A DNA stretch of 34,545 nucleotides from the IMG/VR virus record IMGVR_UViG_3300028586_000054, positions 1-34,545 of that record, one strand, 5' to 3'. Below the pieces are notes generated by a model, which did no database searches, had not been told where the DNA came from, and was given only the letters and a program-made list of their open reading frames with translations. Made by a program: the position numbers and the translations under genes. Shown here one piece after another: positions 1 through 34,545 of the stretch (positions are counted from its first letter, which is position 1; each line of letters starts with the position of its first letter). The DNA comes from a virus. Taxonomy: Duplodnaviria; Caudoviricetes.

Positions 1-127
1 TGTCAGTGTAATAGTTGCCGCATCACCGTTTGCTGCAGCAGCAGCCGTTACAGGGAGATCGGCGTCAGCATTAATCGCATCGGCTAGCGATTCAGCCGCC
101 TGCATTGCCGTGTCATCGACGGCCACA
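1..127. repeat. Terminal direct repeat (circular assembly overlap), copy 1
   Basis: Identical to 34419-34545. It lies inside the sheath gene, which reads in frame across the join (525+1005 nt = 510 codons). Confidence 0.95.
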
Positions 128-525
128 ATGCCCTCAATACGAATAGAGCCAATATAGAGAGATATCGCGCCAGCAGACGTTACAGCGCCCGCTATGGCAA
201 TTTTACCGGTCGCGGCGGTACCTGCAGCGGCTCCCTCTGCGGCATCGTTCACCGCGATGATATACAGCTCACCGAATGGATCTGTTTTGCGATACGCGGC
301 AACCATGCGAGCGAGCGGAGACCCCTGTCCACATGCTGTGCGGGCCTGATCTGCGCTCGATATCAAAACCAGTTGATTTCGTGCAATGGCCGCACCCGGT
401 AGCGCCTGCCCGATTAGCAGAGATGCGCCAGACGTTTGCGCGGTGTTAGCCTGCGAATTGTCCATTTCTGCATAAAACAGCGGGACGTTAACATTCGCGG
501 CAACCTGATCAAAACTGACTGTCAT
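1..525 (-). CDS. Tail sheath protein, N-terminal part (continues at 34418 to 33414; 509 aa in total)
   Basis: Manual translation from the ATG at 525 gives MTVSFDQVAANVNVPLFYAEMDNSQANT, a Mu gpL/SfV-type sheath N-terminus. Confidence 0.9.
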   Translation of the reverse strand, partial: MTVSFDQVAANVNVPLFYAEMDNSQANTAQTSGASLLIGQALPGAAIARNQLVLISSADQARTACGQGSPLARMVAAYRKTDPFGELYIIAVNDAAEGAAAGTAATGKIAIAGAVTSAGAISLYIGSIRIEGIVAVDDTAMQAAESLADAINADADLPVTAAAAANGDAATITLT

Positions 526-689
526 TTATCTGCCTCCGGCGCTTTCGCGGGCTTTTGTACTTTCACGTCGCCAGCTTCAATGCGACGCAACCAATAGGAC
601 GAGCGCACTACATTTCGTCCGCGTTCGGGCAATAGGTCACCCCGGAGCGGATCAGGAACTGATCGCCCCTTTACAGGGATTACATACAT
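522..689 (-). CDS. Small DUF2635 / Mu gp38-like tail protein (55 aa, not in ORF track)
   Basis: MYVIPVKGRSVPDPLRGDLLPERGRNVVRSSYWLRRIEAGDV; ATGA overlap with the sheath start; usual position for this family. Confidence 0.85.
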   Translation of the reverse strand: MYVIPVKGRSVPDPLRGDLLPERGRNVVRSSYWLRRIEAGDVKVQKPAKAPEADK

Positions 690-697
690 TTATAGGG

Positions 698-1261
698 TTA
701 CTCCGTAGGGAAATGGATCTCGGTGTGGTGTTCGATAATGCCGTCAGGTCCGTCGCCGGGATTGATGTAATCAACATCAATCGTCACGGTCTCTAGCGGC
801 TCCAGTGTGTCGAGATCAGCGCCGTGACGCGTGTCATCGTCGGTAATTTCACGTACTGCAGTGAAATCGAACTGGTAATAAAGAGCGGCGCGGTTCATGT
901 CAACAACCTGCCCGCCGTCGTACTCTATCGGATGCGTGTCCTCATCCGGTTCCCACCCCAGCAGCGCGATAAATAGCTCGCGCCGGATGGTGTCGACCAC
1001 ATCAAATGCGGCTTTTTGCCCGCGTAAATCGTGCCGGTTATCCAGAACAACAACGACGGCGAAACCCTCGCTGATTTGCTGATAATAATCCGTGCTCGAT
1101 TCCTGTCGGCTGACCGTGTCGCCGGCCGGGATAACGTAGGCAGCGGGCAGCATCATTTTGGCGTTAACCTCTAACGCCTGAAACTCTGCAGCTCCGGCCA
1201 CACGACCCCCGAACGATTTCGCGTGCGTGCGTAACGCATCAACAATTAACGATAATTTCAT
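698..1261 (-). CDS. Putative tail terminator/completion protein
   Basis: Lies between the neck gene and the sheath; LLGWEPD and LYYQFDF motifs resemble SfV-like tail proteins. Confidence 0.65.
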   Translation of the reverse strand: MKLSLIVDALRTHAKSFGGRVAGAAEFQALEVNAKMMLPAAYVIPAGDTVSRQESSTDYYQQISEGFAVVVVLDNRHDLRGQKAAFDVVDTIRRELFIALLGWEPDEDTHPIEYDGGQVVDMNRAALYYQFDFTAVREITDDDTRHGADLDTLEPLETVTIDVDYINPGDGPDGIIEHHTEIHFPTE

Positions 1262-1773
1262 TTTTTCACCCGCTTAACTTTCGGTGCTTTCAGCGCTTTT
1301 CGTAATGCACGCTGCAACGTGTAGCGCGTCCACGCCTTGCGACGCTCTAAAACCTCCGTCATAAAATTATTGCGGGGAGCAACGCGCCAGCCGTTACCGC
1401 CCGACTTGCCTTTATGGTGCGATTTCTGGCGTTTTGCGCCGTTTTTGACGCCGTAGTAAAGGAATGCGGGATAAAAATCACCCTGGATCAGGCGGTTCCC
1501 CTCACCGCGTTTCTGGTTCGGCGCAATCCGTACCATCAGGCCCGAGCGCCGGGAGGAGGCTCGCGGCACGTAATAACCGATAGAACGCGCCAGCTTGCCG
1601 GTTTTATATGCCGGGTTTTCGCCCGGTTTTGACGTCGCCCGACGCATAACGAGCCGACGCGCATCACGCATATGCGTTTGTCCGATAGCAACGAACGCAC
1701 GACGCATGACAGGTCGCTTCAGCTCCATATTGCCGGGGACGTCATAATCAACATGAAACAGTGATTCAGCCAT
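1258..1773 (-). CDS. Neck/tail-completion protein (HK97 gp10-like)
   Basis: Basic protein with SKPGENPAYKTGKLARSI and PRNNF motifs. Start moved to the ATG at 1773 (MAESLF), which follows GGGGAG. Confidence 0.65.
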   Translation of the reverse strand: MAESLFHVDYDVPGNMELKRPVMRRAFVAIGQTHMRDARRLVMRRATSKPGENPAYKTGKLARSIGYYVPRASSRRSGLMVRIAPNQKRGEGNRLIQGDFYPAFLYYGVKNGAKRQKSHHKGKSGGNGWRVAPRNNFMTEVLERRKAWTRYTLQRALRKALKAPKVKRVKK

Positions 1774-2161
1774 AAGCTCCCCCTGTGTAATTTTCACCGC
1801 CTCCGAGGCTGTCGCACTCCAGCAGCCAGAACCGGCCTGCATGATTTAAATCGCGCTGTCGGCGAACCCGGAGAACCTCGCCGGACGGGAGAATTAATTC
1901 CCATTCAGACGTGATCCGTTTTGTGTATCGGATAGTGATCAGATGAGAAATGGCCGCGCCGGTTTCGACACTTGCCTGATAGGTCGTCGCGCCGGTCTGC
2001 GCCACTTTCGCCCACGCCTTAAACTCCTCCGGGATAACGGATTCGGTCCCCCAATCGTTAGCCGGTGCATCCAGGCGCTTACGGAACGTCACGCGGGTTT
2101 TCAGCTCTCCGGGGTCGGGGAATGAATACCGCGCCGCCGTGAGTGTGGGTGTTCGTTTCAT
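1766..2161 (-). CDS. Head closure / head-tail adaptor (SPP1 gp16-like)
   Basis: PGELKTRVTF, WAKV and ITIRY motifs; follows the connector gene. Confidence 0.8.
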   Translation of the reverse strand: MKRTPTLTAARYSFPDPGELKTRVTFRKRLDAPANDWGTESVIPEEFKAWAKVAQTGATTYQASVETGAAISHLITIRYTKRITSEWELILPSGEVLRVRRQRDLNHAGRFWLLECDSLGGGENYTGGAYG

Positions 2162-2475
2162 AACGGGATATACCGATAAGGACCGGCCAGCCAGTCGAAC
2201 GCCTGCGGCATTTCCAACATTTCCACATCAGAAACAGATGACCGGTTTTCGTAAAAATGGCTGCACAGCATCAACATGGCCATACGAATATCGCCCGATA
2301 CGACTAACCCATCGCTATCACTGTCGGGAACCTCTGACGCGTATAATTTACGGTTGAGATAGTTCGACGTGCGGGACTCAGCAGCCTGACCGATTAACGT
2401 TAAATGCTCGTCCTCCTCGGTGTAATCAGGCTCTAACCGTAACTGCCGTTTGATTTCATCCAGAGACAGGATCAT
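2158..2475 (-). CDS. Head-tail connector (HK97 gp6-like)
   Basis: LDEIKRQLRLE, AMLMLCSHFYENR and PYR motifs. Confidence 0.88.
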   Translation of the reverse strand: MILSLDEIKRQLRLEPDYTEEDEHLTLIGQAAESRTSNYLNRKLYASEVPDSDSDGLVVSGDIRMAMLMLCSHFYENRSSVSDVEMLEMPQAFDWLAGPYRYIPL

Positions 2476-2490
2476 TTGATCAGCTCCATT

Positions 2491-2512
2491 AAAAAACGCC
2501 CCGGAGGGCGTT
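2491..2512 (-). terminator. Intrinsic terminator after the capsid gene
   Basis: Minus strand reads AACGCCC-TCC-GGGGCGTT followed by a T run. Confidence 0.7.
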
Positions 2513-2531
2513 GTTTACTTTGCAGCGGCTG

Positions 2532-3773
2532 TTATGCCGCCGCTGCGCCTTTGCCGACCAGCGCTTTAATGGCTGCGCCATCTTCGAGCACGCAGTCAAA
2601 ACGATGGAATGCCAGGAAACCAACCTGATCAAATTCGGCATAACGCTCAGTGAGGCGGCGCAACGTCATGTAAGCGACACGGCGGAGAACAAACCGATCA
2701 AAATCACCACACAGCACGAATTTATTACCCGCGTCAGCATCGGCAATAGCCTGATCGATAACGTATTGCGTCCCCAGCACGGAAGCGGGAGCGACGCCGA
2801 CAATATCAGGCAACCACAGCGGGCGACCCTGGTTGTCTTTCATTTTGCTGATCGCTAACAGGGTGTTGTCATTGAACGCAAAACGGAATCGCGGGGAATT
2901 ACGATAGGCGGGGTCGACGCTGTGTTTAAGGTCAAGCATTTCCGACCAGGTAAACGCCTTAGCCGCTGCGGCGGTTGTTGTTTTAGTAATCCAATCATTC
3001 AGCCCCTTAACTGACACAGAGGCATCTTTATTTTTTGCTCCCTGCACAATCGCTTTTGCCTCACCCCGACCCAAACGGGAGGCAATACGGGCGGCGAGAT
3101 AGCCATTCATATCAATCCCGCTATCCTGTAAAAGCTCGCTGGATACGCGGATGATTTTCGACGTCATTTTTTTAGCGCCCAGCGTGATCGGCTTAAATTC
3201 TGTGTCCTCTTCGCCCGCTGCAGTATTTTCACCGATCATTTCCCCGATTTCCTCGGTGCTGTCGGTATAAATCCACTCCAGCGGCTGACCGTTAGACGTG
3301 TTAAGGAGCTGACACACGCTGGCGACCCCGCCGTAGGCTTTCATTGCCTCAACAACACGATTACGGAACTGTGTCGGCACGGTATAGCCCCCGGCATTGC
3401 CTTCTGTCGTACCCTGTGCGCGGAGTTCCTTCAGGATTGAGCGCTCCTCTGCACTCAGATCACCCGCACCGGAGCGTACAAAGCGATCAAAGACAGATGC
3501 GCGGCGCTCCTCCTCGTTTGTCGGATGGCTGGAATCGCTATTGTCGCGGCCCTCGGGCGAACAGGCCTTAGCGAGTTCATCATCCTGACGACGGAGATCC
3601 TCCTCACGTTTGATCTGCTCATCGAGCAAATTATATTGGTGTTGCGCCTCATCCCACTGGCTCCGCTGCTCATCAGTCCAGACAGCATCACCAATTTTGT
3701 CATGGAGGGTGCGCATCTCTGCGGCGATGGTGGCGCGTTTTTGCTGCATTTCATGCAATTTTTTATTGCTCAT
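2532..3773 (-). CDS. Major capsid protein (HK97 fold, N-terminal coiled-coil delta domain)
   Basis: GGYTVP, VSSELLQDS, GRPLW, GDF and ERYAEFDQVGF motifs. Likely start is the ATG at 3773 (MSNKK). Confidence 0.95.
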   Translation of the reverse strand: MSNKKLHEMQQKRATIAAEMRTLHDKIGDAVWTDEQRSQWDEAQHQYNLLDEQIKREEDLRRQDDELAKACSPEGRDNSDSSHPTNEEERRASVFDRFVRSGAGDLSAEERSILKELRAQGTTEGNAGGYTVPTQFRNRVVEAMKAYGGVASVCQLLNTSNGQPLEWIYTDSTEEIGEMIGENTAAGEEDTEFKPITLGAKKMTSKIIRVSSELLQDSGIDMNGYLAARIASRLGRGEAKAIVQGAKNKDASVSVKGLNDWITKTTTAAAAKAFTWSEMLDLKHSVDPAYRNSPRFRFAFNDNTLLAISKMKDNQGRPLWLPDIVGVAPASVLGTQYVIDQAIADADAGNKFVLCGDFDRFVLRRVAYMTLRRLTERYAEFDQVGFLAFHRFDCVLEDGAAIKALVGKGAAAA

Positions 3774-3799
3774 ACGGGAAATCACCTTTTTGCGGACAT

Positions 3800-3824
3800 A
3801 AAAAAACCCCGCCGAGGCGAGGTT
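3800..3824 (-). terminator. Intrinsic terminator between the protease and capsid genes
   Basis: Minus strand reads AACCTCGCC-TC-GGCGGGGTTTTTTT. Confidence 0.6.
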
Positions 3825-3829
3825 ATTAC

Positions 3830-3856
3830 TTAAATAATTAAATATTTATTTATTAA
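3830..3856. repeat. Dispersed AT-only motif, locus 1 (core AAATATTTATTTA)
   Basis: TTAAATAATTAAATATTTATTTA is identical over 23 bp to the copy at 21659. Confidence 0.75.
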
Positions 3857-4468
3857 TCAGGAACGGTCTAACAGTGTCAGAATGCGGGCGCGTTTCTCGC
3901 GCTGGATAATGGCGTCTAACTCTGGCTGTTTTTGTGCATCCCGCTGGCTCCGCCATGCCTCCATAGAGCGGACCGCGCTGTCGGCCTCTGTATAGGCCGG
4001 ATAGGTCACAGGGGACACATCATAGAGACGGGAGAACCGCGTAATTTCGCGAACAATGACCCCCTCATCGTCCTGATACCAGCGCTCACCGTCGCGGGCT
4101 ACGCGGAACGCAAACGAGCTTTGTGAAATGTCCCCACGGCGCATAGGTGACAGAACGAGATCGGTGATAGTCGGGGTCGTCGGCGCGAGAATTTCATAGC
4201 GTAGCCCCCTGTCATCGACAGAGAGCGACAGCGTTTTGGAGCGTGTACGCCCTAAAATATAATTAGGGTCGTGATTGAACAGGCCGCGAACGTCATCGTT
4301 TAATACTCCGTCAAATGCACCCGGTTTAATGATCTCGCGGAAACAGCCGCAAATCAGCTCGGAACGGCTATCAAAAACGGACGCATAGCCGATAATTTTT
4401 ACCGGCTGACCCTCCGTTTCATCCGTGCGAACCTCACCCATAAAACAGCGTTTTTCTACATCACTCAT
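3857..4468 (-). CDS. Prohead maturation protease (HK97 family)
   Basis: GYASVF, LFNHD, SSFAF and DVSPVTYPAY motifs. Start moved to the ATG at 4468 (MSDVEKR). Confidence 0.93.
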   Translation of the reverse strand: MSDVEKRCFMGEVRTDETEGQPVKIIGYASVFDSRSELICGCFREIIKPGAFDGVLNDDVRGLFNHDPNYILGRTRSKTLSLSVDDRGLRYEILAPTTPTITDLVLSPMRRGDISQSSFAFRVARDGERWYQDDEGVIVREITRFSRLYDVSPVTYPAYTEADSAVRSMEAWRSQRDAQKQPELDAIIQREKRARILTLLDRS

Positions 4469-4478
4469 AGTGAAAACC

Positions 4479-5696
4479 TTATTTATCGTCGTCGTCTTTA
4501 ATCGGTTTCGACGCATTAACAGAAACGAGCATTTCATCCAGCCCGTTGACCGGATTTAAATCCTCAAATGCGCGAGCCTCGTTGCGGCTCATCCATCCGT
4601 CTGTAATCGCATAGTGGTAGAACTGCGCCCGTTCTTTAGGCGTGCCACGTAGCAGACCGGCCAAATTGAATTTGACGTAATAGCCTGCGGCCATTTCCAT
4701 ACGGGTAAATAAACGGCGGTTTAATTCCTGCTCCCAATTCACTACCCACGGCATGATCGTGAATCGAACGAACTGGATAGACTGCTCCGAAATATTGGAG
4801 AACGTCGCCTTTTCCAGGTCATTGATCATGTGTGCCGGAACGTTAAAAATCCCCGCAATCGTTGAACGGTTGAGTTTCATCATCTCAACGAGCTGGGAAT
4901 CGACCGGTGACACAGTCAGCGCTTTATAATCCAGGTCAGCAGGTAACAGGAGCGTCTTATTTTCCTGTGAACGGAGCGCGGCGGCGGCTTGCTGCCACAC
5001 TTTTTTTAAGCGTTTCCAGCTATCGTCGTTAAGCGTCTGCTTAACAGAAACGATCCCAGCCGGTCGGGCGTTGCCGTTAAAAAACGATTCCGTGTACTTC
5101 TGCCCGGAGAGGCCGAGGCCGATTGTCTGCGCGTGCTGGAGAATGGGAGACAATCCCCATTTGTCATTATTGCCAATGGCTTTAACGTGGATCATATCGT
5201 CAGGATGAACGCTCCAGGAGCCATCATCCGTATAAATCCCATAACGCCACCTGCCACTAAATTTAGTGAGGTTTGTTTCCCATGGCATCCTGTGCGCCAG
5301 CTCCTGAACCTCGCCGCGCCGGTTGCGAATCACCTCCGTGTAACCGTTTCCCCAGCCTAAAACATGGCGCTGTTTTAGCTCCCGCCATTTGTAGGAGGTT
5401 TCCCACGGATTCGGCTCATTATGTATCAGGTAATAAACAGGATGATCGGTCGCCTGATTAACCGTGTCGCCTTGTTTTCGCAGAACGTGTAACGGCATCT
5501 GCGCCACGTTCGACGAAATCACGTTAATGCATGAATAAACCGACGCCAGTTTCATTGAGGTTTCAGGCGAAACGAAAACATCGCGAAAAACGTTATTATC
5601 GTTATCCACATTCGCGCCTGTCAGCGGCGTAGCGGGGTTTTCAATATTGCCCGGCCCGTCGTTTGTATCAGACCGGAAAAACGCATCCAGCAGCAT
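4479..5696 (-). CDS. Portal protein (HK97 family)
   Basis: GLSPI, FFNGNARPAG, IAGIFNVP, SNISEQ and NEARAFEDL motifs. Confidence 0.95.
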   Translation of the reverse strand: MLLDAFFRSDTNDGPGNIENPATPLTGANVDNDNNVFRDVFVSPETSMKLASVYSCINVISSNVAQMPLHVLRKQGDTVNQATDHPVYYLIHNEPNPWETSYKWRELKQRHVLGWGNGYTEVIRNRRGEVQELAHRMPWETNLTKFSGRWRYGIYTDDGSWSVHPDDMIHVKAIGNNDKWGLSPILQHAQTIGLGLSGQKYTESFFNGNARPAGIVSVKQTLNDDSWKRLKKVWQQAAAALRSQENKTLLLPADLDYKALTVSPVDSQLVEMMKLNRSTIAGIFNVPAHMINDLEKATFSNISEQSIQFVRFTIMPWVVNWEQELNRRLFTRMEMAAGYYVKFNLAGLLRGTPKERAQFYHYAITDGWMSRNEARAFEDLNPVNGLDEMLVSVNASKPIKDDDDK

Positions 5697-5845
5697 TAGC
5701 GCCCCCTGTTACGGGCAATGGCGAGGCCGGTCAGCAGCAGCCCGCCACCGGCAACGGCCAGCGCCGGAGCGAGGCCGAAACGGAGATAGGTTGCAGCGAT
5801 GATCAGGCTAAATCCTGCCACGCCTAATAGGTCGTGTAATCTCAT
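5696..5845 (-). CDS. Small two-helix membrane protein between terminase and portal (49 aa, not in ORF track)
   Basis: MRLHDLLGVAGFSLIIAATYLRFGLAPALAVAGGGLLLTGLAIARNRGR; overlaps both neighbours; a usual position in HK97/SfV-like heads. Confidence 0.75.
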   Translation of the reverse strand: MRLHDLLGVAGFSLIIAATYLRFGLAPALAVAGGGLLLTGLAIARNRGR

Positions 5846-7572
5846 AGGGTTAATAATTCCTCGTCATCGTCGAGATTAGAAAGGAAGTCGCGAGGCTCAT
5901 TCAGTATTGCGCGACCAACACCCATCATCAGGCCGACAGCGCCGTCGATTTTGTTCTCGCTGCCCTCTTTAGTAGGCCGGACAACATCATCGGAACCGGC
6001 GTAATATTTCCCGACGACGTTTTGCATATTCCAGGTGAGGATCGGATTGCCGTCATGATGGAAACGCCCAGCCGCGAGCGCCGCCTCTATCTCGCGCATC
6101 GGATCGGACATATTGGTAAAATTCTGCGTGATTGTGACCGGACACAGCCCCTCATCATCGAGCATGTGAGAGAGCGACGTCGCCCCGTAGGGGTCAATGG
6201 GACAGGTTTCAATTTTCACTGTCTCGCGTAGTTTCACGATGGTTTCAAAAATGACCCTGTAATCGACCTCAGCGCCATCTGTAGGCGTCAGCACGCCCTG
6301 ATTGACGAACGACTGATACCGCTCAGCAGTGCGGCGGAGTTCGGGATCAGTGCTGTAAACCGTATCCTCCGGCACCCAAAACATCGGAGACACACAATAA
6401 AAATGTTTGAGGCCATCAATCTCCCTCATGAACACAGGGATCACGGCGTTGAGGTCCAGTTTTGAGGCCAGGTCGATCCCGAGGTAACACGACTCGCCCG
6501 CAAAATCCGCGAGGGTGAGCGTCGGGTCGGCTGCGTCCTGCCATTTCTGGAGATTGTAGTAAGCCGTTTTACTGGCAACCCACAGATTAAAATGCTTGGT
6601 AAGGATTTTATTTGTCTGTGACGGCGTTGATTGCGCTAACTCCTGTTTAGCCTGCAAAAACTCCGGCCTGATCGAGATACCGTAATTCGGATTTGCCTTG
6701 CGGAGTGCATCCTCGGTCGTCCAATCGTCGCCCTTATCCAGAGTATAAATAATGCCAAAAATTGACTCATTAGCGCCTCCCTTGCGGATGCGCTCCAGAA
6801 TCTCAACCACCTGCGATCGTTTGTCGTAACACGGCGAGGCTATGTCGTAACCTGCCGTTGTAATAATCAGCGTTAACGGCTGCTCGCGCGCGCCCTGCCC
6901 GGTTGTCATGGTTGTATAGAGCGCGTCGGATAGGTGCTCGTGATACTCATCAATGATCGCGCATGATGGTGAGTCGCCGTCTCCAGGGTCGCCGATGATC
7001 GGCGCGAAAACAGAGCCATCAGGCCGGGTCAGTCGTTTCGCCCAGGGCTTGATCATGAACTTCTGACGGAGAGCCGCGAGCTTTACGCACATTTGCCGCG
7101 CCGGTTCGAAAACCTTAAACGCCTGTTTCTCTGTCGTTGCGCCCGCGTAGACTTCCGCGCCGTGCTCGCCGTCAGCACAGAACATGTAAATCCCGACCGA
7201 TGCGGCGATCAGCGATTTGCCATTTTTGCGGGGAACCTCGATATAAATCTCGCGGAATCGGCGTAGGCCCGTTTTTTTGTGAACCCAGCCGAACGAAACG
7301 CTAAAACAAAATTTCTGCCAATCCTCCAGGGTCAGCCGGAGATTTTTCCGCGCCCACTCACCAGTAGTGTGAGGCATTTTTTGCGCGAACCGGCAAAAAC
7401 GATCCGCTTTCGCCTTGTCAAAACGGTAGGGCCAGGTCATGTCCTTCTCTCGCTTCAGGTCATCAATATGGCGCTGACACGCTAATTTAACGTAACGACA
7501 GGCGATAATTTTCCCGGCGACGACGTCTCTCGCATAGCGGTTAGCGTCGTTCACATTTGGATAGCTCGCCAT
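5842..7572 (-). CDS. terL: Terminase large subunit
   Basis: Walker A VPRKNGKS, Walker B IIDEYH, ITTAG, nuclease GIDLAS and KIDGAV. Confidence 0.96.
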   Translation of the reverse strand: MASYPNVNDANRYARDVVAGKIIACRYVKLACQRHIDDLKREKDMTWPYRFDKAKADRFCRFAQKMPHTTGEWARKNLRLTLEDWQKFCFSVSFGWVHKKTGLRRFREIYIEVPRKNGKSLIAASVGIYMFCADGEHGAEVYAGATTEKQAFKVFEPARQMCVKLAALRQKFMIKPWAKRLTRPDGSVFAPIIGDPGDGDSPSCAIIDEYHEHLSDALYTTMTTGQGAREQPLTLIITTAGYDIASPCYDKRSQVVEILERIRKGGANESIFGIIYTLDKGDDWTTEDALRKANPNYGISIRPEFLQAKQELAQSTPSQTNKILTKHFNLWVASKTAYYNLQKWQDAADPTLTLADFAGESCYLGIDLASKLDLNAVIPVFMREIDGLKHFYCVSPMFWVPEDTVYSTDPELRRTAERYQSFVNQGVLTPTDGAEVDYRVIFETIVKLRETVKIETCPIDPYGATSLSHMLDDEGLCPVTITQNFTNMSDPMREIEAALAAGRFHHDGNPILTWNMQNVVGKYYAGSDDVVRPTKEGSENKIDGAVGLMMGVGRAILNEPRDFLSNLDDDEELLTL

Positions 7573-7575
7573 AGG

Positions 7576-8010
7576 CTAAAACCCGTCGAATTCGTTCGGC
7601 TCCTCGCCGCCTTTCCCGCCTCCGCCCCCCGTCATGCGGGCGCGACTCATCGGGTCGAGACCCAGCAGGGAACCAAAGCGGGCGAGCTGCGCCATCGCAC
7701 CACTACGGACAGTTACAGCCGGATGAACTTTTAGCCCGCCAGTGCCGCCGACGTCGGTTAAGCCTTTTTCCGCAATTACCTGATCAGCATCGCAGACCGT
7801 CTGAAACGCCATGCAATACATCATCAGGGGGAGAGCATCCTCCGGCTCAAATATCTCGCGCTCGATCAGAATTTTGGACGCTGATTTCCAGCAGGCGACC
7901 GCCATATCTCCCCGTAATTCCTTTGGCGGCGCGATCCGGGTGATATTACTCCGGCGAGGTGCGAGCTGATTTTTTTTGCGGCCACCTCCCGCCGCTCTCA
8001 CTCCTGCCAT
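7576..8010 (-). CDS. terS: Terminase small subunit (P27 family)
   Basis: KVHPAV and LGLDPMSRAR motifs; directly upstream of terL. Confidence 0.9.
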   Translation of the reverse strand: MAGVRAAGGGRKKNQLAPRRSNITRIAPPKELRGDMAVACWKSASKILIEREIFEPEDALPLMMYCMAFQTVCDADQVIAEKGLTDVGGTGGLKVHPAVTVRSGAMAQLARFGSLLGLDPMSRARMTGGGGGKGGEEPNEFDGF

Positions 8011-8059
8011 GATCAATCCTGTTAAATTCGTGTTAAAAACCCTGAAAAAACAGATTTCT

Positions 8060-8135
8060 TATTTCGGGCGCGTAAAAATTTAGGGGGGCGGGCAGTCAGG
8101 AAGGGGTTAGGCCACAGAGATTTGATCCCCCCCCC
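8060..8135 (-). other. Probable cos packaging site
   Basis: Minus strand GGGGGGGGGATCAAATCTCTG...CTGCCCGCCCCCCTAAATTTTTACGCG upstream of terS resembles cos regions of HNH-associated cos phages. The exact cut site cannot be determined. Confidence 0.55.
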
Positions 8136-8202
8136 TATTGATAACGATTACCATTTGCACTGGAGCTGATATTGATTTCATTTGATATAGTTAGCAATGA
8201 AA

Positions 8203-8433
8203 CTAATCAGCGTGCGAGTTGTTATCGCCTGCCCCTGTCGCCCCTATGACCGTCAGCCGTAGTCCCTCACGTAACGTATCGAGACCCACCTCCAGACCGA
8301 CGCGTGAGGCTGCGCGACGCGCCAACTCCTTCACGCCTGCCCGTGTCGTGGCGTTTCCCCAGCTCAGGAGGAACACATCGCCAGATCTCGCACCAGTGAG
8401 CGCCCTCGATACCTGCAATCCGTTTCGCCTCAT
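8203..8433 (-). CDS. Hypothetical protein
   Basis: SD AGGGGA before the ATG; co-oriented with the late operon. Confidence 0.5.
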   Translation of the reverse strand: MRRNGLQVSRALTGARSGDVFLLSWGNATTRAGVKELARRAASRVGLEVGLDTLREGLRLTVIGATGAGDNNSHAD

Positions 8434-8603
8434 TTCGATCCCCTAATAGCGAGAAATAGTAAACAGGGCTGTGCAGCTCGTGTAGAGCCAGACCATTAAC
8501 CCCGATTTAAATCCGGCACCATCAGACGGCAACGGATGGCCGAATAATCGAAATTACCGACCGCATCATCGCCAATCATTTTCATGTGTGTCTTACCATT
8601 CAG

Positions 8604-8813
8604 TTAACTGCCATCAGGCCGTAACCATGCGCGGCCTGTTGCATGTAGCAGCGGGCATGATTTAGCCGTGTGTCCTGATCGATGGCACCGGGTGCAATGT
8701 CGGGGAGCGATTGAGCCTCTCATCCCACTGTTAGCCCGGACAGCCGCCTCGCGTGATTCATAAGGACAGCGGCTGATTTTGTGGCGGCTGGAACCGCATC
8801 GAGAGCAACTCAC
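8604..8813 (-). CDS. Double CCHC zinc-knuckle protein 2
   Basis: CSRCGSSRHKISRC and CTRCHRSGHTAKSC both fit CX2CX4HX4C; GTG start with a GGAGG SD. Confidence 0.75.
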   Translation of the reverse strand: MSCSRCGSSRHKISRCPYESREAAVRANSGMRGSIAPRHCTRCHRSGHTAKSCPLLHATGRAWLRPDGS

Positions 8814-8824
8814 AACAATCCCTC

Positions 8825-9025
8825 CTAATCGAGATAAAAATCATCGTTGAGACTGCGACGGCGGCCAGCGCTGGCATTGTGCGGACAGGCGCTGGAGTTA
8901 TGTCCAGAGCCGCCGCAATAGCTGCAGCGTAGATTGACCCGACGCGATGACCCGCCCCATGTTTTAGGGCAGTTGGCACGCGTGTGAGTCGTCGCGCCGC
9001 AATAGGTGCAACGTGTGTAACTCAT
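8825..9025 (-). CDS. Double CCHC zinc-knuckle protein 1
   Basis: CTYCGATTHTRANC and CSYCGGSGHNSSAC both fit CX2CX4HX4C; ATGA overlap with the HNH stop. Confidence 0.82.
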   Translation of the reverse strand: MSYTRCTYCGATTHTRANCPKTWGGSSRRVNLRCSYCGGSGHNSSACPHNASAGRRRSLNDDFYLD

Positions 9026-9375
9026 GGAGAGAACCTCTCGCGGGCTGTTTTAGATTTGTGGTGATCGGTACAAATGCATTCGAGGTTGTCGAGGCTGTCT
9101 GTCCCGCCTCTGGCTTTCGCTATGATGTGATCGACACTGGAACCCGGTCGGATAACGCCTTCGCGCTTGCATGGTTGGCATAACCCCTTATCGCGCTTAA
9201 TCACGATATTACGGAGCCTGCGCCATGTTTCGCCGTAGCCGCGTTGCTCTGCCGTTCTGCCCCTGTTGTGTCTCTCCCACCCTGCGGATTTATGCTCGCT
9301 GCAGTAACCGTCACTGTCGGTTGTTGTGTGCCTGCACCCTCGCGAGCGACAGGCTTTAGGGATTCTGCGGGGCAT
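9022..9375 (-). CDS. Terminase-associated HNH endonuclease (HK97 gp74-like)
   Basis: RGYG..W, CQPC, VDHII, GGTD..NLECIC..HH..KT motifs; upstream of cos and terS. Confidence 0.92.
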   Translation of the reverse strand: MPRRIPKACRSRGCRHTTTDSDGYCSEHKSAGWERHNRGRTAEQRGYGETWRRLRNIVIKRDKGLCQPCKREGVIRPGSSVDHIIAKARGGTDSLDNLECICTDHHKSKTARERFSP

Positions 9376-9386
9376 TGCTCCCCCTG

Positions 9387-9854
9387 TTAGATTTGCCCCT
9401 GATACGCGGCATAAGTCCCGGAGCGCATCACCTCAGCATGACGGCGGGCGCGGTTAGGCGTCTGTCTCGCCCATAGGCTATTCAGCATGGCGCTGGCTGC
9501 CCCGGCAAAATCGCCGCGTGAAATGAGACTCAGCGTATTAACGAAACCGGCCAGACCGCCCACACCCATCTGATAAGCCATGCTGTAGAGGATGTCCCGC
9601 CGTGCGTCGTTGCACTGCGCCAGCGCGGCCACAATGACGGGATAGCGATTCATATCAGCGGTTTTCGCATCTACCAGGCATTTCTTCCATAGATCGCCAA
9701 CAGGACGGGGAACAGTAAATTGATACTGTTTGATTGGCGCGTTTTGAGGACCGATTCTGATACCACCGGCAACAGTTGGAAAATTGCGGGTGTCCCAATA
9801 GGGAGCCTCTTTGTAGCCCTCTTCAAAATTGAGGATCTCGATAATTTTACTCAT
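9387..9854 (-). CDS. Endolysin, T4-lysozyme-like (GH24)
   Basis: Intact E-x8-D-x5-T triad (EGYKEAPYWDTRNFPT) and C-terminal SLWARQTPNRA. Confidence 0.9.
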   Translation of the reverse strand: MSKIIEILNFEEGYKEAPYWDTRNFPTVAGGIRIGPQNAPIKQYQFTVPRPVGDLWKKCLVDAKTADMNRYPVIVAALAQCNDARRDILYSMAYQMGVGGLAGFVNTLSLISRGDFAGAASAMLNSLWARQTPNRARRHAEVMRSGTYAAYQGQI

Positions 9855-10146
9855 CGCTATTACTCCGTGTTGGGTTTGGAATCAGACGTGAAACGTTGCC
9901 TCGCGCCGCAAATACAGCGACACATATCAGCCCGTTCGCTACCACTAACGGCCAGCCGCTCGCGTGGTAATGGCCGAACAACCACAGCAAAAAAAAATTG
10001 CCGTAGAAAATAACCAGCCCAGCCGCCACCCATGACGCGCCGGATTTATATGTCCGCCCTTTCTTACTGAACGTCATGAGACGCAACGCAATAGCCGAAC
10101 AGATAGCAACATTAATCACTGTCAGGAGATCGGAACTAATGATCAT
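9847..10146 (-). CDS. Phage holin family protein (3 TM helices)
   Basis: Three hydrophobic stretches ending in ARGNV; adjacent to the endolysin. Confidence 0.8.
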   Translation of the reverse strand: MIISSDLLTVINVAICSAIALRLMTFSKKGRTYKSGASWVAAGLVIFYGNFFLLWLFGHYHASGWPLVVANGLICVAVFAARGNVSRLIPNPTRSNSDE

Positions 10147-10547
10147 GATTTATCCCCCAGCCATTTTTTAACGAACGGCAGTTTTAATAGCCCGCCGTTT
10201 TGAATCCAGAAATAACCCTGCACAGCAGCAGACGACACGACAATCGCCGCGAGCGCGTCCAGAGGTTTATCGTTGGCGATGCCATATTTAGCGGCGAAAT
10301 GCTCCATAACATCCGCTACGATTCCCGCGCCGAATATCCCCGCCGCATAACCGAAAATGAAATAACCAAACATCTGTAACCGCGTCAGATTAGTGGCTCT
10401 GACTATGAAAAATATCGAGCCTGCGAACGCGCCGAACGCAATCGAATAATCGACCGACGTTATAAATCCCACGATTGCAGACGCAACGATCCCCCAGCCC
10501 GCAACGGTTCCCGCCGTTGCTGCGCCGGTACTCAATGGCTCAGCCAT
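10143..10547 (-). CDS. Putative holin/antiholin
   Basis: MAEPLSTG and DYSIAFGAFAG motifs, several TM helices and a basic C-terminus. Confidence 0.78.
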   Translation of the reverse strand: MAEPLSTGAATAGTVAGWGIVASAIVGFITSVDYSIAFGAFAGSIFFIVRATNLTRLQMFGYFIFGYAAGIFGAGIVADVMEHFAAKYGIANDKPLDALAAIVVSSAAVQGYFWIQNGGLLKLPFVKKWLGDKS

Positions 10548-10562
10548 TCCTACACCTCGTTG

Positions 10563-10838
10563 TTAATATTTATCCTGATCAGCGGACGGATCGACAGGTT
10601 CGTCAAGCGGGGTTGAACGGGCGTATAAAATTTCAGTTACGCAAACGGAAAGGCGGCGCGTCTGATCTTTATCTTCGAAAAATTCATAAAAAAGGCCGGT
10701 TTCCGCCGCGCGCATGACATATGTATTAGGAGGCATGTCAAGGGATAGCTTATATCCCCAAAGGGCGGGCTGCTCATTGGTATTTTGTCCCTTTAGCCAT
10801 ACTTCAATCATATGTAATCGGTTCTTGATGATTGCCAT
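10563..10838 (-). CDS. Hypothetical protein
   Basis: SD GAGGT before the ATG; in the late operon. Confidence 0.6.
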   Translation of the reverse strand: MAIIKNRLHMIEVWLKGQNTNEQPALWGYKLSLDMPPNTYVMRAAETGLFYEFFEDKDQTRRLSVCVTEILYARSTPLDEPVDPSADQDKY

Positions 10839-10890
10839 AACTACCTCATTTAAACGACGCCCAGCTCGTCGAGCGTCTCGATACGGTTGC

Positions 10891-10966
10891 TTTGGTCTGC
10901 CGCCTGTTGTTAGCGCTATAGCGTTATGTCGCGGAGGTTTCGCTATTGATCAGGCGACAGACCAAA
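10891..10966. ncRNA. Candidate structured RNA / long leader hairpin B
   Basis: TTTGGTCTGcCGCCTG pairs with CAGGCGaCAGACCAAA; inner TAGCG pairs with CGCTA. Confidence 0.4.
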
Positions 10967-10968
10967 AC

Positions 10969-10994
10969 AAAAAACCCCGCCGTAGCGAGGTTTT
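10969..10994 (-). terminator. Intrinsic terminator after the methyltransferase gene
   Basis: Minus strand reads AAAACCTCGC-TACG-GCGGGGTTTTTT. Confidence 0.7.
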
Positions 10995-11018
10995 ATATTT
11001 ATTTAAATATTTATTTAA
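10994..11018. repeat. Dispersed AT-only motif, locus 2
   Basis: TATATTTATTTAAATATTTATTTAA contains the core. Confidence 0.7.
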
Positions 11019-11665
11019 GAATTGCTGAATGCGCCCGGAGTCACTTTTAACGACCCCGCGCACTCATTCCCGAAACCATCCCAGCCCGGAGCCGGTTCAC
11101 CTCGACAGAACAGCTCGACGCGTGGCACATCGCCGTACAGCTCCTCTAACCTGAAACTAGCCTCAGCCGGTTTCGCGCTGTGCGCTCCCATACAGGAGTA
11201 AATGATCTGTTTAACCGACGCGCTCTGACGCTCCAGACCACGGCCACGCACAGCGATTAATACGCTCTCCTGATTGCCTCGCGTGTAGTTGCCCGGATTC
11301 ATGCGCGTCTCTGCGTTGAGCATGTCGAGGAGGTCATAGAACCCCGTCAGCTCGCCAGCCTCTAGCGCCCGATTGAAACGCCCCTCAGCCAGCCCGTTAA
11401 ATTTCACCCAGGTAAACAGGAACATCTGACGAACGTCAAACCCCCACGCCTCAGCGAGTGAACGGGCCTCCTGTGTGTGCGTGCCGGTGTACCACATAGC
11501 CAGGACAGAATCGTCAGCCGCCAGATCCCAGACCGGGAGCCGTTTCAGGTCAGACAGCGTCATGCTGTCGTAATGTGCGGTCGTTGACCCGTTGCTGATT
11601 TTGTTCCCGTAGGCCCACGGCGGATCGGCGTAAATGAGTGAGTAATTTTTCAATTCAACCACCAA
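11015..11665 (-). CDS. MT-A70-family adenine methyltransferase
   Basis: IYADPPW catalytic motif, AWGF, FTWVK, HSAKP, VELF and GWDGFGNE. The exact start is uncertain. Confidence 0.9.
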   Translation of the reverse strand: MVVELKNYSLIYADPPWAYGNKISNGSTTAHYDSMTLSDLKRLPVWDLAADDSVLAMWYTGTHTQEARSLAEAWGFDVRQMFLFTWVKFNGLAEGRFNRALEAGELTGFYDLLDMLNAETRMNPGNYTRGNQESVLIAVRGRGLERQSASVKQIIYSCMGAHSAKPAEASFRLEELYGDVPRVELFCRGEPAPGWDGFGNECAGSLKVTPGAFSNS

Positions 11666-11688
11666 TAAATAAATATTTATTTAATTAT
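11664..11688. repeat. Dispersed AT-only motif, locus 3
   Basis: AATAAATAAATATTTATTTAATTAT. Confidence 0.7.
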
Positions 11689-11698
11689 GAAATGGGTG

Positions 11699-11727
11699 TT
11701 GACGTGTAATCATTTTTTGATTACATT
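11699..11727 (+). promoter_or_regulatory. Sigma70 promoter with a palindromic operator in the spacer
   Basis: TTGACG-17 bp-TACATT; inverted repeat TGTAATCA-N5-TGATTACA at 11705-11725. Confidence 0.75.
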
Positions 11728-11772
11728 AGCTACATCAACAGGCAATACCGCCTGATAACGAGGGAATGTAAA

Positions 11773-12021
11773 ATGACAACTATCAATATGATGATCGATG
11801 AGTGCAGCATGGGCGACACCACCAAAACAGCGACAGCCGCATTCATTACAGAACTGAAAAACGCACTTAAAACCGAATTTCCCGATTTTGATGTAACCAT
11901 AAAAATCGGTAGTCACTCGGATTTGCACGTCAACCTATTGGACTCAGAGGAAACCAAACAGCGTGTTTACGAAATACAGCGTGATATCTGGGATAACGGC
12001 GCATGGCATAATGTTGAATAA
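11773..12021 (+). CDS. DinI-like protein
   Basis: Pattern ELKNALKTEFPD..V.IKIG...DLHV....EETKQRVYEIQRDIWDNGAW and the 82-aa length resemble the DinI/ImpC family. Confidence 0.6.
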   Translation: MTTINMMIDECSMGDTTKTATAAFITELKNALKTEFPDFDVTIKIGSHSDLHVNLLDSEETKQRVYEIQRDIWDNGAWHNVE

Positions 12022-12044
12022 TTTTACTCTGAGGCATTTTTCTC

Positions 12045-12215
12045 ATGCCTCTAAATGAATACATCGCCGCCAATTTTGGCGGCAACCAATCCGAGTTTGC
12101 TCGCGTCATGAATGTGAACCGGCAACAGGTCACAAAATGGATTAACGATCAGTGGGTAGTATTCGACGGCGTGCTCTACAGCCCCCGTCGAACAATCCCG
12201 AAGCAAACACCATAA
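12045..12215 (+). CDS. Small HTH DNA-binding protein (56 aa, not in ORF track)
   Basis: MPLNEYIAANFGGNQSEFARVMNVNRQQVTKWINDQW, a Cro-like HTH; GAGG upstream. Confidence 0.75.
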   Translation: MPLNEYIAANFGGNQSEFARVMNVNRQQVTKWINDQWVVFDGVLYSPRRTIPKQTP

Positions 12216-12238
12216 ACCCGCCGCCAGGCGGGTTTATT
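12214..12238. terminator. Bidirectional terminator between the moron and the spanin gene
   Basis: AAACCCGCC-GCCA-GGCGGGTTT. Confidence 0.6.
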
Positions 12239-12770
12239 CTTTTGGCTGCGTGCTGCGAGCCTCATCAGCAGCGCGGATATCCGCTAACTTGCGGTTTGCC
12301 GTGTCCAGGGCGTTTAGCAATGGCTCCAGCCATAACACCGCCTGCCGGTATGTCAGTTTGCAGGCGGTCCCGGAATAGGGATCGGCGCTGTCAGGCTCGC
12401 TGGGAGCGGCTGCGAGGGTGTCGGCACGTAAACGACGGTATTTTTCGCACAGCCCGTTAGCAACATGATCAGGAATGCGAGCATCAGTCGCGGGAACATT
12501 ACGGAGCACCTCTCGATATTCGATCACACGGTCAGCAGTGACGGCGTCACGCCTCAGCCGGTCGGCCTCGTTCGCTGCGGTGATCCGGTTAAACGTGTTG
12601 AACAGGAACGCGGAGCGGGAATTGATCGCCGTCTGTGCATCTCGCTCCCTGCGGAGCTGCGCCGCCTCCCTGTCGAGCTGACCGGCCCTGTCCCGTTCCT
12701 GCAGATAGGAGCACGTTGAGAGCGTCGTCGTTGCCAGTAGCAGCGACAGCACAGCGATCAGCCATTTCAT
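12234..12770 (-). CDS. Rz-like spanin
   Basis: N-terminal TM helix, coiled coil and C-terminal LTYRQAVLWLEPLL; follows an endolysin-like gene. Confidence 0.7.
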   Translation of the reverse strand: MKWLIAVLSLLLATTTLSTCSYLQERDRAGQLDREAAQLRRERDAQTAINSRSAFLFNTFNRITAANEADRLRRDAVTADRVIEYREVLRNVPATDARIPDHVANGLCEKYRRLRADTLAAAPSEPDSADPYSGTACKLTYRQAVLWLEPLLNALDTANRKLADIRAADEARSTQPKE

Positions 12771-13396
12771 TTAGGCAACTCCGCCCGCGCACGGCGAACC
12801 GCTAACCCGCGTCGCGTATCTTTCTCGTCATGCGGGTCGAGCTGGAGACGCTCGACGACTTCGATTGTCGCCTCGATACCGCTGCAACTGCGAGCCGTGA
12901 ACATTGCACAGGCAATGCGAACGGCGAGCCGGGGATCGGCTACTGAATCAGGAGCGGCCACAAAATCCACGCCGACCAGCTCTGACGCCTCTTTGTAAAC
13001 CTTCTTTCCCCGGATAGGCAGTACCCCGCGTGCGCGGTATGTGTAGCCCTCGCGAGCACCATTGCCCATGCGCCCACCATAGGCGAGATTGGCGATTGCT
13101 ATCTGGCGCTCTAATGGGATTTCTTTTTCCAGCATCTGAAACCCTAACATTGCTGCCTGATAGGGGGAGAAACGCGTCCCGAACTCACGACGGAGCGCCC
13201 CGGAACTGTAATTGAACGTCTCCGACAGTTTGCGGAAACGGTCAGTCTCAGACGACGACAGACCGATAATCATTGCTCTGTCGAGGCGGTCAGTTATCCC
13301 GAACTCCTCAAATGCCGAGACAAACAGCGGGAACCATGTATCCCCGTCAGCCGCCGAACAATTAGCAGCCCTCATAAAATCAATTTCATTCACCAC
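12767..13396 (-). CDS. GH19 (chitinase-like) endolysin, divergent
   Basis: ETDRFRKLSETFNYS, IANLAYGGRMGN and GYTYRARG motifs. Confidence 0.75.
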   Translation of the reverse strand: MVNEIDFMRAANCSAADGDTWFPLFVSAFEEFGITDRLDRAMIIGLSSSETDRFRKLSETFNYSSGALRREFGTRFSPYQAAMLGFQMLEKEIPLERQIAIANLAYGGRMGNGAREGYTYRARGVLPIRGKKVYKEASELVGVDFVAAPDSVADPRLAVRIACAMFTARSCSGIEATIEVVERLQLDPHDEKDTRRGLAVRRARAELPK

Positions 13397-13440
13397 ATTC
13401 CCCCTGCAGACAATAGCGCCGCGTGTAGCGGCTATGGTTT

Positions 13441-13527
13441 CGTTTGGATTGTGAGATCGTCCGCGACCCCTCTCAGCATCGAGGGGGTAACGCTTCGGGG
13501 GGAGCGGGCGATCTCACAATACAAACG
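13441..13527. ncRNA. Candidate structured RNA A (long stem, possibly three-way junction)
   Basis: CGTTTGgATTGTGAGATCG pairs with CGATCTCACAATaCAAACG and encloses two smaller possible hairpins. Confidence 0.45.
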
Positions 13528-13601
13528 GGACAGATTCGGAGGCGGTCGGCTGACGTGCGGAAAGCACATTGAATGTTGTAATTACAATCCTGATTTTACC
13601 T

Positions 13602-13628
13602 AAAAAAATGCCCCGCACTGGCGGGGCA
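13602..13628 (-). terminator. Terminator upstream of the late operon (tR'-like)
   Basis: Minus strand reads TGCCCCGC-CAGT-GCGGGGCA-TTTTTTT. Confidence 0.75.
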
Positions 13629-13924
13629 ACTGGTATTGACTAATTGGGTCAGGACGTTCAATTACCGATGTATGATGGCAACTACACCACCATGGGAAAA
13701 CAATAACGGAAAAAATCGGTCTTTTAAACTCCCGTAATGGGATTTTTATAACCACATAATGAAATCTTTGACCTCAATCAGAAAAATTAGATATCGGGAC
13801 TATCCCTTTAACCACTCACTCCAAAATAACAACGATTGTTATCGTCACTCAGTGAGATTTAACAACTGGCTCGCCCGAGGTGTTACCCCCTTTTATTAAG
13901 CGCCCCGGAGGGCGCTGTCTGTTA

Positions 13925-14212
13925 TCAGGCGGCCAGCTCGCGAGCGACAAAGTCGATCACCTGGCGGAGCTGGCGCTCGTTGAAGATTGTTGCGGGTAAT
14001 TCCTCTTTCACAGCACGCGGTAAGTAAAGATTGTCGTAGAAAGAAAAAGATCCGTTATCGTTGACGAGGTAAGAGAAGTCCGGCTCGCAGCAGTTATCAG
14101 CGTCGGTGTAGAACCACAGGCGAGGAGTCTCGACATATTCGTCCGCCTCGATCAGCTCCAGGACCAGGCCGCGACGTGCTGCATAATTGATAGTCATTTT
14201 TGAAATGTTCAT
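13925..14212 (-). CDS. Hypothetical protein with its own upstream region
   Basis: SD GAGGG; a hairpin follows at about 13899-13916. Confidence 0.7.
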   Translation of the reverse strand: MNISKMTINYAARRGLVLELIEADEYVETPRLWFYTDADNCCEPDFSYLVNDNGSFSFYDNLYLPRAVKEELPATIFNERQLRQVIDFVARELAA

Positions 14213-14252
14213 CTGATAGCCCTCTATCTCGTTTCGATGAAAGGACTATCGC

Positions 14253-14290
14253 ATAATTAAATATTTAAATAAATATTTAATTATTTAATT
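14253..14290. repeat. Dispersed AT-only motif, locus 4
   Basis: TTAAATAT TTAAATAA ATATTTAA TTATTTAA: two direct and two inverted 8-mers over the likely promoter of 13925-14212. Confidence 0.75.
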
Positions 14291-14360
14291 ACCAGCCTTG
14301 CTTGATTTAAGTCAAAAAAATGGGAGTCTCTAAGCTCCCTCGGTTACTGCGCGGCCTTGA

Positions 14361-14585
14361 TCAATCATCATCAGGGAACGACTCTTTAAACCAACTATCC
14401 CGCGCCAACTGATTGCCTTCGCATGGCGGCTCAGTCATTGACCAGCGCCCAACGTAGTAAAAACGCCCGTTGCGATGCTCTGCCGTCCCACAGTCCCGGC
14501 AAATATGGCAACCGCATTCGGCGTACCATATATAACTATGACCGGCTGAATTTTGGGCGCGTGCAAGTGGAGAGCGGGCCATCAC
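14361..14585 (-). CDS. Small Cys/His-rich hypothetical protein
   Basis: H...CGCHICRDCG...EPPC; overlaps the upstream stop codon. Confidence 0.6.
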   Translation of the reverse strand: MMARSPLARAQNSAGHSYIWYAECGCHICRDCGTAEHRNGRFYYVGRWSMTEPPCEGNQLARDSWFKESFPDDD

Positions 14586-15133
14586 GCGCCATCCTGACCG
14601 GCGCGGAGCTGGTTATAGGCTCCGCTCACTACGTCTGACAATGATCCGGTTTGCTCATACTCGCCGAACTCTGGCGATGTACAGTACAGGCGGAATTTGT
14701 TGTCTGACGTTTTATCCAGATGGAACACATCACAGCGTGCTGACAGTCGGGCCAGTGCGGGGTTTATATGCGTGAACAGCTCGACGACCTGATACTCCTC
14801 TCCCGGTTCTGCGTCGCTATTCAGTACGCTGACCGCCTCCTCCAGCTCGCCACGATCACTGCAAACGCAAAACTCATCCATGTGCGCCCGTCCATCAGGT
14901 GACGCAATGCCGTACATGAAAACTGGCTGAAAACTCTCGCCGAGATAGTCCTCCAGGGATGTCCACTGAATACCGAACGTACGGAGCCGGATTTTTGCAG
15001 CCACCACACTAAAACCAGGTTTGACCGTCAGTGCATAAAAATCTTTGTACTCAGTAATGGTAGATGCTTTCGGATTAGCTAATGCCGCTACCTGAACGGG
15101 ATTGATAACAGTTTTACGAATCAGGAATATCAT
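14582..15133 (-). CDS. Hypothetical protein
   Basis: Long ORF in the early operon with an AAAGG SD. Confidence 0.65.
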   Translation of the reverse strand: MIFLIRKTVINPVQVAALANPKASTITEYKDFYALTVKPGFSVVAAKIRLRTFGIQWTSLEDYLGESFQPVFMYGIASPDGRAHMDEFCVCSDRGELEEAVSVLNSDAEPGEEYQVVELFTHINPALARLSARCDVFHLDKTSDNKFRLYCTSPEFGEYEQTGSLSDVVSGAYNQLRAGQDGA

Positions 15134-15164
15134 AATTAAACCTTTAAATATTTATTTAATTATT
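15132..15164. repeat. Dispersed AT-only motif, locus 5
   Basis: TTAAATATTTATTTAATTATT at a gene junction. Confidence 0.7.
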
Positions 15165-15484
15165 TTATAGGCGAGAGCGGACGGGCCATAGTAGCGCCAG
15201 CATTCAGAGTCGCCCGAGAGAGAACAATCATCGACCGGCGCGGGGAGGCCGCATTTCTGGCAATGCGGAATCTCTGCTAATTTGCCCTTGTACTCGTTAA
15301 ATGCCTTGCGGATTAACAGCCCGAATAGCTCCGGGCGGGTGTACGGTTTGTTGCCAGGGCGAAACAGGGCGCAAAGCTCATCAAGCTGTCGCTCCTCTTC
15401 CGCCTCGATGCGTAGCTCGATGCGAACGAAGCCGAGATGTATGTCGCGTTGCCGCTGCGCCTGCTTGCGCTTGTTAGCTGTCAT
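15152..15484 (-). CDS. Phage protein with possible RHH-like N-terminus and C-terminal 4-Cys zinc site
   Basis: RKQAQRQR, RPG..PY and CQKCG...C...GDSECW, a pattern seen in enterobacterial prophage early regions. Confidence 0.7.
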   Translation of the reverse strand: MTANKRKQAQRQRDIHLGFVRIELRIEAEEERQLDELCALFRPGNKPYTRPELFGLLIRKAFNEYKGKLAEIPHCQKCGLPAPVDDCSLSGDSECWRYYGPSALAYKIIK

Positions 15485-15848
15485 TCTCTTTTCTCAGCCA
15501 CACACAGACGACGCCGAAATCTTCTGTTTCGTGAATGCTCCCGATAAACCAGCCGTCGCCCTCCGGGGAGAGAGGCTCCCAACCGGCGCAACTTGGAAAG
15601 GCTCTTTCCTGGTAATACTCGTTACTGATCGCCTCAGCCTCGGGGCGCTCATCGTTATCTAATAACGCGTAGTGATACTGGAGGCCGTGAAAATTGCACC
15701 ACTCTTTAAAACCGCTTTCCGTTTCCCCTGCGTAGTAAAGCGGGTGACAAAAAAATCCGTATTCGCAACGCTCAACGCGGACAGGTACAAAATCCGAAAC
15801 AGGGGAGATCCCCGCACGGTCGCTAATCTGATTAATTCCGATGTTCAT
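15474..15848 (-). CDS. Conserved phage hypothetical protein
   Basis: VER..YGFF.HP and GWFIGSIHETEDFG..CVW motifs. Start moved to the ATG at 15848. Confidence 0.7.
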   Translation of the reverse strand: MNIGINQISDRAGISPVSDFVPVRVERCEYGFFCHPLYYAGETESGFKEWCNFHGLQYHYALLDNDERPEAEAISNEYYQERAFPSCAGWEPLSPEGDGWFIGSIHETEDFGVVCVWLRKENDS

Positions 15849-16026
15849 TGTCGTCCCTCGATTCAAAACATGGTGGGCGGTCGATAGTGATCTCCTCACA
15901 GAGGAAAAACACTGCGCCCGGATTAGGTTGCAGATAAACAAAAGCAGCGGCGACAGCGTCGTCGCGGGTTTTAAAAGGGCCATGCGGGAACGTTTCCCCA
16001 TCTACCCCGAAATAAAAATGACTCAA
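15832..16026 (-). CDS. Small hypothetical protein
   Basis: GPFKTRDDAV motif; TTG start overlaps the upstream stop and the ORF fills the operon gap. Confidence 0.55.
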   Translation of the reverse strand: MSHFYFGVDGETFPHGPFKTRDDAVAAAFVYLQPNPGAVFFLCEEITIDRPPCFESRDDNEHRN

Positions 16027-16523
16027 ATTTGCCCCCTTCTTTCGACATAGCGCCCCACAAAATCCCGCGCCTTTTTTAGTTTCCTCTGGTACTGATTCAG
16101 CGACATTCGCAGCGCCGCCGCTTTATCAAGCTGGCGTCGGGGACGGGATTTCATTGTCCACACGCCATATTCAACCCGGAGCACTGTCGCGGCGACTTCA
16201 TCCAGCGTGGTGAGAAGTGCGACTCCGCCCTCGACACGTGTCTCGATCTCGTCGTTCGGCGCACCGCCTCCCCCTGAAAACTGGCAATGTGTCTCCATCA
16301 TCATCTGGAGCATTGAGGCGAACCCCCCGGAGGCGCTGCGGCCTCGGAAAATCCACCGCGCCCACAGATCCAGCAGTGAATCAATCTCACGCGGCGACAG
16401 CCGCTCTCTATTCGGGGATTTCGTCGACAGTGAGGTCAAAACCGATTTCCTCTTTAATGGCTGCGGGGATTTGTTCCCATGCGTAGAGACATAACAACGC
16501 GTCATCTCCGTAGGCGTCGGCAA
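16023..16523 (-). CDS. Putative late antiterminator / Q-like regulator (true start probably nearer 16400)
   Basis: LLDLWARW N-terminal motif and a C-terminal sigma4-like HTH (QLDKAAALRMSLNQYQRKLKKAR). The many terminators in the late operon imply antitermination. Confidence 0.55.
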   Translation of the reverse strand: MPTPTEMTRCYVSTHGNKSPQPLKRKSVLTSLSTKSPNRERLSPREIDSLLDLWARWIFRGRSASGGFASMLQMMMETHCQFSGGGGAPNDEIETRVEGGVALLTTLDEVAATVLRVEYGVWTMKSRPRRQLDKAAALRMSLNQYQRKLKKARDFVGRYVERRGQI

Positions 16524-16803
16524 AACTGCGGGAATTACTCAGCGGCGGATGACGGACGGGGATTCGGGCATCAGGTACACAGCCAGGGGGGAACGCGCCG
16601 CGATGGTGAACACTGCACAACCCGTAGCCGTGGAAATGGGCGTTTTTATCGTTGCTGCCATAATCGGGATCGTGATGAAACTCCGTCCAGGTTTCGGGGT
16701 TTTCAATCTCCCGGCCATCGAGGCGACAGGCCACGCAACCGACGTCGCGAATACAGGCAGATATATACAGCCGTTCCGATTTTGTTGGCGTCCGACCGTT
16801 CAT
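16408..16803 (-). CDS. ref: Ref-family RecA-dependent HNH nuclease
   Basis: GRTPT..E, GCVACR.DG, EFHH, AHF..YGLC..HH and F...YG motifs. Confidence 0.75.
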   Translation of the reverse strand: MNGRTPTKSERLYISACIRDVGCVACRLDGREIENPETWTEFHHDPDYGSNDKNAHFHGYGLCSVHHRGAFPPGCVPDARIPVRHPPLSNSRSFADAYGDDALLCLYAWEQIPAAIKEEIGFDLTVDEIPE

Positions 16804-17027
16804 CTGCCTGCCCTGATTGAGTCATTAAAAATTTTTATCAGGTCAAACCAGCGCTTACGAGCCTCATCGTTTTTACGGAGTTCTCCCCGCGAGCTGATAC
16901 CGCACCAGCTCCGCACAAACGCGGCGGCGTCATCCTCGCCGGTTATTGGGGTAGGAGAGATTGTTGAGATAAACCGGATAAAAGCGGGAATCCGGCAAAG
17001 GCGAACAGATCCGAGAACTAAGCCCAT
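16800..17027 (-). CDS. Conserved phage hypothetical protein
   Basis: AAAFVRSWCGISSRGEL..N.EA motif; overlaps both neighbours. Confidence 0.65.
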   Translation of the reverse strand: MGLVLGSVRLCRIPAFIRFISTISPTPITGEDDAAAFVRSWCGISSRGELRKNDEARKRWFDLIKIFNDSIRAGR

Positions 17028-17476
17028 TGGATTGCCTCCGCTGGTTTACGGCTGCGTTTATTCTCGTTGAGCAACACACAGGAGAACGCCGACGCCGGAT
17101 CATGAAACTGACGACGTTTAGCGGCTGTTTCGAGCTGGTCAGGGTTTCCGGCAATAAAAATAAACCGGTCATTTATTTTGATTTCATTCCGCGTCAGGAG
17201 GCTGGGCAGGGAACCCGGCAGAATGCCGAACATCGCGCCACGGCGATGCAGGATGTTAAATTCATGAATATTTGAGACACCCAGCACGCATAGAACTGTG
17301 TCCGGGGGAACACCTGCGGCCAGCCAGTGCCGGAGAGCAACCAGCCGACCCGCACCGACCAGAGCATTAATGCGAAAACATTTAACCCGGTAATCGGGGG
17401 CAATTTGCTGACTCATTTTGGCGATCAATTTCGCCTGCTCAGCTACATGACAACCTAACAACGCCAAAACTTTCAT
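17018..17476 (-). CDS. First early gene; hypothetical, possibly a degenerate NMP-kinase-like fold
   Basis: Divergent from the repressor; no HTH visible. Confidence 0.6.
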   Translation of the reverse strand: MKVLALLGCHVAEQAKLIAKMSQQIAPDYRVKCFRINALVGAGRLVALRHWLAAGVPPDTVLCVLGVSNIHEFNILHRRGAMFGILPGSLPSLLTRNEIKINDRFIFIAGNPDQLETAAKRRQFHDPASAFSCVLLNENKRSRKPAEAIQWA

Positions 17477-17483
17477 GCAAAAA

Positions 17484-17597
17484 AATCCCGCTTTGTGTCA
17501 AAAACTTCAAAGTGGGATTTATTTAACCACGGTTAATAATTTACAGCTTGACTTGTGTCAATTGATTGCAAGCTGACGGCAGACAAACCACAGTTTG
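17484..17597. promoter_or_regulatory. Immunity/operator region with a duplicated bipartite motif
   Basis: TTGTGTCAA-N23/24-AACCACRGTT occurs twice, about 60 bp apart. Confidence 0.6.
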
Positions 17598-17662
17598 TTC
17601 ACGTATGATTTATAAATAAATTCGACATATAAAATAAATAAACTCAGGATATTCAATTACCT

Positions 17663-18304
17663 ATGAAAGACAATGATATTCCAATTAACAAAATTTTAGG
17701 ACGCCGCCTTCAGTCGATACGACAGGCCCAAAATCTCAAAGTGACAGAATTGGCGGAGCTATCGGGATTTTCCCGCTCATCAATTCAGAATTATGAGGCG
17801 GGAACCCGCCAGCCATCATTAGCCGTAATTATCAGGCTGGCAGATGCATTGGGATGTAATCCGGCATGGCTTGCAACGTTTACAGAGAGCGAAACCGGCG
17901 ACGATTTCTTAACTTATCATCTTGTTAATAAGTATCAACCCGGACAAGACCCGAATAAGGCAGACTCTGTTATGTACTCGGTTAACCGCATACAAACTGC
18001 GGGATGCCTGCCCTCTGACACCATGCTGATAAGTGCGGAGGATAATTTTTTATCGCCAGAGATTTACCGGGGCGATGAGGTATTGATCGACACGTCAAAA
18101 AACGTGGTCGTTGGGGTCGACATATACTGTTTTAGAGATCGGGGCGGGCGTTTATTACTGCGATACGCCCGCGAGGAATTGGGGCGGGCAGGTTATACGC
18201 TCTATGCAAATAACGATTCACACGTCCCTCACGTTTTTATAGGGGACGATGCCAGCTCAGTCGAAATCGTGGGGAGGGTTATCAATGTTACCCGCTGGCG
18301 CTAA
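17663..18304 (+). CDS. cI: CI-type repressor (XRE HTH plus S24-like domain without catalytic Ser/Lys)
   Basis: HTH ELAELSGFSRSSIQNYEAG; C-terminal GD.VLID and EIVGRV; GDSM is replaced by DNFL. Confidence 0.85.
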   Translation: MKDNDIPINKILGRRLQSIRQAQNLKVTELAELSGFSRSSIQNYEAGTRQPSLAVIIRLADALGCNPAWLATFTESETGDDFLTYHLVNKYQPGQDPNKADSVMYSVNRIQTAGCLPSDTMLISAEDNFLSPEIYRGDEVLIDTSKNVVVGVDIYCFRDRGGRLLLRYAREELGRAGYTLYANNDSHVPHVFIGDDASSVEIVGRVINVTRWR

Positions 18305-18311
18305 CAGGTGT

Positions 18312-18339
18312 AAAGAGCGGCCTCGGAGCCGCTCTTTTT
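18312..18339 (+). terminator. Terminator after cI
   Basis: AAAGAGCGGC-CTCGGA-GCCGCTCTTTTT. Confidence 0.75.
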
Positions 18340-18380
18340 AGTTATGGAGCGGGCTTTATTAACCAGCTTTAGGAAAAATA

Positions 18381-18791
18381 ATGAAAACAGACCTCATAAA
18401 AATTACCAACGAAATCGAAGCCCGCAACGATGCTACACGTTGTTTGATTAATGAGGCGTTGAGAACTGGTGACCTGGATAAAATTGACACAGTTACAACA
18501 CCAATAAACATACAACAAAAACGGATTGCAGATTTTGAGCGGAGCTGGTCCAGCTACGTTGCTCCGCAATATTCTATGGATCACAGCGCTGACGAGCAGA
18601 ACGCCCGCCAGGAAATGCCGGATCAACTCCGACTCATCCGGGACACAGCGCGGGAGATTGAGAGCCTGATAACAGCGATTTTAGAGGGTAGCAGCGAGTT
18701 TGAGCAGTTTATGAATAGCGCATACACAATCGCTAACTCTCAGGCGGATTACATCCGGGAGCTTCGCGACCTGATAGGCGACCTGTCATAA
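18381..18791 (+). CDS. Hypothetical alpha-helical protein
   Basis: SD AGGA before the ATG; lies between cI and parA. Confidence 0.65.
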   Translation: MKTDLIKITNEIEARNDATRCLINEALRTGDLDKIDTVTTPINIQQKRIADFERSWSSYVAPQYSMDHSADEQNARQEMPDQLRLIRDTAREIESLITAILEGSSEFEQFMNSAYTIANSQADYIRELRDLIGDLS

Positions 18792-18800
18792 CCCCCGACT

Positions 18801-18876
18801 TTAAATAAATATTTAAATAAATATTTATTACTCCCTCTCACTGTGATAATTTAAATAAATCGTTATTTAATTATCA
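18801..18876. promoter_or_regulatory. parA promoter/operator and candidate centromere (AT motif locus 6)
   Basis: TAAATAAATATTT twice, plus the palindrome TGATAAtTTAAATAA-atcg-TTATTTAATTATCA. Confidence 0.7.
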
Positions 18877-18893
18877 TTTGAGAGGGACTTTCT

Positions 18894-19562
18894 ATGACAG
18901 CATCAATAGCGTTTCTCAGCCCTAAAGGCGGGGTAACTAAATCAACATTAGCGCGGGCAACCGCCGTGGCGTTTGCTGCCAGTGATTGGGCGGTTTTTGC
19001 CGCCGACCTGGAGTTAGGACAGGGTACGTTTAGGAAATGGATGAAACGCCGCACAGAGGCGGGGATCACGCCAGTTTTCCCGGTACGGGCGTTTGCATCA
19101 ATCGGCCAGGCAGCGGGCGAGATTAAATCCGGTGAATGGGATTTAGTTGTCCTAGACTGTCCCGCGTTCGCGTCAGTCACCACCGTAGAGATCGCCCAGC
19201 TCGTTGATTTGGTCGTCCTGCCGACCCGTTACTCTACAGACGATCTGGAGAGCACCGCCGAAACTGCAAACTCTCTCGTATTAGAGGGTGTTGATCCGAA
19301 AAAAATCGCGATTGTGTTTTCAGGCGTTGCCGAGGCAAGGGGAACTCACGAACGTGAGGCGGACCGCATCGAGGCGGGAGATTATTTCTCGGAGCTGCCC
19401 TATCATGTAATCCCCGGCTACATTCCTCATCAGAAAGCGTTGAGCACTGCACAGGATGGCGGACGCTCTATTATTGAGTGCCACTATTCAGGACCGCGAC
19501 GGAAAGCGGAGAATGTTATACAGGCCATTATTTCGCGCTTTGAACAAGTGACGGAGGAGTAA
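18894..19562 (+). CDS. parA: ParA partition ATPase (short, type Ib-like)
   Basis: Deviant Walker A KGGVTKST, ADLE.GQ, Walker B VVLDCP; no N-terminal HTH. Confidence 0.9.
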   Translation: MTASIAFLSPKGGVTKSTLARATAVAFAASDWAVFAADLELGQGTFRKWMKRRTEAGITPVFPVRAFASIGQAAGEIKSGEWDLVVLDCPAFASVTTVEIAQLVDLVVLPTRYSTDDLESTAETANSLVLEGVDPKKIAIVFSGVAEARGTHEREADRIEAGDYFSELPYHVIPGYIPHQKALSTAQDGGRSIIECHYSGPRRKAENVIQAIISRFEQVTEE

Positions 19563-19567
19563 GCACA

Positions 19568-19861
19568 ATGACAGTTAAAATCACAGCCAAAAAGCCACGC
19601 CGAGCGCCGACGCTTGAACAATCAGCCACAGCACCACAGGCAACCAGCCGACCAGCTCGCGAGATTGCACCCGTAGCCGACGCCGACGAGAAACGTCCGG
19701 TCGGGCGTCCACCATCAGTCAAAGGCAAGGGCCGCCCGCTGAATTTCAACGTCGATCCCGAGTTCGCGACAGAATATAAAGCCTTTGCGGTCGCGAATAA
19801 CCTCACGATGCGTGAGCTGTTAGAAAATTCATTTGCTGAATATAAACGGCACCACGGTTAA
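19568..19861 (+). CDS. ParG/omega-like ribbon-helix-helix partition protein
   Basis: Disordered N-terminus, then PLNFNVDPEFATEYKAFA...TMRELL; directly after parA. Confidence 0.78.
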   Translation: MTVKITAKKPRRAPTLEQSATAPQATSRPAREIAPVADADEKRPVGRPPSVKGKGRPLNFNVDPEFATEYKAFAVANNLTMRELLENSFAEYKRHHG

Positions 19862-19879
19862 CGTGACCGGACACAAAGC

Positions 19880-19908
19880 AAAAGGCCCGCATTACGCGGG
19901 CCTTTTTT
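19880..19908. terminator. Bidirectional terminator
   Basis: AAAAGGCCCGC-ATTAC-GCGGGCCTTTTTT. Confidence 0.75.
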
Positions 19909-20161
19909 ATATCAGTCTGAAATCATCGTCAAACACATGGGCTGAACTGGCGACCCGGTCAGCAACGAGAGTGTATCGAATGCCCTCCGCCAGTGAGACA
20001 GGGCGTTCAAACTCCAGCATGAAATAATAATCATACGTGCGGCCAAACCAGTAGCCGCCGCCACTCTCCCGGCTACGCTGAAAAAAGACCCAGCCGCCAG
20101 GCTCATAGCTCTCCAACCGTTCGCCCCTGTAAACGACCTGATAATTGACGTCGCGCCCCAT
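19907..20161 (-). CDS. LexA-boxed small protein, candidate antirepressor
   Basis: Stand-alone gene between terminators, with a G-rich SD and a LexA box about 20 bp upstream. Confidence 0.72.
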   Translation of the reverse strand: MGRDVNYQVVYRGERLESYEPGGWVFFQRSRESGGGYWFGRTYDYYFMLEFERPVSLAEGIRYTLVADRVASSAHVFDDDFRLI

Positions 20162-20180
20162 AATCCCCCCCCTTTAAAAT

Positions 20181-20200
20181 TACTGTGTATTTAAACAGTA
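20181..20200. promoter_or_regulatory. LexA (SOS) box
   Basis: TACTGTGTATTTAAACAGTA matches TACTGT-N8-ACAGTA; minus-strand TTGACC lies 18 bp upstream of TACTGT. Confidence 0.9.
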
Positions 20201-20243
20201 TTATCAGAAGGAGAGAGCGGTCAAGCTCGAGAACGGCGGGCAT

Positions 20244-20270
20244 AAAAAAGCCCGCGAGTTAAGCGGGCTT
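20244..20270 (-). terminator. Terminator after the antitoxin gene
   Basis: Minus strand reads AAGCCCGC-TTAACTC-GCGGGCTTTTTT. Confidence 0.7.
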
Positions 20271-20276
20271 CTATGG

Positions 20277-20555
20277 TCAGAAATATATCGTTGCAGATTC
20301 AACCCCGCACGCCTTTGCGTAACGGGAGATTGTCTCGACGCTGGCTGTCGTGATGTTTTTTTCCATCCGGGACACGGTCGGAGGTTTAACGCCCATGCGG
20401 TCGGCAACCTGTGCGCTGGTCAGTCCAGCATGTTTCCGCCATTCCAGCAAGAGCGCCTGCAGACGCTCTTTTCGTTCTTCGGCTTCGTATACGGCGCGAT
20501 ATTCAGGATCGCGCATCATATCGTTATGGATCTCTTTATGTGTTTTGTATTTCAC
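20277..20555 (-). CDS. higA: HigA-like XRE antitoxin
   Basis: DPEYRAVYE and HTH LTSAQVADRMGVKPPTVSRME; downstream of the toxin. Confidence 0.82.
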   Translation of the reverse strand: MKYKTHKEIHNDMMRDPEYRAVYEAEERKERLQALLLEWRKHAGLTSAQVADRMGVKPPTVSRMEKNITTASVETISRYAKACGVESATIYF

Positions 20556-20865
20556 GTTTCATTTCCTCCAGTCGCTGCCAGGCTGTTTCAATCTCAGAGG
20601 GCGGGGTCTTAGGCGTCTTTTTAATGAAAATTCGCAACATGTAAATCTTTTGGCCCGCCTGATATACCCATAATCCCCGCGATATATCGCCCCCCATCGT
20701 CCTGACCTCGTACAACCCACCGCCCAGCGGTTTTGTGTGCGGCTCCCGTAACAGTCGGGGATCGGCCTCCAGTTTAGTGACTAACCTGTCGAACTTTACA
20801 CGGATGGCCACTGGCAAACTCTTTAACTCCGCTTCCGCTTCGTCGTGATAAATGACTTCAAACAA
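20536..20865 (-). CDS. higB: RelE/HigB-family toxin (Gp49-like)
   Basis: EPHTKPL..GLYEVR and FIKKTPKTP..EI..A motifs; toxin-first gene order. Confidence 0.85.
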   Translation of the reverse strand: MFEVIYHDEAEAELKSLPVAIRVKFDRLVTKLEADPRLLREPHTKPLGGGLYEVRTMGGDISRGLWVYQAGQKIYMLRIFIKKTPKTPPSEIETAWQRLEEMKREIQNT

Positions 20866-20891
20866 TTGGCGTCCCTCCCTGAAAAAGATAT

Positions 20892-20922
20892 TAGCTCAAA
20901 GGCTATCTTAGCGCAAGAGCTA
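20892..20922. promoter_or_regulatory. Tandem antitoxin operators
   Basis: TAGC-N6-GCTA occurs twice (20892-20905, 20909-20922) upstream of the toxin. Confidence 0.65.
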
Positions 20923-20943
20923 ATATTTATTGGAAACGCCATT

Positions 20944-20971
20944 ATTTAACATATTGTATCTAACACGAACC
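20944..20971 (-). other. XerC/XerD recombination site (psi/dif-like)
   Basis: GGTTCGTGTTA-GATACA-ATATGTTAAAT. The XerD arm matches dif at 10/11 and the XerC arm at 7/11; the spacer is 6 bp. Confidence 0.75.
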
Positions 20972-21094
20972 GCACGACCGGAACTCACAGCAAAAACGCT
21001 ACTAAATCGACATTTAGCATAGTTTGCTGTCGCAAATTGCATAGTTTGTAGTGTTGCTAATTTGTTAACAGGGGTCTGATAGTCGCTTGCCCGT

Positions 21095-21121
21095 AAAAAA
21101 GGGCCAAAAGGCCCATTTTTT
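21095..21121. terminator. Bidirectional terminator
   Basis: AAAAAAGGGCC-AAAA-GGCCCATTTTTT. Confidence 0.6.
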
Positions 21122-21142
21122 GCACTTTAATGATTTGCGCTT

Positions 21143-21643
21143 TTATCTGGCATCGTCAAAGGGAATAACTTTGCATTTAATCGGGTTGCTCGATTTTTTA
21201 CCCTTCAGGCCAGCCGCCACGGTCGCGGACCCATTTTTCAACACAGAGATATAAAACGTCCCATTAGGCTGATCGAACTGGAGATCAATCCCCAATAGTG
21301 GCCCGTCGAAATCGTCGCCTGTATTCTGTACAGTGAAAATCAGAGGGCCATCAGGCTGATCAACTGGTTTTTTAATCATCAAAACGCCGCGTTGTTTTGA
21401 CTGCCCGGCCAGACTGTAATCTGCGTGCGAAATCAGGATCGCACCAGTAAAAGGGTTGATATTCGATCCCGGTACAGGACAGGTTATTCCAACGCTGGCG
21501 ACCTCATCCTCTCCACCCATTGCATTTTTATCAACAGTGTTCACGAAATGCGTTGCGATCTGTTTAGCGCTTTGTTGTTTTGCTATTGCTGCAGGCGTTA
21601 CTACTGCGACCAATACAGCCAGCGCGATGATTGGTTTTTTCAT
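21143..21643 (-). CDS. Exported protein of unknown function
   Basis: Sec signal peptide MKKPIIALAVLVAVVTPAAIA; two Cys; AAGGA SD. Confidence 0.75.
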   Translation of the reverse strand: MKKPIIALAVLVAVVTPAAIAKQQSAKQIATHFVNTVDKNAMGGEDEVASVGITCPVPGSNINPFTGAILISHADYSLAGQSKQRGVLMIKKPVDQPDGPLIFTVQNTGDDFDGPLLGIDLQFDQPNGTFYISVLKNGSATVAAGLKGKKSSNPIKCKVIPFDDAR

Positions 21644-21658
21644 TTCGACATTCCTTGT

Positions 21659-21685
21659 TTAAATAATTAAATATTTATTTAAATA
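21659..21685. repeat. Dispersed AT-only motif, locus 7
   Basis: TTAAATAATTAAATATTTATTTAAATA. Confidence 0.75.
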
Positions 21686-21957
21686 CGATTATTGCATTGC
21701 CCGACAGCATTTACCGTCGCGTTATGTACTTCAAACCGTGCAATCCCACTCGACCGGCAAAACTCAGCCAGGCGATCAAGGCTCGACCACTCCCGAACGC
21801 CGCCCCGCGCTTTCTGAACAAACACAGCATCATTACCGGCTACGCCGAATAGCGCCCAGCGGCCAGAATCCAGATCGAGCGTTGCGACAATGCGGGCAAA
21901 TGCGCCGACGTGCGCAAATGCGGTAAACGTTTTACGCGGTTTTTCTGTCATCCTCAT
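21679..21957 (-). CDS. Small plasmid-backbone-type protein
   Basis: RGGVREWSSLDRL...GI.RFEV resembles small proteins found near plasmid rep/par loci; GGAGG SD. Confidence 0.6.
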   Translation of the reverse strand: MRMTEKPRKTFTAFAHVGAFARIVATLDLDSGRWALFGVAGNDAVFVQKARGGVREWSSLDRLAEFCRSSGIARFEVHNATVNAVGQCNNRI

Positions 21958-22379
21958 GATCCAACCTCCGACAAACTAGTCATTTTGTGACTACAAAACA
22001 CTCAATTTGCATTTTAACGGCCACAAATCGTGAGTCGTTGATCGGGGTCATCAATACCGCGTTAGCTGTTTTGGTTATCAGTCTCCTGTAATTCGCTGTG
22101 CGGGGTTGTCGTGTCATGCCTGCACAATTTGTCGGCCTGTCGATTTTAGCGGCTCTGTGAGCCTGTCAGGCGCTTCTGTTGCATCAAATCGTCAGACGTT
22201 CGATCCCTTCCCTGCCTGACCGGGTTTTTTGGGCATTTCAGGCGGTGATTAAGCTGATTTCGGAAAGTGCCTTTCCGATGAGGTTTTACGGCAAGCGCCA
22301 TGCTCCCGCCTACAGGCGGGAGAGCTATAAAAGAGCGTAGCGATAAACCGAACCGGCGCAACGCATAGCGTTGCAGCAA

Positions 22380-22528
22380 GGGCGGACATTCTCCACAGCC
22401 CACAGGGCGAACAGGTTTAATATTTTTAAAAGAAACTTTCTTTAAAGAATTTTAAAGACTTCCCCCGTTTAATTTAAAAGGTCGATTTCACCTTATGATA
22501 AGGGTCGGAGTCGCTTAAATGTGTATAA
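22380..22528 (-). other. oriR-like replication origin
   Basis: About 170 bp downstream of repA. Perfect DnaA box TTATACACA (22520-22528), then TTTAA, CATAAGGT and repeated TTTAAA tracts, as in R1/R100 oriR. Confidence 0.8.
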
Positions 22529-22701
22529 CTCAGGATCAGCCGCTGACAAGGTCTATCCCGGCAACAGTGATGCCCGAAATCGGGTGAAGTTCGGAGATGG
22601 CCATCGAGCGCAAACTCGCAATCGTGCATAATTTGAACAGAAATTTAATGCAGGCGTGTGAAATCCTCCGGCGCCTGCCGGATTAATTACCATAGAGGGG
22701 A

Positions 22702-23538
22702 TTAGGTGACAGCGAGGCGGGTAGAGAGTTTGCGGGTCGTCATGCGTTGATTGGTAAGCCGCTCAATCTCTGATTTCATAGCGTGGTGAGTATCAAACGA
22801 CAGAATGCCGCGACGGATTTTGTCCATTATGGCCGCGTAAACCAGCCTGCGAACCTCTGCACGGGTGCGCTCCTGATCCTGTGCGCGTTGGTGACGAAGC
22901 TCGCCCGCGCGTTTTCTTCGGGTGTGTAGCGTGGTGAAGTGATCACGCCAGCTCTTAATTTTTTGCATCGCCAGATCGGCCAGTGACAGACGGGGGAGCT
23001 GCTTTTTCTCACGTTGCTGGTTTTCGTAGGCATAGCGGGCGCGACGTTCTGACTCCACGCGCTCTGGCTCAACATCAGCAATCATCCGCCAAAAACGATC
23101 AGTGAACGTAAACGCGACTGTTTCATAACATCCGAGGTCGTCCCGGTAGAGCGTTGGAAATCGAGAAATCAATCCTAACCGCTCCATTAACGCGAGGTGA
23201 CGGCGAACGCGCCCTATCGACATTTTGTTATTTTTCTCTGTCCCGAGGCCACAGCGTACAGCAATATTGTGAGCACTGGTAAACACGCGGTCGGCGACCA
23301 GGTCATAGTGGTAGAGGGCGGCTTGTGTGAGGCATTCCAGAACACGGACGCTGTTGTCAGAAGGGCGACGTTTAATCGTATCCTCACGGCGAGCCAGGGC
23401 GACAACCAGATCAAAGCCGTGCAGGCTGTACGCGCCAGCGGAGCTTTTCATCAGCCTGCCTATGAATGGCAAAGCCGGGGCGGACTTAGGTTTAAAGATC
23501 GGGTTAGGATTCCTAACCGCGTTAAGGGCAAAATTCAT
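22702..23538 (-). CDS. repA: IncFII-family replication initiator RepA
   Basis: VRNPNPIF, YHYDLVADRV, CGLGTE, SIGR, LGLI, GCY and ENQQR align by eye with R1/R100 RepA. Confidence 0.9.
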   Translation of the reverse strand: MNFALNAVRNPNPIFKPKSAPALPFIGRLMKSSAGAYSLHGFDLVVALARREDTIKRRPSDNSVRVLECLTQAALYHYDLVADRVFTSAHNIAVRCGLGTEKNNKMSIGRVRRHLALMERLGLISRFPTLYRDDLGCYETVAFTFTDRFWRMIADVEPERVESERRARYAYENQQREKKQLPRLSLADLAMQKIKSWRDHFTTLHTRRKRAGELRHQRAQDQERTRAEVRRLVYAAIMDKIRRGILSFDTHHAMKSEIERLTNQRMTTRKLSTRLAVT

Positions 23539-23561
23539 TTCCGTTTTCCGCTTGCTAACGC

Positions 23562-23590
23562 TTGCAGAATCAGATCACCCCTTATACAAT
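23562..23590 (+). promoter_or_regulatory. Antisense promoter in the repA leader
   Basis: TTGCAG-17 bp-TACAAT. Confidence 0.75.
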
Positions 23591-23596
23591 CTCTCT

Positions 23597-23670
23597 TGCG
23601 ACGGATTCGATTGCTTTTTTCGGGTAATCTAATTCCAGTGATAACCCCGCTTCGGCGGGGTTTTTACTTT
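23597..23670 (+). ncRNA. CopA/Inc-like antisense copy-control RNA (about 70-75 nt)
   Basis: Bounded by the promoter above and the terminator AACCCCGC-TTCG-GCGGGGTTTTT; complementary to the repA leader. Confidence 0.7.
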
Positions 23671-23848
23671 TTAGTGTCCTGTAAACCACCAAAACACTAT
23701 ACCTATCTAACCACACTTTGAAACATCAACCACAGAAAGAGATTCTAATCGCTCTCCCCTGTCTCGTCTCTCTCGTTGTTAACTTTCTTTGACTTTAATC
23801 AAACAAAGCGCAACAACTGACGATAAGTCATTGATAGCCAGGGCGGCT

Positions 23849-24433
23849 TTATAATCCTCCAGGATCGGGGCGTATTGCAAGAGATTGATCTCGGGAACGT
23901 GGCGCGGTTGGCCATACTACCGCCTGCGGCTTGTTCGCGTCGATGCGATGTAGCGCAATCATGTAGCGCTTCCACTCTGCCAGGCTGGCGACTTCGTCCT
24001 CAGTTGCCTCTCCCAGCTCCACAGCGAACGAGAGCGGCGTCATTGCTGCGACAGCCGCCTCAATACGTCGGCGTTTCATTGTCGCGAGATATGCGGCGTC
24101 CTGCGCCTCATTGCGGACAATCTTCTCGCCATCCCATAACCACCACCCCCCGACGCATAACCCTTCGGGCGCGAGAGCCGGATCAATTTCAACCACTGAC
24201 AGCCCGGTCGGAAACATCCGGTCGGCTTCGGTCGCTATTGACTGGATCGCGCCCGTTTCGTCATATCCGATTTTTAGCGTATCGTCCCGGAATAATAAGC
24301 GGGCCACGTACCAGCAATAACCGTCATCACTTTCGATAAATTGCACGCGGTGGCCGGTATCTAAGCTGCCGCTATAGGTCGCCATTACTAATGCATGGGG
24401 ATCGTATTTTTTAAAATTCTTAAATTCGCGCAT
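23849..24433 (-). CDS. Tail fibre assembly chaperone
   Basis: AVELGEAT..E...L.EWKRY..AL.RID...WP motif; follows the fibre gene. Confidence 0.85.
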   Translation of the reverse strand: MREFKNFKKYDPHALVMATYSGSLDTGHRVQFIESDDGYCWYVARLLFRDDTLKIGYDETGAIQSIATEADRMFPTGLSVVEIDPALAPEGLCVGGWWLWDGEKIVRNEAQDAAYLATMKRRRIEAAVAAMTPLSFAVELGEATEDEVASLAEWKRYMIALHRIDANKPQAVVWPTAPRSRDQSLAIRPDPGGL

Positions 24434-24445
24434 GTTTATTCCCGC

Positions 24446-25546
24446 TTAATAGGCTGTTTCAATGGCAACCCAACCGACAGCCGGTTTATACATTTGTACT
24501 AATGCGTGCTGAATGGAGTCGATATATTCATCTTGGTTTGTATTCGGACAGCCCACAACAACGCGTCCCGAATGCCATGTATAGCTAGCCGCATTCCATA
24601 CCGGCCACTCCTGCAAATCAACAAGTCGTATACTACTAACCGCATTGTTTACGAATGCTTGTATCTGGTTGTTAACCCAGTTGTTATTATTGTTTATACG
24701 CGCGTCTATTTGACCGGCGATCCAGTTACTCAAATATCCGCCCCAGACCCCCCCATAAACATTACCGTCAGTTGCTAACCACGCATTTCCGGCGTGAACG
24801 TCGGAATTGGCGTAAAATATCCCGTTTTGATCGAAGCGAAACGAATTAATCTTTCCGAACCCATCAAAAACCAGCTCCCCGTAGGCCAGCGTGCCGACAT
24901 GCTCGACCATGCGCATAAAAAACGATGCCCCGTCTTTAAAGTCCTGGTCTCCTCCACGTCCTTTTAGTGTTGTGCGGTACATCGGCGTATAGAGAAAATC
25001 GCCAGTACCTCCCGCCTTATTATTTGAAATAACCGTAAGGCTGGCTTCCTCGTCCAGATTGCCGCCTGATTTCGGATATGCGCCGCTGACCTGTGAAACA
25101 GACGGTGGATTTTGTGTGGTGAATAACTCGCCCACGTCAGTTGTATCAACAGTTATATGTAATTTACCGTCTTCTCCCCAATCCATGTATATATGATGAT
25201 TACCGGAAGTATGTTTACCTCCGTTCGCCTGCACGGCTGACCAGTTACCTACGTTATTTAACCCTAGATTTTCCCGCGCCTTATCTACATTATCTAAATC
25301 ACCGAGGTTTTCAGATTTATTCAAAAAAAGCGCCTGAATGGCGTTTAATAACTGCGAGCGGTCCGCTTTATTTAGCGCAATTCCAGCGGCATCTATAACG
25401 CTGCATATTTCTTCCTGGAACGCATCAAATACGTCCGCGTCTAATTGCGTTGCCAGCCTTCCGACAGTTTTGTCGCCATTGGTATAACCGTTTTTACCCG
25501 CGCCGAATTTATCCACCTGCGCGGTTGGCGTGTCTATTCTGTGCAT
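24446..25546 (-). CDS. Tail fibre protein
   Basis: SfV-type N-terminus MHRIDTPTAQVDKFG, ARENLGL and DGNVYG..WGG.LS motifs. Confidence 0.9.
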   Translation of the reverse strand: MHRIDTPTAQVDKFGAGKNGYTNGDKTVGRLATQLDADVFDAFQEEICSVIDAAGIALNKADRSQLLNAIQALFLNKSENLGDLDNVDKARENLGLNNVGNWSAVQANGGKHTSGNHHIYMDWGEDGKLHITVDTTDVGELFTTQNPPSVSQVSGAYPKSGGNLDEEASLTVISNNKAGGTGDFLYTPMYRTTLKGRGGDQDFKDGASFFMRMVEHVGTLAYGELVFDGFGKINSFRFDQNGIFYANSDVHAGNAWLATDGNVYGGVWGGYLSNWIAGQIDARINNNNNWVNNQIQAFVNNAVSSIRLVDLQEWPVWNAASYTWHSGRVVVGCPNTNQDEYIDSIQHALVQMYKPAVGWVAIETAY

Positions 25547-25564
25547 TTTTATATTCCAGAGAAT

Positions 25565-26158
25565 TTATTCGTCCTGATAGGCGAATAAAACGATAGTGTG
25601 AGAAGGTGCGGTTTTATGGATTACACATTCGGCGACAGTGTCACCCCATGTGCGCAAAAATGAATTACAGCCATCGACGCACGTCATAACATCGAGATCA
25701 GCACTCGCGGGAAAATTAACCCGCCAGTAAAACCGAAATGTATCCGCCGTTGCGCCGACCGGCCATGTTTCGGGCCGGTCGGGATCAGCGTACTGATATT
25801 GTGTGATAGTGACGTTTTCATAACCCAGAGCGCGGAGCTGCGAGAGGTAATAATCCTCATGTATTCCGCCCTCCTCGTTAGTTTTCGCGTCTAATCGGCG
25901 CTGTCGCTGCGTCAGCGTCTGAACGCCGTCAGGGATACACTCATCAGGCAGGCCGCACAGCCGCTCATAACGATCAATCAGTTCGACCGTGTCAGCCGGA
26001 GAGATTTCCCTCATCAGGTCATTAGCGCGGGTGTGTACGCGGGCCAGCGCGGGGGCAAATGCAACCACCAGATGATCACCCTCCCACGCCGGGCCGGACG
26101 GCATCAGCGCCCGGAGTAACTGATCATATTCATTATCAAGAGTTGCCACCACAATCAT
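25565..26158 (-). CDS. Baseplate protein, Mu gp48 / YmfQ family
   Basis: LMPSGPAW, ERLCGLPD.C, LRTWG...EC and PSHT motifs. Confidence 0.88.
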   Translation of the reverse strand: MIVVATLDNEYDQLLRALMPSGPAWEGDHLVVAFAPALARVHTRANDLMREISPADTVELIDRYERLCGLPDECIPDGVQTLTQRQRRLDAKTNEEGGIHEDYYLSQLRALGYENVTITQYQYADPDRPETWPVGATADTFRFYWRVNFPASADLDVMTCVDGCNSFLRTWGDTVAECVIHKTAPSHTIVLFAYQDE

Positions 26159-27240
26159 CCCCCTTCGTAACTGCTCCATTTAACAGCGCCGAGCACTGGC
26201 AACTCACCAGCATCCAGCTCTGTGTCAGAGTCAGGATCAGGACTAATAATTCGATATGCACCACCGCCAGCACCACGGCTAATAGCGTCACCTAAATGAG
26301 AGTGATAAATCCGTCCGTCCGGCGTGCCGTTACGGAGTAGGGTTAATTTTAATTCCCGCACTACCGCCGTTCGGATAGCCTCGCTATCTGCAGCGAGTGC
26401 AATTTCCATCGGTATTGGTTTCGGTTTGGCTGCATAAAGACTCAGGCTGGAGCCTGCAACCGGCGATTTCGGTAGAATGTATTCTCGCGCTGCAGCAATG
26501 CGAGCGGCATCAGGAGCCGGATTATCAGGGTCATTTGTAGCGACCATCACCCCGACTGTCCCCGGACCATTCTGATTACGGAATGTCCAGGCGCGGGAAA
26601 TCCCTGCAACATCCGTCGCCCAGACAACATAATCAGGATCAGCGCCGCCCTGCGGTGTGTAATACCATCGCGCCATGACTCGTGAGCGCCATTCCTCCAA
26701 GTCCTCTACATCTGCCCCACCCTGTACAGAGTCTGCATAGCCGGTAACGGGTAAACCCGTTATCGGGGACAACAGGCGGAGCGGTGTTCCATCGTCCAGG
26801 TTGCCCGCCCTGCCTGCGCTGACAGCCTCGACAGGCACGCGGAGAAATCGCTCAGACTGATTAAATTCCTGTGCGCCGGTCGTGACGTAATTAATCTGGT
26901 CATCCGTCTGGATTTCGGTCCCTGTCGGGATCGGAACCTCTGCGGAAATGCCCTCCCAGCGCATATAACCGCCCGCCGTCGTTGGCTGTTTACGCGGCGA
27001 GCGTTTTAAATTAGCGTGCCGTGTCAGCCAGCTTTCATCACACAAATCCGGCAACATGTTTTTAGCGAGGTAATCTAAATACCCGTAAAGCGTGTGCGTC
27101 GCCGCCGCCATAACGCGAGCATAAACCTCCGCATCGAGACGGCGGAGAACGACGTCCGTCTCGAAACGGGATAACAGATCGCTACGGATAGTGCTGATTA
27201 GATTAGGGAGATCGGGCCGTGAAAAACCGGAGTCAGACAT
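26155..27240 (-). CDS. Baseplate wedge, J / Mu gp47 family
   Basis: GGAD.E...W and PQGGA..DY..WA motifs. Confidence 0.92.
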   Translation of the reverse strand: MSDSGFSRPDLPNLISTIRSDLLSRFETDVVLRRLDAEVYARVMAAATHTLYGYLDYLAKNMLPDLCDESWLTRHANLKRSPRKQPTTAGGYMRWEGISAEVPIPTGTEIQTDDQINYVTTGAQEFNQSERFLRVPVEAVSAGRAGNLDDGTPLRLLSPITGLPVTGYADSVQGGADVEDLEEWRSRVMARWYYTPQGGADPDYVVWATDVAGISRAWTFRNQNGPGTVGVMVATNDPDNPAPDAARIAAAREYILPKSPVAGSSLSLYAAKPKPIPMEIALAADSEAIRTAVVRELKLTLLRNGTPDGRIYHSHLGDAISRGAGGGAYRIISPDPDSDTELDAGELPVLGAVKWSSYEGG

Positions 27241-27649
27241 TTAAAACCCCCTGCCATATATCATCAAAAATAATCGCGTGTTGACTGCCGTCCTGCTGCC
27301 ACAACACCACATCCAGCCGCATTGAGCTGAGTCCGGTCCGCGTTGCGTCAACCTCCACGCGGGCGGCGACACCATCCTCGGTCATCCACTGCAGCGCCTG
27401 ACGGGCATAATCTCGCGCCCGTGCTGCCGTGGCGTTTGTGAGTTTCGACCGGCGCAACAGCCAGAGACGCGATCCGATACGGTCATTCGCGACGGTCGGG
27501 AATGTGTCGCCCCACCAACCGAAAACCTCCGTTGTGTCGTCGTCTGTTTCAGCACGTCGCCAGGTGAGCAGCGAGATCAGGACAGCGCGGGTCAGCGGCG
27601 CAAATGAATCACCCGACTCTCTCAGTAGCCCGTTTTCATAAATGAGCAT
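27233..27649 (-). CDS. Baseplate protein, Mu gp46 family
   Basis: AVLISLLTWRRA, GWWGD and GSRLWLL motifs. Confidence 0.92.
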   Translation of the reverse strand: MLIYENGLLRESGDSFAPLTRAVLISLLTWRRAETDDDTTEVFGWWGDTFPTVANDRIGSRLWLLRRSKLTNATAARARDYARQALQWMTEDGVAARVEVDATRTGLSSMRLDVVLWQQDGSQHAIIFDDIWQGVLNV

Positions 27650-28239
27650 CAGCCGCCCCCCATTTGCGAATCAGGTTTATCAGTTAAATTACCCGCGCCC
27701 CTGCCGGTGTGAGCGTGTCCGTTATAGGTAACGCGGATTTGAGACATTTTGCCGACACCGTCCGAGACCTCACCCTCTGCCGCGACATTGCCGGTTGAGG
27801 TGACATCCGGCGTAATAAACGCAACTTTTTTCGAGGCGTTGACCTCCACCTCCGGGGCATTCAGCGAGATTTTTTCCTCAGCGTTAACGATAAATTTTTT
27901 CGTCGTCGCCTCGATAACGTTGTCGCGTTTCAGGATGATTGAGTCGCCCTCATCCGTGTAAATCGCCACCTCGCCGCCCGCAAGACCTTTCAGCCGATAA
28001 CGCCGGTCAGCAACGGCGATGGCTACACCGTGAGATCGATCCCCAGAGGGGAACAGGACAACTGCTTCAGCACCCGCGAGCGCGGCGGAGGTAAACCCGT
28101 ATGGCTCAATATGCTCGACGTTTGCTATCGGCTCTCCGCCGATGAGCGTCAGGGAAACACCCTGGCATTTTGTGGCGGTATTGAGCACATTCAGGACGGC
28201 GCGGGCGATGAGGTTATTCAGACTGCTGGTTATACCCAT
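27649..28239 (-). CDS. Baseplate spike, Mu gp45 family
   Basis: EPYGFTS, DRRYRL..L..GEVAIY and a C-terminal HxH metal motif. Confidence 0.9.
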   Translation of the reverse strand: MGITSSLNNLIARAVLNVLNTATKCQGVSLTLIGGEPIANVEHIEPYGFTSAALAGAEAVVLFPSGDRSHGVAIAVADRRYRLKGLAGGEVAIYTDEGDSIILKRDNVIEATTKKFIVNAEEKISLNAPEVEVNASKKVAFITPDVTSTGNVAAEGEVSDGVGKMSQIRVTYNGHAHTGRGAGNLTDKPDSQMGGG

Positions 28240-29300
28240 CAGAAAACCACCCCTTTCTTTTTCTTTTTCGCTTTTTTCTGCGTCGGCGGTTTGGGGAGAT
28301 ATGCGTCAGCCGGTGCGACTCTCAGCTCGGTGATTGTGCCGCCCTCACTCTGCGTGAAATTCACCTCGCCGATGATTAATTCCTCGTTATCAAACCCGCA
28401 TAGCGGGTCGTAAACGATAACGGCGAGATTTGGTCGCCATAGTGAGCCGTCACCCTGTCGCCAGCCCTGGACGGTATAGCTTGTTTCGCGCACCTTTGCG
28501 GCACGCTGTGCGGCCTCAAACTCGCACCGGGCCTTACAGGTTGCTGTTGTGGCTGTGCCGCTTTGCTGAATGGTATAGGGCCGGTAACGTGTGACCGTGC
28601 TATCCGTGACAGTCTGTTTAATCGCTGAGATTGTTGCCGCACCGAAATCCGTATCAGTGCCGGGGCGCTGCCCCGTTACCAGGTACTCCGAAAATAGATC
28701 TTTCACGCTCTTTTCAGTGTCACAGGTGAGAATGTTTTCCCCCAGCACCAGGGCGGTGACGGCTCGCGTCGTGCCGATATTCCCGATCACCAAATTGCCT
28801 CGTTCGTCGTCATACGCCAGCGCCTGAACTTGCCCCAATAGCCTGTTTAAACAGTCGATCACCGTCTCGCCGTGTTGCGGCTGCGCCCCGATAACGGACG
28901 TCGTGGGAGCGCCTGCATCGATCACGTTAATGCCGAACGGTTTCGCCAGCGCGGCGGCTATACCGACCAGCGTCGCGCCTGCGTGCTGCGCTGGGGCGGC
29001 TGTACAATCGACGAGGTCGGCGGTCCGGCTGCGCCCGACAATGCCGAGGCTGATCGATGAGGCATCGTAGCGGACGGGAGTCGCCTCAACCCAGCCCGTC
29101 ATAACGAGGTCATCACCCATTAACACCTCGACCCGGTCGCCGTTTTTGATTTTCGGCGTCGGTTCGGTTGCCCCCGGCCACGTCCGGGAGATAGTGACGT
29201 TAAAATCGCGGGCGACACGATCAACACCTGCAGAAATGCGGAGCGACGTCCAGCCTCCCCACTCCCGCCCGTTCACGCGTAAAAACACTGTGTCATTCAT
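28239..29300 (-). CDS. Baseplate hub, Mu gpP/gp44 family
   Basis: GREWGGW, GRSRTADLVDC and VQGWRQ.DG.LW.PN motifs. Confidence 0.92.
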   Translation of the reverse strand: MNDTVFLRVNGREWGGWTSLRISAGVDRVARDFNVTISRTWPGATEPTPKIKNGDRVEVLMGDDLVMTGWVEATPVRYDASSISLGIVGRSRTADLVDCTAAPAQHAGATLVGIAAALAKPFGINVIDAGAPTTSVIGAQPQHGETVIDCLNRLLGQVQALAYDDERGNLVIGNIGTTRAVTALVLGENILTCDTEKSVKDLFSEYLVTGQRPGTDTDFGAATISAIKQTVTDSTVTRYRPYTIQQSGTATTATCKARCEFEAAQRAAKVRETSYTVQGWRQGDGSLWRPNLAVIVYDPLCGFDNEELIIGEVNFTQSEGGTITELRVAPADAYLPKPPTQKKAKKKKKGVVF

Positions 29301-30667
29301 TTAACAGGCACCCTTAACGCCCGAACCGGCACAAATCCGGGATGAGCGATATTGTTTCGATACAAGATTTCAGTCTCGCGGCTGGCATCGTCGAACCACT
29401 CAGCGGCCAGCACGATGGCCGGTTTAGGCTCGCTGGGTGTGCGCGTGACCGTTTTTTCGACCTGTGCCAGCCGTTGTGTGATATCGCGATTAACGTCAGT
29501 GCGGAGCTTAGACAGCGCCAGAAAAACCTCGTCATTGGTCGTGCGGAGCTGCTCAACATCAATGGCATGATTCAACGCGGCCCTGACGTCTGTCAGGTCG
29601 TCCCACGTCGCGGAGGGGGTCTCCGTTGATGTGTCTGACGACGCAACCTGTCCAGACTCCGTAACAGTTAAAGAGGCTGTGCTCTGCGCCGCATCTGTCG
29701 CCGCATCTAAGGCGGGGTGCGGAATGTTCACTATGTCCGACACGTTATCGCCGGTTGCCGCAACGCGGGGAGGTGCTGGGATGGCCGTTACTGCGCGAGC
29801 GGCCTCAGCGATAGCGGTTACCCGAATAGCCGACCCGATAGAATTAACGGCCTGTTTACGTGCTCGCGTCGTCCCTGCGTCACTGTCCCAGACTCCACGC
29901 GGAGAGAGTCCGGGATCGATGGCGACGCCGCTGATTGTTTTGATCATCGTTACGAGGTCGGATGCATCCCCAGCGAGGCGAGTCCCTCCACGCCATGCGG
30001 TTTGCAATGCTCTGACGAAATCATTAGCTGTGCTGGGTGGCATCAGAATGACGGATAAATCGCCCTGCAGGAGTCGCATAGCTGCATCAATCCCGGAGTC
30101 GACCATTTTAAATGCGTCAGTAATCACCCCGAGCATGTTTGCGCCCTCGCCTAAAATCTCGGACTGAACAAAATCACTCAGGCCATCGAGAGAGAGCGCC
30201 GACATTGCGGACGAGATCGCATCCTCAAGAAAACTGACGGAACTCTCCAGGCGCTGCCCGGATGCAATTCCCGACGTCGGGAACGACAGTTCGCCCGACT
30301 CCACAAACGAGAACGAGACCCGGCACATCCGGCCCTCTTCCCGGCTGTGAATGATGCGGACAGTCCCGTCAACGCTGCCCCGCATCTCCCCATAAAAGGG
30401 ATGGACCAGCGTCGCCGGTCCTGCGGTTTCAATCGCTGCGATTAGGCGGTCGCGTTGCTCCGGGTAATCATCTCCGACGAGATAAGCATCGAGCTGAATA
30501 CGGCGCGTAGCGCGCCCTAAATCCTCCGTATAGGGTTTATCTCTGTTTGGGTACTCGTGAACCTGAACACGACGCCCGAAAGTGCTCTCGTCGTTCTCTA
30601 CAGAGAACGGAACGCCACGAAACGACGCCGCCTGCAGGCGGGATCGCCAGTCGGTCTGAGTTGCCAT
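29297..30667 (-). CDS. Mu gpN-like DNA circularization / tail protein
   Basis: ASFRGVPF, HEYP.RD...EDLG and RNNIAHPGF motifs. Confidence 0.92.
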   Translation of the reverse strand: MATQTDWRSRLQAASFRGVPFSVENDESTFGRRVQVHEYPNRDKPYTEDLGRATRRIQLDAYLVGDDYPEQRDRLIAAIETAGPATLVHPFYGEMRGSVDGTVRIIHSREEGRMCRVSFSFVESGELSFPTSGIASGQRLESSVSFLEDAISSAMSALSLDGLSDFVQSEILGEGANMLGVITDAFKMVDSGIDAAMRLLQGDLSVILMPPSTANDFVRALQTAWRGGTRLAGDASDLVTMIKTISGVAIDPGLSPRGVWDSDAGTTRARKQAVNSIGSAIRVTAIAEAARAVTAIPAPPRVAATGDNVSDIVNIPHPALDAATDAAQSTASLTVTESGQVASSDTSTETPSATWDDLTDVRAALNHAIDVEQLRTTNDEVFLALSKLRTDVNRDITQRLAQVEKTVTRTPSEPKPAIVLAAEWFDDASRETEILYRNNIAHPGFVPVRALRVPVK

Positions 30668-30679
30668 GATTTAGCCCAT

Positions 30680-30702
30680 AAAAAACCCCGCCAAGCGGGT
30701 TT
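30680..30702 (-). terminator. Possible terminator after the tape measure gene
   Basis: Short CCCGC/GCGGG stem followed by a T run on the minus strand. Confidence 0.45.
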
Positions 30703-32650
30703 ATTGTGGTTTGCGGAATGGTGAATATCCGACGTCGGTCGTCACCCTCATTAGCGGATCGCCTGATTTTGGCCCCTCTGCGACGCGTACTCCGGGAGGA
30801 ACATTTTCAAAAAGAACTTTAATCTCAGACGCTCCCCCTCTTGCAGCAACAGGGTTCATCAGCCCGACTGCAGGCCGCGAAAGACCCACGTTCGGCGCAT
30901 AGGGCGTGGCTCCGTAGCCATCAGCGCGTGGTAATCGAAATCCAGTGAGGTTAAAAATCCCATCGTTTAATTTTTTACCGGCGCTATCGAGATAATCATT
31001 TAAACCGAGACCACTATTTAACGCATCGGCCACAAAATTATGAATCAACCAAGGATGATCCTGTTCAAATTTCTGCGCTAACAGACCCAGCTCAATTAGT
31101 CCGCCGATCATGCCGATTTTACCGATTGCACGCATTGAGCCGCTTAACGTATTTACTTTGCTATTCGCCCCCTCAATTTCAGTAATTGCACTGCGCATAT
31201 TTTTTACAAAACTAATGCCTATAACAATTGCTGCCAATGCTCCTAATGATTTGATAGCGGATTCCCACCCCCCCATTTTATTGACAGCCTCGTCAATAAA
31301 ATGCCATACATCCTCAATAACCGGCCCTACCTCATCCCAATTATCAATTATTTGATACGCACCCAACACCAATAAACCGATAAGCGCTTTAGCCGGTGAC
31401 ATATTCATAGCGAAATTAAGAATTTTAACAGCGCGGGAAACAGCTCCTATTGCCGCTGCTGTGCCTGCCAGAGCTAAGCCCAATTTAGCCAAATCACGCA
31501 CCGCCTCGGGATTGTTTTTTATAAACTGTGAAAAAGATTTAAGAAGTGGGTTAATTTCGCGTACTGCATCACGAATAATTGGGAGAAACTCCCTCCCGAC
31601 CTCGATAGAGATTTTCGTGATTTCATTTCGCATCAACGCCAAATCAGCCGCCGCCGTATCAGAGGCCGTCGCATATTCACTCGCGGCGGCTCCTGCGTAA
31701 ATCTGCGCGTCAGAAACCTTATTGAAATTCTTTTTCAGAGTGTCGAGGTTCGTTAACAGTGGCACAATTGCAACCGCCGACTCTTTCCCGAAAAGAAATT
31801 CCATTGCGCGGGATTTTTTCCACTCAGGCAGTTTATTTATCTTATCCAGTACGTTGAGAATCGTCCCACGAGCGTCTTTTACCATCCCCTTAGCGAGCTT
31901 ATCCGGCGACCATCCTATCGCGTTAGCTACAGCAGCCTGACGCCCGGAGGAGGCGCTCGTCAGCCCTGAAAACAGGTTTTTAATCCCTGTCTGGGCCACA
32001 TCGCCACCGATACCGACGCCGATAATCGTTGAGGCCAGCGCGGCCACGTCTCCCGACGCAACATGCGCGGATTTTGAAATCCCGCCCAGCTCGGTGACAA
32101 CCTGCGCGATTGAGGCGGAGTTAGCGGGGCCGGTGTTCCCCAGATAGTTGACTTTGTCCGCCAGGTCGACCACTTCCTTTTGTGTCAATCCGAACGCAGT
32201 CCGCCAGACGGCCAGCGTTTTACCCGCGTCTTTGCCTGACAGATCCCACGCGACCCCAACTTTTGCAGCGTCTGCGGCGAACTGTGTCAGCTCGGAGCGA
32301 TCAATCCCTGATTGTCCGGCCTGCGCGACAATATCCGCAATTTCATTAGCGGCCAGCGGAATAGACGTTGAGAGTTCGAGCACATCATCCTGCATCTGCC
32401 GGAACGCTGCCGGACTATCCAGCCCGTCGACGACTTTCCGAACATCCGCCATTGTTTTTTCAAACTCAACAGCCTGCATCGTTGCGCCCGAAAGCGCCCC
32501 GAGAATCGTTGCCCCCGCCGCGCCAGCGCCCACAGCTAAACCAGAAAGCTCCTTTTTAAATCCCTTTAGCTGTTTCTGCATCCCTTTAAGCGGGCCAGAC
32601 AACTTATCAACGGCGGTGATTATGGCCTTTAGTTCGAATGAATCAGCCAT
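30701..32650 (-). CDS. Tail tape measure protein
   Basis: FEKTMADVRKVVD core; Ala/Gly-rich and helical; follows the tail chaperones. Confidence 0.92.
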   Translation of the reverse strand: MADSFELKAIITAVDKLSGPLKGMQKQLKGFKKELSGLAVGAGAAGATILGALSGATMQAVEFEKTMADVRKVVDGLDSPAAFRQMQDDVLELSTSIPLAANEIADIVAQAGQSGIDRSELTQFAADAAKVGVAWDLSGKDAGKTLAVWRTAFGLTQKEVVDLADKVNYLGNTGPANSASIAQVVTELGGISKSAHVASGDVAALASTIIGVGIGGDVAQTGIKNLFSGLTSASSGRQAAVANAIGWSPDKLAKGMVKDARGTILNVLDKINKLPEWKKSRAMEFLFGKESAVAIVPLLTNLDTLKKNFNKVSDAQIYAGAAASEYATASDTAAADLALMRNEITKISIEVGREFLPIIRDAVREINPLLKSFSQFIKNNPEAVRDLAKLGLALAGTAAAIGAVSRAVKILNFAMNMSPAKALIGLLVLGAYQIIDNWDEVGPVIEDVWHFIDEAVNKMGGWESAIKSLGALAAIVIGISFVKNMRSAITEIEGANSKVNTLSGSMRAIGKIGMIGGLIELGLLAQKFEQDHPWLIHNFVADALNSGLGLNDYLDSAGKKLNDGIFNLTGFRLPRADGYGATPYAPNVGLSRPAVGLMNPVAARGGASEIKVLFENVPPGVRVAEGPKSGDPLMRVTTDVGYSPFRKPQ

Positions 32651-32813
32651 GAGGTTTTAGCTCCTCACTAATGCGGATGGCCTCCGCCTCTAATTCTAAA
32701 AACTCAGAGAGGGCCATCCGTTTTAGTTCCAGGGGATTTATTCGCCAGAAGTGAGCGACGTTGTAACGTCGTCTGCGGAGTCCGTCGCCGTCTCCGAGGC
32801 CGTGAAAAAACCC
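32643..32813 (-). CDS. -1 frameshift extension of the tail assembly chaperone (G-T type)
   Basis: Slippery G GGT TTT at 32813-32807; the -1 frame reads ...YNVAHFWRINPLELKRMALSEFLELEAEA... to a stop overlapping the tape measure start. Confidence 0.75.
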   Translation of the reverse strand, partial: GFFHGLGDGDGLRRRRYNVAHFWRINPLELKRMALSEFLELEAEAIRISEELKPHG

Positions 32814-33061
32814 ATGATCGACATTGAAATTTTAAACAGGTCTCTCAATGGGATTTTTTGCGCTGAACTGCGGGGAATACCGGCCAGCAATGGAATATAT
32901 TTAAACGCTGCGCCGCTATCAATTTTGAATCCCCCCTCGCTGTTTATAGTGAACGGAAAACCTAAATTTTCGACCTCATCGAACGTCGGCTCACGCATTT
33001 CTAGAACGTGGATGTTTTCATTATGAGCCATGATAGGCGCTGATAATTTAATCTCTTTCAT
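32738..33061 (-). CDS. Tail assembly chaperone (Mu gp41-like)
   Basis: L.MREPT motif; lies between the tube and tape measure genes. Confidence 0.85.
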   Translation of the reverse strand: MKEIKLSAPIMAHNENIHVLEMREPTFDEVENLGFPFTINSEGGFKIDSGAAFKYIPLLAGIPRSSAQKIPLRDLFKISMSIMGFFTASETATDSADDVTTSLTSGE

Positions 33062-33414
33062 TGATAAAAACCCTCTTCGCCAGTGAACTCAATATCTACA
33101 GTGCCGTCTTCAGGATTATGGTTTAACTCCCCTTCGACAAAGGCTTTTGACAGGACATAAACATCGCCGTTTGCTAATTCGGCTGTAATTGTCATATTGT
33201 CCGAGTTAATAATTTTGTCTCTGGGAAACCCCTTCGGCACTTTAGCGGTCAACTTTACATACGGAGCGCGGTGAGTTTCTTTGTGATCAACACCCCCTCC
33301 AAGATCAAGAATTTTCTCTTTTAGCTTGGTATTCATTGGACATTCAACGCCCCCTGTAACAGAGAGTTGAAGTCCATCCACTTTAATAAAACAAGTGCCA
33401 GCAATTTTAGCCAT
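33058..33414 (-). CDS. Tail tube protein (Mu gpM-like)
   Basis: IAGTCFIKVDG and TITAELANG..YVL motifs. Confidence 0.9.
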   Translation of the reverse strand: MAKIAGTCFIKVDGLQLSVTGGVECPMNTKLKEKILDLGGGVDHKETHRAPYVKLTAKVPKGFPRDKIINSDNMTITAELANGDVYVLSKAFVEGELNHNPEDGTVDIEFTGEEGFYQ

Positions 33415-34545
33415 TATGCATTTTTCTCTTCATCAGAATATTGAAGGCGGAATTGATTTTTAACCGCAAAAACACGGAGCTGATTCACGTAATCAGGCGG
33501 AAATAAAACATCAACACGATTTGAATTATTAGCGTTACGTTCAACAATCAGATATTTTTTAAATATCTCAAAATTCTCTACAATGCCCGCCAATTCAAGT
33601 TCTTTGTATACTGCGCACATTTCGCCGCGCAAAACGGATGGCGTGACGATTGCCTGACCCTGACCAAATCGCGTGCCATCATCAGCCAGTTTATGCCGTG
33701 CGTATTTGGTCGTAATTACCGATTTCAGCTTGCGGAGCACATAGGCGCTCGTGTGTAACGTTTCGCTATCTAAATAGCTGTTATCCGTTGCGCCAAACTT
33801 GTTCACCTTATACGTCGTGACATCGCGCTCAATCTGTAACGATCCACCAGAGACAGCAGCCGTCGCAATGCCATGACTCAGCAGGCTCTGACGCTCCAGA
33901 ATCTGATTTCGTTTACCAACCGGCGCGGGAAGAGCACCGGTAATAGCGCCCGTTTGTGTAGGGCGAGCCGGATCATTACGAATAAATGCGGCCTGACGAC
34001 CTAACCGGGCTGCGATGAGTTCATCTGGCGGCGTCTGCGTGTCAGGTTCATAGCCGCAAATTGTCAGATGCTGATCGTTGAATGAATCGCCAAACTGTAC
34101 GAGGTCCGTTAAGGGGCCAATTTTGGCGCTGTACACATGGCCGTATAACTGGCGATACCACGACCAGCGACCGGCGCTGTCGTCCATCTCCTGTCCGATC
34201 AGTTTTAATGATGAGCTGTCACTGAACGGGAACCCGATAAAATCAAAACTTTCATCACCCATTGCGGCGATAACGGGGTCCAGGTCGACAGGTTTAGCAC
34301 CTCCGGTCATCGCCGTGATCTGAATATTCAGGCCGTCCGGCGTCTGCTCTCCCCCTGTCATCCCGTAATAGTTGAGCGTCAGTGGGATATTACAGCCCGC
34401 AACCCCTGTATATTTCGCTGTCAGTGTAATAGTTGCCGCATCACCGTTTGCTGCAGCAGCAGCCGTTACAGGGAGATCGGCGTCAGCATTAATCGCATCG
34501 GCTAGCGATTCAGCCGCCTGCATTGCCGTGTCATCGACGGCCACA
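33414..34545 (-). CDS. Tail sheath protein, C-terminal part (joins 1-525)
   Basis: DPARPTQT, DNSYLD.ETL and PPDYVNQLRVFA motifs. Confidence 0.93.
   Translation of the reverse strand, partial: VAVDDTAMQAAESLADAINADADLPVTAAAAANGDAATITLTAKYTGVAGCNIPLTLNYYGMTGGEQTPDGLNIQITAMTGGAKPVDLDPVIAAMGDESFDFIGFPFSDSSSLKLIGQEMDDSAGRWSWYRQLYGHVYSAKIGPLTDLVQFGDSFNDQHLTICGYEPDTQTPPDELIAARLGRQAAFIRNDPARPTQTGAITGALPAPVGKRNQILERQSLLSHGIATAAVSGGSLQIERDVTTYKVNKFGATDNSYLDSETLHTSAYVLRKLKSVITTKYARHKLADDGTRFGQGQAIVTPSVLRGEMCAVYKELELAGIVENFEIFKKYLIVERNANNSNRVDVLFPPDYVNQLRVFAVKNQFRLQYSDEEKNA
34419..34545. repeat. Terminal direct repeat, copy 2
   Basis: Identical to 1-127. Confidence 0.95.

Follow-up and report, generated by a model that had tools for sequence, protein, structure and literature searches.

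A family of small double zinc-knuckle proteins, related to phiKO2 Gp64, at the cos end of a probable phage-plasmid and in many other phage operons

RESULTS AND DISCUSSION

Genome and locus

The window, as we call the whole stretch of viral DNA analyzed here (34,545 bp), is a complete virus record with direct terminal repeats. It encodes RepA, ParA, a CI-like repressor, HK97-type head genes, and a Mu/SfV-type contractile tail, and no integrase was found among the window ORFs scanned. We infer a circular phage-plasmid whose host is probably an enterobacterium, and it may belong with 37-kb relatives recovered from two other runs (X2 and X3) to an undescribed phage-plasmid group. A Gp49/HigB-like gene and an HTH gene form a pair on the minus strand (positions 20277 to 20865) that is likely a toxin-antitoxin module for plasmid maintenance. 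The genome also carries two lysis cassettes, one of two holins and a lysozyme (9387 to 10547) and one of a diverged endolysin (phrog_181) and spanins (12234 to 13396), which are separated by an MT-A70 methyltransferase.

Reading along the minus strand, which encodes the genes considered here, one meets holins, lysozyme, HNH endonuclease, ORF1, ORF2, cos, terS, terL, and portal (Table 1). As the initial annotation of this DNA had it, the HNH stop codon overlaps the ORF1 start codon as ATGA. The ORF1 stop codon is in turn part of an AGGAGG sequence that lies 7 nt ahead of the ORF2 start, a junction that suggests translational coupling of the two genes. Both genes had also been placed just upstream of cos and terS; the order is as described, but ORF2 ends ~510 nt before cos. 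Among relatives, the distance from the end of ORF1 to terS is roughly 110 to 260 nt. The 76-aa ORF that lies in this interval of the window has no match in PHROG or PADLOC and in relatives is either diverged or carries compensating indels. Neither a promoter nor a terminator was found between HNH and cos. The palindrome ahead of cos is the best Fur-box match of the window (15/19 to the consensus). A match of at least 13/19 occurs in 105 of 152 related cos regions, a redundant set of loci, versus 1 of 152 shuffles. The element is general to this class of cos region, including loci without a knuckle gene, and it may respond to iron or serve as a terminase/IHF-type site.

Table 1. Features of the window discussed in the text
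Feature	Position	Strand	Remarks
TerL	5842-7572		
TerS	7576-8016	-	
Predicted cos, 10 nt	8085-8094	-	P27/SfV type; aligned to the annotated phiP27 cos, 9/10 bases alike
Fur-box-like AT-rich palindrome	8140-8158	-	~46 nt before cos
76-aa ORF between ORF2 and cos	8203-8433	-	Fair ribosome site
Insertion point	8535-8543	.	~1 kb of extra DNA in X2, X3, and X4, absent from the window
ORF2, 69 aa	8604-8813	-	GTG start; double CCHC knuckle
ORF1 stop TAG fused to AGGAGG ribosome-binding site of ORF2	8814-8827	-	
ORF1, 66 aa	8825-9025	-	ATG start; double CCHC knuckle
HNH endonuclease	9022-9375	-	Terminase associated, HK97 gp74-like; stop overlaps ORF1 start (ATGA)
ParA	18894-19562		
RepA	22702-23538		IncFII-like; 36% identity to the best plasmid match among those listed

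Four exact zinc-knuckle motifs in two small ORFs

The observation that two adjacent small ORFs carry four exact CX2CX4HX4C motifs holds, with two motifs in each ORF (CTYC and CSYC in ORF1, CSRC and CTRC in ORF2). A six-frame scan of the whole window returned exactly these four. Since 200 base-shuffled windows contained on average 0.03 such motifs, with a maximum of 1 per window, we reject chance as their origin. The ligand spacing is exact in all four knuckles, but both proteins score below the cutoff of the Pfam zf-CCHC model (PF00098; 19.3 and 14 bits versus 20.8 bits). The score against PF16588 was 25.9 bits versus a threshold of 26.2 bits, and no model in Pfam, PHROG, NCBIfam, or PADLOC passed its cutoff on either protein. 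Net charge is +6 for ORF1 and +10 for ORF2.

ORF1 belongs to an uncharacterized family typified by phiKO2 Gp64

ORF1 is 86% identical to Gp64 of phage phiKO2 across all 66 residues. A word-indexed protein search gave 26 matches at 49 to 86% identity, and ORF1 scores 98.6 bits against a family profile built without it. Searching a profile against 1.84 billion representatives returned 452 matches at an E value of ≤0.001. Among the best 150 of these, the longer matches were generic multiknuckle proteins, and 110 newly returned cluster representatives of at most 110 aa were small family members. Two exact motifs were found in 92 of these 110, with a linker of 14 aa in 81 of the 92. The family is built of two 28-residue repeats, each a knuckle plus a predicted helix, with the pattern C-P-K-T-x-x-G-x-x-x-R. 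Across 102 aligned members, the metal ligands are invariant or nearly so, and this conservation suggests that each knuckle binds one zinc. The median net charge of the family is +5. Residues Thr22, Gly25, and Arg29 are near invariant, Trp23 is among the other conserved nonligand positions, and 77 of the 102 members end in Asp. ORF1 has the full signature of the family, with C-x-Y/F-C knuckles, T22, G25, R29, the 14-aa linker, and the terminal Asp.

An AlphaFold model of ORF1 made from the 102 sequences (pLDDT of 75, pTM of 0.53; an earlier model from 27 sequences had a pLDDT of 58) places a helix at residues 23 to 31 of the linker. The fixed linker length and this predicted helix would point to a compact unit. 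Foldseek returned no match at an E value of ≤0.001 in the PDB and viral libraries, and VIA-align returned none at a Z score of ≥2.

The 80 nearest IMG/VR loci were retrieved with a pattern that already required two of the eight ligands, and in 79 of them neither motif is damaged. The median dN/dS was 0.066 (626 usable of 1,891 pairs from 62 alleles, which were chosen for having both motifs and give nonindependent pairs), and ORF1 is thus under strong purifying selection. It is 77 to 86% identical to relatives whose HNH and TerS proteins are 44 to 58% identical, and it was the sole part of positions 8000 to 9400 that was matched in the 30 plasmid records listed of 176. These observations suggest that ORF1 is either more constrained than its neighbors or moving independently of them.

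The family is carried by the cultured phage phiKO2, by many Klebsiella phage-plasmids, and by enterobacterial prophages. Its gene is often missed by annotation; in Pseudomonas phage RSP, a member lies unannotated in the gap between RSP_0063 and RSP_0061 (L003, positions 4001 to 4190). The phiKO2 record annotates Gp64 by name, with no function, and UniProt labels some uncultured-phage proteins as CCHC-type. A literature search, from which the original phiKO2 paper and supplements were absent, found no paper on the family. We therefore regard the Gp64 family as an uncharacterized phage variant of the known CCHC motif. The conserved Cys and His, basic charge, strong purifying selection, and lack of a characterized function of the ORF1 family all support the initial annotation, as does late expression insofar as position indicates it.

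Gene order does not tie the family to the packaging machinery

The initial annotation proposed that the knuckle proteins could help the HNH endonuclease and terminase to melt or protect cos ends. Among close relatives, the position is favorable to this idea. In 71 of 75 close loci (those of the 80 with enough DNA), the knuckle gene is the last before cos, with terS or terL within 1.1 kb downstream. Overlap with the HNH gene is seen in 61 of the 80; in 17 the two genes are apart, and in 2 there is no HNH gene nearby. Likewise, Gp64 of phiKO2 (NC_005857.1, YP_006644.1) is the last gene before the right (cos) end, although ~1.5 kb of other genes lie between it and the HNH gene and there is no second knuckle gene. 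One of the three closest relatives of the window also has the two genes apart. Furthermore, Xu and Gupta (2013) describe small zinc proteins beside cos-linked HNH and terminase genes and put forward, as a hypothesis, that they serve as a specificity subunit (PMC3592412). These Group 4 zinc ribbons are a parallel to the Gp64 family in being small zinc-motif genes beside such modules; they differ in being listed as CxxC-type proteins of Firmicutes phages, whereas Gp64-family genes are mostly not beside HNH. A Listeria TerI system, considered as a further parallel, was set aside since it has no zinc protein.

The reverse comparison speaks against a packaging role. From the best 80 of at least 591 HNH relatives, the 77 loci with at least 600 nt downstream all had terL and none had a knuckle gene, a highly redundant set drawn largely from one SfV-like clade. 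Similarly, across 50,697 cultured-phage records, the family occurs in 10 (the same 10 from four queries) versus 267 for HNH. In HK97, cos cleavage has been reconstituted from TerL, TerS, and gp74 (PMC9410871). A query with TerS found no relatives in IMG/VR.

Distant members widen the picture. A DNA-pattern scan gave 89 loci, of which 63 remained after removal of 3 very close loci, 17 near-duplicates, and 6 short ones. Neighboring genes were taken with a simple ORF picker (193 picked; 150 scanned in Pfam and 83 in PHROGs, so that most were covered) and classed by hand. The HNH-knuckle-cos-terS order, which is mostly kept in close relatives, gives way here to more than 12 other slots, in genomes of 33 to 69% GC. 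Late structural, lysis, or packaging genes surround the knuckle gene in 35 of the 63 loci and probably do so in 4 more, while 8 are in early regions, 1 lies before Acb2/Tad1, and 15 are unclassified. Late slots include the interval between terL and portal in five Mu-like phages; those between tail tube and chaperone, chaperone and tape measure, and adaptor and head closure; positions after MuF, portal, baseplate hub, endolysin, or Rz1; and positions before scaffold or capsid. Early neighbors are integrase, exonuclease, helicase, rep, Gam, and resolvase genes. Late timing is hence not universal, with 8 of the 48 classifiable loci in early regions.

The members between terL and portal would suit a packaging cofactor; a presence in Mu-like and tail-gene contexts would not, and an HNH-type gene lies directly upstream in 3 of the 63 loci. 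The ATGA overlap, which might be taken as a sign of partnership with HNH, is likewise the usual fit of the family in any operon: among the 56 distant loci with a co-oriented upstream gene, the knuckle gene starts within 15 nt of it in 48 and overlaps it in 34, 17 of these by ATGA. Given this habit, we reject the overlap as evidence of partnership. Overall, the ORF1 family is not tied to the packaging machine by gene order; its patchy distribution and many insertion slots show it to be optional. We consider a role as packaging cofactor, in cos cutting, melting, or protection, improbable.

The same slots bear on a second possibility. Mu Com is a late translational regulator, and a Com-like ORF1 would tune the translation of the late gene that comes next by binding its leader. 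A small, basic zinc protein coupled just upstream of portal, tail chaperone, tape measure, head closure, or terS would fit such a role. However, no 6-mer stands out around the 63 loci as a shared flanking motif, and the downstream genes are mutually unrelated. In the window, the folding of the RNA that follows ORF2 does not surpass that of shuffled sequences (z score of 0.84), and this RNA has no Rfam match. We give this explanation little credence.

ORF2 is a rare, clade-restricted knuckle gene

ORF2 has Arg in place of Tyr in both knuckles (C-x-R-C), a linker of 23 aa, and none of the family residues T22, G25, and R29 or the terminal Asp. No homologue was found in cultured phages, plasmids, IMG/VR, GTDB genomes, or the protein library, among proteins of near length and longer ones. 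Of its metagenome matches, one was the window's own DNA and two were retrotransposon Gag knuckles, and a DNA pattern for a double knuckle with a 23-aa linker gave 28 loci without an ORF2 orthologue. The initial annotation suggested that ORF1 and ORF2 are diverged paralogues, which the comparison does not bear out. ORF2 scores 37.4 bits against the family profile, a score that 0 of 1,000 shuffles reach when Cys and His are fixed but 105 of 1,000 reach when the knuckle Gly and Pro are fixed as well. The ORF1-ORF2 DNA alignment score was reached by 136 of 300 codon shuffles, so there is no likeness at the DNA level, and the signature residues are absent. A language-model atlas ranked the ORF1 cluster first for ORF2 (0.88), which we take as a lead only. 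Paralogy is possible on these sequences, and ORF2 may have arisen by duplication and diverged fast or have arrived independently. The tandem pair is in any case not a conserved two-gene module, a reading that we reject since no second knuckle pair was found in 80 viral and 7 genome loci of ORF1.

The locus is covered by contigs from three other runs of three studies (X2, X3, and X4), which are 90 to 94% identical to the window; X1, which may be the source of the window itself, is left out of this count. ORF2 is covered whole in X4 at ~90% DNA identity and through both knuckles in X2, where the tail differs; in X3, it is matched only to codon 31, and the second half has either been exchanged or diverged beyond alignment. 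From two indels, the ORF2 start would read ATG rather than GTG in X3, with the stop-start junction kept. All three contigs carry an insert of ~1 kb between ORF2 and cos (Table 1), and between HNH and ORF1, X3 has 763 nt where the window has 89. The interval between HNH and cos is therefore an accessory slot in flux.

Could ORF2 alone be a decaying or nonfunctional duplicate? The lack of homologues in the databases searched, the lost signature residues, and the altered second half in X3 and tail in X2 would all agree with decay. Against this, all eight metal ligands are intact, the AGGAGG ribosome site is strong, and coverage of the gene is whole in X4 and extends through both knuckles in X2, with a start read as ATG in X3. 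We hold decay to be possible but somewhat unlikely. From the distribution of its matches, ORF2 appears to be a rare, clade-restricted knuckle gene found in the closest related phages only.

Comparison with known zinc-knuckle proteins

Two knuckles of exact CX2CX4HX4C spacing in a basic protein recall retroviral nucleocapsid (HIV-1 NCp7 and RSV NC) and Lin28, and RSV NC is a sequence match at an E value of 6e-5. The phage ORFs differ from these in standing alone, without Gag or a cold-shock domain. In HIV-1 NC, F16 and W37 stack on bases, and a flexible linker leaves the fingers independent (PMC6088434). These aromatics directly follow the first Cys (CFNC and CWKC), whereas in ORF1-family knuckles the aromatic is one position later: of 196 knuckles, 188 have it there and 2 have it at the first position. 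ORF2 has no aromatic at either position. The nucleocapsid-type guanine binding implied by the initial annotation is hence not supported. The same difference weighs on the idea that ORF1 works as retroviral nucleocapsid does, coating or condensing DNA as a minor component of the virion or as an ejected protein. Its small size and basic charge would fit such a protein, as would its usual location among structural genes (35 of 48 classifiable loci), but the family has no fixed slot, is optional, and lacks the nucleocapsid aromatic, and we judge this role very improbable.

Among solved structures, the best sequence match is to knuckles 2 to 4 of yeast Air2 (PDB 2lli and 3nyb; Pfam PF21759) at an E value of 3.6e-7. 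The likeness consists of CSYCG and CP-x-x-W motifs and of the lack of an aromatic right after the first Cys; the CP-x-T-W of the Gp64 family aligns to Air2 CPSIWR. Air2 is, however, a eukaryotic TRAMP subunit whose five knuckles are joined by flexible linkers, whereas the phage proteins are stand-alone, of 60 to 75 aa, with two repeats and a fixed 14-aa linker predicted to be helical. The resemblance may be convergent. The Air2 knuckles are described as using basic patches to bind RNA and as lacking the guanine pocket of nucleocapsid (PMC3384339). Taken together, the Air2 and nucleocapsid comparisons would support a knuckle binder of low specificity and not membership in the nucleocapsid family. 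E. coli YnfU, a "zinc knuckle" candidate for a relative, was rejected because it has a CPXC motif instead.

Air2 also suggests a different kind of ligand, since its IWRxY linker binds a protein, Trf4 (PMC3384339). The conserved residues Thr22, Trp23, Gly25, and Arg29 and the terminal Asp of the Gp64 family could equally form a protein-binding surface. ORF1 would then be an accessory that uses a Trp/Tyr/Arg surface and an acidic aromatic C-terminal tail to bind a conserved host protein late in infection, with a defense sensor, a protease adaptor, or a transcription or translation factor as candidate targets. The alignment of CP-x-T-W to the Trf4-binding segment, the invariance of nonligand residues, the frequent terminal Asp, and the lack of a fixed phage neighbor are consistent with this. 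However, the resemblance to Air2 covers a short stretch and may be one of motifs only, and residues kept in phages of such different GC content suit a generic ligand better than one host protein. We regard protein binding as an unlikely explanation.

Possible roles in late infection

At about even confidence, we propose that ORF1 is an optional late accessory protein, basic and stabilized by zinc, that binds single-stranded nucleic acid and benefits the phage in some hosts only, and that ORF2 is a second, clade-restricted knuckle gene. ORF1 would likely be translated by coupling from the late lysis-packaging message, a type of junction that is common in the family. Its two zinc knuckles and helices are predicted to fold as one small basic domain, which would bind RNA or DNA in single-stranded form and discriminate little among bases. 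The benefit would be host dependent and late, most likely the shielding of late transcripts or the blocking of host defense rather than cos cutting. ORF2 would occupy the same accessory slot, likely coupled to ORF1. The motifs, the selection on ORF1, its patchy distribution, the many insertion slots, and the coupling-type junctions are observed, whereas zinc binding, fold, nucleic-acid binding, late timing, and a counterdefense role are the inferred elements of this proposal. One observation counts against it: the position before cos is very stable in enterobacterial phages.

Late-RNA binding and defense shielding are now better readings of the family than the packaging link, and counterdefense is probably the likeliest purpose by association, although the association is weak. 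An Acb2/Tad1 gene lies within the same late interval in 19 of the 80 close loci, but this interval is a general accessory region, which weakens the association, and Acb2 directly adjoins the knuckle gene in one nonredundant locus only (three records). No PADLOC model matches the knuckle proteins. In L116, L137, and L159 (positions 3486 to 4481), the knuckle gene is directly followed by Acb2/Tad1 and then by a crAss001_48-related gene, a cluster of counterdefense-like appearance.

A more far-reaching version, which we offer speculatively and think unlikely as a whole, is that the Gp64 family is a widespread, unrecognized counterdefense factor, independently inserted in late operons by phages of many hosts, that masks late RNAs or soaks up a nucleotide alarm, with ORF2 as a second specificity born of an arms race. 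Its product would then appear at just the time when host sensors could be set off by the messages or proteins of terminase, portal, capsid, and tail.

For this locus, the packaging and nucleocapsid readings are weakened, and the tandem second gene is a local rarity. CCHC knuckles have been studied almost only in eukaryotes and their viruses. The Gp64 family is small, highly conserved, and tractable, has no Pfam, PHROG, or NCBIfam model, and its repeated insertion in late operons is a testable clue to phage-host conflict at a late stage of infection. If neither late-RNA protection nor a block of host defense were its role, it would be one more small accessory gene; if either is true, the Gp64 family would represent a new class of counterdefense protein.
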